NCBI GenBank assembly: GCA_051878455.1
Contig: JBJEKD010000047.1
Coordinates: forward strand, 10,993 to 74,992
DNA length: 64,000 nucleotides
From: Muribaculaceae bacterium
GTDB taxonomy: Bacteria > Bacteroidota > Bacteroidia > Bacteroidales > Muribaculaceae
Direction: 5' to 3'
Each line of letters starts with the position of its first letter. Position 1 is the first letter of the stretch. The translations under genes and the position numbers were made by a program. This document shows, one piece after another, positions 1 to 64,000 of the stretch. Under the pieces are notes generated by a model. It saw only the letters and a program-made list of their open reading frames with translations, ran no database searches and was not told the DNA's origin.

Positions 1-3000
1 GTTGCCAACAAACTGACCATTTACTGAATAAATGCTCACTTGTGCGCCTTCATCAATGCCCGAAACATACAACACGTCGCTTGTAGGCACTGGATATACA
101 CTCACCTCGCCATTCGATTCAACAGGGCTGCTAATGCCCGAAGGCTTGGCGGCACCAAGTTGGTCGAGACATACATACGAAGGCACGCCGCTTTGCGAGG
201 CTGAAACATTCACAGTGAGTTTTACCACACTGCCAAGACCGCTAAGGTCAACCCAACGCCATTGCTTCAACATATAGTGTTCGGCTTCGTCTTCTGAAGT
301 GTAATCAGCAAGATAGTAATCCACCGTGCTTGTGTTATTATCAGCATCGTAGCCTGTAAACGTCACTTTAAAATAATCGCCGGTGGTAAACGCGTTGGTG
401 TAACTATCACCCTCGGTCATGCTTTTTACTGCCCATGCCGTGTTGTTGATATATACGCCCGGAATGGTTATACCATCAATGCTGTTGGTGACATCGATTG
501 TCGGCGTTGAATAATATCCCGAATAAACCACTGCATAAGCGCCGGTGTTGTCGGCTCCACCGCCGGCAGCATTGTTATACTGGTCGTTGAGTATTGTATA
601 ACTGTCATCGGTACTATTGGCATAAGCAAACGATTCCCAATAACTCCACGCCGATATTCTATAATTGTTAAAGGCAAACGAGCCGCTATAGAACGTGTCG
701 CCATTATCAACGTCGCCATTCCACCAAAAGTTTTCAGCGAGGTAATTGTCGTCGAATGTGGCATTAGCCATATCACCAAGCACATACACGGCTGTTTTAG
801 CCTCAACGCTTTGCCCGTCGGCACTGGTCACCGTCAATCGGTATTGACTTGTAACCGTTGGCTTAATCGCAAGTGTCGATTCTGTGCCAACCACTTCGTT
901 CATCTGATTGCGCCACTCATAAGCATACGGTTCATCACCGCCACTCACCGTTGGCTCAATAACGACGTCAGTTCCGGCATCAACAAGGTCGTAGATTGAC
1001 GACAAGTCGAGAGTTAAATCTGCGATGGTGCGTTTTGTGGTGATAACATCCGTAGCCACCACATCCGACTGAATACCAAGCGCACTCACTACCATAAAGT
1101 ATATCTTATAGTCGGTCTGCTGGTCGAGGTCGTCAAACGCTGTTGCCAACTCTGCATCTGCTATGCAATCTTCAGCATCGGTTGCAAGCATAGCCTCAGC
1201 ATCAGGAGCATCTTCATCGGCTTTCTGCAATTTAGCATAAAGTTTGCCGCTCACATTCCATTTGGTTTTCACGCTTATTGCCGCATCGCTCACGCTGCTC
1301 ACCACTGGATAGCCTTCAGCCATAACAGGTTTTTCAAAGGCAATTTCCGAGTATTCATAAGCACCATAAGTCGGGGTGGAAGCATTGCGCTCTGTGCCCT
1401 CAATGTCAACCGTCACCTCGCTCAATGGAGTAGCGCCAAGCATATTGCCAGCCGACATCAGTCGCAAGTCGGTTTCGCTCACAAACTCTGCCTTTTCGAA
1501 GATACTTGCTTCATCGCCCGTAATCTGTGCATAATCGTCAAGCGTGGTTGCCAAGTCTTTCACCAATATGTCTCCGGCAGCATAATAAGCATTGTTATTC
1601 AGCCCTAAAGCCTTCATGTGGGTCTCGCTATTGAGGTATAGCACAGCCGAACCAGTGGCAAAACTTTGCAGAAGGTTGTTCTCAATCTTAAAGTTTGCCA
1701 AGTCGACAGTTGTTCCGCCGACGTAGAAGGCATATCCTGCCACACCGCCAACGCGCACCGTGTTGTGCAGCACTTTCATGTTGCGCGAGTCGGCAGCAAC
1801 ATACAATGCCGAGGTGTAAGCATTAGGCGATGCGGTTACTGAAATCACATTGTTATAAATCAAAGCCGGACGTTCATCGTCGCCTTGAGTGGTGGTGCGT
1901 ATATACAAGCCATTGCTATAATACGCCTGTGTGTTTATAAGCACATTGTTGCGTACAATGAGTTCACCACGGCATCGCGAAATGTCAATACTGCTATAAT
2001 TGGTCTTTTGTGTTTTGGTTGATGTCACCACATTTGCTTCAATAAGTGCATCTATTTCATCGCACACATAAATGCCTTTCGAGCCAGCATCGGTAATGGT
2101 GTTGCGACGCACCACAAGCCCTTGTTCTCTGGTGTACATCACATAACTTGTACCTCCAAGATACAAAGCAATATATCCGCCCTCAAATGCACAATCTTCA
2201 ATGGTCATAAAGTCGTTGTTGCAAGCCTCATCGTTGAGTGCCTCTGCTTTCACCAAACTCATTCCTGACGACCCTGTAATCACTGGGTCGGCTTTCACAA
2301 CACAATTTTTGAGTGTGAAATGGCGGCTTTGATTATAAACGTGCACTGCATAGGGATATGACTGGCTTTGTGGTTCAAAAGTCAAATTTTCAAGCGTTAC
2401 ATACGCTGTGTGAGCCACTGCAAACATACCAAATTTCGTTTCGCCATACGCCGGTTCAGTGTAACCCGAGCCGGTGATTATCACCTTTGTGCGGTCGCCT
2501 GAACGAGAGGCAAATTTTATGCTATGCTCAGCCGAAACGCCATCAACATGGTTAATCATCACGTTTTCGGCATAAGTGCCGTCCTCAATCAAGAATGTCA
2601 CAGCACCCTCAACGCCATTGGCAAGCGCGTCAACAGCATCGTTGATGGTTGCATAATCAGCATCACTCGAGGCACCAATCACAAACTCACCTTTCAAGCC
2701 CTCTGTCACGCTGCGAGTGGCAGCAACAGCATCAATCTTTTCCGCAGCAATGTCTTCTCCGCCTATGGTCAGCGAAGCCAATTGTGCAGTTATGGCATTG
2801 TCCTTTTGCGCATCGGCAGCAACATCCACTGCAAGCCAGAAGTTATATTCGCCATCACTGGTGAGGCTCATTTCTTCGTCAGGTTCAAGAACCACCTCTC
2901 CATCACTTGGCACAGCACTCGCAAGCAGTTTTCCGTTGCCGAAATTCTCTGCCGAAGCGGTATAGAAAAGTTTAGCCATAGTGACATCGCTTTCATCAGT

Positions 3001-6000
3001 GGTGCCATTGAAAGAGAACTTAAATGAATCTACTGTCAAAGCATTTTTGTCGCCTGTCACCTCTAATTTCACCTGCAACAATTCTGCATCAGTTGAGCCT
3101 CGCACAATTCCGCTCTTGGCAGATGCCGCTGCTGACGTTACAGCAGAAACCTCGTAGTTCTCACGCTGATGCAACCCGATTTCAACCTCGAAACCGGCGG
3201 TAAGCGTGGCGTATGATGTGGTGACAAAACGTATAGTTATCGAACCATCGGCAGCCTTCGACACCAAGTCGACCGGTCCTGTTGTTCCACTGAAATAAGA
3301 TGTCGTGCCAAGCAAATTATCGGCATTCACCTCACGTCCGCTATACAGATAGAACTTTCCTGTTCCGGTAGCAAACTGCTTTGAAGTGATGCTCACAATA
3401 GCATCTTCTACGCCCGGAACAAACGTAACAGTTCCATCGAAACTATTCGAGAATTTACCATCCGGACCACCGTCGTCGTAAAGGAGTAGCGAACGTGTCA
3501 CCGTAATCACTCCGTTATCACCATTTGCCAAAATCATTTGGTTCTTCACAGTGAGTTCGCCTTCAGGGTCGCCATCGGCAATGTTAACGGTTTCACCATC
3601 GGCAGTGGTGAGCGAAACAATTTTAGCATCAATTATAGCATCGCTTTCGGCATCGGCAGAAACATCAGCCACCAACCATAAATAGTGGTGTTCGTTTGAC
3701 AGTTCCAACGACCCTTTCACCTGCAAATCGCCTTCGCCCAACTCGGTGACGCTGCCAAATTCTGTGTCAGCCTGGGCAAAATCGGCAACATCTGCCGAAC
3801 TCATCACAGCAATTTTGCTGATGCTTGCCTGAGTGCCTTTCAGGTTCAAAGTCACGCCGGTTAATTCTTTGCTCGTTAACGTGCCTTCAGTGGCAACATC
3901 AACACACAACAACTGCACCGATTCGCTGCCAGGGGTTACGTTGCCGCTGCCCACCTGACTTACCTTAACATCTGTTATGGTCATGTCGTGGTTGATGAAC
4001 GGAGCAACCGTAGCCTTCCATCCTGTTCCGGCATAGTAACTCGTTTCGGTATTAGGGTTGAAGTTGATTGTAAGCGAGCCATCGTCGGCTGTTGAATAGA
4101 GTTTCTTGCCGGGACCTGTTGTCGCCTCGTCGGCAGAACTCAACTTCCATAACAAATTATTGCTGTCGACAGTCGTTCCGCTATACACCTCAAACACCGC
4201 TTTCACGCCGTAACTCGACGACGAATAGTACACATCAAATTCACTGAAATCAATTACAGCCTTTGCACTTGCATCGCCAGGAGTGAATGTTACTATATAA
4301 TCAGCCATCTCATATTCATATTTCGATGGCGATATCGAACTCTTGGTGTCAGTGAAAGTCCATGTATCGTAAATGGTGTGACTGTGAGAGCCCATCACAG
4401 CGTGGCACACGTTATCAACCAAACGGGTGGTGCTCACAGCCTCGGCAGGGGCGTTTTTCACATCGTCGACAGTTACACTACCAAGTGTCAAACCAAGCGT
4501 CTGACCATTGCGGGCATCATCAGCCACATCAACTGTCACGGCAAAATAATTGTTTCCTTCCGAAAGCGGCTTCTCACCTGAAATGCTCACCATATCGCCT
4601 TCAACCGTTGCTTCGCCAAACAATTCTGCTGTGGAGAACGTGGCTGTTTCGCCAAGATAATACACCTTAACGCTCTTAATTGCCGAAGCGCCCTCGGTCA
4701 CAGCAAGGTCAATAGCGCTTACGTTTAACGGATTCAACTGATTGTCGGCAACCACTTTAACCAACACAAACTGCGAGTCTTTATCGCCAGCCGACAGAGT
4801 TGCGTCACTTGCCACACTGCCCGATACCGACTTCAACGTCATGTTGCCGGGCACAAACTGCGAAACCGTTGCCTCCCAGCCATCGGCAGCAACTCCTGTG
4901 ATACTTTTTAGCGTCACCGTGAGCGAACCGTCGTCGGCTGTCGACTTCACAATCTTGCTGCTCTCGCTAAGCAATGTGTACAGCAAATTTGCTTCGTCGG
5001 CTTCACGCCCGTTATATATCTTCAGCACATCGTTATATCCAATCGTTGATGTGTTGAATATAGCAAGTTTTGTGAAATCGATTTTCACTTTACTGCCTTC
5101 TGTGGCAGGCACAAATGTTACTTGACCCTCAAAATTGAGCGTAATCTTGCCGGTTTTGCCGCCGTCGTCATAGAACTCGGCATCGTCGCCAATAGTGAAA
5201 ACAGTGGCATCCGACGGCATCAGTATCACATTGTCAACAATCACGCCATCGCCTTGCACGGCAGATAGAGTACGCTCCTCGCCCAACACTTTCACCACGG
5301 ATATCATTGGCGAAGGAATGGTGCCGCTTGCATCGGGCTGCACATCGGCAACCACAATAAAATCGTTGGATTTTGGTTTCAGAGTGAGGTTCTCAACTTT
5401 CAGTTCATCACCCACAACCGCTGCTGTGGCAAGCAGATTATCATCCGAAACCGAACCTCGGTAGAGGCGCACATTGCTCACCTGTGTGCTTTCGGTGAGA
5501 GCAGCGCAATCAATGCTAAGTTCGTCGAGCGTCAAGGCATTGTTGCCACCATCGGTCACTACGCTGACGCCGAAAATGGTTTGGTTTTTGCTGCCACGAG
5601 TTACATTGGCAAGACCGCTCATCACCGTGGTGCCAACATACTCCATATCTTTTGGCGAAACAGCCATTATAGTGGCTTTCCAACCTGCTCCAGTGCCCGA
5701 CCCTTTACAATGATAAAGAACCGACAACTGTCCCGAGACAGCTGTATAGCTTTGCCCTGCAGTGCTTCCGCTCAGCTCTGCCAAATAGCCTGACTTCACT
5801 TCACTGTTGTGGTAACTTGTAAACTCGGCATCACCATCATAGATATATAGTTTTGCCACTCCACCTAAATCAAGTTCCTCAAAGGTTATCACCAATTGGT
5901 CGCCCTCATTGGCAGGCACAAAACGCACGTAGCCGGCATAGTAGCCCTTGGTGTTGCCGGTGGGGCCACCCATGTCGTAGAAGGTGATTGTCCCATCCAC

Positions 6001-6114
6001 AACCTTTTCCGCAATAAAACCGTCGCTGGTGGGCATTGTGTAGTCGTCGGCATGCACAGCAAACGCAATGCACATAAGTGCAAACGACGTAAACAAATGT
6101 AGAAATCTTTTCAT
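1..6114 (-). CDS. Giant secreted/cell-surface protein, probable T9SS cargo. The 3' end is cut by the window edge and at least 2038 aa are present. Order of parts: signal peptide, 4x [CUB-like + beta-sandwich] modules, right-handed beta-helix, FN3/PKD-like Ig domains, DUF4465-like domain, T9SS C-terminal sorting domain.
   Basis: The ORF is not in the track because no stop codon lies in the window. I reverse-complemented every 60-nt line and translated in the frame of ATG 6114..6112; no stop occurs down to base 1. The N-terminus MKRFLHLFTSFALMCIAFAVHA/DDY is a signal peptide. FYDDGG..VTFVP motifs recur. Beta-helix rungs are present (IVRNNVLIN, LIYNNVISV, VLHNTVRV, KIENNLLQS). A PKD-like stretch reads EPTVSGGDEPYAYEWRN. 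The DUF4465-like stretch reads ATFDDNYLAENFWWNG..FYSGSFAFNNY..SYWESFAYANSTDD..PSYVCLDQLG. The last residues, VSVYPVPTSDVLYVSGIDEGAQVSIYSVNGQFVGN, fit the T9SS CTD pattern. Confidence 0.85.
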   Translation of the reverse strand, partial: MKRFLHLFTSFALMCIAFAVHADDYTMPTSDGFIAEKVVDGTITFYDMGGPTGNTKGYYAGYVRFVPANEGDQLVITFEELDLGGVAKLYIYDGDAEFTSYHNSEVKSGYLAELSGSTAGQSYTAVSGQLSVLYHCKGSGTGAGWKATIMAVSPKDMEYVGTTVMSGLANVTRGSKNQTIFGVSVVTDGGNNALTLDELSIDCAALTESTQVSNVRLYRGSVSDDNLLATAAVVGDELKVENLTLKPKSNDFIVVADVQPDASGTIPSPMISVVKVLGEERTLSAVQGDGVIVDNVILMPSDATVFTIGDDAEFYDDGGKTGKITLNFEGQVTFVPATEGSKVKIDFTKLAIFNTSTIGYNDVLKIYNGREADEANLLYTLLSESSKIVKSTADDGSLTVTLKSITGVAADGWEATVSQFVPGNMTLKSVSGSVASDATLSAGDKDSQFVLVKVVADNQLNPLNVSAIDLAVTEGASAIKSVKVYYLGETATFSTAELFGEATVEGDMVSISGEKPLSEGNNYFAVTVDVADDARNGQTLGLTLGSVTVDDVKNAPAEAVSTTRLVDNVCHAVMGSHSHTIYDTWTFTDTKSSISPSKYEYEMADYIVTFTPGDASAKAVIDFSEFDVYYSSSSYGVKAVFEVYSGTTVDSNNLLWKLSSADEATTGPGKKLYSTADDGSLTINFNPNTETSYYAGTGWKATVAPFINHDMTITDVKVSQVGSGNVTPGSESVQLLCVDVATEGTLTSKELTGVTLNLKGTQASISKIAVMSSADVADFAQADTEFGSVTELGEGDLQVKGSLELSNEHHYLWLVADVSADAESDAIIDAKIVSLTTADGETVNIADGDPEGELTVKNQMILANGDNGVITVTRSLLLYDDGGPDGKFSNSFDGTVTFVPGVEDAIVSITSKQFATGTGKFYLYSGREVNADNLLGTTSYFSGTTGPVDLVSKAADGSITIRFVTTSYATLTAGFEVEIGLHQRENYEVSAVTSAAASAKSGIVRGSTDAELLQVKLEVTGDKNALTVDSFKFSFNGTTDESDVTMAKLFYTASAENFGNGKLLASAVPSDGEVVLEPDEEMSLTSDGEYNFWLAVDVAADAQKDNAITAQLASLTIGGEDIAAEKIDAVAATRSVTEGLKGEFVIGASSDADYATINDAVDALANGVEGAVTFLIEDGTYAENVMINHVDGVSAEHSIKFASRSGDRTKVIITGSGYTEPAYGETKFGMFAVAHTAYVTLENLTFEPQSQSYPYAVHVYNQSRHFTLKNCVVKADPVITGSSGMSLVKAEALNDEACNNDFMTIEDCAFEGGYIALYLGGTSYVMYTREQGLVVRRNTITDAGSKGIYVCDEIDALIEANVVTSTKTQKTNYSSIDISRCRGELIVRNNVLINTQAYYSNGLYIRTTTQGDDERPALIYNNVISVTASPNAYTSALYVAADSRNMKVLHNTVRVGGVAGYAFYVGGTTVDLANFKIENNLLQSFATGSAVLYLNSETHMKALGLNNNAYYAAGDILVKDLATTLDDYAQITGDEASIFEKAEFVSETDLRLMSAGNMLGATPLSEVTVDIEGTERNASTPTYGAYEYSEIAFEKPVMAEGYPVVSSVSDAAISVKTKWNVSGKLYAKLQKADEDAPDAEAMLATDAEDCIADAELATAFDDLDQQTDYKIYFMVVSALGIQSDVVATDVITTKRTIADLTLDLSSIYDLVDAGTDVVIEPTVSGGDEPYAYEWRNQMNEVVGTESTLAIKPTVTSQYRLTVTSADGQSVEAKTAVYVLGDMANATFDDNYLAENFWWNGDVDNGDTFYSGSFAFNNYRISAWSYWESFAYANSTDDSYTILNDQYNNAAGGGADNTGAYAVVYSGYYSTPTIDVTNSIDGITIPGVYINNTAWAVKSMTEGDSYTNAFTTGDYFKVTFTGYDADNNTSTVDYYLADYTSEDEAEHYMLKQWRWVDLSGLGSVVKLTVNVSASQSGVPSYVCLDQLGAAKPSGISSPVESNGEVSVYPVPTSDVLYVSGIDEGAQVSIYSVNGQFVGN
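2650..6048 (-). repeat. Intragenic protein-level tandem repeat: four divergent copies of a ~265-290 aa bi-domain module (CUB-like jelly-roll, then a beta-sandwich).
   Basis: From the hand translation, the first half of each module reads TFYDMGGPTGN..YVRFVPANEG (nt ~5990-5890), EFYDDGGKTGK..VTFVPATEG (~5180-5100), YIVTFTPGDAS..GWKATVAPF (~4290-3970) and LLYDDGGPDGK..VTFVPGVED (~3480-3400). The second half of each module ends in DFIVVADV, NYFAVTVDV, HYLWLVADV and YNFWLAVDV respectively. The copies are too diverged to form a DNA-level repeat. Confidence 0.6.
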
Positions 6115-6397
6115 CTTTCTGATAGTTAGTAAGTTATTAAAAAAATCACATAAACCAAACCTTATGGCTTTTTCTATGCACATTCAAAATTTTTTAAGAA
6201 CTCACTTTTGCCCAATTCGAGACAGCCATATGCAATTACATAACACCAACCTAATCAACGCTTAGGTGTGAGCAAAGGCACAATAGGCCAACCAATATCT
6301 TCTTTTTCTACTCTGGAAGAAAAACGAGAGATAAAGAAAAAAAAGAAATTGCAGAATAGCAGCCCCAAACCTCGAGGGCAAAAGCAGTTCCTAATGA

Positions 6398-6595
6398 TTT
6401 GGCAGGTCTTCTGACTTTGCTCGGCCTGTGTGATTCGGTTACCTTCCCGTTGCCTTTACAGACAGACAACAGTGGCATTTCCATGCCGAATCAGGCTTAA
6501 TGTTGATGAGCATTACAGCAGCGGGTCTGTTCGGGATTCTCACCCGATTCCCTTTTCAGCCAACAGACGATGGTTCCATTCTGTCAGCCACCAAA
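6398..6595 (-). promoter_or_regulatory. Cobalamin (B12/cobamide) riboswitch aptamer.
   Basis: The minus strand reads uuugguggcugacagaauggaaccaucgucuguuggcugaaaagggaaucgggugagaaucccgaacagacccgcugcuguaaug...aaaugccacuguugucugucuguaaaggcaacgggaagguaa...agucagaagaccugccaaa. This contains the conserved core (AGGGAA..GGUG.GAAUCC....CCGCUGCUGUAA), the GCCACUG B12 box, GGGAAGG, and AGAAGACCUGCC. A closing P1 is formed by uuugg/ccaaa and cugac/gucag. Confidence 0.85.
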
Positions 6596-6613
6596 CATTT
6601 CCATTTCTGCGAA

Positions 6614-6621
6614 CAAAGATA
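6614..6621 (-). promoter_or_regulatory. Bacteroidota sigma-A type -7 box (TAtcTTTG) driving the riboswitch leader.
   Basis: The reverse complement of caaagata is tatctttg, matching TAnnTTTG. It lies ~18 nt upstream of the first aptamer base and downstream of the stop of the preceding gene. Confidence 0.5.
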
Positions 6622-6789
6622 ATGTGTTTTTTTCAATTTCCAAGCAACTACCCCAAAATTTCATAAAATATTCTGTGCTCAACTCACTATCTTCACCGCT
6701 CAATAATTAAATTAGGACACTTACTAACAAATAATTACACTCGCATCGCTCCATATCGCAACTTTGCGCTGACATCCATTCAGGCATAT

Positions 6790-7560
6790 TCAATGGCGGC
6801 TCTGGGCAAACAGCCACGACATGAAATCAGGCATCGAAAAGGCTGGATTCCAACTGCCGTGTCCCACACCCGGGAACTCGATATACTTCACATCTGCACC
6901 CACAGCACGCAGTTTTCTATAAGCCTCACGCGAGCCATCAAGGGGCACTGTGGTGTCGGCATCGCCATGATATATGCTCCATTTGGTGTGCTTCACTGCA
7001 TCAGTGATACGCTCCGGATTAACACTGCCGCAAATAGGCACAGCCGCCGCAAAGAGTTCGGGATAGCGAATCACCATATCGTAGGTGGACATTGCGCCCA
7101 TCGAAAGTCCAATCACATACACCCTACAAGGGTCAACGTTCGGCTCGGCAAGATACTTCTCAATTAATGCGTGCACACATCGTATAAACGCTGTCGGTTG
7201 CTCCTGAATGGGCATTTCCTGCGGAACAAGCGACCTAGGACGAGCAAAATAGGCTCCATATTTCCCATTCGGGCATTGCGGGAACACCACATAACAAGGA
7301 TATTTTTCGCGATTAACGGGATTCAGAAACTGTTGCGAGCCATGAAGAAGTTGCGCCTCATTATCATCGCCGCGTTCGCCGGCACCGTGAAGAAACACCA
7401 CAAGCGGATAACGCTTATTCTGCTCAACTTGCTGCGGAGCAATAGCGCAATAGCGCAATGTGTCGCCATCGCTAATCAGTTCACACTTCGTAAATTTCTC
7501 TTGAGCCACGGCTGCAATGCTTATCGCGATTGCTAAAAGTGCCGACAAAAAATGTTTCAT
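6790..7560 (-). CDS. Secreted alpha/beta-hydrolase (carboxylesterase/peptidase S9-like fold).
   Basis: 256-aa ORF with signal peptide MKHFLSALLAIAISIAAVAQ. It carries an LVVFLHGAGERG oxyanion region, a GLSMG nucleophile elbow, and distal D and H residues (HGDADTTVP, GHGSW). Confidence 0.8.
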   Translation of the reverse strand: MKHFLSALLAIAISIAAVAQEKFTKCELISDGDTLRYCAIAPQQVEQNKRYPLVVFLHGAGERGDDNEAQLLHGSQQFLNPVNREKYPCYVVFPQCPNGKYGAYFARPRSLVPQEMPIQEQPTAFIRCVHALIEKYLAEPNVDPCRVYVIGLSMGAMSTYDMVIRYPELFAAAVPICGSVNPERITDAVKHTKWSIYHGDADTTVPLDGSREAYRKLRAVGADVKYIEFPGVGHGSWNPAFSMPDFMSWLFAQSRH

Positions 7561-7591
7561 GGCAGTTGTTTTTATGATTGTTTATAATCGA

Positions 7592-7599
7592 CAAAAATA
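7592..7599 (-). promoter_or_regulatory. -7 box TAttTTTG for the esterase gene.
   Basis: The reverse complement of caaaaata is tatttttg, 32 nt upstream of ATG 7560. Confidence 0.4.
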
Positions 7600-7721
7600 C
7601 GGAAAATTCCAGACATCAACCGCCAAATTATCAACATTTTGCATTTTTGCAATGAAACGTCTAACGTCGTCTGTCGATTTGCAATGAAAGAAAACCGTTT
7701 GGCCACCGGATTTTAAAGGCT

Positions 7722-7761
7722 ATAAAAAAGGATGGAAAGAACAATAATTGTCTTTCCATCC
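7722..7761 (-). terminator. Rho-independent terminator after the BI-1/YccA gene.
   Basis: 11-bp perfect stem ggatggaaaga/tctttccatcc with a 9-nt loop, followed on the minus strand by UUUUUUAU. Confidence 0.75.
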
Positions 7762-7808
7762 CCCATTAAACTGGCGTAACTATAATGTTGTATTGTTTTC
7801 TACATTTA

Positions 7809-8516
7809 TTAATTACGGCTGCTGCCAAAGAAGCGCAGCAAATAAAGGAACAGGTTAACAAAGTCGAGATACAAACTCAATGCGCCGACCGTTGCCAACT
7901 TTTCGGCAGTAACACCGTCGGTTGTATAAGCCGCCATTCTCTTAATCTTTTGAGTGTCCCATGCGGTAAGTCCGATAAAGATTGCCACACCTACAAGACT
8001 GATTATCCATTCCAAGCCACTGCTCTTGAGAAAGATGTTAACTACCGAGCAGACAATCAAGCCTATAAGAGCCATAAACATTATCGAGCCAAACTTTGTT
8101 AAATCGTTCGATGTGATGAAGCCATAGATGCTCATTGCTGCAAACACCCCTGCGGTGATGAGGAATGTCATGCCAACCGATGTTGATGTGTAAAGCAACA
8201 GAATTGCTGAAAACACAACGCCTGTGAGCACACTATACAGGTAGAACAATAACGAGGCTGTGAAAATGCTCATTTTGTTGATACGTCCCGAAAGCATCAC
8301 TACCACCAAAATCTGCGATATAATCAACCCAAATGTAACAAACGAATTGCCAAAGATGAGTTGCAAGATTGTTTCGTTGGTCGACACATACATCGAAGTG
8401 ACTGCTGTCACCAACATTGCCACAAACATCTTAACGTAAACTCTGCGCATCACCTTGTTGACCAATGTGCCGGAACTTACGGTTGACGATTGTACATAAT
8501 TAAAATTGTCGTTCAT
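7809..8516 (-). CDS. Bax inhibitor-1/YccA family inner-membrane protein.
   Basis: 235 aa with ~7 hydrophobic helices. The N-terminal ..VMRRVYVKMFVAMLVTAVTS.. and C-terminal FVNLFLYLLRFFG pattern are typical of the family. Confidence 0.8.
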   Translation of the reverse strand: MNDNFNYVQSSTVSSGTLVNKVMRRVYVKMFVAMLVTAVTSMYVSTNETILQLIFGNSFVTFGLIISQILVVVMLSGRINKMSIFTASLLFYLYSVLTGVVFSAILLLYTSTSVGMTFLITAGVFAAMSIYGFITSNDLTKFGSIMFMALIGLIVCSVVNIFLKSSGLEWIISLVGVAIFIGLTAWDTQKIKRMAAYTTDGVTAEKLATVGALSLYLDFVNLFLYLLRFFGSSRN

Positions 8517-8617
8517 TTTTAATCTTCTTTTTTTTAACTAATAGTTCACATTTTGTTCATTCAATACTGATATGACAAAATTTACTAACAAAGGTTTAAT
8601 CGTTTAACCCCTTTTCA

Positions 8618-10471
8618 TTACATACGCTGAGGCATTTCAATGCCAAGCAAACCAATGCCGCGACGAGCAATTTCAGCCACCTGACGCGACAATGCCAAGC
8701 GGAACGAGCGCACCTTTGCGTCGGTTTCGCCAAGTATTGTGTAGTCGTGATAGTATTGGTTGTATTCCTTAACGAGTTCATACACATAGTTGGCAATCAA
8801 CGCCGGGCTGTAGGTGCGTCCCGCTTCAGCGATTGTCGACGGGAAGTCGGTAAGACGTTGAATCAATGCCACCTCTTTTTCGTTTGGCTCAACTGCGCTG
8901 ATGTCGGCAGTCAAATCGGCTGGAGCAGCCTTTCGCAGCAGCGACTGGATGCGAGCATAGGTGTATTGCAGGAACGGACCAGTGTTGCCGTTAAAGTCAA
9001 TCGACTCTTTAGGGTTGAACATCATGTTTTTGCGAGGGTCAACCTTCAGCAAGAAATATTTCAAAGCGCCAAGGCCAACGATGCGGGCAATTTCGTTCTT
9101 TTCTTCTTCAGAGAAATCGCTCACTTTACCCTTTGCAGCATTTTCCTGTTCGCGGGCTTCGATGGTTTCCTTTGCTTGATTAATCATCTCGTCCATGAGT
9201 TCGTCGGCATCAACCACAGTGCCTTCGCGGCTCTTCATCTTGCCTTCGGGCAGTTCAACCATGCCGTAAGAGAAGTGAACCAGGTCTTTGCCCCACTTAA
9301 AGCCGAGTTTGTCGAGCAAGAGCGAAAGCACCTGAAAGTGGTAGTTTTGCTCGTTGCCAACAACATATATCATTTTGTCGATGGGATAATCTTGATAACG
9401 CAACTTTGCAGTACCTATGTCTTGTGTCATATACACCGAAGTGCCGTCGCTGCGAAGCAACAACTTGTGGTCAAGTCCGTCGGCTGTCAAGTCTGCCCAC
9501 ACCGAGTTGTCGGGTCTACGATACACAATGCCCTTTTCCAAGCCTTCAAGCACCTTTTCCTTACCCTCAAGATAAGTGTCGCTCTCGTAGTAGATTTTAT
9601 CGAAATCAACGCCCATGCGCTTATAGGTTTCGTCGAAACCGGCATAAACCCACGAGTTCATCATCTCCCAAGTGGCACGGATGTCCTTGTCGCCAGCCTC
9701 CCACTTCTTCAGCATCTCGCGAGCCTCAAGCATTAGGGGAGCCTTAGCCTTGGCTGCTTCCTTGCGTGCTTCAGCAGTTTTCTCGGCATCCTCAGCAACA
9801 ATGGCGTTTACCTCGGCATCGGTGGCAAGAATTTGTTTCACCTCTTCCTTGTAGTGCTTATCAAACATCACATAGAAGTCGCCAATCAAGTGGTCGCCTT
9901 TCTTGCCTGCTTTTTCAGGAGTGATGCCGTTGCCCCACTTTTGCCAAGCGAGCATCGATTTGCAGATGTGTATGCCGCGGTCGTTAACGATGTTGGTCTT
10001 AACCACCTTGTAGCCATTGGCTTTCATAATCTTTGAAAGGCTGTAGCCCAGCAGGTTGTTACGCACATGGCCCAAGTGGAGAGGCTTATTGGTGTTTGGC
10101 GACGAATATTCAATCATCACCAATTCGCTCTCAGGAGTTTCTTTCGTGAAACCATAATCGGCATCGCCGGCAATGTGGTTGAGCACCGATGCCCAAAACG
10201 AAGGTTTGATTACTATATTCAAGAAACCTTTAATCACATTAAATTTCTCAACTGCCTCACAATTAGCCACAAGGTATTCGCCAATTTCCTGACCAGTAGC
10301 CTCAGCATTTTTGCGTGAAGCCTTCAAGAAAGGAAACACCACCACCGTAAGGTTGCCTTCAAACTCTTTCTTGGTGGTTTGCAACGTCACTTTATCAGCA
10401 TCGAATTCCAAGCCATAAAGTGCTTTCACAGCATCGGCTGTGGCTTGCATCAGTATGTTATCTATCGACAT
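8618..10471 (-). CDS. argS: Arginine--tRNA ligase.
   Basis: 617 aa with a class-I HIGH-type motif (NKPLHLGHVRN), a KMSKS-like GKMKSREGT motif, and the typical C-terminal ..GIEMPQRM. Confidence 0.95.
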   Translation of the reverse strand: MSIDNILMQATADAVKALYGLEFDADKVTLQTTKKEFEGNLTVVVFPFLKASRKNAEATGQEIGEYLVANCEAVEKFNVIKGFLNIVIKPSFWASVLNHIAGDADYGFTKETPESELVMIEYSSPNTNKPLHLGHVRNNLLGYSLSKIMKANGYKVVKTNIVNDRGIHICKSMLAWQKWGNGITPEKAGKKGDHLIGDFYVMFDKHYKEEVKQILATDAEVNAIVAEDAEKTAEARKEAAKAKAPLMLEAREMLKKWEAGDKDIRATWEMMNSWVYAGFDETYKRMGVDFDKIYYESDTYLEGKEKVLEGLEKGIVYRRPDNSVWADLTADGLDHKLLLRSDGTSVYMTQDIGTAKLRYQDYPIDKMIYVVGNEQNYHFQVLSLLLDKLGFKWGKDLVHFSYGMVELPEGKMKSREGTVVDADELMDEMINQAKETIEAREQENAAKGKVSDFSEEEKNEIARIVGLGALKYFLLKVDPRKNMMFNPKESIDFNGNTGPFLQYTYARIQSLLRKAAPADLTADISAVEPNEKEVALIQRLTDFPSTIAEAGRTYSPALIANYVYELVKEYNQYYHDYTILGETDAKVRSFRLALSRQVAEIARRGIGLLGIEMPQRM

Positions 10472-10601
10472 AATCTTTTAACTATATTGTTTGTTATTTA
10501 CTAAATTATCGAATCATTCGTGGAGCAAAATCAGCAGGCAAAACCGCCAAATCCGTCAAGGCGTTAAGCCACCCTATTCATCACATTTTTGCAATCCGTT
10601 G

Positions 10602-10609
10602 CAAAGATA
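10602..10609 (-). promoter_or_regulatory. Candidate -7 box TAtcTTTG upstream of argS.
   Basis: The reverse complement of caaagata is tatctttg. It sits ~130 nt upstream of the ATG, so it would imply a long leader. Confidence 0.3.
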
Positions 10610-10707
10610 GTCATTTTTTTTCACCTATGCACAATGTGATACGGCTGTCGCCATGCAACAACTGCTTTTCAACACCTGAACATTTGTTTTGTCACAAGAA
10701 ATAATTG

Positions 10708-13700
10708 TCAGTTTACATCATCATCAAATACGTTGATGATGATGTCGCTTTCGGGATACCACACATATCCTTCGTCAACTTTCAACCCTGCCTCACCAAG
10801 TCGGCAGATATAGTCACGAACCTGCTTGCGATATTTCGCATCGCGGCTATGGTCATTGCCGAACTTGTAATCAACCACAATCACTCGCCCATCACAAGTG
10901 CGTATAATGCGGTCGGGTCGCTTAACACTGCCATCGCCACACACTATTGAACGTTCGTTGAACACCACATTGCCGTCGGCAAACCACGGCGCTGTTTTTG
11001 CATTATTCAAGGCTTTTTTCACCAGAGTTTCAGCATCGTCAATTCCATCAAGCAATCCGCGTCGCCAGGCACGGGCAAGCACCGAATCGCAACTGCCGGC
11101 GCGCTTTAGCATCGAAAACAGTTTATGCAGCCTGATGCCACGGTCTTGGATTGGGCTATAAGTTTCGGGCACACACACGCTCACAGGACGCAATGCCGAC
11201 TCGTATTTCGGAACTTCCATAGGCAATTCACCGTTGTCCACATCGTTTACCTGAGGCTCATCTTTAGGCACATAGGTTTGATTAATGTCGCCAACCTGAT
11301 AAATCAAAGTGTCGTTCTCACCAACCTGGCTGATGATGCTTGTTGCCACACTCGAGCGGTCGCCGGTTCGCTCGGCAAACCAATTGTCAATTTCGCCGGC
11401 ATTGGCGTCGGTAAGTGCAGCGCACACGGTTTTCAGCAACTTGTTCACTCTCACAGTGCTGATGTCATCAATGCCCTCTTCACAATCGGGAGCCATCAGA
11501 TGCAGTTCGTTCACGGCTCGAGTAAATGCCACATACGTTGCGTTGATGTTATCCACATAGTTTTCCGTAACTTCTTTATCGAATAACGGCTGAATTTGCT
11601 CAACATTTCTGGCAATGGTGGTGCTAACGGGCATCAATGGCGGTATGATTTCCTCGTCAAAACCGCTAAGCACCGGCATATTTCGCAGAATGTCGGCACC
11701 GACCCACAACTCGTTTTCTAACTTACACATCTCCCAATTGGCAAACGGAATTATCACACACGGAAATTCCAAACCCTTCGATTTGTGTATGGTGATGATG
11801 TTCACCGCATCTCTGCCTTCAGGTGTAGAAACCGACAATTTAGGTTTTGTGTCCCACCATTTCAAGAATGAATGTACTGTTGCGTTATATTTCGAACAAT
11901 AGTCAATCACGTTATCCATGAAACCCATAAGGAAAGCCTTTTCCGACTCGCGCGTTTCATCTGACACTACTCGGCAAACTATGTTCTCAACAATCGACAC
12001 CAAGTCGAACGCATCTACGTTGCTCGACATTAATTGACTACGCACATCAAGATACTCTTTGCTGTATTGCAGTTTCGACGTTTGCCCCGATTGGCGTTGA
12101 GAATCAGCCACAAAGGCAGCTTTCAACAAATCACCCACCTCCATGCCAAACTCTTCCGATTCGGTGTCGACACATTCCTCGGCACGATGATTGCTTACCC
12201 TGTGGTCGAAGTCACGAAGCACACGTTTTATTCTTTCTTCTTTTTCGCGCACGCTGTTCGATTCGGCATTATCGCTATCGGTGAAACTCAACGTGTCGAA
12301 ATATCGCAGATAACTGATTACCGACCTTACTGCCGGCGATTTGCGCAGGAACATTGATTCTGCCGAAACCACCTCAATTCGTTCATTTTCGTCGGCTGTT
12401 TTATTGTATTCGAGCAAGCGGTCGATTATTTTGCTTCCCTGGTCGTTCGCACGCACCAGTATGGCAATGTCTTTCAGCCTGTAACCTCTGCTTCTGATTT
12501 CGTTGATGTAACTTGGCAAACGGTCTAAAACAATATCGGCAAATTCCGACTTGTCAATCTCTTTTCCTTTACCCCCCGATGTTCCGCTCACGAAGGTGAT
12601 TTTTACGGCACCATCGTTGCAGTGGTTTTTATTATTGCCTTTTTGCAGAACATTATCATATACATCTTCAACACCCGTCATTCTCACCAAGTTCCAGAAA
12701 AACGAGTTGTTAAACTTGATTACGTTGGGGGTGCTTCGCCAGTTCACCACCTTGGTGATGTCGACATGCACACCGCCATCAAAATCGTTTATTATATCTT
12801 TGGCAAGCAAATCGGGGTCGGAATCACGAAACCTATAAATGCACTGCTTTTCATCGCCAATAACCAAATTCTCATTGCCGCACGCCACGCTCTCCTCGAG
12901 CAAGGGCTTCATATTGCGATATTGCAGAGCCGAAGTGTCTTGAAACTCATCAATCAGAAAGTGATTTATCCATGTGCCCATCCGCTCATACACAAACATC
13001 ACATTGCTCTTAATCATCACTCGGTCGAGCAACTGGCTCGTGTCGGAAAGCAACACGGTGTCGTTGTCGCGCAAGAATATCTCAAGTTCCTTGCCTATTA
13101 TGCCCAACAGCCCGAACAAATAGATTTTCGTCAACATATCCTTTATTAGCGACCTGTCCTTAATCACATCGCGCATTTTAATCGCCAATTCTTTCAGTTT
13201 GCCAACCGCAAAATCATATTGCCCCGTTTTTGCCGCTTTTTTCCATTCTTTGTCGGTGCTCCAATTTGCCACTTTCACGTCGTCGTTATTCAGAAACTTA
13301 TCCACCTCGTCAACGCCTCCTGACTTGTTTTTTATTAGCGAGTTTGTAAAAAACGTCAAACCGCTTTTACTGCTCAACCCTTCAACCGACAAATCAACAG
13401 AAGATAAAATTGACATATAGGTTTCAGCCATACCCGGGATTTCACCGCCAATTTTTTCATATATCTCATATAGTTTGCTCTTGAAACGCATGATTTTGGT
13501 TTTTGACGAATGTGAAAACACATCATTCAGATAGTCATCAATGGCAACCTTGTTGCGGACATACCATTCTTTAGTGATGTTTTTTGCCATAGTGCTCAGT
13601 TTGCTGCCTGTAAACACATTCCATGCGCCGGGATTATCTTTATCGAGCAAATGCCGCATATAGTCACTAAACCAATTCTCAACAATGTGATTCGTTGCGC

Positions 13701-14205
13701 CACAGCCCACGTTCATCAGCACATTGTGCACTGCCACTTCCAAAGAGTGTTCACTGTCGGTTTCAACAATGTAATCGTAGTCTTGGTCGAGTTCAAAAGC
13801 GAACGTGCGCAGCACCGTCTGGAAGAACGAGTCGATGGTGCTGACGTTGAACGTGGCGTAGTTAAACAAAATCTCCTCGAGAGCAGTGCGTGCTGCAGGC
13901 ATAATTTGCTCGCGAGTGGTGTTTAAATCTTTTTCTAAATTGCCAATATATTCACCTTTTCCCTGGCTCAACAAATTCAACTCCTTCACAATACGGCTTT
14001 TCATTTCCTCTGTGGCCTTGTTTGTGAACGTGACGGCAAGGATATGCTCATGATATTCGGTGCGTTTGGCAAGCCTGAATGTGCCGTCATCATTTTTTTT
14101 GCCTAACAGCAACTTAATGTATTCATAAGCCAACTGAAATGTTTTTCCCGAACCTGCCGATGCCTTGATAATTTGCAACGGCTTAGTTTGTGCATTGTAA
14201 CTCAT
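10708..14205 (-). CDS. UvrD/AddA-type SF1 helicase fused to a C-terminal PD-(D/E)XK nuclease.
   Basis: 1165 aa. It has a Walker A (ASAGSGKTF), helicase motifs (DEFQDTS, TIHKSKGLEF), and a C-terminal nuclease motif RPDRII...VIVVDYKFG. Confidence 0.85.
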   Translation of the reverse strand: MSYNAQTKPLQIIKASAGSGKTFQLAYEYIKLLLGKKNDDGTFRLAKRTEYHEHILAVTFTNKATEEMKSRIVKELNLLSQGKGEYIGNLEKDLNTTREQIMPAARTALEEILFNYATFNVSTIDSFFQTVLRTFAFELDQDYDYIVETDSEHSLEVAVHNVLMNVGCGATNHIVENWFSDYMRHLLDKDNPGAWNVFTGSKLSTMAKNITKEWYVRNKVAIDDYLNDVFSHSSKTKIMRFKSKLYEIYEKIGGEIPGMAETYMSILSSVDLSVEGLSSKSGLTFFTNSLIKNKSGGVDEVDKFLNNDDVKVANWSTDKEWKKAAKTGQYDFAVGKLKELAIKMRDVIKDRSLIKDMLTKIYLFGLLGIIGKELEIFLRDNDTVLLSDTSQLLDRVMIKSNVMFVYERMGTWINHFLIDEFQDTSALQYRNMKPLLEESVACGNENLVIGDEKQCIYRFRDSDPDLLAKDIINDFDGGVHVDITKVVNWRSTPNVIKFNNSFFWNLVRMTGVEDVYDNVLQKGNNKNHCNDGAVKITFVSGTSGGKGKEIDKSEFADIVLDRLPSYINEIRSRGYRLKDIAILVRANDQGSKIIDRLLEYNKTADENERIEVVSAESMFLRKSPAVRSVISYLRYFDTLSFTDSDNAESNSVREKEERIKRVLRDFDHRVSNHRAEECVDTESEEFGMEVGDLLKAAFVADSQRQSGQTSKLQYSKEYLDVRSQLMSSNVDAFDLVSIVENIVCRVVSDETRESEKAFLMGFMDNVIDYCSKYNATVHSFLKWWDTKPKLSVSTPEGRDAVNIITIHKSKGLEFPCVIIPFANWEMCKLENELWVGADILRNMPVLSGFDEEIIPPLMPVSTTIARNVEQIQPLFDKEVTENYVDNINATYVAFTRAVNELHLMAPDCEEGIDDISTVRVNKLLKTVCAALTDANAGEIDNWFAERTGDRSSVATSIISQVGENDTLIYQVGDINQTYVPKDEPQVNDVDNGELPMEVPKYESALRPVSVCVPETYSPIQDRGIRLHKLFSMLKRAGSCDSVLARAWRRGLLDGIDDAETLVKKALNNAKTAPWFADGNVVFNERSIVCGDGSVKRPDRIIRTCDGRVIVVDYKFGNDHSRDAKYRKQVRDYICRLGEAGLKVDEGYVWYPESDIIINVFDDDVN

Positions 14206-14258
14206 ACTTCTAATTCCTTATATTATTTTGATTAAACCATTTTTCCTTTCAATTATAA

Positions 14259-15176
14259 TCACAGATTTTGTGAATCGACATCCTGCCACCGCTTGTTGTG
14301 CATTATCTCGGCATCATCGCCAATAAATGCCTTGCCGGCAATGCTGTCGCCTTTGAGCCAATAGCAGAACCAAGCAGTCATGTAGGCATCGCCTTCAGCC
14401 AAAATTTCTCCGTGGTCTTTTCCGGTGCGTCGGGCAATCACTCCGGGAGTTCCATCTTGCATTGCTGCCATATTGAAGCGCAACGATGCCAACGGCGAAA
14501 TTGTTTCATCGTCCCACTTGCCGGTGCCGGCTGTGAACAGCGATGGCACACCAAGTTTCTTTGGGAAATAGTTCCACTTCAATCCTTGAGCCAACATAAT
14601 ATGCGTGCAACTTGCAATGTAAGCGGCATCATAACCCTTTCCGTTGTTGAACTCGGTGATGGCGTTATACACAGCCACGCCACCTTGCGAGTGACCTGCT
14701 ATGCCCATCTTTTCGGTGTTGATTTTTCCTTTGAAAATGCTTGTGGCATCGGTGTTTTGCGCAAGCATGAAGTCGAGAGTCATCGACGACGATTTACCGC
14801 TCCACGATTCGGGGTCCTCGTTGCCGGCAACTATAAAGCCCCACGATGCCAAATGCTCAAATATCTTGGCATAACGCGAGGCAGGCACGCCTGTGCCATT
14901 TGCCATAATCACGAGCGGATAAGTGCGAGCCGACGTTGCCACATCGGCAGGATAATATATCAAATACTGCTTATATTTAGGCTCGGGGCAACTCATTGCA
15001 ACGCTTGTCACCTGGCATGGACCCATCGCCGCATATTTGGTTTCAATAGCTGCCTCCGACTTCAGTCCGTCCATATAGTTATCAGCAACCACCGACCTTG
15101 AATTGCATGTGGCAACCAGCAAACAGCCCGCAATCGCGGCAACCACCACTATGCCCCACTTCAATGCACGTTTCAT
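14259..15176 (-). CDS. Secreted/lipoprotein alpha/beta-hydrolase (lipase/dienelactone-hydrolase-like).
   Basis: 305 aa with a signal peptide carrying Cys (AAIAGCLLVATC), a GHSQGG nucleophile elbow, and the catalytic His region DHGEI. Confidence 0.7.
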   Translation of the reverse strand: MKRALKWGIVVVAAIAGCLLVATCNSRSVVADNYMDGLKSEAAIETKYAAMGPCQVTSVAMSCPEPKYKQYLIYYPADVATSARTYPLVIMANGTGVPASRYAKIFEHLASWGFIVAGNEDPESWSGKSSSMTLDFMLAQNTDATSIFKGKINTEKMGIAGHSQGGVAVYNAITEFNNGKGYDAAYIASCTHIMLAQGLKWNYFPKKLGVPSLFTAGTGKWDDETISPLASLRFNMAAMQDGTPGVIARRTGKDHGEILAEGDAYMTAWFCYWLKGDSIAGKAFIGDDAEIMHNKRWQDVDSQNL

Positions 15177-15199
15177 AAGTTGTTATCTTTTTTTATTTG

Positions 15200-15556
15200 T
15201 TATATAATTCTCGCTTTCAAGCCCTTAGCTTTAAGGAAAGCCAGCACCTTGTCGCGTTTGTCGCCTTGCAGAAGCACCTCGCCGCAACGCGCCGAGCCGC
15301 CCACGCCGCAATGCGCTTTCAGTTCGCGCGCAAGTTGCTGCAACGCCTCGTCGTCGCACTTCAAATCGGTAACCAACGTCACCACCTTGCCCTTGCGGCA
15401 ATGTTTATCGAGCACAATGTTAACCCATGCGCCACCCTGCTGCTGTGCCACCGAGGCAGGTTGCTCAACCACAGGTTCCTCGGCTGCTCTTTCGGCTTCT
15501 AACTGTTCGAGTTCGGCACCAAACGCCGCTCCAAGTTTTTCTCTCCAATCTTCCAT
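15200..15556 (-). CDS. SUI1/YciH family translation initiation factor-like protein.
   Basis: The C-terminal KGKVVTLVTDL...LARELKAHCGVGGS...LLQGDKRDKVLAFLKAKG matches the SUI1 fold pattern. The track ORF extends to 15625; I trimmed it to the internal Met (MEDWREKLGAAFG), giving the family-typical length of ~118 aa. Confidence 0.75.
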   Translation of the reverse strand: MEDWREKLGAAFGAELEQLEAERAAEEPVVEQPASVAQQQGGAWVNIVLDKHCRKGKVVTLVTDLKCDDEALQQLARELKAHCGVGGSARCGEVLLQGDKRDKVLAFLKAKGLKARII

Positions 15557-15721
15557 CAAGAACAATTTATTTGTAATATCTTCTTTAACTTGCGAATATA
15601 CTAATTTTTCACCACAATTCGCCACGCGACAAGCAAAAATTGCAAATCAATGCAAGCCGAAACAAAAGAATTTCGTAACTTTGGCTAATGTATAAACTCA
15701 ACATTTCTAACCAGTAACAAT

Positions 15722-16519
15722 ATGAACAATTCAAACCATTCAGCCACCATCTTTACTCTGCTGTGCATCACCATTGCACTTTGCTCATGTAGCCGCCGAG
15801 CAGGCTGGCAACTCGTTTGGCAGGACGATTTCAATGCGCAGGGCATCGACTACACGGTGTGGAGCCACACCGACCGCGGAACCGCCGACTGGGCTAACAC
15901 ACAATCGAAAGACCCTCGCTGCTACGAGATGCGTGGCGGATGTCTGGTGCTGAAAGGTATTGTTAACGACAATCTTGATGCCGACACTGCCCACTACCTC
16001 ACAGGCGGCATTTGGACTAAGGGCAAACACGCCTTTGATTGCGGACGCATTGAGGTGCGTGCCCGGCTGCAAGGAGCACAGGGCGCATGGCCTGCCATTT
16101 GGCTGCTGCCTTTCGACACCGAGAAAAACCGCTGGCCTAACGGTGGCGAAATCGACATTATGGAACGGCTTAACCACGACACCATCGCCTATCAAACCGT
16201 GCACAGTTATTACACTCTGAACCTGAAACAGGACAATAATCCGCCTCACTACACCACTGCGCCCATCAAGCCCAACGACTTCAACGTATATGGTGTTGAC
16301 ATCATGCCCGACAGTCTGGTGTTCCACGTCAACGGCAAGCGCACTTTCGCTTATCCGCGCATTGTCACCGACAAGCCCGGGCAGTTCCCTTTCCACATCC
16401 CGCAATATCTGCTCATCGACATGCAACTTGGCGGCAGTTGGGTGGGACCGGTTGACCCATCACAACTACCTATTGAAATGGAAATCGACTGGGTGAGGCA
16501 CTATCAACTAAAGAAATAA
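15722..16519 (+). CDS. Glycoside hydrolase family 16 (beta-glucanase/laminarinase-like), lipoprotein.
   Basis: 265 aa with lipobox LCSC, a WPAIWLLP motif, and the catalytic GGEIDIMERL (ExDxxE) motif. Confidence 0.85.
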   Translation: MNNSNHSATIFTLLCITIALCSCSRRAGWQLVWQDDFNAQGIDYTVWSHTDRGTADWANTQSKDPRCYEMRGGCLVLKGIVNDNLDADTAHYLTGGIWTKGKHAFDCGRIEVRARLQGAQGAWPAIWLLPFDTEKNRWPNGGEIDIMERLNHDTIAYQTVHSYYTLNLKQDNNPPHYTTAPIKPNDFNVYGVDIMPDSLVFHVNGKRTFAYPRIVTDKPGQFPFHIPQYLLIDMQLGGSWVGPVDPSQLPIEMEIDWVRHYQLKK

Positions 16520-16555
16520 TAATATTTTAACTCTAAACAACTAATTCATAACATT

Positions 16556-17278
16556 ATGACTCGTTTCAAAACACTTATTGCACTCGTTGGTTTCGTGGCA
16601 ATAACGCTTGCCACCAACGCCCAGCAAGCGCCCGTGCGTGTGTCGATTCTTGGCGACTCTTACAGCACCTTTGAGGGCTACATACCTGAGGGCAATGCAA
16701 TATGGTATGGACCAGAGAAACCTTACAGCAGCAATCAGGGCAATGACGTGAGGCGCGTTTACGACACTTGGTGGTATCATCTCATCGACCGCCACGACCT
16801 GAAACTCGAAGTGAACGAATCGTGGTCAGGCTCAACCATTTGCACTACGGGCTATCGTGGCGAAGATGCTACCGAAAAGGCTTACATCACCCGAGCTGAC
16901 CGCCTCGGGAAGCCCGATGTGATTTTGGTGTTTGGCGGCACAAACGATTCTTGGGCTGGTTCTCCGTGGGGCGATTATAAATACAGCGACTGGACCACCG
17001 ACGACCTCAAACAGGTGCGCCCTGCCATGTGCTATCTGTTTCATCGTCTGAAAGAACTCTACCCCGATGCACTTATCTACAACATCGAAAACACCGAACT
17101 CAAAACAGAATACTACCAATCGTGCGAAGTGGTATGCCGTCACTATGGCATAAAACGAATATGTCTGCACCACATCAGCAAGCAATTCGGACACCCGTCA
17201 ATCGACGGCATGCGTGCAATCGCCGAGCAAGTGTGGCAAGTGATTGGCGGACGCATCACCGCTGGGCGAGTGATGTAA
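16556..17278 (+). CDS. SGNH/GDSL family hydrolase (esterase), secreted.
   Basis: 240 aa with a signal peptide, block I ILGDSYS, block III GGTNDS, and a C-terminal H in GHPSIDG. Confidence 0.75.
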   Translation: MTRFKTLIALVGFVAITLATNAQQAPVRVSILGDSYSTFEGYIPEGNAIWYGPEKPYSSNQGNDVRRVYDTWWYHLIDRHDLKLEVNESWSGSTICTTGYRGEDATEKAYITRADRLGKPDVILVFGGTNDSWAGSPWGDYKYSDWTTDDLKQVRPAMCYLFHRLKELYPDALIYNIENTELKTEYYQSCEVVCRHYGIKRICLHHISKQFGHPSIDGMRAIAEQVWQVIGGRITAGRVM

Positions 17279-17299
17279 CGTGTCAGCAGTTTGTCATAA

Positions 17300-17333
17300 A
17301 TAACCCCGGTTACAACATTGTAACCGGGGTTAT
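17300..17333. terminator. Bidirectional terminator hairpin between convergent genes.
   Basis: Perfect 15-bp inverted repeat ataaccccggttaca / tgtaaccggggttat with a 4-nt loop. Confidence 0.7.
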
Positions 17334-17367
17334 CTTTAATATAGCGTTTTTATGCACCTCTTACTTG

Positions 17368-18831
17368 TCACACGCTCTTCACCGGGTCGCAGGTGAGTTC
17401 AACGCCAAGACGCTTGAAAATTTTGCGGTCAACCTCGCTGAGCAGCACCGTTGAATGAACCTGGCAACCTTCAAGTTTGGGTAATTGTTCAAGAGCAAGA
17501 CGGCATTTCTCGTCGGTTATGCTCAGCATCGATAGAGCCACCAGCACCTCGTCGGTGTGAAGGCGCGGATTGTGTCCATGCAAGAAATCGACTTTAGTAC
17601 GCTGAATAGGCTCAATCATCGATTGAGGAATCAGTTTCACCTCATGTGCAATGCCTGCCAGATGCTTGGTGGCATTAAGCAACAGCGCTGCACTCGGTCC
17701 GAGCAGACTGCTTGAGCGGGCAGTAATGATGGTGCCGTCCTGCAACTCGATTGCAGCCGAAGCAAGTCCTGAGAGTTCCTTGCGTTCGCGCGCAGCCACT
17801 GTGGTGCGGCGGTATTCGGTGGTGAGTTTGGCTTGCTGCATTAGCAAAGCAATCTTTTTCACCTCGCTCTCGCCCTCGCCGCGTTCGGCAAGACGGTTGA
17901 GTGCAGTGTAGTAGCGACGTATAATCTCGTCGCGTGCGGCATTGCAGCACACATCCTCGTCGCTCATGCAAAAACCTATCATGTTCACGCCCATATCGGT
18001 AGGCGACTTATATGGATTCTCGCCATAAACGCCCTCAAAAATAGCATTCAACACAGGGAAGATTTCAATGTCACGATTATAGTTCACCGCAATCTTTCCG
18101 TATGCCTCGAGATGGAACGGGTCAATCATGTTCACGTCGTTAAGGTCGGCTGTGGCTGCTTCGTATGCCACGTTCACCGGATGCTTCAAAGGCAAATTCC
18201 ACACCGGGAAAGTCTCGAACTTGGCATAACCGGCTTTCACGCCTCGTTTATGCTCATGATAGAGTTGGCTAAGACACACCGCCATCTTGCCACTGCCCGG
18301 ACCGGGAGCGGTTACCACCACAAGTTGACGCGAAGTTTCGGCAAAATCGTTGCGCCCGAAACCGTCATCAGAATCAATCAATTCCACATTGTTGGGATAG
18401 CCGTCGATGGTGTAGTGATAGCACACCTTTATGCCCATGCGCTCCAAACGGGCACGATAGGCATCAGCACTTTTCTGACCATTGTAGTGTGTGATTACCA
18501 CATAGGTGGTGTACAAGCCCGCTTTCTCAAACTCGCCGCGCAAGCGAAGCACATCCTCATCGTAGGTGATACCCAAATCGCCACGCACTTTGTTTTTTTC
18601 AATGTCGAAAGCGCTAATCACAATTATCACCTCGGCACAGTCGCTCAACTGCATGAGCATACGCAGTTTGCTGTCGGGGTGAAAACCCGGCAGCACGCGG
18701 CTTGCGTGATAATCGTCAAACAATTTACCTCCGAACTCGAGGTATAACTTATCTCCGAACTGCGCTATGCGCTCCTTGATGTGTTCGGACTGAATTTTGA
18801 GATATTTCTCGTTGTCAAAACCGTTTCTCAT
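17368..18831 (-). CDS. DUF1846 (UPF0371) family protein, function unknown.
   Basis: 487 aa. The N-terminus MRNGFDNEKYLKIQSEHIKERI..FGGKLFDDYHASRVLPGF is characteristic of the family. Confidence 0.75.
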   Translation of the reverse strand: MRNGFDNEKYLKIQSEHIKERIAQFGDKLYLEFGGKLFDDYHASRVLPGFHPDSKLRMLMQLSDCAEVIIVISAFDIEKNKVRGDLGITYDEDVLRLRGEFEKAGLYTTYVVITHYNGQKSADAYRARLERMGIKVCYHYTIDGYPNNVELIDSDDGFGRNDFAETSRQLVVVTAPGPGSGKMAVCLSQLYHEHKRGVKAGYAKFETFPVWNLPLKHPVNVAYEAATADLNDVNMIDPFHLEAYGKIAVNYNRDIEIFPVLNAIFEGVYGENPYKSPTDMGVNMIGFCMSDEDVCCNAARDEIIRRYYTALNRLAERGEGESEVKKIALLMQQAKLTTEYRRTTVAARERKELSGLASAAIELQDGTIITARSSSLLGPSAALLLNATKHLAGIAHEVKLIPQSMIEPIQRTKVDFLHGHNPRLHTDEVLVALSMLSITDEKCRLALEQLPKLEGCQVHSTVLLSEVDRKIFKRLGVELTCDPVKSV

Positions 18832-18961
18832 AACGGATTACAAAATTACAAATTCTTTTGCTCGATTGCAACACGTCAACCCCTATTTCATCAAATCATT
18901 TTCAAAAATTTTTCGGCAACCGAAACGGCAGTCCCTTATACCTCAAAACATCACAACAGGT

Positions 18962-20875
18962 TCATTGCTCAACTAAACGAGCCAGTTGCTGAATGTAATC
19001 GTAGAGTTTGGCGTAAAACTTATGATGACGGAGCGTTTCGGCATTGCCAATCACCACCACCTTCATGCGAGCGCGAGTGATTGCCACATTCATGCGCCGC
19101 AAATCATTCAAGAATCCAATCTGCCCATTGTCGTTGCTACGCACAAGGCTGATGAACACCACATCGCGTTCCTGCCCCTGAAATCCATCGATGGTGTCAA
19201 CGGTAAGTTCATGGCGCAGCGGTCGCAACACGGCACTGCGTTTCACTAATTGACGCATGTAACGCACCTGTGCCTTATAGGGCGAAATAAGTCCGAAATC
19301 GATACGCTCGTCAAGTATGCGCTCTTGCCCAATCCGCATAACATATTGTTCCAACTGCGATATGAAAAACTCCGCCTCTTTCACATTCACCTTGCTGCAT
19401 CCCGCGCCCTGCACTTGCTCATCAAATCCAAACTGCGAAGTGTCGACCCATTCCATAGGCGTGTCATAATCCAATATGCCACGCATCTTCACCTCATCGG
19501 CAGCCTTCAAGCCGCCCCCGTAGAACCAGTCGCTCGAAAATTGCATGATGTGCCTGTTCATGCGATATTGCGTGGTGAGCAGCGTAACCGCCTGCTGCCA
19601 ACGGGCTACCACCATCTCCATCATTGTGCGGCCCAGACCGCCGCGCTCGGCTTCATAGCATTTGATGGTAGGAGGCAACTGCAAATGGTCGCCGGCAAGC
19701 ACCACACGGTCGGCTTTACGCACAGCAATCCATGTGGCAGCCTCAAGAGCCTGCCCGGCTTCGTCAACAAAGAGAGTGCCAAAACGTCGGCCAGTGAGCA
19801 GACTGCTGTTGCTGCCCACCAATGTTGCTGCCACAACACGAGCATTGTCGAACAGTTCAACATTGATTTTCACCTCTAATTCTTCGGCGCGGCGGCGCAA
19901 CCGGTTTAGCCGGCTCTGCACCGAACTGCTTTGGCTGTGTTTGCGGCCATCAGCCTGAATCTGACGAATGGTTTTGCGTATGCTCCACAATTCGGGATAA
20001 TCGGGGTGCGCCTCGTATTGACGCTCGTAGCAGTAGCCCAGCATCTGGTCGTTCACCCTCGTTGGGTTGCCTATGCGCAACACCCTCACGCCCCGCTCCA
20101 CAAGTTTCTGGCTAATCCAATCAACTGCCATGTTCGATTGCGCGCAAACCAGCACCTGAGGCTCACGATTGAGCGTCTCGGCAATCGCCTCAACGAGAGT
20201 TGTTGTCTTACCAGTGCCCGGAGGGCCGTGCACAATCATCACATCGCGGCTGCACAGCATATTGTTAACCGCCACCTCTTGGCTGCGATTGAGCCACGGA
20301 AAACGCACCGGATAAATGTCGCGGAAACTAGGCTCCACCTGTCCGATAATCACGTCGCGCAATTCAGCCAAACGGCCGCTGCGTGCCTGCGAAACGTCGT
20401 TCAACGCTTCGAACATGGTGCGATAGGTGGTTTCGTCGAGCGATAATTGCACGCCTAACGTGCCGGGAGCACAATTCTCCATGTCGGTGATAGCCTGCGT
20501 GCCGGCAACTGCCACAACCATACGGTCGGGTTCAACATAGCACACCGTGCCTGTGTAGGATTTATATTTAACACTCATGGTGTTGTCAGCCACAAAAAAC
20601 CTCACCTGGCGACCATATTCAAACTGGTGCTCCTGCTCCAACTGGCTCTCACTGCGATAGAGGTCGACCACCAAACGATTGAGCGAATCGTAACGATTGC
20701 GCCCAACACGCAGCGGATACCAGCACAACCCGCGCTGAACGGTGCGCTCAACACCCCATTGCTCGCTGATGCGCTTATACTCGTCGCGTTCGTGCTCATA
20801 TTCCATCTGAAGCAACTGCCGCTGCTCAACAAAATGTTTAGCCACCGAAGGCTTTATGTGCTCACTCACTGCCAT
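18962..20875 (-). CDS. SF1 DNA/RNA helicase, Upf1/DNA2/IGHMBP2-like AAA domain protein.
   Basis: Walker A HGPPGTGKTTT, plus DEAGQA, GDHLQLPP, and TIDGFQGQERDVV..VAITRAR motifs. The track start at 20914 is a TTG; I trimmed to the ATG of MAVSEHIKP. Confidence 0.85.
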   Translation of the reverse strand: MAVSEHIKPSVAKHFVEQRQLLQMEYEHERDEYKRISEQWGVERTVQRGLCWYPLRVGRNRYDSLNRLVVDLYRSESQLEQEHQFEYGRQVRFFVADNTMSVKYKSYTGTVCYVEPDRMVVAVAGTQAITDMENCAPGTLGVQLSLDETTYRTMFEALNDVSQARSGRLAELRDVIIGQVEPSFRDIYPVRFPWLNRSQEVAVNNMLCSRDVMIVHGPPGTGKTTTLVEAIAETLNREPQVLVCAQSNMAVDWISQKLVERGVRVLRIGNPTRVNDQMLGYCYERQYEAHPDYPELWSIRKTIRQIQADGRKHSQSSSVQSRLNRLRRRAEELEVKINVELFDNARVVAATLVGSNSSLLTGRRFGTLFVDEAGQALEAATWIAVRKADRVVLAGDHLQLPPTIKCYEAERGGLGRTMMEMVVARWQQAVTLLTTQYRMNRHIMQFSSDWFYGGGLKAADEVKMRGILDYDTPMEWVDTSQFGFDEQVQGAGCSKVNVKEAEFFISQLEQYVMRIGQERILDERIDFGLISPYKAQVRYMRQLVKRSAVLRPLRHELTVDTIDGFQGQERDVVFISLVRSNDNGQIGFLNDLRRMNVAITRARMKVVVIGNAETLRHHKFYAKLYDYIQQLARLVEQ

Positions 20876-21021
20876 AACAAAAAAATAGTGTTTTGCGTTG
20901 CTTTTTGCCAACAACGCTGCAAAGGTAACGCAATTTCAACAAACTATAACAAAAACAATCTTTGGCAAAGCAATACAAAAAAATTTCCGTATGAAAATAG
21001 TTGCAATTAAAATAATATTAT

Positions 21022-21029
21022 TACATTTG
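21022..21029 (+). promoter_or_regulatory. -7 box TAcaTTTG for the small ferredoxin gene.
   Basis: tacatttg lies 48 nt upstream of ATG 21077 in an AT-rich spacer. Confidence 0.45.
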
Positions 21030-21076
21030 CAATAACAAAACAACAACAAAATTAATTTTATAATAACTAAAACATT

Positions 21077-21253
21077 ATGGCATACGTAATTAATCCTGAT
21101 TTGTGTGTATCGTGCGGCACTTGTGCTAGTGCTTGCCCAGTTGAAGCAATCTCTGAAGGCGATGCTTCTTATGTTATCGACGCTGACACTTGCTTGAGCT
21201 GCGGCTCTTGCGCTTCTGTTTGCCCAAGCGAAGCAATTGCCGAAGGAGAATAA
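21077..21253 (+). CDS. 2x[4Fe-4S] clostridial-type ferredoxin (58 aa).
   Basis: The ORF is below the track length cut-off. Hand translation gives MAYVINPDLCVSCGTCASACPVEAISEGDASYVIDADTCLSCGSCASVCPSEAIAEGE*, with two CxxCxxCxxxCP motifs. Confidence 0.9.
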   Translation: MAYVINPDLCVSCGTCASACPVEAISEGDASYVIDADTCLSCGSCASVCPSEAIAEGE

Positions 21254-21297
21254 TCACTCCTTAGGGAAAAAAGACATCGATAAATCAGATGGCATAG

Positions 21298-21340
21298 AGA
21301 GCCGATTCCAAGCCTAACTGGCAAGGATTGGCTCTTTTTC
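21298..21340 (+). terminator. Rho-independent terminator after the ferredoxin gene.
   Basis: Stem agagccgattcc / ggattggctct with one G-U pair and one bulge, followed by TTTTT. Confidence 0.6.
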
Positions 21341-21409
21341 ACTTTAAAACCACCCACCTCTCTCATTTCCACAAGCATTGAAAAAACTGTTTCCCCCCGA
21401 CAATTTCCA

Positions 21410-22060
21410 ATGACTGAAACATTCAATTTCCTGCGCGATTTACGCAGCAACAACCGCCGTGATTGGTTTGCCGAACACAAGGCTCAATTCGACATGTTGC
21501 GAAGCCGTTGGCTTGAACAGTTGCAACAATTAATCACTATTATGAGCCAATACGACGACTCACTGCACAATTTGAAAGCCACCGATTGCGCCTACCGCAT
21601 ATATCGCGACATCCGTTTTTCTGACGATAAGACGCCCTACAAGACCTACTTTAGCGCAGTAATCGGCACAAACGGACGAAAATGCACCAAGGCATGCTAT
21701 TATGTTCACATCGAACCCAACGCATCGGGGCTGTATGCCGGGCTGTGGTGCCCCACGCCCGAAGTGCTGCGCCGGACACGCTCGCTTATCGATGCCGACG
21801 GGAACGAACTGGTTGAACTCATCAACAATCCCGAAACAGCCTCGCGCTTTAGTTTCACCCCGTTTCAGTCGCTCAAAAAGGCTCCCGTAGGTTTTAATCC
21901 CAACCATCAATTCATCGACCTGCTACGAGCCAAAGACTACACTTTCAGCCACCCTTGCCCCGACGATTATTTCACATGCGGCAACTGGATGGAGCACGCC
22001 GCCAACGATTATTTTCACATAAAACCTGTGCTCGATTTTTTCAATTATGTGTTTGACTAA
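21410..22060 (+). CDS. DUF2461 (TIGR02453) family protein.
   Basis: 216 aa with FLRDLRSNNRRDWFAEHK and YRIYRDIRFSDDKTPYKTYF signature stretches. Confidence 0.75.
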   Translation: MTETFNFLRDLRSNNRRDWFAEHKAQFDMLRSRWLEQLQQLITIMSQYDDSLHNLKATDCAYRIYRDIRFSDDKTPYKTYFSAVIGTNGRKCTKACYYVHIEPNASGLYAGLWCPTPEVLRRTRSLIDADGNELVELINNPETASRFSFTPFQSLKKAPVGFNPNHQFIDLLRAKDYTFSHPCPDDYFTCGNWMEHAANDYFHIKPVLDFFNYVFD

Positions 22061-22168
22061 CGTAATTACTTGACAGCAAAGCATTTACGCAAATTATAGC
22101 ACAAATTGTCAGCAAATGTGCCAAAGGTTAATCTATTTAAAAAAGATTACCGACTACAAATAATTATG

Positions 22169-22176
22169 TAAATTTG
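22169..22176 (+). promoter_or_regulatory. -7 box TAaaTTTG for the oxidoreductase operon.
   Basis: taaatttg lies 29 nt upstream of ATG 22205. Confidence 0.45.
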
Positions 22177-22204
22177 TACACTATTAAAATAAAATTGTAT
22201 AGTT

Positions 22205-22435
22205 ATGGCTAAAGTAAGAGGTGCAATCAAAGTGAATGAGGAAAGATGCAAAGGATGCGGCATCTGCGTTGCCGCATGCCCATTTAATGTGATTGCCCTG
22301 CAAAAAATAGAAGTTAACAATAAAGGCTATCACTACGTCTTTATGGAAAACGCAGAATTATGCACAGGATGCACCAGTTGCGCCACCGTCTGTCCCGACT
22401 CCTGCATCGAAGTATATCGAACAAAAGAAGATTAG
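22205..22435 (+). CDS. 2-oxoacid:ferredoxin oxidoreductase delta subunit (4Fe-4S dicluster, kor/vor type).
   Basis: 76 aa with two Cys clusters, CKGCGICVAACP and CTGCTSCATVCP. It is the first gene of a four-gene operon. Confidence 0.8.
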   Translation: MAKVRGAIKVNEERCKGCGICVAACPFNVIALQKIEVNNKGYHYVFMENAELCTGCTSCATVCPDSCIEVYRTKED

Positions 22436-22488
22436 TCAGGATATATACGAAACTATCACGAAGGGTCTATTTTTTTTACAGAAATTAT

Positions 22489-23574
22489 ATGAACGACAAA
22501 GTGAAATTGATGAAGGGCAACGAAGCATTGGCAATATCAGCCATACGCTATGGATGCGACGGCTATTTCGGCTATCCCATCACGCCTCAATCAGAAGTGC
22601 TTGAAACTCTCGAAGCCGAAATGCCATGGGAAACCACCGGCATGGTGGTGCTACAAGCCGAGAGCGAATTAGCAGCAATAAATATGGTGTATGGCGGCGC
22701 CGCTTGCGGAAAAGCCGTGTTCACATCCTCGTCGAGCCCAGGTGTAAGCCTTATGCAAGAGGGCATCTCCTATCTGGCAGCATCCGAACTGCCGGCACTG
22801 GTGGTGAACGTGATGCGTGGCGGTCCCGGTCTCGGCACCATTCAGCCATCGCAATCCGACTATTTCCAAGCCACCAAAGGCGGCGGCCACGGCGACTATC
22901 ATTGCATTGTTCTCGCCCCCTGGAGCGTTCAAGAAATGGCTGACTTTGTTTGGTTAGGCTGGGATTTGGCTTTCAAATATCGCAATCCTGCCATGATTCT
23001 TGCCGACGGCGTGGTGGGACAGATGATGGAAAAGGTGGTTATTCCCGAACAACGCCCTCGCCGGACCGAAGACCAAATTCGCCAACAATGCCCTTGGGCG
23101 TTGAACGGCCGTAAAGGAATGAGAAAACAAAACATCGTCACCTCGCTCGAACTCGACTCGCACGAGATGGAGAAAAACAACAAACGCTTTCAGCAGACCT
23201 ATGCCACCATCGAGGCAAACGAGGTGCGCTACGATGCCATCGACTGCGACAACTGCGACTATCTGATTGTGGCTTTCGGCAGTATGGCTCGCGTGAGCCT
23301 CAAGGTGAAAGAACTTGCTGCCGAACAAGGAATTAAAGTGGGACTTCTTCGCCCCATCACTTTGTGGCCATTCCCTTACGAGGCAGTGCGCAACGCCGCT
23401 AAAAACGCCAAAGGAATACTCGTGGTTGAACTGTCGGCAGGACAGATGATTGAAGACGTGAAACTCGCCATTGAGTGCAGCAAACCCGTTGAGCATTATG
23501 GCAGATTTGGCGGCATCGTTCCCACTCCCGAAGAGGTGCTGAATGCTTTTAAGCAAAAATTCATTAAACAATAA
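22489..23574 (+). CDS. 2-oxoacid:ferredoxin oxidoreductase alpha subunit.
   Basis: MNDKVKLMKGNEALAISAIRYGCDGYFGYPITPQSE is the typical alpha-subunit N-terminus. The track ORF starts at 22360 inside the delta gene; I trimmed it to ATG 22489. Confidence 0.85.
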   Translation: MNDKVKLMKGNEALAISAIRYGCDGYFGYPITPQSEVLETLEAEMPWETTGMVVLQAESELAAINMVYGGAACGKAVFTSSSSPGVSLMQEGISYLAASELPALVVNVMRGGPGLGTIQPSQSDYFQATKGGGHGDYHCIVLAPWSVQEMADFVWLGWDLAFKYRNPAMILADGVVGQMMEKVVIPEQRPRRTEDQIRQQCPWALNGRKGMRKQNIVTSLELDSHEMEKNNKRFQQTYATIEANEVRYDAIDCDNCDYLIVAFGSMARVSLKVKELAAEQGIKVGLLRPITLWPFPYEAVRNAAKNAKGILVVELSAGQMIEDVKLAIECSKPVEHYGRFGGIVPTPEEVLNAFKQKFIKQ

Positions 23575-23585
23575 AGGAGGTTGTT

Positions 23586-24347
23586 ATGGAAATAAACGAT
23601 ATTATCAAACCCGAAAACCTCGTCTATAAAAAGCCTGCGTTGCTCAAAGACGTGACAATGCACTATTGTCCGGGATGCAGCCACAGCACCGTGCACAAAA
23701 TTGTGTGCGAAGTAATCGAAGAAATGGGCGCCGCAGAATACGCCATTGGCGTGGCACCGGTGGGATGCGCTGTGTTTGCCTACAATTATATCGACGTCGA
23801 CATGATTGAAGCCGCTCACGGACGCGCTCCGGCTGTGGCTACCGCCATCAAGCGTCTGCAACCCGATAAACTCGTATTCACCTATCAAGGCGACGGCGAC
23901 CTCGCTGCCATTGGCACCTGCGAAGCAATTCACGCAGCCAATCGTGCCGAAAACATCGCTATAATTTTCATCAACAACGCAATCTACGGCATGACCGGCG
24001 GGCAAATGGCTCCTACCACTCTCATTGGGCAGAAAACCGCCACCACGCCTTACGGACGACGCGTCGACCTCAACGGCTACCCGCTTGCCATCGGCAACCT
24101 GATTGCACAACTCGACGGCTCGTGCTATGTGACCCGACAAAGCGTTCACACCCCTGCTGCCGTTAGGAAAACCAAAGCAGCCGTCCGCAAAGCATTCGAA
24201 AACAGCATGGCAGGCAAAGGCACTTCGTTGGTGGAAATTGTGAGCACATGCAATTCCGGTTGGAAACTATCGCCGGTTGAAGCCAACAAATGGATGGAAG
24301 AGAACATGTTTAAGAAATACCCTCTCGGCGACATCAAAAACGTATAA
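23586..24347 (+). CDS. 2-oxoacid:ferredoxin oxidoreductase beta subunit (TPP-binding).
   Basis: 253 aa with CPGCSH near the N-terminus and the GDGD..AIG..NNAIYGMTGGQ TPP-binding motif. Confidence 0.85.
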   Translation: MEINDIIKPENLVYKKPALLKDVTMHYCPGCSHSTVHKIVCEVIEEMGAAEYAIGVAPVGCAVFAYNYIDVDMIEAAHGRAPAVATAIKRLQPDKLVFTYQGDGDLAAIGTCEAIHAANRAENIAIIFINNAIYGMTGGQMAPTTLIGQKTATTPYGRRVDLNGYPLAIGNLIAQLDGSCYVTRQSVHTPAAVRKTKAAVRKAFENSMAGKGTSLVEIVSTCNSGWKLSPVEANKWMEENMFKKYPLGDIKNV

Positions 24348-24353
24348 ACACTT

Positions 24354-24890
24354 ATGAAAGAAGAGATAATCATAGCCGGATTCGGCGGACAAGGCGTGCT
24401 TTCGATGGGTAAAATACTCGCCTACGCAGGTTTGATGGAAGACCGCGAAGTCACCTGGATGCCCAGTTACGGCCCCGAACAACGAGGCGGCACTGCAAAT
24501 GTGACTGTTATTTTGAGCGACGACCTTATTTCTTCGCCCATTCTCAACAGGTTCGACACTGCCATTGTGCTCAACCAGCAGAGCCTCGACAAATTTGAAA
24601 ATGAAGTGAAACCAGGCGGCACTCTCATCTACGACACCTACGGTATTCACCGCCCGCCCGTGCGCACCGACATCAACGTGTTCCGCATTTGCGCAATGGA
24701 GCAATCATTCAAACTTAAAAACAGCAAAACATTCAATATGCTCGTGCTCGGAGCACTCATCAAAGTCCGCCCAATAGTGAAACTCGAAAGCATTATTGCC
24801 GGACTGCGAAAGGCGCTACCCGAACGCCTCCATCACCTACTGCCTCTCAATCAAGAGGCCCTCGAACTCGGAATGACCCTTATCGACTAA
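24354..24890 (+). CDS. 2-oxoacid:ferredoxin oxidoreductase gamma subunit.
   Basis: 178 aa. IIIAGFGGQGVLSMGKILA..SYGPEQRGGTA matches the gamma-subunit pattern. Confidence 0.85.
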   Translation: MKEEIIIAGFGGQGVLSMGKILAYAGLMEDREVTWMPSYGPEQRGGTANVTVILSDDLISSPILNRFDTAIVLNQQSLDKFENEVKPGGTLIYDTYGIHRPPVRTDINVFRICAMEQSFKLKNSKTFNMLVLGALIKVRPIVKLESIIAGLRKALPERLHHLLPLNQEALELGMTLID

Positions 24891-24943
24891 GTGCCACCGG
24901 GTTTAACATTAAGCAAATCTATAAAGATTTCATTGATATTCAG

Positions 24944-24986
24944 GGTGAGATAAATGCTTTTCCACTGCATTTATCTCACCTTTCTT
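24944..24986 (+). terminator. Rho-independent terminator of the oxidoreductase operon.
   Basis: Perfect 14-bp stem ggtgagataaatgc / gcatttatctcacc with a 9-nt loop, followed by TTTCTT. Confidence 0.75.
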
Positions 24987-25098
24987 ACCACCTTGCAAAT
25001 GCCTACGAAATTTCACAAAACCACAAATAATTACACAATTTAACATATTATTCACACTATTAACTATGAAAACTATTCGCGTTTTTAAAGTTTTCTGC

Positions 25099-25106
25099 TA
25101 ACTTTG
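25099..25106 (+). promoter_or_regulatory. -7 box TAacTTTG for the TetR-efflux operon.
   Basis: taactttg lies 39 nt upstream of ATG 25145. Confidence 0.45.
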
Positions 25107-25144
25107 CACAGACAAATTTTTTGGTATAGATTGGGGGATTATTT

Positions 25145-25792
25145 ATGGAACTGAAAACGCGTATTGTTACCACCACATTACAGATGATGATGCAAATGGG
25201 AGTGTCGTCGATGACGATGGATGCCATAGCGCGGTCGTGCGGCATATCAAAGCGCACGCTCTACGAGCAATTCCCCGACAAAATCACTCTCTTGTCAGAA
25301 GCGTTCAAATACGATTTCAAAGCAAAACAAGCCCGTTTAGAAAAAATCTTCAACAATTCGTCGAACCGAATCGAAGCCCTGCTTAGCGTTTATAGCGAGA
25401 TTCGCAAGCAAGTGAGTCACACATCAATAGCACTTGTAAGCGACATCCGCCGCCTCTACCCGTCGCTCTACAGCGAATACGAGGCCGTGCAAAATCAAAA
25501 CAATGCCAGCCTGGTGGAAGTGCTGAAGCAAGGTCGCGACGAAGGGCTTGTGCGCAACGATGCCAACATCGGAATCACCGTGCAACTGTTCACCATGATT
25601 GTGCGAAGCACCGAATTATCGAACCTGGCATATCGCAACGACCTTCCGCTGGTGAAAGTGCTCGACGAGTTATTCATCAACTTTATGCGTTCGATTGCAA
25701 CAATACGAGGCATTGAAATGATTGACGAATTCATAACAAGCATCAACGACAATAATAACATCATAATAAATAAAAACAAAGACAAGCAATGA
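25145..25792 (+). CDS. TetR/AcrR family transcriptional regulator.
   Basis: 215 aa with the N-terminal HTH region GVSSMTMDAIARSCGISKRTLYEQFPDK. Its stop overlaps the start of the next gene (ATGA). Confidence 0.85.
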   Translation: MELKTRIVTTTLQMMMQMGVSSMTMDAIARSCGISKRTLYEQFPDKITLLSEAFKYDFKAKQARLEKIFNNSSNRIEALLSVYSEIRKQVSHTSIALVSDIRRLYPSLYSEYEAVQNQNNASLVEVLKQGRDEGLVRNDANIGITVQLFTMIVRSTELSNLAYRNDLPLVKVLDELFINFMRSIATIRGIEMIDEFITSINDNNNIIINKNKDKQ

Positions 25793-27222
25793 ACTACAAA
25801 TTCAGCATTCTGCTTTTTGGCGTGTTCGCCCTTGCATCGTCATCGCTCAAGGCACAAACCACAGCCGTGAGCGACACCATGATGCTCTCGGTGGACGACT
25901 GCGTGAAAATTGCGCTTAACGAAAACCCGACAATCAAGGTTGCCGACATGGAAATAACCCGCGTCGACTATTCGAAGAAAGAAACTATTGCGCAGTTATT
26001 CCCAAATGTGTCATTCTCTGCAGCCTACAGCCGCACACTGGCCAAGCAAACCATGTATATGAACAACGGCGGTCAAACTATGGCTATCAAAATGGGTCGC
26101 GACAACACTCACAACGTGGGATTTAACGCATCGATGCCAATAATATCGGTGTCGCTGTGGAGGTCGATTAAACTCTCCGACAACCAAATTCTGCAAAACA
26201 TCGAAGCATCACGCACTTCGCGACTCTCTCTCATCAACCAAGTGAAGAACGCCTATTATGCGCTTCTGCTTGCCTACGACTCTCACAAAGTGCTGGTTGA
26301 AAACCACGCTACCGCTAAGGTGAATGCCGACATCTACGAGAAGAAATTCAAAAACGGAACCGCAAGCGAATTCGATGTGCTCCGTTCGAGCGTGGCTGTG
26401 AAAAACATCGAGCCTTCGATAATCGAAGCCGAAAACTCAATTCGCAGCCTCGAACTGCAACTGAAGGTGCTCATGGGAATGGATGTGGCTCAAGGCATCA
26501 AGCCAAACACATCGCTTTCCGACTATAAGGACACAATGTATGCCGACGTGATGGCTATTAGCAACGACCTCAGCCTGAACTCCGATTTGCGTCAACTCGA
26601 CTTGCAAACCGATTTCCTCAAGAAATCAATCGACGTGCAAAAGGCTTCGTGGCTGCCCACCCTGTCTGCCTCAATTGGCTACAACTGGTATTCGATGAGC
26701 GACGGAAGTCCGTTCAAGAACTTTGCATGGAGTCCTAACTCAAGTGTAGGGCTGTCGCTTTCGTGGACATTGTTCAACGGCGGAGGACGATACTACAAGC
26801 AAAAGCAAGCCGAACTTTCTTACAAAGAAATGGCTTGGCAACGCGACAACCTTAGCCGCACGCTCGAGATGCAACGCCAAATTCAACTCGACAACATTCA
26901 AAAGAATGTAAAACAGATTGAAACCTGCACCGCAAGCGTTGATCAAGCAGTTAAAGCCAATCAAATTCAAGAAAAGAGTTTCAAGATTGGTGCTTCAACC
27001 TATCTCGACCTTCGCGATTCGGAAGACGCTCTCATGAGTTCAAAACTGGCTTACTATCAAGCCATCTACAACTATCTTGTGGCAAAGAGCGACCTCGAAC
27101 TGCTTCTTGGAAATGCCGATGTGCAATATCCAACCGACACAAAGGATGCCGCCATACGCACGAAAACAATACTCGACGAAAAGTATTCGAAAGGCGAAAC
27201 CAACACATCTGACAATAAATAA
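25789..27222 (+). CDS. TolC family outer-membrane efflux protein.
   Basis: 477 aa with a signal peptide and two repeated coiled-coil/beta-barrel halves. It sits directly upstream of the MFP and RND genes. Confidence 0.85.
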   Translation: MNYKFSILLFGVFALASSSLKAQTTAVSDTMMLSVDDCVKIALNENPTIKVADMEITRVDYSKKETIAQLFPNVSFSAAYSRTLAKQTMYMNNGGQTMAIKMGRDNTHNVGFNASMPIISVSLWRSIKLSDNQILQNIEASRTSRLSLINQVKNAYYALLLAYDSHKVLVENHATAKVNADIYEKKFKNGTASEFDVLRSSVAVKNIEPSIIEAENSIRSLELQLKVLMGMDVAQGIKPNTSLSDYKDTMYADVMAISNDLSLNSDLRQLDLQTDFLKKSIDVQKASWLPTLSASIGYNWYSMSDGSPFKNFAWSPNSSVGLSLSWTLFNGGGRYYKQKQAELSYKEMAWQRDNLSRTLEMQRQIQLDNIQKNVKQIETCTASVDQAVKANQIQEKSFKIGASTYLDLRDSEDALMSSKLAYYQAIYNYLVAKSDLELLLGNADVQYPTDTKDAAIRTKTILDEKYSKGETNTSDNK

Positions 27223-27252
27223 AAAAACTGTATATCTCTACATCATCAAACT

Positions 27253-28305
27253 ATGAATTCAATCAAGCAAATTCTCAGCATGGCTTGCGCATCACTCTTG
27301 CTTGTGTCATGCACCGGAAAAGAAGATTCTGCAAATAAGCAGGTCGACGAAAAGCCTCTTGTTAAAATCCAAAAAGTTTACGAACAAGATGTTCCTCAAA
27401 TCGCTGAATATACAGCAACAGTGGAAGGCTTCAAAACCAACAACATCTCCACCTCAACACCTAACCGCATCAAGCAAATTCTGGTGGAAGTGGGTTCGCC
27501 AGTGCGTGCCGGTCAGGCACTCGTTATTCTCGACGACGTGAACATTGAACAACAAAAAATTCGCCTTGCCAACCAAAAGGTGAACCTCGACCGCGCTAAA
27601 GAATTGCTCTACATTGGTGGCGGAACACAACAGACCGTCGACCAATTGCAAGCCGAATACGACGCTGCAATGCGTGCTTACAACAATGCAAAAGAAAACA
27701 CCGTGCTCACCGCCCCTATGAGCGGCGTTGTTACTGAAAAGAACAACGACAACGGCGACTATACCAGTGGCTCACCTATCCTTGTGATTGAGCAAATGCA
27801 ACCAGTGAAAGTGATTGTAAGCGTTAACGAAAGCGACTTCCCTCGCATCAAGAAGGGTCAGAAAGTGAATGTTAAAGTTGATGTTTACGGCGACGAACTC
27901 TTCACCGGCACAGTTTATCTGATTCATCCGTCAATCGATTCTACAACTCGCACATTCCAAGTTGAAGTTACACTGCCCAACACCGACAACCGTGTGCGCT
28001 CGGGCATGTTTGCTCGCGTGCTCTTCGACTTTGGAGCAAAGAAAAATGTGGTTGTGCCCGACATGGCTATTGTTAAGCAAACCGGCAGCGGCAACCGCTA
28101 CGTTTACGTTTATAACGACGGCAAAGTGTCGTTCAACAAAGTTGAACTTGGTCAACGCATTGGCGACAGTTACGAACTTATTTCAGGCGTGCCATCGGGC
28201 AGCGACGTTGTAATCAGCGGTCAGTCACGTTTGAGCGACGGCCTTGAAGTAGGCATCACCGGCGACCAAGCCAAAGCACCGGCTAAAACCGACTCGGTGA
28301 AATAA
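27253..28305 (+). CDS. Efflux RND periplasmic adaptor (membrane fusion protein), lipoprotein.
   Basis: 350 aa with lipobox LLVSC, a barrel-sandwich/hairpin pattern (GQALVILDD...LTAPMSGVV), and operon context. Confidence 0.85.
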   Translation: MNSIKQILSMACASLLLVSCTGKEDSANKQVDEKPLVKIQKVYEQDVPQIAEYTATVEGFKTNNISTSTPNRIKQILVEVGSPVRAGQALVILDDVNIEQQKIRLANQKVNLDRAKELLYIGGGTQQTVDQLQAEYDAAMRAYNNAKENTVLTAPMSGVVTEKNNDNGDYTSGSPILVIEQMQPVKVIVSVNESDFPRIKKGQKVNVKVDVYGDELFTGTVYLIHPSIDSTTRTFQVEVTLPNTDNRVRSGMFARVLFDFGAKKNVVVPDMAIVKQTGSGNRYVYVYNDGKVSFNKVELGQRIGDSYELISGVPSGSDVVISGQSRLSDGLEVGITGDQAKAPAKTDSVK

Positions 28306-28409
28306 CACGCCCCCGGAAAAAAAGAGACGGCTGACAGCCTTTCTCACAACTAATCTCTCTTCACACAAGTACAATTTAGTTTAAGAAACAATAGAACAAA
28401 CCACACACA

Positions 28410-31400
28410 ATGAGTTTATATGCAAGTGCGGTAAAACGGCCGGTAATGACCAGTCTCTGCTTTGTGGCAGTGATTATCCTCGGTTTGTTTTCCTATACAA
28501 AACTACCAATCGACTTGTATCCGGACATCGACACGAACACCATTATGGTGATGACCTACTACACCGGAGCAAGTGCCAGCGACATTGAGCAAAACGTGTC
28601 GCGCCCGCTTGAAAACACCCTCAACTCTGTTGAGCACCTCAAGCACATCACATCAACCTCACGCGAAAACGTGTCGGTAATCACTCTTGAGTTTGAATAC
28701 GGCTACGACATCGATGTGCTCACCAACGATGTGCGCGACAAACTCGACATGGTGTCGAATAGTTTGCCTGACGACGCTAACACTCCGTTTATCTTCAAGT
28801 TCAGCACCGATATGATTCCTATCCTGCTGCTCTCTGTGGAAGCCGACGAAAGTACGCCAGGTCTGTATAAAATCCTCGACGACCTTGTTGCCAACCCATT
28901 GGCACGCGTCGACGGGGTGGGTTCGGTGTCGGTTAGCGGTGCACCCGAACGCGAGATTCACGTTTATGTCGACCCTATCCGTCTTGAGGCTTACAACCTC
29001 TCGGTTGAAGGCATTGCTTCAATCATCGGAGCCGAAAACAAAAACATTCCGGGCGGTTCGTTCGACATCGGTAACGAAACATATTCGCTGCGTGTGCAAG
29101 GCGAGTTTTCCGATGCAAAGCAGATGGAAGACATCGTTGTAGGCACATCGGGCGGTGCAAGCATCTATCTGCGCGACGTGGCTCGCGTCGACGACTCGTT
29201 GCAGGAACGCGCCCAAAAGACCTTCAACAACAACATTCAAGGTGGTATGATTGTGGTGCAAAAGCAATCAGGTGCCAACTCGGTGCAAATCTCAAACAAG
29301 GTGAAGAAGATGCTCCCGAGCATACAAAAAACCTTGCCTACCGACGTTAAACTTGGCGTGATTGTCGACACCAGCGATAACATCATCAACACCATCAACT
29401 CACTCACCGAAACTGTGCTCTATGCCCTCTTGTTTGTGGTGATTGTGGTGTTTGCATTCTTGGGACGCTGGCGCGCAACCATCATCATCGTCATCACCAT
29501 CCCTATTTCGCTTATCGCTTCGTTTATCTACCTGTTTGCAACCGGCAACTCGCTCAACATCATCTCACTGTCGTCACTCTCAATCTCAATCGGTATGGTG
29601 GTCGACGACGCCATTGTGGTGCTTGAAAACGTAACCACCCACATCGAGCGTGGTGCCGACCCGAAACAGGCTGCCGTTCACGGCACCAACGAGGTGGCTA
29701 TCTCGGTTATCGCCTCTACATTGACGCTTATCGCCGTGTTCTTCCCGCTCACTCTTGTCACCGGTATGACAGGTGTGCTGTTCAAGCAATTAGGTTGGAT
29801 GGTTTGTATCATGATGATTATTTCAACCACCTGCGCACTTTCGCTCACACCTATGCTTTGCAGCCAGTTGCTTCGCTTGCGCGGTGCCGAAAAGAAAGGC
29901 TTGTTGAAGAAGATGTTCGTTCCTATCGAAAAAGGCCTTGACGCCCTCGATACTGGCTACGCACGCCTGCTCAACATTGTGGTGCGCCACAAGACTACAA
30001 CCATTTTGGTGTGCTTGGGCATCTTTATCGGCTCAATGGGATTGATGAAATTCATCGGCAGCGAGTTCATTCCGGTGAGCGACAACAGCCGTCTTGGTGT
30101 AACCCTTGAATTGCCAATAGGCACACGCGTTGAGCGTGCCGAGGAAATCAGCCACCGACTCTACGATGAATGGATTACAAAGTATCCTGAAATTAAGATT
30201 ATGAACTTCACCGTAGGTCAAGCCGGCGACAACAACACCTTCGCCTCGCTGCAAAACAACGGCTCGCACATCATCTCCATGAACATTCGTCTGTGCAACC
30301 CAGGCGAACGCGAGCGCGGCATCGTGGAAATTGCAGCCCTCATGCGTGAAGACCTCAAGCATTACCCCGAATTCAAAAAGACTATCGTGAACGTAGGCGG
30401 TAGCCGTGGCGGTAGCATGAGCGGTCAGTCGACCCTCGACTACGAAATTTATGGCTACGACTTCACTGCCACCGACAGCGTGGCTCAACGCGTGAAGCGT
30501 CTGTTGCTCTCTTGCGAAGGTGCATCCGACATCACCATAAGCCGTAGCGACTATCAGCCGGAATATCAAGTCGATTTCGACCGCGAGAAACTGGCACTCT
30601 ACGGACTTAACCTGTCGACGGCAGCCACCTATCTGCGCAACCGCATCAACGGTAGCACAGCAAGTTACTATCGCGAAGATGGCGAAGAATACGACATCAA
30701 AGTGATGTACGCTCCCGAATTCCGTACTACTCTCGAGGACATTGAAAACATTCTCATCTACAATAGTCAAGGTAAAGGCGTGCGCATCAAGGACGTCGGC
30801 ACCGTGGTTGAACGCTTCAACCCTCCAACAATCGAACGTAAGGACCGCGAACGCATAATCACAGTGCAAGCCACTGTCGACGGCGTGCCAATGAGCCAGA
30901 TTGTTGAAGAAATGCAGCCTAAACTCGACCAACTCGACATGCCAACAGGTATCACCGTTGAACTCTCGGGTAGTTACGAGGACCAACAGGATTCATTCTC
31001 CGACCTCGCCACTTTGGGCATTATCATCATCATTCTTGTGTACATCGTTATGGCAGCACAGTTTGAATCGCTCACCTACCCTGCAATCATCATGACCTCG
31101 TTGCTCTTTGCCATCTCGGGTATTGTGCTCATCCTTTGGGCAACAAACACCAACCTCAACATCATGTCGATGATTGGTGCCATCATGCTTATCGGTATTG
31201 TGGTGAAGAACGGTATTGTGCTCATCGACTACATCACACTTAACCGCGAACGCGGCATGAGCATACGCACGTCGGTGGTTGATGGTGGACGCTCGCGTCT
31301 GCGCCCAATCATTATGACCGCACTCACCACCATCCTCGGTATGGTGCCTATGGCAGTTAGCCAAGGCGAAGGTGCCGAAATGTGGCGTCCTATGGGTATT

Positions 31401-31529
31401 GCCGTTATCGGCGGTCTTACGTTCTCAACTCTGCTCACCTTGCTCTTCGTGCCTACACTCTATTGCATCTTTGCTTACAACGGCGTGAAACGCGAACGCA
31501 AGAAACTGCGCAAAGGCAACAATGATTAA
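28410..31529 (+). CDS. Efflux RND transporter permease (AcrB/HAE1-like).
   Basis: 1039 aa with a 12-TM layout and two large periplasmic loops. It carries the conserved SISIGMVVDDAIVVLEN and LIGIVVKNGIVLIDY motifs. Confidence 0.9.
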   Translation: MSLYASAVKRPVMTSLCFVAVIILGLFSYTKLPIDLYPDIDTNTIMVMTYYTGASASDIEQNVSRPLENTLNSVEHLKHITSTSRENVSVITLEFEYGYDIDVLTNDVRDKLDMVSNSLPDDANTPFIFKFSTDMIPILLLSVEADESTPGLYKILDDLVANPLARVDGVGSVSVSGAPEREIHVYVDPIRLEAYNLSVEGIASIIGAENKNIPGGSFDIGNETYSLRVQGEFSDAKQMEDIVVGTSGGASIYLRDVARVDDSLQERAQKTFNNNIQGGMIVVQKQSGANSVQISNKVKKMLPSIQKTLPTDVKLGVIVDTSDNIINTINSLTETVLYALLFVVIVVFAFLGRWRATIIIVITIPISLIASFIYLFATGNSLNIISLSSLSISIGMVVDDAIVVLENVTTHIERGADPKQAAVHGTNEVAISVIASTLTLIAVFFPLTLVTGMTGVLFKQLGWMVCIMMIISTTCALSLTPMLCSQLLRLRGAEKKGLLKKMFVPIEKGLDALDTGYARLLNIVVRHKTTTILVCLGIFIGSMGLMKFIGSEFIPVSDNSRLGVTLELPIGTRVERAEEISHRLYDEWITKYPEIKIMNFTVGQAGDNNTFASLQNNGSHIISMNIRLCNPGERERGIVEIAALMREDLKHYPEFKKTIVNVGGSRGGSMSGQSTLDYEIYGYDFTATDSVAQRVKRLLLSCEGASDITISRSDYQPEYQVDFDREKLALYGLNLSTAATYLRNRINGSTASYYREDGEEYDIKVMYAPEFRTTLEDIENILIYNSQGKGVRIKDVGTVVERFNPPTIERKDRERIITVQATVDGVPMSQIVEEMQPKLDQLDMPTGITVELSGSYEDQQDSFSDLATLGIIIIILVYIVMAAQFESLTYPAIIMTSLLFAISGIVLILWATNTNLNIMSMIGAIMLIGIVVKNGIVLIDYITLNRERGMSIRTSVVDGGRSRLRPIIMTALTTILGMVPMAVSQGEGAEMWRPMGIAVIGGLTFSTLLTLLFVPTLYCIFAYNGVKRERKKLRKGNND

Positions 31530-31556
31530 TTCAACCATCACAAAACTGAATAAACT

Positions 31557-31850
31557 ATGAAATCGATATTTATAGCATTCGACCAAGCCTACTACGAGCG
31601 CATTATTGACGTGCTGCAACGAAGCAACGCACGCGGATTCACTGCCTGGCAGGAAGTCCAGGGTCGCGGCACTAAAACGGGCGAACCACACTTCGGCTCG
31701 CACGCATGGCCGTCAATTGCAAATGCCCTTATCACCATCGTCGACGACGACCAAGTGCAAGGCATCCTCGACAAACTACACGAAATGGACTTGGCAACAC
31801 CGAAACTCGGTTTGCGCGCCTTTGTGTGGAACATCGAACAAAGCATCTGA
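31557..31850 (+). CDS. Small P-II-like (GlnB-fold) transporter-associated protein.
   Basis: 97 aa. The beta-alpha-beta x2 pattern with GFTAWQEVQGRGTKTGEPHFG resembles the P-II T-loop region. It starts 27 nt after the RND stop on the same strand. Confidence 0.6.
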   Translation: MKSIFIAFDQAYYERIIDVLQRSNARGFTAWQEVQGRGTKTGEPHFGSHAWPSIANALITIVDDDQVQGILDKLHEMDLATPKLGLRAFVWNIEQSI

Positions 31851-31899
31851 TTGAGAAAGCGTTTTCAACAAATCTCAACATACACTCTTGAGTGAAACA

Positions 31900-31934
31900 G
31901 GCGGGAAGAATTGGTTCAAACCATTCTTCCCGCC
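31900..31934. terminator. Hairpin between convergent genes (probable bidirectional terminator).
   Basis: Stem ggcgggaagaattgg / ccattcttcccgcc (14 bp with one bulge). There is no clear U-tract on either side. Confidence 0.5.
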
Positions 31935-31968
31935 TGCCTATATTATTGCCCCGTTACGAGCATTGCCT

Positions 31969-32472
31969 CTACTCTACATTGGCAAACGAACGCTTATAAC
32001 TTGGATATACCCATCGTGCTATTGTAGCAATGTTAACCACCAAAAGCAAAGCGAACCCAATACTTGCCCACACTTTCGGGATAATCAAGGCAATGCCGTT
32101 CATATCGCCACCGCCAACAAACCTATATAACACCGAAAGATACAGCGGGTCGAGCACCAACAGAACGAGAGTGACATACCATGTCAAAGCCCGCAGGAAT
32201 GCGCTCTTAGCCCCACAGATGCGTTCACGCCACAGCACAAGCATCCAACCTATCACAAACGTGACAACGGCGCCTACAAGGCAAAACAACCCCATTTGCA
32301 TTGAAGTCATCTGCTCGTGGAACACATCAACCTGTATGCCCAAAAGCATAAAGTTCACCCGCTTGAGCACGCCATAATGCAAAGCCACAAGCGCATGCGC
32401 TCCTTCATGGACAAGAAAATAAATGATAATTGCCAAAACAAGGCTCACCGATTGTCGAGCACGTTTTTTCAT
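31969..32472 (-). CDS. Small polytopic membrane protein with an HExxH motif (putative zincin-type membrane peptidase, DUF3267-like).
   Basis: 167 aa with 4-5 hydrophobic helices. HEGAHAL lies at the end of the first helix. Confidence 0.5.
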   Translation of the reverse strand: MKKRARQSVSLVLAIIIYFLVHEGAHALVALHYGVLKRVNFMLLGIQVDVFHEQMTSMQMGLFCLVGAVVTFVIGWMLVLWRERICGAKSAFLRALTWYVTLVLLVLDPLYLSVLYRFVGGGDMNGIALIIPKVWASIGFALLLVVNIATIARWVYPSYKRSFANVE

Positions 32473-32825
32473 AATAGTTTAGTATATAAAAAATGATTAT
32501 TTTACAAACTCTCTTAGCGGCTCTCTCTTTTTCGCCTTTCGACAACTAATGATGCCAAACCGCTTTGCCGAACCAAAAAATACTGCCAATGCAACTAATG
32601 CGAGCAGTTTCGCATTTCCGGCACAACTAATTGAAAGTCTTACAATCACGTTAGACGTAATCGACAGTATTTAATCAAAAGACAAAAGTAATCTACTCTT
32701 TTATAGGATACAAATCTGCATAATATATCATCGCGCGATTTAACATTCCATAACAATTATGCTGATTCCTATCATCAATGAAGCCACTCATCGGCTATCC
32801 TTAATATATCAGCGACACCCATACC

Positions 32826-32869
32826 AGAAAAAAGCACCACTTGCCAACACATTGATTGGCAAGTGGTGC
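32826..32869 (-). terminator. Rho-independent terminator of tRNA-Thr.
   Basis: 13-bp perfect stem gcaccacttgcca / tggcaagtggtgc, followed on the minus strand by UUUUUUC. It lies 9 nt after the tRNA 3' end. Confidence 0.8.
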
Positions 32870-32878
32870 TTCAGTGAG

Positions 32879-32951
32879 AGCCACAAGCGGGACTCGAACC
32901 CGCGACCGTCTCGTTACGAATGAGATACTCTACCGACTGAGCTATTGTGGC
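32879..32951 (-). tRNA. tRNA-Thr (anticodon CGT).
   Basis: The minus strand reads GCCACAATAGCTCAGTCGGTAGAGTATCTCATTCGTAACGAGACGGTCGCGGGTTCGAGTCCCGCTTGTGGCT. It has a 7-bp acceptor stem, a GCTC/GAGT D-arm, the anticodon loop TTCGTAA, and a GCGGG-TTCGAGT-CCCGC T-arm. No CCA is encoded. Confidence 0.9.
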
Positions 32952-33012
32952 TGGAATCGTTTTTGGCAACGAGCATGTTTCGGAGAACAGCCCTGTTTTG
33001 CTAAAACGTATG

Positions 33013-33020
33013 CAAAGTTA
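33013..33020 (-). promoter_or_regulatory. -7 box TAacTTTG upstream of tRNA-Thr.
   Basis: The reverse complement of caaagtta is taactttg, ~60 nt upstream of the mature tRNA 5' end. Confidence 0.4.
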
Positions 33021-33026
33021 ATACAA

Positions 33027-34457
33027 TTATTTCTTTTTCGAATAAGTTAAGCGGATTTTTGCTTTCGAAAGGTCGAGTCGAGCCATCGAAGGTTTCGACA
33101 CTGCCGGTGCAACCTTAGTGAGAACCGACGATGCGCTATAATAGTAGGAATAACTCGACGACACCGATTCCGAACTGATGTCAACCGGAATGAGCGAAAC
33201 ATTCTCGTCGTCGTCGGTTACATCTCTGTTTGAAGCAAGCACGTCTATCACATATTCGCGAAGCCCGCTAAACACATACATCTCGCTCGAGGAATCATAG
33301 TAACCCACATAAGAGCGGCAACCGTCGGTGAGTTGATTTTCTTTGAAGAAATCGTCCTTCTCACTTGTGCGTATGAGCATCACGCTCGAAGGCGGTTCTA
33401 AGCCATAGTCGTTTTCGATTGTTTCGGCAGGAATTTCGAGCCTCAACTCATTAATCACCTTGAGGCTGTTAGAGTCGAGCAGATACTTTTCAACGATTTC
33501 ACGAATAGGCAACTTCATATCCACCTGATAGCCTTGTGGGGCAACGAGCAGAGCCTCTCCGGCTTCAACCTGTTGCTTCAGTTTTTCGTCAACTTGCATG
33601 TTGATGATGTTGTTCACCAAAATTTCTGGAGTGGCAGCCATACAACCAATTGAGTCGAACACAATGGTGTCGGTGTCGAATTCCGTCTTATATTTTCTGT
33701 GATAGAACAACTCAACTTCGGTGTTATTGAAATTCATCACACGGCCGCTGCCAAAAGTGCTCTTGATATAAAACCCTGGGAAGAATTTCGAGAACTCGTC
33801 GGGAGAACTGAATGTGGCAGGATTGTTCTTAAACTCTCTCAGCAACGATTTGCCAATCTCAACCGGCAATTCAACACGAGCCTCACGCAATTCATAGTAT
33901 TTAGTAGAATACGTCGACACGTCGTAGTAACTTTGCAAGTGAGAGTCGCGCTCTGCGGTCGACTTATCCATATCGCTTGCAGTGTAGGTTGTTTTTGCAA
34001 GCAATTCGTTTTCGTCGTAATACTCCGTAGGGTCGAAATCGCTATAAATCGGGTTTGGCAACTGCTTTTTCAGTTTGTACACACTCATTTGCATAGGCAC
34101 AATGGAATCGCCGGTGAAACCCGAGCCTGCTTGAACATACATAACCAAACGCAAGCGGTCGATGGTTTCTTCGGTAACGCCTTCGGTGGTGAGATTGCCA
34201 ACAGGCATCATCTCGGTGACAACATCCGACGACAACTGCCCGTAATTGTCGGCTTTAATTTCGCCCAAAAGTTGCATTGTGGTGCGGGCTTTGACACGCG
34301 GAATAGCCACCGAATATCCAGTGATTGTGAACGACGAGTCGGCAACAACCGATATTGTAGTGTCGGATAGCGAATTACCCACATTTGAATTATCCTCGCA
34401 CGAACATACCAAACCAGCCAAAACAACTGCCGATATATAATAGAAAAATCTTCTCAT
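33027..34457 (-). CDS. DUF4270 family lipoprotein.
   Basis: I trimmed to the Met giving MRRFFYYISAVVLAGLVCSCEDNS (lipobox). The position immediately downstream of the short glycogen synthase gene is the usual Bacteroidota arrangement for this family. Confidence 0.6.
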   Translation of the reverse strand: MRRFFYYISAVVLAGLVCSCEDNSNVGNSLSDTTISVVADSSFTITGYSVAIPRVKARTTMQLLGEIKADNYGQLSSDVVTEMMPVGNLTTEGVTEETIDRLRLVMYVQAGSGFTGDSIVPMQMSVYKLKKQLPNPIYSDFDPTEYYDENELLAKTTYTASDMDKSTAERDSHLQSYYDVSTYSTKYYELREARVELPVEIGKSLLREFKNNPATFSSPDEFSKFFPGFYIKSTFGSGRVMNFNNTEVELFYHRKYKTEFDTDTIVFDSIGCMAATPEILVNNIINMQVDEKLKQQVEAGEALLVAPQGYQVDMKLPIREIVEKYLLDSNSLKVINELRLEIPAETIENDYGLEPPSSVMLIRTSEKDDFFKENQLTDGCRSYVGYYDSSSEMYVFSGLREYVIDVLASNRDVTDDDENVSLIPVDISSESVSSSYSYYYSASSVLTKVAPAVSKPSMARLDLSKAKIRLTYSKKK

Positions 34458-34479
34458 ACAATTAAGTGTGTAGAAACGA

Positions 34480-35286
34480 TTATAACGATTTATAAAACTC
34501 AATATATGCCTCTGCATTCACCTCCTCGCCATCGTAAGGCAAGAATGGTTTGCCTGAATCCTTAATGAATTGCACGATTTCAGGGTCGAGGTCTTTGCAA
34601 CGCTGCACAATGCCATCACTGTTTGCTATGGCAAGTTTTGTCAATTCCTTAAAATCGACCTGCTTGCCAACAAGGCCCTTAATCATGTCGTCGTCAATGC
34701 CGTCGGCTTGCAGTTTTTCAGCCAATCGAGCATCGAGCGGTGCCGCAAGGTCGTTTTCGAGAATCGAATACACAACTTTAGTGTCGCGGAACGAAGGGTC
34801 TTCGTTATAGAACTTCTTCAAATATATTGTGGCAAGTGCCGAAATCCAGCCTCCGCAATGCACAATTTCCGGGTCCCAACGCAATTTCTTCACAGTCTCA
34901 AACACGCCACGCACAAAGAATATGCTGCGTTCGTCGTTGTCGTCGGGCGAAGAAACCGTTTCCAACTCCTTGCAGATGTTACGCGAAAAATAATCGTCGC
35001 TGAATATGAAATATACTTGCAGACGCGCCGGTTGCAAAGTAGCCACCTTGATAATCAAAGGATGATCGGTATCGTCAATGATAAGATTAACGCCCGACAA
35101 ACGGATAACCTCGTGCAACTGATTTCGTCGCTCGTTAATACATCCATATTTCGGCATAAAGGTGCGAACCTCATAACCAGCCTCTTGCACTCGCTGAGGC
35201 AAAAACTGACCTGCAGTTGCCAACTTCGATGCCGGCAAATAGGGCGAAATTTCCTGTGATACAAATAATACCTTGCTAAATTCCAT
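34480..35286 (-). CDS. Glycogen/starch synthase, short Bacteroidota form (GT5 N-terminal domain).
   Basis: MEFSKVLFVSQEISPYLPASKLA is the typical GT5 N-terminus. The track start at 35367 is a GTG; I trimmed by codon offset to ATG (Met28). Confidence 0.75.
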   Translation of the reverse strand: MEFSKVLFVSQEISPYLPASKLATAGQFLPQRVQEAGYEVRTFMPKYGCINERRNQLHEVIRLSGVNLIIDDTDHPLIIKVATLQPARLQVYFIFSDDYFSRNICKELETVSSPDDNDERSIFFVRGVFETVKKLRWDPEIVHCGGWISALATIYLKKFYNEDPSFRDTKVVYSILENDLAAPLDARLAEKLQADGIDDDMIKGLVGKQVDFKELTKLAIANSDGIVQRCKDLDPEIVQFIKDSGKPFLPYDGEEVNAEAYIEFYKSL

Positions 35287-35618
35287 TGATTCGGATAATA
35301 ATTTTTTAGACTGCAAAGTTACAAAAAAATTTGCACTTTGCCTACACACACTCATCGCCTTATGCACATTCCAAACACTTTAAGCCTATTTTTCCCACAG
35401 TTTTCACAATTTTAAGCACTTCACATTGCATTTTAAACTTAATTTTAAGTCAATCAACTGTGCTTCTGCTCTTGTGTAACTCACAAATATGTGCTTATTT
35501 TGCAAAGATTTTCACCACAACACTTGCCAAATGTGGTTTTCATGGTCAATATTGGCACAAAAAATGCTGTGTCTATTCCATGGTTTATTTAAGAGAAAAT
35601 AATAAAATTAATATAACG

Positions 35619-36962
35619 ATGTTTGAGAATTTAAGCGAAAAACTTGAGAGATCATTTAAAGTCCTGAAGGGTCAGGGTAAGATTACCGAAATCAATGTGG
35701 CGCAAACCATGAAGGAGGTTCGCCGCGCCCTGCTCGACGCCGACGTAAACTATAATGTAGCCAAGCAATTCACCGACACTGTAAAGGCAAAAGCAATTGG
35801 TCAGAACGTAATCAACGCCATCAATCCTAACCAATTGATGATTAAGATTGTTCACGACGAATTGGCAAGCCTGATGGGTGGCGAGCAAGCCCCGTTCAAT
35901 GTCGAAGGCAAACCTGCCGTGATTCTCATGTCGGGTCTGCAAGGTTCTGGTAAAACCACTTTCTCCGGCAAATTGGCAAACAAACTCAAGCACGAGAAAG
36001 GCAAACGCCCTTTGCTTGTGGCTTGCGACGTTTATCGTCCTGCTGCAATCGACCAACTCAAAGTGCTCGGCGAGCAAATTGCAGTACCGGTTTATTCCGA
36101 GCCCGACAGCAAGAACCCTGTGCAGATTGCCCTCAACGCCATTAACGAGGCCAAAAAGCAAAACCTCGATTTGGTGATTGTCGACACCGCCGGTCGTCTG
36201 GCTGTTGACGAGGAAATGATGAACGAAATTGAAGCCATTAAACGAGCCATCAATCCTCACGAAACACTGTTTGTGGTGGATGCAATGACCGGTCAGGATG
36301 CTGTGAACACCGCTAAAGAATTTAACGACCGCCTCGATTTCGACGGCGTGGTGCTCACCAAACTCGACGGCGATACCCGTGGCGGTGCAGCCCTTTCAAT
36401 CCGCACGGTGGTGAACAAGCCTATCAAATTTGTTGGTACAGGCGAAAAGATGGAGGCTATCGACCCGTTCCGTCCTGCCGGTATGGCTGACCGCATTTTG
36501 GGCATGGGTGACATTGTGACCTTTGTCGACCGTATGCAACAGCAATACAACGAAGAGGAAGCTCGAAAACTGCAAGCTAAAATCGCGAAAAACAAGTTCG
36601 ACTTCGACGACTTCCTTAGCCAGATTGCTCAAATCAAGAAGATGGGTAACTTGAAAGACCTCGCTTCAATGATTCCCGGCGTGGGCAAAGCAATCAAAGA
36701 CATCGACATCGACGACAATGCGTTCAAGAGCGTTGAAGCCATCATACAATCGATGACTAAACAAGAACGGGCTAATCCCGACATTCTCAACTCGGGACGC
36801 ACAAGCGCAAGCCGCCGTCAGCGAATTGCAAAAGGCAGTGGCACTTCAATTCAGGAAGTGAACCGATTGCTCAAGCAATTCGAACAAACACGCAAGATGA
36901 TGCGACTTGCCACCACAATGAAAAATCCGATGAAGGCTATGCAAAACCTTCGCCGAAGATAA
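35619..36962 (+). CDS. ffh: Signal recognition particle protein Ffh.
   Basis: MFENLSEKLERSFKVLKG.., G-domain motifs GLQGSGKTT, DTAGR and TKLDGD, and a Met-rich M-domain. The track ORF 35331.. carries a spurious 96-codon leader from a TTG. Confidence 0.95.
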   Translation: MFENLSEKLERSFKVLKGQGKITEINVAQTMKEVRRALLDADVNYNVAKQFTDTVKAKAIGQNVINAINPNQLMIKIVHDELASLMGGEQAPFNVEGKPAVILMSGLQGSGKTTFSGKLANKLKHEKGKRPLLVACDVYRPAAIDQLKVLGEQIAVPVYSEPDSKNPVQIALNAINEAKKQNLDLVIVDTAGRLAVDEEMMNEIEAIKRAINPHETLFVVDAMTGQDAVNTAKEFNDRLDFDGVVLTKLDGDTRGGAALSIRTVVNKPIKFVGTGEKMEAIDPFRPAGMADRILGMGDIVTFVDRMQQQYNEEEARKLQAKIAKNKFDFDDFLSQIAQIKKMGNLKDLASMIPGVGKAIKDIDIDDNAFKSVEAIIQSMTKQERANPDILNSGRTSASRRQRIAKGSGTSIQEVNRLLKQFEQTRKMMRLATTMKNPMKAMQNLRRR

Positions 36963-36980
36963 TAAAAACTCATTCAACCC

Positions 36981-37030
36981 CACTCAGCATCTGTCTGCTC
37001 TGCTCGTAGCAGATGCTGAGTGTTTCTTTC
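36981..37030 (+). terminator. Rho-independent terminator after ffh.
   Basis: 13-bp perfect stem cactcagcatctg / cagatgctgagtg, followed by TTTCTTTC. Confidence 0.7.
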
Positions 37031-37116
37031 TTAAGCAGCCCTCTCTTGCTGCTCCTCCACGTTCCTCACTTCACCGGTTTCCTCACAAATTCATCCACAA
37101 TTATTTCCCCACAACA

Positions 37117-38553
37117 ATGAACAAAGTCACATTCCAAGCCGTGTTGGTATCAATGATAATCAGTGCATCGACATTCGCCGCAAAGGTTTATGCACAAACA
37201 ATCACCACCAACAACTCCACGCTCAACGCAGCCTTCAACATGGCTTTGAGCACTCTGGACAAAAACATCACTCCTGAAGGGCTGATTCTTGCCGGAGGCG
37301 ACTACGGCGGCGAATGGACTCGCGACTGCGCTTTCAATTCGGCTAACGCAGCAAGCCTGCTGCGTCCCGAGGCTGCTGAACATTCGCTTTGGAGCGTAAC
37401 AAACAACCGCAGCTCGGTGGGTCATCAATATTGGGATAAAATCATCTGGGTGATTGCCGCATGGAAACACTATATGGTGACTGCCGACAACAGTTTTCTC
37501 CGCGATGCCATAAAATGCGCAAAAGCCACTATGAGCGAACTTGAGTCGACGTGCTTCAACACATCCTACAATTTGTTCACAGGACCGGCTGTCTTTCAAG
37601 ACGGCATCGCCGGCTACGATGAGCCCATATATCAGGCAGGCAACAACAGCAGTTATGTGCTCGACCACAACGCCAAACAAATCATGTGTCTTAGCACTAA
37701 TTGCGTCTATTATCAGGCATATCTTTGCCTCGCAGATATGATTTGGCAAGCCGGCAACGACGGCAGCATTTACAACACGAAAGCAAAACAACTGAAAAAG
37801 GCAATTCGCCAACACTTCTACGAGAAAAAGAATAATCGGTTAATCTACCTAATCGACCAGAACGGGAAAAAGCATACTCACACCGAAGCACTTGGCGTGG
37901 CATTCGCTGTGCTTTACGACGTGGTTAGCCGCAGCGAAGCACAACGCCTGCTGTCGGCAGTGCACATCACTCCTTACGGCGTGCCTTGCGTCTACCCTTC
38001 GTTTGCGCGCTTCTCTGCCCAAAAGCCCGGACGTCACAACGTGATGATTTGGCCTCACGTCAACATGATATATGCCTCGGCTTGCGCCTATGCAAAAGTA
38101 ACCGGGCAATTCTATTACGAACTCAACAACCTTGCCCGACTGGCTGTCGACAACAAGGGTTTCTACGAAATCTACGACCCTGCCAACGGCAAGCCAAGCG
38201 GAGGCTATCAATGCGGTCATCTTTGGGACCCCTGCCACGACCAGACATGGTGTGCCACGGGATTTCTGCGAAACATCATCCACGAGGTATTTGGCTTAAA
38301 AATAGGATTGCGAGGCATCAAATTCCGCCCGATAGGAATGAGCGACGGCAGCAAATGCACACTTAAAGGAATCCGCTTCCACAACAACATCATCAACATC
38401 ACCGTTACAGGCAACGGAAAGGGCGACTCGCCTAAATCGTGCCGTATTAACGGAGTGAAAGCCTCAAACTTTCTGGGGTACAACGGCGAGATTTATGAAA
38501 ACGGACGGCAACGCCGCACTTCAGGCGAACTTAACATCGAAATTGAACTTTAA
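37117..38553 (+). CDS. Secreted six-hairpin (alpha/alpha)6 glycoside hydrolase (GH15/GH63/GDE-like).
   Basis: 478 aa with a signal peptide. GGEWTRDCAF resembles the WTRD motif of GH15-type six-hairpin enzymes. The family was not resolved by eye. Confidence 0.55.
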   Translation: MNKVTFQAVLVSMIISASTFAAKVYAQTITTNNSTLNAAFNMALSTLDKNITPEGLILAGGDYGGEWTRDCAFNSANAASLLRPEAAEHSLWSVTNNRSSVGHQYWDKIIWVIAAWKHYMVTADNSFLRDAIKCAKATMSELESTCFNTSYNLFTGPAVFQDGIAGYDEPIYQAGNNSSYVLDHNAKQIMCLSTNCVYYQAYLCLADMIWQAGNDGSIYNTKAKQLKKAIRQHFYEKKNNRLIYLIDQNGKKHTHTEALGVAFAVLYDVVSRSEAQRLLSAVHITPYGVPCVYPSFARFSAQKPGRHNVMIWPHVNMIYASACAYAKVTGQFYYELNNLARLAVDNKGFYEIYDPANGKPSGGYQCGHLWDPCHDQTWCATGFLRNIIHEVFGLKIGLRGIKFRPIGMSDGSKCTLKGIRFHNNIINITVTGNGKGDSPKSCRINGVKASNFLGYNGEIYENGRQRRTSGELNIEIEL

Positions 38554-38599
38554 ACACAAGACTCATCATAGCAAACTAATATTATAAAAGTTACCCATT

Positions 38600-39484
38600 A
38601 TGGAATTAATCGACGGTAAGAAAGTGGCTGCCGAAGTGAAACAAGAAATAGCAGCCGAAGTTGAACAAATGATTGCTGAAGGCAAACGCCGCCCCCACCT
38701 TGTGGCAATTCTCGTTGGCCACGATGGTGGCAGCGAAACCTATGTGCGCAACAAGGTGATAGCATGCGAGCAATGCGGATTTAAGTCGACTCTTATCCGC
38801 TACGAAGACGACGTGACAGAGCAAGAACTTCTCAATACCATCGAACGGCTCAACAACGATGCCGACGTCGACGGGTTTATTGTTCAACTGCCGTTGCCAC
38901 GCCATATTTCAGAGCAACGCATCATTGAAGCCATCGACTATCGCAAGGACGTTGACGGATTTCATCCGACCAACGTGGGACGTATGTCAATCGGGTTGCC
39001 ATGCTTCGTTTCAGCCACACCTGCCGGCATAGTTGAGTTGCTCAGCCGCTACAACGTGAACACCAACGGCGCTAACTGCGTGGTGCTTGGCCGAAGCAAC
39101 ATAGTGGGCAAACCGGTTGCCAACCTGCTCATGCAAAAGGCTCCTGTGGGCAACGCCACCGTAACGGTGTGTCACTCTGCCACCAAGAACCTTAAAGAAA
39201 TATGTCGCCAAGCCGACATCATCATAGCAGCCATTGGGCAACCCGAATTTGTGAAAGAAGATATGGTGAAAGAAGGCGCTGTGATTATTGATGTGGGCAC
39301 AACCCGTGTGCCGTCGACCGAAACAAAGAGCGGCTTCAAACTTAAAGGCGACGTTGATTTTGCAAATGTTGCCCCAAAATGTTCGCTCATCACTCCTGTG
39401 CCCGGCGGAGTTGGCCCGATGACCATCTGTTCACTTATGAAGAACACCCTGCTTGCGGCAAAAAAGGTGATTTATAACGCATAA
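38600..39484 (+). CDS. folD: Bifunctional methylenetetrahydrofolate dehydrogenase/cyclohydrolase.
   Basis: 294 aa with [10 protein letters not shown].., [31 protein letters not shown] and [11 protein letters not shown] motifs. Confidence 0.95.
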
Positions 39485-39500
39485 TCACAAATAGCATTCC

Positions 39501-40610
39501 ATGAAACACATTATCGCCATAGTGCTGCTGACGCTGTTTGGTGCCACCGCCAACAGTCAAACTATCAACCTCACATTTGTGGGCGATGCCATGCAGCATG
39601 GCCCGCAAATAAAGGCTGCTCTCACCACCGATGGCAGTTACAACTACTCGGACTGTTTCATCCATCTTGCCAACGACATTGCTGATGCCGATTTCGCGTT
39701 GGTCAATCTGGAGTGTCCGCTTGGTGGCAAGCCCTATTCGGGCTACCCTAACTTCAGTGCCCCCGACGAGTTTGCCAAAGCACTGCACGATGTGGGATTC
39801 GACTTCTTTGCCACTGCCAACAATCACTGCCTCGACCGTCGCGATGCCGGACTGAAACGGACCATTCGCCAACTCGATGCGCTCAACATTCCTCATGTTG
39901 GCACCTACCTCAACGCCGCTGCACGCGATACGCTCTGCCCGCAAATAGTCGACGTGAAAGGTGTGCGCATGGCTATTATGAACTACACCTACGACACCAA
40001 CGGCATACCCGTACAGGGCAAGGTGGTGGTCGACTATATCAACCGCGACATAATAGCCGCCGATATTGCGAAGGCTCAACAAATGCAAGCCGACTTGATT
40101 TGTGTTTGCATGCATTGGGGCATTGAATACAAACTACTCCCCGACGAGGTGCAGCAGTCGCTTGCCGACTTTATTATCGACCAGGGCGCCGACCTCATTA
40201 TCGGCAGCCATCCGCATGTGGTGGAACCTATGGAAATACGTCATAGCGAGAAGTGGAACAAAGATGTGCTGCTTGTCTACTCGCTTGGCAATTTCATATC
40301 AAACCAAAACGGCACCGACAGCCGCGGTGGAGCACTTGTAAAGGTAAATCTTTCGCGCGACATGTTCGGAAAAATGCAACTCAACAATGCTTGCTACCGA
40401 CTATTCTTCTGCCAAAAACCAAAAACAAGAAAAGAGAATTACCAACTGATTCCCTATGGCAGCGAAAACCTGCTCCGTGCCGACTCAAAAACGGCTTACG
40501 ACGCATTTATGCGCAACGCCCACAACATTCTCAACAAGCACAACGTAAACGTGCCTGAAATCGCAACCGACTCACTACAATTCATCAACCCCATATTCTC
40601 AATCAAATGA
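39501..40610 (+). CDS. CapA/PGA_cap family metallophosphoesterase-like protein, secreted.
   Basis: 369 aa with a signal peptide and the motifs FVGDAM, NLECPL, ANNHCLD, HWGIEY, GSHPHV and YSLGNF. Confidence 0.75.
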   Translation: MKHIIAIVLLTLFGATANSQTINLTFVGDAMQHGPQIKAALTTDGSYNYSDCFIHLANDIADADFALVNLECPLGGKPYSGYPNFSAPDEFAKALHDVGFDFFATANNHCLDRRDAGLKRTIRQLDALNIPHVGTYLNAAARDTLCPQIVDVKGVRMAIMNYTYDTNGIPVQGKVVVDYINRDIIAADIAKAQQMQADLICVCMHWGIEYKLLPDEVQQSLADFIIDQGADLIIGSHPHVVEPMEIRHSEKWNKDVLLVYSLGNFISNQNGTDSRGGALVKVNLSRDMFGKMQLNNACYRLFFCQKPKTRKENYQLIPYGSENLLRADSKTAYDAFMRNAHNILNKHNVNVPEIATDSLQFINPIFSIK

Positions 40611-42196
40611 AACTCATCACTTTGTGTATTTCATCAATAATTGCCGTTTCAGCCGCAGCGCAGCCAATGATGGGCTGGAGTTCGTGGAACGCTTTCAAAG
40701 TTCACATTAACGAAAAGATAATATGCCGTCAGGCTTTCCTGCTCGACTCTTTAGGGCTGAAAGACGCCGGCTACCAGTTTGTTAACATCGACGATGGCTT
40801 CTTTGGCAGACGTCCAACACCCACCACCATCGAAGCGAACGTGGCTAAATTCCCTAACGGTATGCGTGTGCTCACCGATTATGTTCACAGCCTCGGGCTA
40901 AAAGCCGGCATCTACACCGACGCCGGCACTCGCACTTGCGGCTCGATTTGGGATGGCGACGTGGCAGGACGCGTTGCCGGCATCTACGGGCACGAGCAGA
41001 GCGATTGCCAAATATATTTCCGCGACTGGAATTTCGATTTCATAAAAATTGATTATTGCGGCGGTTCCGACCTCAACCTCGATGAGCAACAGCGCTATAC
41101 CACAATCTACAACGCCGTGCAGCAATATGGCCGCCCTGATGTTCGCATCAACATTTGCCGATGGGCTTATCCGGGCACTTGGGCTGAAAAAGCAGCGGCT
41201 TCGTGGCGCATCAGTGGCGACATCACCGCGCAATGGGGTTCGCTGAAATATGTCGTCGGCAAAAACCTCTATCTTTCGGCATTCTGCCGTGGCGGTAAGT
41301 TCAACGATATGGACATGCTGGTGCTGGGTATGCGTGGCAAAGGTCGACTCGATGGCACCGGGCTGACCGACATAGAGGACGAAACTCACATGGCTTTGTG
41401 GTGCATTATGAGCAGTCCGCTGCTAATTGGCTGCGACCTCAGCCGATTGTCTGAAAAAAGCCTTGCTTTGCTGAAAAACAACGAATTGATTGCCCTTAAC
41501 CAAGACGCCTTAAACCTTCAAGCGCGTGTTTATCAACACGTCGGCGACACCTATGTGCTTGCCAAAGACATCGAAAAACGCGAAGGCAACGTGCGAGCTG
41601 TGGCATTATATAACCAAAGCGACAGCGCCTACACTTTCAGAGTGGCGTTGAGCACTCTCTGTCTTGCGGGCAAAACCAAAGTTCGCGACCTTATTCACCG
41701 CACCAACTTAAAGTCGACTTCCGACAGCATCATACTCACCGTTGAACCTCACGCAACCGCTTGCCTGCGTCTTGAAGCCGCCAAACGCATCGAGGCATCA
41801 ACCTACGAAGCCGAATGGGCTTACCTTCCTTGCTTTAACGACCTCGGCAAGAGCGATAAGACCATAACGGCCACCGCAATGACAGGTGCAAGTGGCGGTA
41901 TGGGAGTGAAAAATATTGGCGGAAAACCCGAGAACGTGCTCTGTTGGGAAGACGTTTACAGCCATAACGGAGGTTCATATCAGATAACTGTGAGTTACAC
42001 ATCGCCAAAGGAGCCTCTCGCCCTGCACATTTGGGTGAACGGTGCCGATGAACAAAGCATCAACCTAAACCGTAGCGAGTCGGTAGCCACAACTTCGTTC
42101 AACATCACCCTGAACAAAGGTGTGAACACAATCACTTTAGGCAACCCATTCGACTGGGCACCCAACATCGACAAGATTGAACTCAGAAAGTTATAA
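40607..42196 (+). CDS. Alpha-galactosidase, GH27, with a C-terminal carbohydrate-binding-module-like domain.
   Basis: 529 aa with PMMGWSSWNAF, NIDDGF, KAGIYTDAGTRTC and FIKIDYCGG motifs. The C-terminal ~130 aa YEAEWAY..NIDKIEL looks CBM6/35-like. The start overlaps the CapA stop (ATGA). Confidence 0.85.
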   Translation: MKLITLCISSIIAVSAAAQPMMGWSSWNAFKVHINEKIICRQAFLLDSLGLKDAGYQFVNIDDGFFGRRPTPTTIEANVAKFPNGMRVLTDYVHSLGLKAGIYTDAGTRTCGSIWDGDVAGRVAGIYGHEQSDCQIYFRDWNFDFIKIDYCGGSDLNLDEQQRYTTIYNAVQQYGRPDVRINICRWAYPGTWAEKAAASWRISGDITAQWGSLKYVVGKNLYLSAFCRGGKFNDMDMLVLGMRGKGRLDGTGLTDIEDETHMALWCIMSSPLLIGCDLSRLSEKSLALLKNNELIALNQDALNLQARVYQHVGDTYVLAKDIEKREGNVRAVALYNQSDSAYTFRVALSTLCLAGKTKVRDLIHRTNLKSTSDSIILTVEPHATACLRLEAAKRIEASTYEAEWAYLPCFNDLGKSDKTITATAMTGASGGMGVKNIGGKPENVLCWEDVYSHNGGSYQITVSYTSPKEPLALHIWVNGADEQSINLNRSESVATTSFNITLNKGVNTITLGNPFDWAPNIDKIELRKL

Positions 42197-42210
42197 ACAA
42201 GCCCTTGCAA

Positions 42211-42858
42211 TTAAATGTAGTATTCCATCATCTCCACCAGCCCCGAGCGCAAAGCGTAGCGGGTGGCTTCATACACATTATTCACACCCAGTTTCCTGAA
42301 GATATTTTTCTTGTGGGCAACTATTGTATGTTCGCTCGAACAGCGTATAGCCGCAATTTCTTTCACTGATTTGCCGGAAGCAATCAGCCGAAGCACCTCT
42401 CTTTCGGTGGCTGTGAGCGATTCGTTCACATCAGCATCTCTACGATGCTGACGCAACACGCCTTCGATGCTTTTGCTCAAATACTGACGCCCGCAAGCGG
42501 CAGCATGCAATGCGTTTGCAATCTCCGCCTCGCTCTCGCCTTTCAGCACCATCGAAAACGACGGCTCCAAGCACATCCGGTTAATCAAGCCATCGGCAAG
42601 TTCGTCACCCACAATCACCCAATGCGAAGCCGCATAACGCAACTGCAACACAATCATCTCATCGAGGCTGCGCAGGTCGAACAACGAATAATCAACCACC
42701 ACAGCATCGCCGCCACAACTGCCCAACGCCTCGGCAAGTTGTTTCTTATCCGAGGCGATACGCACGTCATAACCGGCAAACTCATTTTTAATTATGGTTG
42801 TAAATCCAACTCGAGTGAGCGGCTGGGAATCGGCTATTATGAACAAGCGATTACTCAT
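42211..42858 (-). CDS. LuxR/NarL-family response-regulator-like transcription factor.
   Basis: 215 aa with a receiver-like N-terminal domain (FIIADSQ.., VVVDYSL) and the C-terminal HTH LTATEREVLRLIASGKSVKEIA..SEHTIVAHKKNIFRKLGV. Confidence 0.8.
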   Translation of the reverse strand: MSNRLFIIADSQPLTRVGFTTIIKNEFAGYDVRIASDKKQLAEALGSCGGDAVVVDYSLFDLRSLDEMIVLQLRYAASHWVIVGDELADGLINRMCLEPSFSMVLKGESEAEIANALHAAACGRQYLSKSIEGVLRQHRRDADVNESLTATEREVLRLIASGKSVKEIAAIRCSSEHTIVAHKKNIFRKLGVNNVYEATRYALRSGLVEMMEYYI

Positions 42859-42873
42859 CGCAGCCTCCTCTCA

Positions 42874-43821
42874 TCAAAGTGGATACTCGTCGAAAGCATA
42901 AAGCACAGTCGACAGATAACGCTCACCCGTATCAGGCAGCAAGGCAACGATGGTCTTGCCTTTGTTTTCGGGGCGTTTTGCCTGCTGAATAGCGGCATAT
43001 ACCGAAGCACCTGCCGAGATGCCCACCAATAAGCCTTCGGTTTGCGCAAGTATGCGCGAGGTGCGTATGGCATCATCGTCGCTCACCGGCACAATTTCGT
43101 CAACCACATCGCGATGAAAATTTCCCGGCACAAAATTAGCACCTATACCTTGAATCTTATGCTTGCCGGCAACGCCCGTTGCCAACACTTGCGATGTTGC
43201 CGGTTCCACCGCCACAGCCTTAACGCTCGGTTTCCGTGCCTTTAAGCCTTCGGCTGTGCCACTTACCGTGCCGCCTGTGCCAACACCTGCCACAAACACA
43301 TCCACCTCGCCATCGGTGTCGCGCCATATCTCATCGGCTGTGGTTGCCGTGTGTGCTGCGGGATTTGCCTCATTCTCGAACTGCTGCAAAATCACTGCTC
43401 CCGGATTAGACGCACGCAGTTCTTCAGCCTTATCGAGAGCGCCTTTCATGCCCTCTGCGCCAGGCGTAAGCACGATGGTTGCGCCCAATGCTTTAAGCAG
43501 ATTCTGACGCTCAACGCTCATCGTTTCGGGCATTGTGAGCACTGCCTTATACCCTTTCACCGATGCCACCCATGCTATACCCACACCGGTATTGCCACTG
43601 GTTGGTTCAATAATCAATGCTCCGGGCTTCAACACTCCATCGCGCTCAGCCTTTTCAATCATTGCCAAAGCCACACGGTCTTTCACGCTGCCTCCGGGAT
43701 TAAAATATTCCACTTTTGCAATCAATCGAGCATCAAGATGTTCCAGTTCCTCAATCTTGTGGAGTTCGAGCAACGGAGTGTTACCGATAAGTTCGGTCAA
43801 ACTATCATAAATTTTTGCCAT
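42874..43821 (-). CDS. cysK: Cysteine synthase A (O-acetylserine sulfhydrylase).
   Basis: 315 aa with the PLP-Lys motif NPGGSVKDR and the motifs TSGNTG and GVGTGGT. Confidence 0.9.
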   Translation of the reverse strand: MAKIYDSLTELIGNTPLLELHKIEELEHLDARLIAKVEYFNPGGSVKDRVALAMIEKAERDGVLKPGALIIEPTSGNTGVGIAWVASVKGYKAVLTMPETMSVERQNLLKALGATIVLTPGAEGMKGALDKAEELRASNPGAVILQQFENEANPAAHTATTADEIWRDTDGEVDVFVAGVGTGGTVSGTAEGLKARKPSVKAVAVEPATSQVLATGVAGKHKIQGIGANFVPGNFHRDVVDEIVPVSDDDAIRTSRILAQTEGLLVGISAGASVYAAIQQAKRPENKGKTIVALLPDTGERYLSTVLYAFDEYPL

Positions 43822-43852
43822 AATCTATAAGCATTAATTATTATTTATGATG

Positions 43853-43860
43853 CAAAATTA
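43853..43860 (-). promoter_or_regulatory. -7 box TAatTTTG for cysK.
   Basis: The reverse complement of caaaatta is taattttg, 32 nt upstream of ATG 43821. Confidence 0.45.
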
Positions 43861-43945
43861 ATGCCTCAAATCGGCAATGTCAATACCATATTGATGGTAT
43901 ATCGCAGGAATCGGCATCAAAAAAGCGCGTTTTTCTAACCACATG

Positions 43946-43991
43946 CGCAGAAAAAATGTTGCCACACGCCATGTTGCAATGACGTGTGGCA
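43946..43991 (-). terminator. Rho-independent terminator after the outer-membrane barrel gene.
   Basis: Stem gccacacg / cgtgtggc (8-9 bp) with a 14-nt loop, followed on the minus strand by AACAUUUUUUC. Confidence 0.6.
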
Positions 43992-44054
43992 CAAACACAT
44001 ATTAACCGTAATTTTATCTACATTCAACTAACAAATCTTTTTCCCTCCTCTTAA

Positions 44055-44750
44055 TCACCATTCAAAACTGAGGCGAACGCCAAAACTGCTCAGCCCCTTA
44101 ACATCGTCGTGATAATATGAGTTTCCGGTCCAGTCGGCAATGCGATGCGTGGTAAGATTGTAGGTGGCAGCCAAATTCACAGCACTTTTGCCACCGGTTG
44201 GGATGCGTATGCCCACCGAAGGACTCATGTAGAAACTGTTGGTACCGTCATAATACCCTCTACCCACCACAAGCACATCGTCGCTCACACGGAATTGAGC
44301 ACCAATCTTGAAATCGAAAAACGGCTGAACAAAAGAGTCGCGCGACGGAGTAACATTGCCAAAGCGGAAATCGACATACAGCGGTATGCTCACGCCTGTG
44401 GTGTGATAGTCGTAGTGGCCATCGCTTCGGTCGTACTCATCTTTGTTGAACGACACACTAAGACCGCCGCCAACACCAACAAATGTGTTTCTGCTCACCT
44501 GCATACCGTGAGTGGTGAGTATATCAAATCGGTCGGCACGATTGTCGCCTATGCCGGCAGCATACCCTACTTCTAAAAAGCCTTTATATGGCACCATACT
44601 GCCGCGATAGCCATCGTCGCCTCTATAATAAGTTTCACGCTGCGGACGACGCTGAACGCCACCCTGTCCATGACGAAAATACGGTTGGGCTTCTGCCACT
44701 GCTACGCCAATCAGTATTGCAAAAATCGATGTAATCAATGTCCTTTTCAT
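44055..44750 (-). CDS. Outer-membrane beta-barrel (porin-family) protein.
   Basis: 231 aa with a signal peptide and alternating amphipathic beta-strands. The C-terminus ..FGVRLSFEW is a typical OMP signature ending in an aromatic residue. Confidence 0.7.
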   Translation of the reverse strand: MKRTLITSIFAILIGVAVAEAQPYFRHGQGGVQRRPQRETYYRGDDGYRGSMVPYKGFLEVGYAAGIGDNRADRFDILTTHGMQVSRNTFVGVGGGLSVSFNKDEYDRSDGHYDYHTTGVSIPLYVDFRFGNVTPSRDSFVQPFFDFKIGAQFRVSDDVLVVGRGYYDGTNSFYMSPSVGIRIPTGGKSAVNLAATYNLTTHRIADWTGNSYYHDDVKGLSSFGVRLSFEW

Positions 44751-44973
44751 AATCTTATCCTTTCGTTTATTTTATTGTTTCTGTTAGTTTAGACTACTTT
44801 TCGGCTACATAGTTTAAGGTCATTATTTCTTAACAAATGGTCAAAATTTCCATTTAATCCAAATCGGTCATTAGCGTTATGGTGATAATAACTTTTGTTA
44901 TTTAGCTGATGTTATTATGTTTTGAGGGAGCAATGGGGCTATTGCAACCGGAAATACAGATAGACCGATTACA

Positions 44974-45013
44974 TAACAAAACTGCCACTGCACCAGCATT
45001 GGCACAATGGCAG
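44974..45013 (-). terminator. Rho-independent terminator after the P-type ATPase gene.
   Basis: On the minus strand, the stem cugccauug / caguggcag (one G-U pair) is followed by UUUUGUUAUG. Confidence 0.6.
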
Positions 45014-45052
45014 CAAACCGTTTATTATTAAGGTTATCGCACTTCCGGGCGG

Positions 45053-47743
45053 TTATCTCTTTCGCAAGAAGGCAAAGCCTAATTGACCCGCAATAGCCAC
45101 CACACTGGTTATTCCGGCTATCGAAAGCACTTCAGCAAATTGCAGATTGCTAAGTTTGAAAAAATCTCCGCCATACATCGAAATCAACACCTGCCCCACA
45201 AATATCACAGCCCACATGGCAAAGAACACTTTACATTCACCCAACTTATGAAACGCCCAATGTCCGCTGAAGAACGAGCGTGCGTTGAGCATATTCCAGA
45301 ATTGGACAAACACAAAAGCGGTGAAGAATACGGTGAGTTCGTGTGAATCAATATCGTGAGCAAAAACGAAGATATTATTAATTGCAAATCCCGATTTGTC
45401 AGTTCCTTTGAGATAAAGCAAATAACCGCTAAGCAATATTGCAAGCACAGCGCCAAAGCCTATGATGAACTTCCACATGTCGCGCGTGATGATGGCAACC
45501 CCCGGACGTCGGGGCATGTCGCACATCACTTTTGGGGTGGCAGGCAACGATGCCATTGCCAAAGCCGCGAATGTGTCCATAATAAGGTTCACCCACAGCA
45601 TTTGTGTGACCGATAGCGGAGCCTGTTTTCCCAAGAACGAACCTAAAGTGACCACCACGCACGCAATCACGTTCACCGTGAGTTGGAACACCACAAAACG
45701 CTGGATGTTAAGATATAGCGAACGCCCCCAAAGCACAGCCTTTGTGATGCTTGCAAAACTATTATCTATAATCGTGATGTCGCTTGCTTCCTTAGCCACC
45801 GAAGTGCCGTCGCCCATCGACAACCCCACCTGAGCAGCATTCAATGCCGGAGCGTCGTTAGTGCCGTCGCCGGTCACAGCCACCACTTCGCCTTGTCGCT
45901 GCAACAGCGACACCAGTCGCGACTTGTCCTGCGGGCGTGCTCGCGACATCACTTTCAGGCGTTCAGCCACACGGGCGGCTTCGTCGTCGGGCAGCGTAGC
46001 AAATTCCGGTCCGGAAATCAACACATCGGTGCCGTCGTCGCCGGCAATGATGCCCACTTGACGGCCAATCTCGCGTGCAGTGCCGGGAGTATCGCCGGTT
46101 ACAATCTTCACCTGAATACCCGCCGAAACACATTCTTTTATGGCATCAGGCACATCGGCACGAACAGGGTCGGAAATAGCCACAATGCCCATGAACGTCA
46201 TGCCCTCCACGGCAAGCCTGCCATTGGCAATCGGCATCTCGCCGTCGGCAAGACGCTTGCAGGCAAAACCAAGCGTACGCATTGCCTTATTCTGATAGCC
46301 ATATAAATGCTCCATCACCCGTTCACGATTCATCGAACCGGCTGTAGCCGAACAAAAGTCGTAGATAATCTCACTTGCGCCTTTCACATACAACATTCGG
46401 CAACCGAGCAATCGGCTCTTAACCACTGTTGCCATATATTTACGCTCGGTGGAAAAAGGCAACTGCATTTCCACTTCAGCATCTTCGCGCAGACGCATAT
46501 AACTGCACTCGTGGTCGTTAAGCCACAACAGCAATGCCCCTTCAGTGGGATTGCCCAACGCCGTCAATCGTCCCAACGAATCTTCTTCGAGAAACGCGGT
46601 GGTGTTCACGGCAATGCCCTCCTTCACCATTCGGCTGGCATCGTCGTCGGAAAGGGTGTTATCGGCAAGGTCGAAGAACTCGGCAGTGAAAACCTGCATA
46701 CGGTTTTGCGTGAGCGTTCCTGTTTTATCGGTGCAAATCACTGTTGCCGCACCCATTGTTTCACAGGCATGCATCTTGCGCACAAGGTTGTTGTTGCTCA
46801 ACATGCGACGCATGCTCAACGCCAAACTCAAAGTGACGCTCATCGGCAACCCTTCGGGAACACTCACCACAATCAAAGTCACGGCAAGCATCACCGTTGT
46901 GAGCATATATTCCACGAACTCCAGCAAATTCCAAGTTTCGTCAACCACGAAATAAGAGAACAATCTGCCCAGGAATAATAATATGGCAGCACCATATCCA
47001 AGCCACGATATGGTTTTTCCAAGTCGCTCAAGTTGCAACATAAGCGGAGTTTTCACGCCGTTGTCGATTTGCGACGCAGTGTACACTTTGCCGTATTCGG
47101 TGGCATCGCCCACACGAATAACCTGCATAGTGCAATGGCCTTCAATCACGGTGGTGCCACGGAACAATTCGTTGGTAGGATAGGTGGCTTCGGAATCCAT
47201 GTCTTCGGCACGATGTGATTTACGCACCATCGGTTCGCCGGTGAGAGTGCTTTCGTTGATGCAGAGCGTACTGCTTGCCAGCAACTTGCCGTCGGCAGGA
47301 ACTTCCTCGCCGGCATCAAGCATCACCACGTCGCCCACCACCAACAGTTGGCGCGACAAATGGCGAACTTTGCCGTTGCGCATCACCTTCACACTCACTT
47401 CGTCGTTCACCTTATTGAGCAATTCAAACTTTTTGTTGGCATTCACTTCCACCAAAAAGCCAACCACCGTGGCAAGAAGCACGGCTACGAGTATTCCAAG
47501 CGGCTCGAGCAACGATTTCATGCCCATACCCATCGAAATCTCGTATGCCGACACGCCAAACGACAGCACAAGAGCCACAAGCAAGATTTCAATCAGCGGG
47601 TCCTTAAACTTCTCAACAAGCAGATGCCACATCGATTCACGGGGCGGAGGTGTGAGAATATTACTTCCGTATTTCAACCTCGACTCCTCAACTTGCTGCG
47701 AAGTCAAACCGTTTTTCAAGTCAACATTATCTATCCAATTCAT
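45053..47743 (-). CDS. Cation (probably Ca2+)-translocating P-type ATPase, P2 type.
   Basis: Phosphorylation motif CTDKTGTLT, plus TGEP, TGDTPGTA and VTGDGTNDAPAL, with 10 predicted TM helices. The track start at 47749 is a GTG; the ATG two codons in is used here. Confidence 0.9.
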   Translation of the reverse strand: MNWIDNVDLKNGLTSQQVEESRLKYGSNILTPPPRESMWHLLVEKFKDPLIEILLVALVLSFGVSAYEISMGMGMKSLLEPLGILVAVLLATVVGFLVEVNANKKFELLNKVNDEVSVKVMRNGKVRHLSRQLLVVGDVVMLDAGEEVPADGKLLASSTLCINESTLTGEPMVRKSHRAEDMDSEATYPTNELFRGTTVIEGHCTMQVIRVGDATEYGKVYTASQIDNGVKTPLMLQLERLGKTISWLGYGAAILLFLGRLFSYFVVDETWNLLEFVEYMLTTVMLAVTLIVVSVPEGLPMSVTLSLALSMRRMLSNNNLVRKMHACETMGAATVICTDKTGTLTQNRMQVFTAEFFDLADNTLSDDDASRMVKEGIAVNTTAFLEEDSLGRLTALGNPTEGALLLWLNDHECSYMRLREDAEVEMQLPFSTERKYMATVVKSRLLGCRMLYVKGASEIIYDFCSATAGSMNRERVMEHLYGYQNKAMRTLGFACKRLADGEMPIANGRLAVEGMTFMGIVAISDPVRADVPDAIKECVSAGIQVKIVTGDTPGTAREIGRQVGIIAGDDGTDVLISGPEFATLPDDEAARVAERLKVMSRARPQDKSRLVSLLQRQGEVVAVTGDGTNDAPALNAAQVGLSMGDGTSVAKEASDITIIDNSFASITKAVLWGRSLYLNIQRFVVFQLTVNVIACVVVTLGSFLGKQAPLSVTQMLWVNLIMDTFAALAMASLPATPKVMCDMPRRPGVAIITRDMWKFIIGFGAVLAILLSGYLLYLKGTDKSGFAINNIFVFAHDIDSHELTVFFTAFVFVQFWNMLNARSFFSGHWAFHKLGECKVFFAMWAVIFVGQVLISMYGGDFFKLSNLQFAEVLSIAGITSVVAIAGQLGFAFLRKR

Positions 47744-47787
47744 AATCACTACCAGTATCTGACAATCGTGTTTATAAATCCTGATTG

Positions 47788-49128
47788 TTATTGAAACAAC
47801 AACCTGCTGCCACGCACTTTGTTGTTAACCTCACCATCGCAATAAGCCAACTCGCCATTCACATAGGTTCGTTTAACCGAATAATGCAAATTAACGCCAA
47901 CAAACGGAGTCCATGCGCAGCGCGACACCACATCGGCATCGCTCACAATGTGCCCTTCATCGCTGCAATGCACTATCACCACATCGGCATAATAGCCACT
48001 ACGCAAAAAGCCTCTGCCTGCCACGCGATATAATTTTGCCGGAGCATGGCACATCTTGTCGACCACCTGAGCCGGCGAGAACACGCCATCGCGTGCCATT
48101 TCAAGCATTGCCATGAGCGAATACTGCACCAGAGGCATTCCCGAGGCTGCCTTCAACGCACCGCCTTCTTTTTCGCTCAGCAAGTGCGGAGCATGGTCAG
48201 TTGCGACCACATCAATCCTGCCGTCGACAAGCGCGGCACGCAAAGCATTGCGGTCGGCAACGGTTTTCACCGCCGGGTTGCACTTTATTCGAGTTCCGAG
48301 TGTGGCATAGGCGCTGTTGTCGAACCACAAGTGATGAACACACACCTCGGCAGTTATATTTTTCTGCTCCATCGGCCCGTTGCCGAAGAGCGAAAGTTCT
48401 TTGGCTGTCGACAGGTGAAGCACATGCAAGCGACTGCCAACACGCGAAGCCAATTCCACTGCCCTTGCCGTACATTCATAACATGCTTCGGCACTGCGAA
48501 TGAGCGGATGCAACGCCACGGGAACATCGTCGCCATATTCGGCACGATAACGCTCAACATTAGCACGGATTATGGCTTCATCTTCGCTATGAATGGCAAT
48601 AATGGCACCCACTTCCGAGAACAGCCGTTCAAGCGACGATTTATTGTCGATGAGCATATTGCCGGTTGACGACCCAAGAAATGCCTTAACGCCACACACT
48701 TTGGAATAGTCGACACGCTTCACCTCATCAATATTGTCGTTGGTTGCACCCATATAGAAACTGTAATTGACGTGCGAAGTGGCGGCAGCGCGTTCATATT
48801 TCGCTTCCAATTCATCGAGCGTAATCGTCTGGGGCTTGGTGTTAGGCATATCCATGAACGAAGTCACTCCACCCACAAGTGCAGCACGCGACTCGCTTTC
48901 GATGTCTGCTTTATGAGTCAATCCCGGTTCACGGAAATGCACTTGGTCGTCAATGGCTCCAGGAAGGATATAATCGCCGGCAACGTCAACAAGTTCTTTC
49001 GCACTTGCCATCAGTTGCTCCGACGGTTCGCCTGTTCCCACACAGTTAATCTTATCACCCTCGATGGCAACATAGCCTTTGGCAACCACACCTTCATTCA
49101 CCAGAATGCCATTATATAATAGAATCAT
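47788..49128 (-). CDS. pyrC: Dihydroorotase (amidohydrolase superfamily, long Bacteroidota type).
   Basis: ~446 aa with DDQVHFREPGLTHK, GGVTSFMDMPNTKP, AIHSED and ATDHAPH motifs. The track start is a TTG; I trimmed to ATG (MILLYNG). Confidence 0.85.
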   Translation of the reverse strand: MILLYNGILVNEGVVAKGYVAIEGDKINCVGTGEPSEQLMASAKELVDVAGDYILPGAIDDQVHFREPGLTHKADIESESRAALVGGVTSFMDMPNTKPQTITLDELEAKYERAAATSHVNYSFYMGATNDNIDEVKRVDYSKVCGVKAFLGSSTGNMLIDNKSSLERLFSEVGAIIAIHSEDEAIIRANVERYRAEYGDDVPVALHPLIRSAEACYECTARAVELASRVGSRLHVLHLSTAKELSLFGNGPMEQKNITAEVCVHHLWFDNSAYATLGTRIKCNPAVKTVADRNALRAALVDGRIDVVATDHAPHLLSEKEGGALKAASGMPLVQYSLMAMLEMARDGVFSPAQVVDKMCHAPAKLYRVAGRGFLRSGYYADVVIVHCSDEGHIVSDADVVSRCAWTPFVGVNLHYSVKRTYVNGELAYCDGEVNNKVRGSRLLFQ

Positions 49129-49242
49129 AACTCTTACCAATGCTGTTATTTTGTATAAAAAGGGCTGTCTTAATCCCGACTGTTCAACAGAATTCAGATA
49201 GCCCCTCTCTTATCTTCGATAAAATCCTATCGTCATTAATTC

Positions 49243-49983
49243 TTATTCGTTGCGCTTGAACTTGCCCAAAATAGCACGCATCTTCAGTTTAATCACTCCA
49301 AAAAACGCTTCGCCAAAGATGCTCGTGTTCATTTTGCTCGAGCCAAGCACACGATTTACAAAAATGATTGGCACTTCCTTGATTGTAAAGCCAAGACGAT
49401 AGGCAGTGAATTTCATCTCAATCTGGAAAGCATACCCCTTAAATTCCACCTCATCGAGGCGAATAGCTTGCAACACACGGCGGCTGTAGCACACAAAACC
49501 GGCTGTGGTGTCGCGCACGTTCATACCGGTGATTATTCTCACATAAGCCGAGGCATAATACGACATCAGCACACGGCCCATAGGCCAATTCACCACATTC
49601 ACTCCACTGATGTAGCGCGAACCAACCGACATATCGGCTCCTTGAACGGCACACGCTTCATAAAGCGGCACCAAGTCCTCGGGGCGATGCGAGAAGTCGG
49701 CATCCATTTCGATGACATAATCGTAGTTATGCTCAAGCGCCCATTTAAAGCCGGCTATATATGCCGTGCCAAGCCCTTGCTTGCCCGGGCGTTTTAACAA
49801 GTTGATTCGTCCAGGAATCTCTGCAATCATCCCCTCAACAATCGCTGCCGTACCGTCGGGCGAATTGTCGTCAATCACCAGGACATCGAACTGATGCTCT
49901 CTACCGAGCACAGCACGAATGATGTTGCTTATATTCTCTTTCTCATTGTAGGTGGGTATGATTACCACGCTATCGCTTTTCAT
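49243..49983 (-). CDS. Polyprenol-phosphate mannosyltransferase-like GT2 glycosyltransferase.
   Basis: 246 aa with VIIPTYNEKENI, VIDDNSPDGT and MDADFSH (DxD) motifs. Confidence 0.85.
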   Translation of the reverse strand: MKSDSVVIIPTYNEKENISNIIRAVLGREHQFDVLVIDDNSPDGTAAIVEGMIAEIPGRINLLKRPGKQGLGTAYIAGFKWALEHNYDYVIEMDADFSHRPEDLVPLYEACAVQGADMSVGSRYISGVNVVNWPMGRVLMSYYASAYVRIITGMNVRDTTAGFVCYSRRVLQAIRLDEVEFKGYAFQIEMKFTAYRLGFTIKEVPIIFVNRVLGSSKMNTSIFGEAFFGVIKLKMRAILGKFKRNE

Positions 49984-50133
49984 AGACCAATTATTGTAAT
50001 TTAAACTAATACAATAACAAAATTACTAATTATTTCGTTCTCTTTAGGCAACTTTGGTAATATTACTTGCTATTTAGCGTGTTTTTTTTGATTTGAATGG
50101 TAACATCGGGCATTTTCTTTCGATGATAATTGC

Positions 50134-50141
50134 TAACTTTG
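50134..50141 (+). promoter_or_regulatory. -7 box TAacTTTG for the ABC ATPase gene.
   Basis: taactttg lies 54 nt upstream of ATG 50195. Confidence 0.4.
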
Positions 50142-50194
50142 CCCCTGCAAAACAAGGTAAAAAAGATTTTTTCCAAATTATTATTTAGTTAGCA

Positions 50195-51646
50195 ATGAAT
50201 CATACATCCATGCCACTGCTTCAAGCCGTGAGCCCCACGCTGAAATATATGGGCGGCATCACCCTGCAAAACCCACATTCATTAACCATCGAAAGCGGCA
50301 AGGTTTACACCGTGATTGGCAGCAACGGCTGCGGAAAAACCACTCTTGCTAACATCATCGAAAACGGCTGGAACTTCACCACCAACCGCATCCTCGGCGA
50401 CAAGAAAAGCCTCGAAATCAAAAGCATTGAGTTTTCCGACATTCATGCTCTTACAGGTTTCTCGGGGGCTTATTATCAACAGCGTTTCGAGAGCATGGCT
50501 AACGACGACATTCCCACCGTGCGCCAACTCATTGAGGGACGCATCAGCATCGACGTTTGGAACGACTTGTGCCAAAGGCTGCACGCCGGCGACATCATCG
50601 ACAAGCACATCAATTTCCTCTCGAGCGGCGAATTGCGCAAGTTCCTGATTATGAATATGCTCACATTGCGCCCCGACATTCTAATTATCGACAATCCTTA
50701 TATCGGTCTTGACGAACAAAGCCGGCTTTTGTTCGACGAATTGCTGCAAAACATTGTTGCCGAAGGCACAACAATAATGCTATTGCTATGCGACCCGGCT
50801 CACATTCCACCATTCACCGAACGCATAATTCCTATGCAGCACTTGCAAATAGGCGAAACAATCGAGGTCGACAGCAACAATTTCAACAAGGTTGTAGAGC
50901 AATGCCAAAGCCTTTTTGAGCACCGTCAGTTGCCCGAACTGCCAAAATGGGAAGTTGACAGCGAAACGCAATTCACCACAGCCTTCAGCCTCAACCACTG
51001 CAATGTGATGTACGGACGGCACATCATCCTAAACGATGTATGCTGGAGCGTAAAATCAGGCGAAAAATGGGCTTTGTTAGGCGAAAACGGCAGCGGCAAA
51101 TCCACGCTTCTCAGCCTGGTGTGTGCCGACAATCCACAGGGCTACTGCAACAACATCAGCATATTCGACCACACACGCGGAACAGGCGAAAGCATTTGGG
51201 ACATTAAACGCAACATCAGTTACATTTCGCCGGAGATGCACCTCTATTTTCGCGGCAACCGCAAAGTGCTCGAAGTGGTGGCAAGCGGACTGCACGACGT
51301 GAGAGGGCTATATGTTCACGCCACGCCGCAGCAATGCCAACAGGCAGTGGAATGGCTTAAAATCTTCGGCATCGAACATCTTTCCGAGCAGCGCTTCAGC
51401 ACCCTGTCGAGTGGCGAACAGCGCCTTGTGCTGCTTGCCCGCACTCTGCTCAAACCGGCTCCGCTGCTCATTCTTGACGAACCGTTGCACGGACTCGACG
51501 TGAGCATGAAGCGGTTTGCAAGCCAAGTGATTCAGCACATAACTGCCACTGAAGGTGTCACGCTGGTGTATGTAACTCACTATCGTGGCGAAATTCCACC
51601 AACGGTGCAGCACACCTTCACACTATCGAAATATCGAACCGTATAA
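50195..51646 (+). CDS. Tandem-domain ABC ATPase without an adjacent permease (ModF-like).
   Basis: 483 aa with two Walker A motifs (GSNGCGKTT, GENGSGKST), two signature motifs (LSSGE x2), and Walker B motifs ILIIDNP and LLILDEP. Confidence 0.85.
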   Translation: MNHTSMPLLQAVSPTLKYMGGITLQNPHSLTIESGKVYTVIGSNGCGKTTLANIIENGWNFTTNRILGDKKSLEIKSIEFSDIHALTGFSGAYYQQRFESMANDDIPTVRQLIEGRISIDVWNDLCQRLHAGDIIDKHINFLSSGELRKFLIMNMLTLRPDILIIDNPYIGLDEQSRLLFDELLQNIVAEGTTIMLLLCDPAHIPPFTERIIPMQHLQIGETIEVDSNNFNKVVEQCQSLFEHRQLPELPKWEVDSETQFTTAFSLNHCNVMYGRHIILNDVCWSVKSGEKWALLGENGSGKSTLLSLVCADNPQGYCNNISIFDHTRGTGESIWDIKRNISYISPEMHLYFRGNRKVLEVVASGLHDVRGLYVHATPQQCQQAVEWLKIFGIEHLSEQRFSTLSSGEQRLVLLARTLLKPAPLLILDEPLHGLDVSMKRFASQVIQHITATEGVTLVYVTHYRGEIPPTVQHTFTLSKYRTV

Positions 51647-51654
51647 GAAGATAA

Positions 51655-52644
51655 TCACCTTATCTTCAACGTGTTTCCATCGTCAACAAGTTCAAACATA
51701 CGAGCACGCTCGGCACCCGACGGCGTGTTGGGTCCGTGCAGCACTATGTAGAGTTTGCCCTCGAAACTGCGGAAAATCATACCGTGACCGCCATCGGCAC
51801 TGAACAGCATGTCGGGCTGCTGAATCCACGGCCCGGTAATTCTGCCAGTAACCGACTCGGCAATGCCCACGGCATAATCGCTGTTATGGAAACTCGACCA
51901 AATCATCAGCAGTTTACCCGTTTTGGTGATGTAGAGGAAACATCCGTCGGTGACAAACGAGTCGGGCGCACCGTCTTTGTGCTTTGTGCCCGTGCTCCAT
52001 TTAGCACTCGAAGCATTAAACAAGCGTATCGGCGTGCCGTCGATGCCACTCAAATCCGACTTCATCTTCACCACATTCATAGCCCCGTCGGCAAGTTGCA
52101 CCCATTCATGGCAATAAACCATATATGGCACTCCATCCTCAACATAGAGCGTGCCATCAAGCGCCATTTGGTCGATGGGCGTGGTTGGCATTAGAGAAAA
52201 TGGCATAAACGGACCTTCGGGACTGTCAGAACAGAACACCTGCACGCCACGGAACGTGTATGCCGGCCAATCTGCCATGCGTTTCTTCCATTCAATATTG
52301 CTGTTAAGCGTGGCAAACAAATAGTATTTGCCATGATATTTATGCACCTCGGGCGCCCACACCTTGCCGGTTATCCAGTTGTCGGTGGGCACCGTGAACA
52401 CGGTGTACGGACCAGTCCATTTTTTCAAATCCTTACTTTTGAAACATTCCACGCCACCCACTTTTCCTTTGTCGGTGGTCTGCATTGCGCTACGATAAAG
52501 GTAATATACACCCGATGCCGAGTCGGGCAGGATGTACGGGTCGCGAATATGAATGTCGGCAATATCGTATTCTCTTACATCTTGAGCAGAAGCATTAATC
52601 AAGCAGCATAACGCCATCACTGCTGCATAAAACAATCGTTTCAT
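51655..52644 (-). CDS. Glycoside hydrolase family 43, secreted.
   Basis: 329 aa with a signal peptide and the motifs IRDPYILPD, VWAPEVHKYHGKYYLF and the five-bladed propeller acid residues (..DG.LY.. , ..E..). Confidence 0.8.
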   Translation of the reverse strand: MKRLFYAAVMALCCLINASAQDVREYDIADIHIRDPYILPDSASGVYYLYRSAMQTTDKGKVGGVECFKSKDLKKWTGPYTVFTVPTDNWITGKVWAPEVHKYHGKYYLFATLNSNIEWKKRMADWPAYTFRGVQVFCSDSPEGPFMPFSLMPTTPIDQMALDGTLYVEDGVPYMVYCHEWVQLADGAMNVVKMKSDLSGIDGTPIRLFNASSAKWSTGTKHKDGAPDSFVTDGCFLYITKTGKLLMIWSSFHNSDYAVGIAESVTGRITGPWIQQPDMLFSADGGHGMIFRSFEGKLYIVLHGPNTPSGAERARMFELVDDGNTLKIR

Positions 52645-52675
52645 TGGTATATCTGAAGTGTTATTAATTAATTGG

Positions 52676-55171
52676 CTATTTTATCATCAAACGGGTGGTG
52701 ACGCTCGTCTTGCCCAGATAGTAGGCTTTTGCCTTAATCTGTTTCACATCGTCGGGCACAGCCACCGGTGCAGTCCACAGCGGCGACTGCTCGGTTGGTT
52801 CCGCGCCGTCGAACGTGTAACGCACTTCCACTCCCGAGAATGGCGTGTTCACCTTCAACATTCCGTTTTCAACCACGGCACCGGGCTGAGCGAGATGGAA
52901 ACTTGCGCCCACTCGATTCAGATGCGGCAATTCGCGCCTGCCGATGCGCATACTATAGGCTGCGCGGTCGGCGAGATACTTCTCATTGTTGAGCGAACCT
53001 TCACCCCACTCGGGCGAAGCATTCCACGAACGCTCTACAAGTCCGAATATCTTTGGGAAAACGTATTCCTGAACCATACCGTAATCTCGAATAGTTTCTG
53101 CCCATAATTGTGCCTGAAGCCCCAAAATGCAATCTTTGCGCAAAATGTCGGGTTTCCCTTGAGCAGCCTTGTCGAGATTCACCTCATTGCCATTATAGGT
53201 GGTTCGCACCGAGCGATAGATGTTGAAAGGCAAAGTTTCAAAACTGGTTATTTCGTCAACGCAGCCACCCCAAGTCAATCCGTTTTCATATTCGTGCATA
53301 CGATACACCATATCAAGATAGAGGTTGCCCACATTCGACAATATCACCGGCACTCCGCGGTTGGCAAGCGAATAGGCTATTGTGTCACGCGAACCGATTG
53401 TGCTCCACACATTCACCCCGGCAAGCCTCGGGTTCACCTTTGCATTATATTCATCGCTGTGTCCGGTCGACACTTCCTGCCAGCCTTCCACCTTAATGCC
53501 TTGCTCTGCAAGCCACTTTGATATGGTTACGAAATAATGTTCTGCCACATCGCGTTCGTTCTTGAACCCGTTCTCTTTCATCAGTTGCTTCACCTTCGGC
53601 GAATTGTCCCAACAGCCTTTAGCCACTTCATCGCCGCCAAGATGCACCACATCGAGGCGCAGACCGGCTTCGGCATACATTTTCTGCATTTCTCTCACCA
53701 CCTTCATTATCAGTTGATATGTGCCTGGCTCTGCCACGTTCAACACATTATCACCAAACCCTTGCGCCGACTCGTAGCGACCCTTGTCGTCGAGGTCGTA
53801 GCAGCGATAGTAATTAGCCTTTTGAGCATCGGTGTCGATGTATTTCTTATAACGGTAGCGCATAGCCACAATGGCTGCACGCGCATGGCCCGGAGTTTCA
53901 ATTTCAGGAATGATTTTCACGCCACGTTCGTGGGCATACTTCAGCATTTCCACAAACTGGCTGCGAGTGATAAAGCCGTTGGCAGGAGCCTTGCCGTCGT
54001 CGGGGTTGCCGCTTCCGGCATAGGTTTGCATCATAAATCCGGCTTCGTAGTCGTTGAGTGTATAGCCTTTGCGCGCACCCACCTCGGTGAGTTCGGGCAG
54101 TCCGGGGATTTCCAAGCGCCAAGCCTCATCGTCGCAAAAATGCAGTTGAAGCACGTTCACCTTATATTCTGCCAGACGGTCGATAAAGTCGAGCAAATCG
54201 GCATACGGCGTGAAATTTCTGCTTATATCAAGCATCATTCCACGATAGTGAAAATCGGGATAATCAACCACTCGGGCACAACTGATTTGCTTACAGTTCA
54301 TGAATTCGAGCACCGACGAAAGGGTCTTCACGCCATTAAGCACAGCCTCAGCCGATTGTCCGGTTATGCCGATGCCTTTCTTGCCTACTTCAAGCACATA
54401 ATATTCGCGATTATCGCTGATGGCAGGTTCAAGGTCGAGCGTAATCTTGAATTTTGCCTTAGCCTCATCGCTCACGCCGAGGCGCTGCAACTGGCGTAAC
54501 AAATAGTTTTTTGCATTGGTCAGATAAACCGACTTGCTCACCACTGCCACCTCGCTCGGCACATCAATGCGTTCGCCTTTGGCATTGAGGGTGATTTCTT
54601 TTGGCATAGGCATAACCGCAAATTCGCTTACGTCGCAATCCTGATTATCGGGGTTCGACATCGCATTTTGTTTGTACACGTAATTACCGTCGGCATAATT
54701 CTGGAAACGGCTAACGCTGAACTGATTGTAATTTTCAAGCGGAGCCACATCAACCTTCACTGCCACAGCCTTTCCACCCGGTTCTGCCACGAAGTGCATA
54801 CCGTCGGGCTTGTCGCTGATGTTGCGGAAACTTCCTCCGCTAACCACCGTCACCGTCAATTCCTCGCCCGGTTTGAGCGGTTTGTAACTTTCGTTCGGGC
54901 TTAAGCAAACATAGTTAAAGTTCACCACCGGCTTCAAATCGAGCGGCTGACCGTCAGCCATCTTTATGGTGTTAGAAAACTTGTTGTAGTAGAGTGCCCA
55001 ACCGCCGTCAAGCGTTTCGCCACTTATGTTTTTTATGGTGATGTACGCCGTGAACGTGCGAGCCTGATTCTCACCGACCCGCCACTTCACACTCACCGGG
55101 CACTGCTGTGCCCACATAGCAACAGCCATCATTGCCATTGCTGCCATAGCCAAAATTCTTTTAGTTCTCAT
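52676..55171 (-). CDS. Beta-N-acetylhexosaminidase, GH20, with N- and C-terminal accessory domains.
   Basis: I trimmed to MRTKRILAMAAMAMMAVAMWAQQ (signal peptide). It carries RGMMLDISRNF, ETPGHARAA and the catalytic HLGGDEV motif. Confidence 0.9.
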   Translation of the reverse strand: MRTKRILAMAAMAMMAVAMWAQQCPVSVKWRVGENQARTFTAYITIKNISGETLDGGWALYYNKFSNTIKMADGQPLDLKPVVNFNYVCLSPNESYKPLKPGEELTVTVVSGGSFRNISDKPDGMHFVAEPGGKAVAVKVDVAPLENYNQFSVSRFQNYADGNYVYKQNAMSNPDNQDCDVSEFAVMPMPKEITLNAKGERIDVPSEVAVVSKSVYLTNAKNYLLRQLQRLGVSDEAKAKFKITLDLEPAISDNREYYVLEVGKKGIGITGQSAEAVLNGVKTLSSVLEFMNCKQISCARVVDYPDFHYRGMMLDISRNFTPYADLLDFIDRLAEYKVNVLQLHFCDDEAWRLEIPGLPELTEVGARKGYTLNDYEAGFMMQTYAGSGNPDDGKAPANGFITRSQFVEMLKYAHERGVKIIPEIETPGHARAAIVAMRYRYKKYIDTDAQKANYYRCYDLDDKGRYESAQGFGDNVLNVAEPGTYQLIMKVVREMQKMYAEAGLRLDVVHLGGDEVAKGCWDNSPKVKQLMKENGFKNERDVAEHYFVTISKWLAEQGIKVEGWQEVSTGHSDEYNAKVNPRLAGVNVWSTIGSRDTIAYSLANRGVPVILSNVGNLYLDMVYRMHEYENGLTWGGCVDEITSFETLPFNIYRSVRTTYNGNEVNLDKAAQGKPDILRKDCILGLQAQLWAETIRDYGMVQEYVFPKIFGLVERSWNASPEWGEGSLNNEKYLADRAAYSMRIGRRELPHLNRVGASFHLAQPGAVVENGMLKVNTPFSGVEVRYTFDGAEPTEQSPLWTAPVAVPDDVKQIKAKAYYLGKTSVTTRLMIK

Positions 55172-55347
55172 ATCGGTTTTTTGTAGTGGTTTATCATTCC
55201 AACACAAAATTACTAAACCGCCTCGAATATTCGTGCAAAAAAACATCGTTGTTTCCACACAATTTTTTGTGTAAGCAGCGGTTTTGGTGTTCAACTTGCC
55301 CAAATTATTAGTATTTTTGCTAAAAATATCATGCAAACGTATCAATT

Positions 55348-57864
55348 ATGAAAACTATATCCTTTTTGCTGCAACTGGCAATGATTGCCATTATTCCATT
55401 TAGTAGCGCTCGTGCAAACACCGCTCTGCCCGAAGCCGGCGTGCCCAAGCAACTGGCGGTTGAACGAAAGGCTGCAATCAGCAATCTGCACTACGACATT
55501 GCGCTCGACATTCCTTCGCAGCGCGCTGCCGACATCAACGGCAACATAACCATCGCTTTTGCCCTAACACAGAAACAAGATGTTGTGCTCGACTTCCGCG
55601 AAGATGCCAAGCACATCTCATCGTGCAAAGTGAACGGCAAAACCATCACGCCAAACATCGTTAACGAACACATTGTAATCCCTGCCAATGTCACTAAAAA
55701 AGGGAAAAACAACATAGCTATCACTTTCGTTTGCGGCAACCAGTCGCTCAACCGCAACGACGACTATCTCTACACGCTCTTTGTGCCCGACCGTGCACGC
55801 ACAGCGTTTCCTTGCTTCGACCAACCCGACATGAAAGCATCGTTCACGTTGTCGCTCACCGTACCCGAGGCTTGGGAGGCGGTGTCGAACACGCCCGTAG
55901 CAAACACAAAAACCAAGTCGGGACGGAAAACCATACGTTTTGCTCCCACCGAGCCGTTGAGCACCTATTTGTTTGCTTTTGCTGCCGGCGAGTTTAAGCA
56001 CATCGAATATCCCGACGGCGACCGAACTATTGGCGCTTATTACCGCGAAACCGACCCCGAACGTATTCGCCAACTGAACGACATCTTCAAGCAAGTGGCT
56101 TACTCGCTGCATTGGATGGAGGAATACACCGGCATTAACTATCCGTTTGCGAAATACGAGTTTGTGGTGCTTCCGGGATTTCAATTCGGAGGAATGGAAC
56201 ACACCGGCGCCACGTTCTACAACGACAACACATTGTTTCTGCCTCAAAATCCTACCCCCGACGAGGAGTTGGCGCGTGCGTCGCTCATCGCACACGAAAC
56301 CGCTCACATGTGGTTTGGCGATTATGTTACTATGCCGTGGTTCTCTGACGTGTGGATTAAAGAGGTTTTTGCCAACTATTTTGCTGCACAAATCACAGCG
56401 CCTCAATTCCCCGACATCGACCATAACTTGAATTGGGTGAAAGGATATGTGCAGGCTGCCATGAGCGAGGACCGCACCCAAGGCGGCACCGCCATACAGC
56501 AGGACCTCGACAATCTGGCAAACGCAGGACTGATTTACAACAACATTATCTACAACAAAGCACCTGTGATGATGCGCGGAATGGTGCAGATGATGGGTGA
56601 AGATGCTTTCCGCAACGGGCTGCGTGAATACCTTACCGAAAATGCTTATGGCAACGCCTCATGGGCTGACCTGATTGACATCCTTGCAAAACACACCGAC
56701 AAACCCATTGAACAATTCAGCGACGTGTGGGTGAACCGTCGCGGCATGCCCACCATTGAAATGCGTGTTGACGGCAACATATTCACAGCCACACAGCATG
56801 ACCCGCTTGCCCGAGGCACAATTTGGCATCAGACGTTCACCGCATGCCTCGCAAACGGTGCTGCAACTAAACAGTTCGACATCACTTTCGGTGCCGACAG
56901 CGTGTTCACTGCCACTCTGCCCGACAGTGGCGACTGGCATATCGTGCCTAACATCGACGGAAAAGGTTACGGATTCTTCACCTCTACGCCCGACGAACTC
57001 AAGTATTGGCTGAACAACTGGCAGAGCCAGCAAGGTGCCACACGCCAATCAACATTGGTGGCGTTGCACGAGAACTGGCTAAATAAGAAAATCAACACCG
57101 AAGAATGGCTCGAAAACCTGTTTAACAGCATCGAGAAAGAAACCAACCCTCTCACTGCTTCTACATTATTCTCCTACATCGACGCTCCGCTATGGGAAAT
57201 CGATTCGGTTGCACGCATCGTTGCAGAATGTAGAATTATCGACCTTTACATCAATGCCCCTATACCTTCAACCGAGCAAAATGCCTATCGGCTTATGGCT
57301 CGTTGTGCCATCACCGAAGAGGCTGTGGGCGAAATCTATTATGCGTGGAAAGTGGGACGCCGAACATTCCTCAACGATAACGACTACACCAACATCGCTT
57401 ATCAACTGATGCATACAAGCCCCGATATGAGCGACGAGGTGTTTATGACTCAACGCTACAGGATTAACAACCCCGACCGCGTGCGTCGTTTCGACTTCAT
57501 CAGCCGCGCCACTATCAACGACGTGACTTATCTCGACAACCTGTTCAATTCGCTGCTGAAGCCCGAGAACCGCCGAATTGAGCCGTGGACAGCCAGCGTG
57601 ATGAGTATGCTAAACTACCCTACCCGCGAGCAGCAATCGGTGAAGTATATTCGCCCTGCACTCGAAGCATTGCAAGATGTGCAACGCACCGGCGACATCT
57701 TCTTCCCGGCTCGTTGGTGCTCTGCGCTGCTGTCGAATCACCGCAGCCCCGAGGCTTACCGCGAAGTAAAGCAATTCCTTGCCGACCATCCCGACTATCC
57801 GCCGCTGCTGCGCAACAAGATTCTTAACGCGGCATATATGCTATACCGCGCCAACGGAGAGTAA
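55348..57864 (+). CDS. M1 family metallopeptidase (aminopeptidase N-like), secreted.
   Basis: 838 aa with a signal peptide, a GAMEN-like GGMEHTG motif, the zinc motif HETAHMWFGD, and a downstream E in WIKEVFANY. Confidence 0.9.
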   Translation: MKTISFLLQLAMIAIIPFSSARANTALPEAGVPKQLAVERKAAISNLHYDIALDIPSQRAADINGNITIAFALTQKQDVVLDFREDAKHISSCKVNGKTITPNIVNEHIVIPANVTKKGKNNIAITFVCGNQSLNRNDDYLYTLFVPDRARTAFPCFDQPDMKASFTLSLTVPEAWEAVSNTPVANTKTKSGRKTIRFAPTEPLSTYLFAFAAGEFKHIEYPDGDRTIGAYYRETDPERIRQLNDIFKQVAYSLHWMEEYTGINYPFAKYEFVVLPGFQFGGMEHTGATFYNDNTLFLPQNPTPDEELARASLIAHETAHMWFGDYVTMPWFSDVWIKEVFANYFAAQITAPQFPDIDHNLNWVKGYVQAAMSEDRTQGGTAIQQDLDNLANAGLIYNNIIYNKAPVMMRGMVQMMGEDAFRNGLREYLTENAYGNASWADLIDILAKHTDKPIEQFSDVWVNRRGMPTIEMRVDGNIFTATQHDPLARGTIWHQTFTACLANGAATKQFDITFGADSVFTATLPDSGDWHIVPNIDGKGYGFFTSTPDELKYWLNNWQSQQGATRQSTLVALHENWLNKKINTEEWLENLFNSIEKETNPLTASTLFSYIDAPLWEIDSVARIVAECRIIDLYINAPIPSTEQNAYRLMARCAITEEAVGEIYYAWKVGRRTFLNDNDYTNIAYQLMHTSPDMSDEVFMTQRYRINNPDRVRRFDFISRATINDVTYLDNLFNSLLKPENRRIEPWTASVMSMLNYPTREQQSVKYIRPALEALQDVQRTGDIFFPARWCSALLSNHRSPEAYREVKQFLADHPDYPPLLRNKILNAAYMLYRANGE

Positions 57865-57879
57865 TCAATGTAATTGCTA

Positions 57880-57908
57880 TTGGCTGCCCAGGATTTTCAC
57901 GCAGCCAA
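57880..57908. terminator. Hairpin between convergent genes (possible terminator).
   Basis: 8-bp inverted repeat ttggctgc / gcagccaa with a 13-nt loop and no clear U-tract. Confidence 0.35.
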
Positions 57909-57927
57909 CTCACTTGCGAGGCTACGA

Positions 57928-58440
57928 TTATTGTTCGGCGAGAATATCGTCGAGCAGGGCTTCGCAAGCATCTTCGAGCAAATCGAGCACCAGTTCAAAG
58001 CCCTCGGCACCCTCGTAATATGGGTCGGGCACATAATCGTAGTGCGGAAAGCGACGAATGTATTTTCCCATCATCACAATCTTGCGCGATTCCTCAACCG
58101 TAGCCGCCATCTGCGTGAGTGTGCGGCGGTTGCCTTCGTCCATTGCAACAATATAGTCGAAATCTTCAAAATCAGCACTGGTGATGCGTCGAGCACGATG
58201 CGTGAGGTCGTAACCGCGCTTGGCTGCATGCCTGCGCATACGATAGTCGGGCAAATCGCCGGCATGACCGCCATAAGTGCCCGCCGAATCAAGATAGAAC
58301 CGATTGCCCAGATTGCGCTCGTCAACCATACGCTGCAGCACACCTTGAGCAGCCGGCGACCGGCAAATATTGCCGAGGCATACCATCAACACCTTTATTG
58401 GTTTTTGTTCAATTTCTCCGGTATATTTTTTCTCACGCAT
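57928..58440 (-). CDS. Low-molecular-weight protein-tyrosine phosphatase.
   Basis: 170 aa with the active-site loop VCLGNICRSP (CX5R-S) and a downstream DP motif (VPDPYY). Confidence 0.9.
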   Translation of the reverse strand: MREKKYTGEIEQKPIKVLMVCLGNICRSPAAQGVLQRMVDERNLGNRFYLDSAGTYGGHAGDLPDYRMRRHAAKRGYDLTHRARRITSADFEDFDYIVAMDEGNRRTLTQMAATVEESRKIVMMGKYIRRFPHYDYVPDPYYEGAEGFELVLDLLEDACEALLDDILAEQ

Positions 58441-58483
58441 AATTCATTATTCAAAAAAGGATTGATAAAAAAGGCTGCACTTT

Positions 58484-59632
58484 TCACCCATTGCGGAGAG
58501 TGGCAATAAGATTCTCGGCAGCATTGGCAGTGCAATCGTTGTTGCCAAGTCGACGATTCATTTCGGCATAACCGGCAAGCATTGCTTGGCGTTGGGGCGA
58601 ATCGGTGAGCAACAATCCCAGCCAACGGCTCACCGACTCCTCGTTGCAATAGTGCAACAGCAATTCGGGAATCACGGCATCGTCGGCAATCAAATTAGGC
58701 AACGACACATATTTCACCTTCAGCAGATGCTTATAGAGGTTATACACAAGCGGACTGCCATTCATGCGATAGCACACCACCTGCGGAGTGCCCAGCACGG
58801 CAGTTTCGAGCGTTGCTGTGCCCGAGGTAACCAATGCCACGCAAGCAGCATCCACAAGGCGGAACGACTGGTTGAACACAACAGGCACATCGGCATTAAC
58901 GCTTGCCGACGTCATCACCTCGGCATAAAGCGAAGCATCGATGCTCGGTGCTCCGGCAATCACCACTTGGCAATCGGGATAATGCGACGCAGCCCGCAGC
59001 ATAGTGGGCAGATTGTCGCGAATCTCCTTGCGACGGCTGCCCGGAACAATGGCAATGATGCGACGCTGCAAATCCAGTCCGTTGGTTTCGCGGAACGTGC
59101 GGTCGTCAACAAACGCCGCCTTTGCCTCGGCTATCTCCTTAACTGTGGGATTGCCGACATAGTCAACAGCATAGTGATGACGTGCATAAAACTCGGTTTC
59201 AAAAGGCAAAATAGAATATAACTTGGTTATATACTTGCGAATTTGCTTCACCCGATATTCTTTCCATGCCCACACCTTAGGCGAAATGAAATAGAATGCC
59301 TTAACGCCTTGCGAATGAGCATATTTTGCCACTTTGAGGTTGAACGACGGGTAATCAATCAAAATCAGCGCATCGGGTTTCATTTCGTCGAGGGTGCGTT
59401 TGGCAGTCTTAAGAAAACCCATGATAGTGCCCAAATGCTTTGCCACCTCAATGAAACCCATATAAGCCATATCGCGATAATGCACCAACGGGCTCACGCC
59501 ACAAGCCTGCGCCATCTTGTCGCCTCCAAAGAAGCGTATCTCAGCCTGTGGGTCGCGCTGGCGCAACGAGCGAATAAGTTGTGCTCCGTGAATATCGCCC
59601 GAGGCTTCGCCTGCTATTATAAAGTATTTCAT
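58484..59632 (-). CDS. lpxB: Lipid-A-disaccharide synthase.
   Basis: 382 aa. MKYFIIAGEASGDIHGAQLI.. is the canonical LpxB N-terminus, and GTATLE lies near the C-terminus. Confidence 0.9.
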   Translation of the reverse strand: MKYFIIAGEASGDIHGAQLIRSLRQRDPQAEIRFFGGDKMAQACGVSPLVHYRDMAYMGFIEVAKHLGTIMGFLKTAKRTLDEMKPDALILIDYPSFNLKVAKYAHSQGVKAFYFISPKVWAWKEYRVKQIRKYITKLYSILPFETEFYARHHYAVDYVGNPTVKEIAEAKAAFVDDRTFRETNGLDLQRRIIAIVPGSRRKEIRDNLPTMLRAASHYPDCQVVIAGAPSIDASLYAEVMTSASVNADVPVVFNQSFRLVDAACVALVTSGTATLETAVLGTPQVVCYRMNGSPLVYNLYKHLLKVKYVSLPNLIADDAVIPELLLHYCNEESVSRWLGLLLTDSPQRQAMLAGYAEMNRRLGNNDCTANAAENLIATLRNG

Positions 59633-59663
59633 CAGCCTGTAATTATTTTCGTTGTTGTCAGCG

Positions 59664-59671
59664 CAAAGATA
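59664..59671 (-). promoter_or_regulatory. -7 box TAtcTTTG for lpxB.
   Basis: The reverse complement of caaagata is tatctttg, 32 nt upstream of ATG 59632. Confidence 0.45.
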
Positions 59672-59766
59672 AGAATAATAATCGAAATCGCCACCACACC
59701 TTTGCGAGCATTATCTTTTGCCAGGAATCACAATATTACGCACCTTGTATTCGTTACACAATATAT

Positions 59767-61182
59767 ATGGCAATACTACGCAACATAATCATATCGTTGC
59801 TGGCAACGCTGCTGGCATTCTGCACAAGTTGCATCGAGGACGGCTTCACCACCTCGAGCAGCGACTTGCTTGAATTTTCGTGCGACACTCTGAGTTTCGA
59901 CACCATTTTCACCGAGCAAGGCACACCCACAAAGCAATTTGTGGTGTATAACCGTCACAAAAAGCAAATCAACATTTCGTCAATATCGCTTTCAAGCAAC
60001 ACTGCGCACCGTTTTTATCTCAACGTCGACGGCATGAAAGGCGAAGTGTTCCACGACGTAAGCATTCGCGGCGAGGACAGCATATTTGTTTTTGTTGAAA
60101 GCAAACTCGACGCCAATGGGCAGGACGCGCCGCTGCTGGCTGAGGACTGCATCAACTTCGTGACAAACGGCATGACTCAGAAAGTGGTGCTGCGTGCTTG
60201 GGGTCAGGATGTTGAACGCCTCACCCGTCCGCAATTCACCGCCGACGCATGCCTCACAGCCAACAAGCCGTATGTGATTTTCGACACGCTTTATGTGGCA
60301 CCGGGCGTCACCCTCACCATCGAACCCGGCACAACCCTCTATTTCCACGACAAGGCAGCCATGCGCATCGACGGCACACTGAAGGCTTGCGGCACTCAAC
60401 CCAAGCCCATACACCTGCGTGGCGACCGCACCGACTATCTGTTTGAAGGCGCAAACTACGACATCATGTCGGGGCAATGGGGCTGTGTGGAATTTGGTGT
60501 CGACAGCCGTGGCAACGAAATGCAATATGTGTTGATGCGCGGTTCGAGCAACGGCATCATCGTTTCGGCGGCTTCAGCCGATGCTAAAGCCCTGCATCTG
60601 TTTAACTCGGTGCTTCACAATAGTTCTAACAGCGTGATGGTGGCAAACAACGCTTGGATTGAAGCCGAAGGCTGCGAGTTCAGCGACGCTGCCTACGACG
60701 TGGTGAAAATGCAAGGCGGCACCTACCGCTTTGTCAACTGCACCTTTGCCAATTATTACCTGTTTGGATTGAAGTTCTCTCCTATAATCACCGTTGTGCT
60801 CACCGACGACGACGGCAACGCACTTCAGCCATCGGTTCACCTCTACAACTGCATAATTAGCGGCAACGTGCGCGAGTTCAACGAAAACGATTTCTCCGGC
60901 ACCGACGTGATGCTGCGTAATTGTATGCTTCAAAGCAATGGTAGCGACGACGACAATTTCATCAACTGCAAATGGGACGGCGATGCCCAATTCCGCATCG
61001 AGCGCAACAAATACATCTTCGATTACCGTCTTGGCAACGAGAGCAGCGCCATTGCCGCCGGCGATGTTAGTCTTTGCCCCGAGCACGCCCTCACCGACCG
61101 ATATGGGCAACAGCGAATCTACAACGGAAGCATCGACATTGGTGCCTATCGTTGGGTTCCTGTCGACTACAACGCAAAATAA
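59767..61182 (+). CDS. Lipoprotein with an N-terminal Ig-like domain and a predicted right-handed beta-helix; function unknown.
   Basis: 471 aa with lipobox LLAFCTSC. The Ig-like stretch is FDTIFTEQGTPTKQFVVYNRHKKQINI. Repeated short rungs carry N/C-rich turns (LFNSVLHNSSNS, RFVNCTFAN, LYNCIISGN, LRNCMLQSN). Confidence 0.55.
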   Translation: MAILRNIIISLLATLLAFCTSCIEDGFTTSSSDLLEFSCDTLSFDTIFTEQGTPTKQFVVYNRHKKQINISSISLSSNTAHRFYLNVDGMKGEVFHDVSIRGEDSIFVFVESKLDANGQDAPLLAEDCINFVTNGMTQKVVLRAWGQDVERLTRPQFTADACLTANKPYVIFDTLYVAPGVTLTIEPGTTLYFHDKAAMRIDGTLKACGTQPKPIHLRGDRTDYLFEGANYDIMSGQWGCVEFGVDSRGNEMQYVLMRGSSNGIIVSAASADAKALHLFNSVLHNSSNSVMVANNAWIEAEGCEFSDAAYDVVKMQGGTYRFVNCTFANYYLFGLKFSPIITVVLTDDDGNALQPSVHLYNCIISGNVREFNENDFSGTDVMLRNCMLQSNGSDDDNFINCKWDGDAQFRIERNKYIFDYRLGNESSAIAAGDVSLCPEHALTDRYGQQRIYNGSIDIGAYRWVPVDYNAK

Positions 61183-61191
61183 TATCAGATT

Positions 61192-61548
61192 ATGGCTACA
61201 TCAATCACACTCAACAAAATGCTGTTTTATGCCCATCACGGAGTGGCGGCGCAAGAACGCACCGTGGGCAACCGCTTTGAGGTGACCCTCACCGTGCATT
61301 GCGATATGAAGCAAGCCATCGAATCAGATGAGTTAAGTGGAACAATCAATTATGCCGAACTCTACAACATTGTGAACGCCGAGATGAGCGTGCCATCAAA
61401 TTTGCTCGAGCATGTTGCCGGGCGCATCATCCGTGCCATAAACCAACGCTATGGCAGCCAAATCAGCGGTGGCACCATCACCGTGGCTAAACTATGCCCG
61501 CCATTCAAAAGCCAACTCGAAAGCGTGGCTGTAACAATCGATTTCTAA
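61192..61548 (+). CDS. folB: Dihydroneopterin aldolase.
   Basis: 118 aa with ..FYAHHGVAAQERTVGNRFEV.. and ..TINYAELYNIV.. signature stretches. Confidence 0.85.
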   Translation: MATSITLNKMLFYAHHGVAAQERTVGNRFEVTLTVHCDMKQAIESDELSGTINYAELYNIVNAEMSVPSNLLEHVAGRIIRAINQRYGSQISGGTITVAKLCPPFKSQLESVAVTIDF

Positions 61549-61558
61549 GCCCTTGTCC

Positions 61559-61840
61559 TTACGGATTGTAAAGGTCGTGATTAAAAAAATCAAGCACCTC
61601 ATTGGCTGCTTGCAGAGCCGTTGCAGCCTGACCGTCGGGATTAATCTGCACCGAGCGATTATAACTATTTATCGCCATACGCCAATCGCCTTTTTGTCGG
61701 TAGGCATTACCCAACAGAAAATATGCCGTGTCGAGCCTACACGATGCCGAATCAGCCACATAAGCATCGAGTAAGGCAATCGCCTCGTCAGGCTTGCTGT
61801 CACGCAAAAGTTGTTCAATATTTTCAAAATCTGCCGTCAT
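61559..61840 (-). CDS. Small tetratricopeptide-repeat protein.
   Basis: I trimmed to MTADFENIEQLL.. (93 aa). TPR-like helices include AYFLLGNAYRQKGDWRMAINSYNRSVQINP. The longer track ORF adds a hydrophobic, Cys-rich leader of doubtful reality. Confidence 0.6.
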   Translation of the reverse strand: MTADFENIEQLLRDSKPDEAIALLDAYVADSASCRLDTAYFLLGNAYRQKGDWRMAINSYNRSVQINPDGQAATALQAANEVLDFFNHDLYNP

Positions 61841-62023
61841 GCAAGCAAAGATATAAAATTGCAGGCATATAGCCAAGAGCAACAAGCGAGAACGGCAAAT
61901 CTTTAAATCCAGTCCCTGCATCAAGCAAATCCCCACCCCAATTAACACAATATGCAAAAGCCGCAGAGTGGCTGTGTGACAACCACCCTACGGTCTTAAT
62001 TCCGTTCTTATAACGAGAGGCTT

Positions 62024-63517
62024 TTACACTTCGCGGTGCTTGGAGTTGCCTTCGACGTAGATTGCGCTGAATGGACGAGCGGGACACACATATTCGCATG
62101 CACCGCAGCCAATGCAGCGTTCGGCATCAACCACAGGGAACAATGGCGATTCGGGGTCGTTCTCGTCCTTTGGCATCATTTTGATGGCACCGTTAGGACA
62201 ATGACGAGCACAATTACCACACTTCACGCCATCGGTGTTGACTATGCAGTTTTCGGGAATCCAAACAGCATGACCGATTTGAATCGAGGTCTTTTCGTCG
62301 AGTTGAATTGGACGTATTGCTCCATTCGGACACACTTGCGAGCAATGGTTGCACTCGGGGCGACAGAAGCCGCGCTCGTAACTCATTTCGGGTTGCATGA
62401 GAGTAGACAAATCGCTCGACGGACGAAGAACGCCGTTTGGACACGCGGTTACACACAACTGGCAAGCAGTGCAGTGTTGCGTCAGATGCTTTATTCCTTT
62501 TGAACCCGGAGGGGTGATTTTGCATTTGCGGGTAGGTATCTTCTTGTCTTCAATAACTGCCAAACCGCCGTCCACCTTGCTTTCTTGAGCCTTTAATGCC
62601 GTGCCAACGGCAAAGAGCGAAGCCACGGTGAGGAAACCACGTCGCGAGGTGTCGGTTGAAGCATCGGCAGTGTCGGCCTCGGCAGGCGCCGCTTTGCTGC
62701 GACGGGCGTAAGTGATGGCTCCTGAACTGCAATTATCGATACAATCCATACAAGCAACACAGCGCGAATAGTCGATGCGATGATTCTTGGCATCGATGCA
62801 CGAAGCCTTGCACTTGCGGGCACAAAGCGAGCAACCTACACATTTCTCGGTGTTGATTACCGGGCGGAAAATGGAAAAACGTGAAATCAAGCCGAGCACA
62901 GTGCCCACCGGACAAACCGTGTTGCAATAGGTGCGCCCGTCAAGCCACGCCAGAATTCCAATCACCAAAAGCGTTGCCACAGCCACAGCCAGCGAAATGC
63001 CGCTTTTCAGCCACACATCCACCGAATAGAAAGCATAACTCTCGTAGTGTTCGGCAATCGACGCCAGATAATTGTTAAGCCAAGCATAAGCCGGAGCAAA
63101 AAGGTTGGCAGCAATTCGTCCGTATGCGCTATACGGTGCAACCAGGGCAGCAATCGACGTGAAGCCCATCACTATCAGCACAACAAACACAGCAAGGAAG
63201 CCATAGCGCAACACTCGCTTTTCCTTTGCATAATTAAAACGCACGCGAGCCTTCTTTTTGCGGTTATGCAGCCATGAAATGATGTCCTGCATCACGCCCA
63301 TCGGACATATTACAGAGCAATATACACGTCCGAAAACAAGCGTCAAAACCACAAGAAAAAGCACCACGCCCACATTCAAAGCCAGCAAAGCAGGCAAAAA
63401 CTGTATTTTTTCCATCCATCCCAAATACCGACTCACGGTGCCTGTGAAATCGAGGAAACAGAGGGTGATGGCAATAAAGAATATCGCGGCAAGAATGATT
63501 CTTATTTTTCGTAACAT
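62024..63517 (-). CDS. Membrane-bound polyferredoxin, a NapH-like N-terminal half fused to a NapG-like multi-[4Fe-4S] half.
   Basis: 497 aa with N-terminal TM helices and two CxxxCP motifs (YCSVICPMG, YCNTVCPVG). It has six CxxCxxC(xxx)CP-type clusters. An internal twin-arginine-like stretch SRRGFLTVASLFAVGTALKA is present. Confidence 0.75.
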   Translation of the reverse strand: MLRKIRIILAAIFFIAITLCFLDFTGTVSRYLGWMEKIQFLPALLALNVGVVLFLVVLTLVFGRVYCSVICPMGVMQDIISWLHNRKKKARVRFNYAKEKRVLRYGFLAVFVVLIVMGFTSIAALVAPYSAYGRIAANLFAPAYAWLNNYLASIAEHYESYAFYSVDVWLKSGISLAVAVATLLVIGILAWLDGRTYCNTVCPVGTVLGLISRFSIFRPVINTEKCVGCSLCARKCKASCIDAKNHRIDYSRCVACMDCIDNCSSGAITYARRSKAAPAEADTADASTDTSRRGFLTVASLFAVGTALKAQESKVDGGLAVIEDKKIPTRKCKITPPGSKGIKHLTQHCTACQLCVTACPNGVLRPSSDLSTLMQPEMSYERGFCRPECNHCSQVCPNGAIRPIQLDEKTSIQIGHAVWIPENCIVNTDGVKCGNCARHCPNGAIKMMPKDENDPESPLFPVVDAERCIGCGACEYVCPARPFSAIYVEGNSKHREV

Positions 63518-63525
63518 AAGGCAGT

Positions 63526-64000
63526 TTAGTCGTTAGGATTCTGTTTAAGTTTTTCCACATAGCGGTCGATGGCTTGCATCTCCTCGGGGATATTGATTCG
63601 CTGCGGGCATTTAGGCCTGCAAATTCCGCAACCCACACAATGGTCGGCTTGACGCAGACGCGGCACTTTGCGGTCGTAGCCAATGAGGAACGCACGGCGA
63701 TTGGTGCGATAGTCCTCGTTGTGCACATCATCGGCAAACGTGCCTTCGTTAAGGCATTTGTTGTAGTGAGCAAAAATGCTTGGGATGTCAAGCCCATAGG
63801 GACAAGGCATGCAATATTCGCAATGGGTGCACCCGATGAGCGGGAACTCGTTGATGAGTTTTGCCGATTTTTCGAGCATCGCCAATTCGTCGTCGCTCAA
63901 CGGCTCAAGCGGCGAATAAGTGCGGATGTTTTCCTGCAAATGCTCCATATAAGTCATGCCGCTAAGCACAGTGAGCACGCCAGGGAAGTGGCCACAGAAC
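63526..64000 (-). CDS. Aldo/keto reductase with a C-terminal Fe-S (2x Cys cluster) domain; the 5' end lies outside the window.
   Basis: The frame stays open upstream of the track start (a GTG at 63978) to base 64000 (..FCGHFPGVLTVLSG..). The C-terminal Cys clusters are CTHCEYCMPCP and CVGCGICRPKCP. Confidence 0.75.
   Translation of the reverse strand, partial: FCGHFPGVLTVLSGMTYMEHLQENIRTYSPLEPLSDDELAMLEKSAKLINEFPLIGCTHCEYCMPCPYGLDIPSIFAHYNKCLNEGTFADDVHNEDYRTNRRAFLIGYDRKVPRLRQADHCVGCGICRPKCPQRINIPEEMQAIDRYVEKLKQNPND

Follow-up and report, generated by a model that had tools for sequence, protein, structure and literature searches.

The window analysed here is a 64-kb stretch of DNA from a Muribaculaceae MAG, representing a gut member of the Bacteroidales. 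At its left end the minus strand carries a Bacteroidota-type promoter box, a complete cobalamin riboswitch, a leader and the ORF of a giant protein. As a sequence-only reading of the stretch had reported, the ORF stays open from ATG 6114 to base 1, with no stop in 2038 codons (positions 1–6114, residues 1–2038), and is truncated by the window edge. A full-length protein, P0001, named by NCBI 'DUF4465 domain-containing protein [Muribaculaceae bacterium]', is 100% identical to the window ORF and has 2075 residues. The DNA beyond base 1 can be judged from syntenic relatives: only the final 37 codons of the gene lie there, followed by two convergent genes of the other strand (one unannotated or DnaJ, the other grpE), and no btu genes are present. 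The giant gene stands alone, its downstream neighbours in syntenic relatives being convergent, and probably forms a transcription unit by itself. Within the window, our ORF scan took in the non-nested ORFs of at least 290 residues, bar two, together with five shorter ones, likely genes being chosen by judgement. The earlier statement that the 64 kb holds no btuB, btuG or btuFCD was sustained for this set, since no BtuB-, BtuG-, BtuF- or BtuCD-like protein was found among the larger ORFs scanned. The scanned ORFs also contained no T9SS machinery domains (PorK/L/M/N, Sov, PorU/V).

The riboswitch aptamer occupies positions 6384–6610 of the minus strand. Rfam cmscan matches positions 6610–6384 to RF00174 over the whole model, positions 1–189 of 189; the score is 88 bits (E = 2.2e-20), where the gathering score is 31.5. 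The motifs from which a complete core had been read on the minus strand, AGGGAAUCGGGUGAGAAUCCCGAACAGACCCGCUGCUGUAA, GCCACUG, GGGAAGG and AGAAGACCUGCC, are all found in the sequence, and P1 can be read as AAUGUUUGG pairing with CCAAAUCAUU through nine pairs and one bulge. The window aptamer contains the B12 box GCCACUG, the core junction GGGAA..GGUG..AAUCC and the closing helix P1, and across 18 diverse homologous leaders the columns of these three elements vary little or not at all.

The TAtcTTTG box that had been placed just upstream of the riboswitch is indeed there: TATCTTTG at positions 6614–6621 of the minus strand is an exact match to the Bacteroidota-type -7 promoter box TAnnTTTG. The motif alone shows no enrichment across the window (50 occurrences versus 41 expected). 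Its position is conserved in relatives: 57 of 74 related loci have a TAnnTTTG box no more than 70 nt upstream of the riboswitch, mostly at 5–16 nt, against a background of 2.7% of random 80-nt windows. On the other side of the aptamer lies a 269-nt leader (positions 6115–6383, minus strand), which is the presumed expression platform; the median leader length in 70 related loci is 215 nt. The leader has a more stable fold than shuffled controls (z = -4.07). We found no canonical intrinsic terminator in it, and such a terminator occurs in only 4 of 70 related leaders. The minus strand from the aptamer to the ATG holds no second TAnnTTTG, and no ORF of at least 60 residues lies fully inside the leader on that strand. 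A hairpin, GCCCU...GGGGC, immediately 3' of the aptamer and an A-rich start region are kept in seven relatives.

The linkage between aptamer and gene extends well beyond this genome. Each of the 77 related loci whose upstream sequence was long enough, drawn from Muribaculaceae, Sodaliphilus, Dysgonomonas, Paludibacter and Prevotella at protein identities of 31–85%, has a riboswitch upstream of the giant gene on the same strand, and Rfam confirmed it in 10 of them. Dysgonomonas sp. BGC7, Prevotella aurantiaca JCM 15754 and Muribaculaceae Isolate-013 are among the carriers in culture. In several relatives the giant gene sits within btuB–btuG–btuH or btuF operons. The order in L045 is riboswitch, TonB-dependent receptor, DUF5074 (BtuG-like), BtuH homologue and giant gene; L080 has riboswitch, BtuH homologue and giant gene; and in L036 and L048 a Peripla_BP_2 (BtuF-like) gene stands between riboswitch and giant gene. 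In L040 and L021 the giant gene is adjoined by a short PKD–DUF4465–CTD paralogue with its own riboswitch. The BtuH homologues (7biz match, E = 3e-42) that neighbour the giant gene in L045, L040 and L080 are separate genes.

The giant protein comprises, in order, a Sec signal, four CUB-like/CBM-like pairs, a right-handed beta-helix, two Ig-like domains, a DUF4465 domain and a T9SS type-A sorting domain. The N-terminus (residues 1–22, positions 6049–6114, minus strand) is probably an SPI-type Sec signal peptide; in the translation it reads, by eye, MKRFLHLFTSFALMCIAFAVHA followed by DD, with an A-x-A cleavage motif (AVHA, then DD) and without a lipobox.

The DUF4465-like domain that had been noticed near the C-terminus is a clear member of its family. 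It is predicted to form a corrinoid-binding beta-jellyroll of the BtuJ type at approximately residues 1790–1990 (positions 145–747, minus strand). PF14717 matches residues 1822–1986 over profile positions 2–176 of 176 with 150.8 bits against a gathering score of 25 (E = 6.6e-44). The domain matches PDB entry 9hmu, the D5EK51–B12 complex, at E = 7.5e-36; with the family profile, BtuJ1 (9fct, 1.7e-23) and BtuJ2 (9i2l, 1.3e-16) are matched as well. By these matches, three crystal structures with bound B12 are homologues of the domain. In BtuJ1, B12 is contacted by Tyr245 in the HI loop and Tyr146 in the DE-loop helix (PMC13398666). Tyr245 corresponds to Y1980 here, which is invariant in a 22-sequence alignment; Tyr146 corresponds to W1894, at a position where the family consensus is Tyr, although Trp is found in the solved homologue 4jqr too. 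By homology to 9hmu, 9fct and 9i2l, the domain is predicted to bind corrinoids with high affinity. The sequence-only reading had placed BtuH's B12-binding domain, with expressed uncertainty, in the DUF4465 family. This was mistaken, as it is BtuJ1 and BtuJ2 that have the DUF4465 fold (PMC13398666; bioRxiv 10.1101/2025.07.01.662609). A BtuH-type B12 domain in the giant protein was rejected, 7biz being unmatched both by the protein and by the family profile.

The first part of the sorting domain, residues 2006–2038, lies at positions 1–99 of the minus strand. Within the window Por_Secre_tail matches these first 33 residues only, at 15 bits and under the cut-off, because the window edge cuts the domain. 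When the uncut tail of P0001 is taken instead, TIGR04183 reaches 49.8 bits (cut-off 23; E = 2.5e-13), bearing out the T9SS sorting domain proposed earlier, and the giant protein is predicted to be secreted by this system.

Residues 23–1128 (positions 2731–6048, minus strand) form four tandem A–B modules, delineated from Pfam, profile–profile comparison, AF2 and Foldseek. Module A is CUB-like, and module B is similar to the CBM-like domain at the N-terminus of Bacteroidales GH33 sialidases. Copies match one another with profile–profile probabilities of 97–99.8% (A–A) and 98–99.8% (B–B), and Pfam finds on the giant protein CUB, BNR_assoc_N in four stretches and Beta_helix. With an AF2 model of module 2 (pLDDT 94), Foldseek matches module A to CUB domains of neuropilin, PCPE-1 and cubilin, and module B to the N-terminal domains of sialidases, BTSA and NanH among them. 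The modules are alike in fold to cubilin CUB (3kq4), BTSA (4bbw) and NanH (7qy9) at 10–16% identity. Cubilin, the intrinsic factor–B12 receptor, is one CUB match among many, at rank 41, and the likeness of the modules to cubilin and to sialidases is a resemblance, not membership.

The modules are followed by a right-handed parallel beta-helix at approximately residues 1129–1590 (positions 1345–2730, minus strand; Pfam Beta_helix and AF2, pLDDT 93), which contains invariant residues and terminates in a conserved cap, D..G..R....T.GAYE. Among solved folds, the GH136 lacto-N-biosidases LnbX and TnX come closest, with TM scores of 0.43 (query-normalised) and 0.49 (target-normalised) at 14% identity for 5gqc (LnbX), and of 0.38 and 0.43 at 11% identity for 7v6m. 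The family profile gave no sequence-level match to GH136, and in the model the likeness appears at fold level only. Two Ig-like or PKD-like beta-sandwich domains, delimited by AF2 secondary structure, occupy approximately residues 1591–1789 (positions 748–1344, minus strand), and positions 1702–1792 of the family profile match phage Ig-like decoration proteins.

We consider it likely that this locus encodes a corrinoid-capture protein that is repressed by B12 and delivered by the T9SS, expressed from a Bacteroidota promoter through a cobalamin riboswitch. The sequence-only reading had proposed a protein of this kind, corrinoid-capturing or corrinoid-responsive, and the capture proposal now has computational support from (i) the riboswitch linkage in 77 of 77 loci, (ii) the DUF4465 homology, (iii) the sorting domain and (iv) the btu operons of relatives. 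Against it stand the Trp at the Tyr146 position, the lack of btuB or btuG among the window ORFs scanned, the scarcity of canonical terminators in the leaders, the basal position that a C-terminal tether would give the B12 domain, and the many family tails that T9SS models do not recognise. When corrinoid is plentiful in the cell, the liganded aptamer would switch the giant gene off, by a route other than a classical terminator; when corrinoid is scarce, the giant protein would be produced. Sec export would be followed by passage across the outer membrane through the T9SS by means of the C-terminal sorting domain, after which the protein would either stay tethered to the surface through its C-terminus or be released.

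Proteins with a type-A sorting domain usually become covalently attached to the cell surface, and such a C-terminal tether would put the DUF4465 domain at the base of the protein, not at its tip. The well-scoring type-A domain of the window protein (49.8 bits) argues against release, free or on vesicles, after cleavage of the sorting domain, by which the protein would scavenge corrinoids or withhold B12 from competitors. We regard such release as unlikely, even though the C-terminal tails of the family are highly variable, many being unrecognised by T9SS models and a few ending in dockerin, which argues against a single fixed anchoring mode. In its favour as well, two preprints describe BtuJ1 as an extracellular reservoir and tie B12-binding proteins to vesicles in B. 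thetaiotaomicron (bioRxiv 10.1101/2025.07.01.662609; 10.1101/2025.07.31.667871). The DUF4465 domain, adjoining the anchor, would bind corrinoids tightly, as do BtuJ1, BtuJ2 and D5EK51, and bound corrinoid would be handed to BtuG/BtuB-type importers encoded elsewhere in the genome.

C-terminal tethering would leave approximately 85% of the giant protein without an explained role. The approximately 1800 residues that would project outward, with their four pairs of CUB and lectin-like modules, the beta-helix and the two Ig-like domains, would most likely bind glycans or glycoproteins, and we propose that they would thereby position or load the corrinoid trap. Since CUB, sialidase-CBM-like, beta-helix and Ig-like modules make up so much of the protein, it could instead act chiefly as an adhesin that binds glycans or an enzyme that degrades them, with B12 as a regulatory cue or DUF4465 as a sensor, and 17 of 109 full-length representatives of 50%-identity clusters are huge T9SS proteins with CUB and BNR_assoc_N modules and without DUF4465. 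However, DUF4465 is kept in 92 of the 109, which share the N-terminal scaffold, and occurs twice in some; the B12-contacting Tyr of the HI loop is conserved, the DE-loop position being Trp here; the giant gene lies inside btuB/G/H/F operons in several species; and the GH136 likeness is at fold level only (TM 0.43–0.49, 11–14% identity), so that a primarily adhesive or enzymatic role seems quite improbable. It is scarcely credible that the riboswitch serves a short transcript of its own, or that an internal promoter in the leader drives the giant gene, because the leader, long and without recognised regulatory structure as it is, has no terminator, no second TAnnTTTG box and no complete minus-strand ORF of at least 60 residues, and aptamer and gene are paired in every one of the 77 loci, across several Bacteroidales genera.

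The corrinoid-capture protein proposed here can also be set beside other known systems. Like T9SS type-A cargo (TIGR04183/PF18962), which includes large adhesins and enzymes, it has a Sec signal in front of a modular, beta-rich body and ends in a sorting domain of approximately 70 residues. In the literature searched we found no description of T9SS cargo with cobalamin riboswitch control or a B12-binding domain; the arrangement of a riboswitch with a giant T9SS B12-domain protein, kept in all assessable relatives, was likewise not found there.

BtuH2 (BT1956) is a surface-exposed, riboswitch-controlled B12 binder whose C-terminal B12 domain lies behind PKD/Ig-like domains (PMC8941943, PMC13616437). 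The giant protein resembles BtuH2 (7biz) in having a riboswitch and a predicted C-terminal B12 domain behind PKD/Ig-like domains, but the B12-binding fold of BtuH2 is unrelated to DUF4465. The two would also differ in geometry, since the N-terminal anchor of BtuH2 places its B12 domain at the tip, whereas a C-terminal anchor would place that of the giant protein at the base.

The closest relationship is to BtuJ1 (BT1491) and BtuJ2 (BT1957) of Bacteroides thetaiotaomicron and D5EK51 of Coraliomargarita akajimensis, which have the homologous DUF4465 (PF14717) beta-jellyroll. The BtuJ kind and the giant protein have in common the HI-loop Tyr, a cobalamin riboswitch and an extracellular site of action, the last being predicted here. 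BtuJ1 and BtuJ2 are lipoproteins of approximately 250–300 residues that carry a lipoprotein export signal and whose genes lie in btu operons (PMC13616437). In contrast, the giant protein, at 2075 residues, has a plain signal peptide, a T9SS sorting domain and a stand-alone gene, and approximately 1800 residues of unrelated modules precede its B12 domain. Thus, as far as its sequence indicates, the giant protein shares the BtuJ domain and is not of the BtuJ surface-lipoprotein type.

The minus-strand reading frame that begins at ATG 6114 stays open for 2038 codons to base 1 with zero stops, as the sequence-only reading had claimed, and its product is 100% identical to P0001, a 2075-residue protein from a Muribaculaceae MAG that is named just "DUF4465 domain-containing protein". 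The cobalamin riboswitch proposed upstream of this giant gene was recovered by Rfam as an RF00174 match at 6610-6384 on the minus strand, spanning the entire model length (88 bits versus a gathering threshold of 31.5, E 2.2e-20). Every riboswitch motif quoted earlier was found in the sequence, and the element is the sole riboswitch detected by Rfam within the 64-kb window.

Two syntenic homologues (81% and 58% identical) supplied the neighbourhood beyond base 1, and both share one gene order. Genes for ArgRS and a Bax1-I protein lie upstream on the same strand, together with an esterase gene in the closer (81%) relative, as in the window. Downstream is a convergent opposite-strand pair, consisting of grpE and, ahead of it, either a DnaJ gene or a 391-residue gene without annotation. 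From this arrangement, the giant gene is predicted to be monocistronic. According to the same homologues, the sequence left of base 1 holds the 37 remaining codons of the giant gene, and no btu genes were found there. The scan of the larger window ORFs turned up housekeeping or carbohydrate genes and nothing btu-like, in line with the absence of btu genes claimed from the sequence. The window also contains a tRNA gene at 32879-32951 (-) (RF00005, 66 bits), a complete, ordinary-looking RND efflux operon at 25789-31529 (+) encoding an outer-membrane factor, a membrane-fusion protein and an AcrB-type pump, and a 471-residue ORF at 59767-61182 (+) without a Pfam family at E up to 1e-6.

By eye, the N-terminus of the giant protein resembles a plain Sec signal, with AVHA followed by DD and without a lipobox. 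Pfam assigned DUF4465 to residues 1822-1986 of the window ORF (E 6.6e-44), bearing out the domain call made earlier. It also detected BNR_assoc_N in four stretches, one CUB domain, a beta-helix and the initial 33 residues of Por_Secre_tail. BLAST of the protein against itself revealed no internal repeats; profile-profile comparison was needed to resolve residues 23-1128 into four tandem pairs of a CUB-like module (A) and a module like the carbohydrate-binding N-terminal domain of sialidases (B), with probabilities of 97-99.8% for A-A and 98-99.8% for B-B matches. In the AlphaFold model of pair 2 (pLDDT 94), A adopts a CUB fold that matches neuropilin, PCPE-1 and cubilin (rank 41), and B corresponds to the carbohydrate-binding-like domain found at the N-terminus of Bacteroidales GH33 sialidases (e.g., BTSA and NanH). 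The possibility that the CUB-like modules contain a calcium site was considered and dropped, as the conserved acidic motifs are, by eye, out of register with the canonical CUB calcium ligands. Residues 1129-1800 were modeled (pLDDT 93) as a right-handed beta-helix followed by two Ig-like sandwiches, after which come DUF4465 and the sorting domain. The best solved folds for the beta-helix are the GH136 lacto-N-biosidases LnbX and TnX (TM 0.43/0.49 for LnbX, 11-14% identity), a modeled likeness that may serve as a lead at the fold level only. The NCBIfam search of the ORF as cut by the window gave no match, and the T9SS type-A sorting domain (TIGR04183) was recognized only with the complete tail of P0001, in which the last 88 residues score 49.8 bits versus a cut-off of 23.

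DUF4465 (PF14717) is the fold of the Bacteroides thetaiotaomicron surface lipoproteins BtuJ1 (BT1491) and BtuJ2 (BT1957), both tight B12 binders, and B12 binding has been shown for eight distant members of the family (PMC13398666; bioRxiv 10.1101/2025.07.01.662609; PMC13616437). The earlier, tentative assignment of DUF4465 to BtuH was wrong: BtuH has another fold, and in some relatives its homologues are encoded by distinct genes next to the giant one. The window domain matches the crystal structure of D5EK51 with B12 (9hmu) at E 7.5e-36. BtuJ1 and BtuJ2 were missed by a single-sequence search of the PDB and were found with the family profile (9fct, 1.7e-23, and 9i2l, 1.3e-16, respectively). 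The HI-loop tyrosine of BtuJ1, Y245, corresponds to Y1980 here and is invariant in a 22-sequence alignment. The DE-helix tyrosine, Y146, is replaced by W1894; Y is the family consensus at this site, and 4jqr, a solved homologue, likewise carries W.

A HMMER search with residues 24-1128 against 1.84 billion cluster representatives returned 207 matches at E up to 1e-30. DUF4465 is present in 92 of the 109 newly returned representatives of at least 1900 residues, where it lies toward the C-terminus and is followed by a median of 154 residues; it occurs twice in three scaffold relatives (P0192, P0204 and P0206). Among 18 of the most distant matches, 12 carry DUF4465 and 15 carry Por_Secre_tail; one bears a DUF5074 (BtuG-like) domain according to Pfam. 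A phmmer search of the scaffold relatives with a BtuG-like protein gave no match. Other huge T9SS proteins without DUF4465, such as P0215 (6052 aa) and P0255 (5432 aa), also contain the CUB and BNR_assoc_N modules, repeated in as many as 22 matched stretches. The C-terminal tails vary, comprising recognized type-A domains, divergent tails that the models miss and, in five full-length proteins (P0009, P0010, P0014, P0047 and P0084), a type I dockerin end instead of a T9SS sorting domain. Many family tails, e.g., ...VNIVVTRYTDGSTTSVKKIF, are unrecognized by Pfam and NCBIfam.

The scan for relatives covered one genome per species and found them in 148 of 185,579 species genomes, from which we retrieved 80 loci (31-85% identity) labeled Muribaculaceae, Sodaliphilus, Sangeribacter, Dysgonomonas, Paludibacter, Prevotella and others. 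Using a covariance model built from 18 leaders of related loci, the aptamer was detected upstream of the giant gene and on its strand in 77 loci, ten of which were confirmed by Rfam itself; the other three have less than 100 nt of upstream sequence. In L046, L043 and L026, 0.8-1.4 kb without a long ORF separate the riboswitch from the estimated start of the gene downstream, a gap that could reflect an assembly problem, an extended N-terminus or an error in placing the start. The Dysgonomonas sp. BGC7 locus, L038, has three more cobalamin riboswitches within 16 kb of the giant homologue, at 21896-22212 (-), 25337-25595 (-) and 25837-26020 (+), one of which precedes nrdD (anaerobic ribonucleotide reductase) and another a carboxyltransferase and biotin carboxylase pair.

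A promoter box, TATCTTTG, is located at 6621-6614 on the minus strand. A sigma-70 promoter scan, which is not designed for Bacteroidota promoters, gave no match; the TAnnTTTG box was assessed instead. This box is present within 70 nt 5' of the aptamer, mostly at 5-16 nt, in 57 of 74 loci versus 2.7% of random windows, and no second box was found in the window leader. The median distance from aptamer to ATG is 215 nt across the related loci. Scans found no canonical terminator in the window leader and one in just 4 of 70 leaders of related loci, so transcription attenuation via a classical terminator is unsupported. The window leader is predicted to fold unusually stably (z -4.07), with a long-range helix in 6115-6383 (-) that pairs CUGCUUUUGCCC, directly behind the aptamer, with GGGCAAAAGUGAG, some 170 nt farther downstream, and with a U-rich tract paired to the A-rich start-codon region. 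Sequestration of this A-rich start region or Rho-dependent termination are possible ways in which the switch might act.

The giant gene stands alone in most loci, but not in all. The riboswitch is followed by a TonB-dependent receptor, a DUF5074 (BtuG-like) protein, a BtuH homologue and the giant gene in L045, by a BtuH homologue and the giant gene in L080, and by a periplasmic binding protein (BtuF-like) and the giant gene in L036 and L048. Mini paralogues, each behind its own cobalamin riboswitch, adjoin the giant gene at L040:8196-9587 (463 residues) and L021:9920-11332 (470 residues). A full reading of the L040 product shows a signal peptide, then a PKD-like domain, DUF4465 and an Ig-like region, with a T9SS-sorting-like tail at the end. 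Next to its gene come those for a BtuH homologue, a TonB-dependent receptor and a BtuG-like (DUF5074) protein, in that order. These mini paralogues suggest that a BtuJ-type binder with a sorting-domain tail recurs in these lineages and that the giant form may be an elaboration of it. The BtuH homologues (L045:3990-5183, L040:9699-10919 and L080:8937-10004; 355-406 residues) lack a Pfam match for their main body and were recognized by similarity to PDB 7biz (E 3e-42) and 8blw_B (E 3e-55). The L045 homologue has a C-terminal dockerin recognized by Pfam, with which the dockerin-like end of the L040 homologue aligns; a dockerin end is unusual for a Bacteroidales B12 binder.

Taken together, we consider it likely that the giant protein captures corrinoids in the manner of BtuJ, is repressed by B12 and is delivered by the T9SS. 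If anchored by its C-terminus, it would carry the B12 domain at its base, with 1800 residues of lectin-like and beta-helix modules extending outward. This topology is opposite to that of the BtuH2 lipoprotein and suggests either a separate binding function for the distal array or release of the protein. The most probable of the three rivals, albeit improbable, is that the protein is set free as a scavenger. That it serves mainly as an adhesin or enzyme is, in our view, less probable still; the lectin-like modules and the GH136-like fold would suit it, and the retention of DUF4465 in 92 of 109 scaffold relatives speaks against it. With the aptamer found in 77 loci, an uncoupling of riboswitch and giant gene is scarcely credible. 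As a speculation of low probability, the outward array of four CUB plus sialidase-CBM-like pairs and a GH136-like beta-helix might not be a mere spacer: it could be a B12-starvation-induced device for capturing glycosylated B12 carriers or B12-rich particles, from which the DUF4465 domain at the base would remove the corrinoid and pass it on to BtuG/BtuB. Targets could include host haptocorrin, intrinsic factor, mucus or other microbes. If true, the protein would act as a "fishing rod" displayed via the T9SS, with glycan recognition put to the service of vitamin piracy.

Gut communities are shaped by competition for B12, and the present findings are relevant to researchers on both B12 acquisition and the T9SS. 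The individual parts (cobalamin riboswitch, DUF4465 as a B12 binder and T9SS sorting domain) are already known. Their combination, with T9SS delivery instead of lipidation, a giant modular body and a strictly conserved stand-alone riboswitch unit, was not found in the literature searched, the coverage of which was incomplete; that literature yielded no relevant paper on the cobalamin/B12 riboswitch together with the T9SS and nothing usable on the T9SS in Muribaculaceae. If confirmed, the T9SS would join the routes of vitamin acquisition, a widespread giant protein annotated only as "DUF4465 domain-containing" would gain a function, and the binding target of the distal 1800 residues would become a testable question. 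Cultured carriers among the retrieved loci (Dysgonomonas sp. BGC7, Prevotella aurantiaca JCM 15754, Muribaculaceae Isolate-013 and Porphyromonadaceae bacterium H1) make such experiments feasible. The known Bacteroidota machinery (BtuB, G, H and J) was worked out in Bacteroides and is made of surface lipoproteins, whereas a different route may export the BtuJ-type binder in another large part of the Bacteroidales: there it has a T9SS sorting signal and is in most cases joined to a very large array of lectin-like and beta-helix modules, which would be strictly co-regulated with it.
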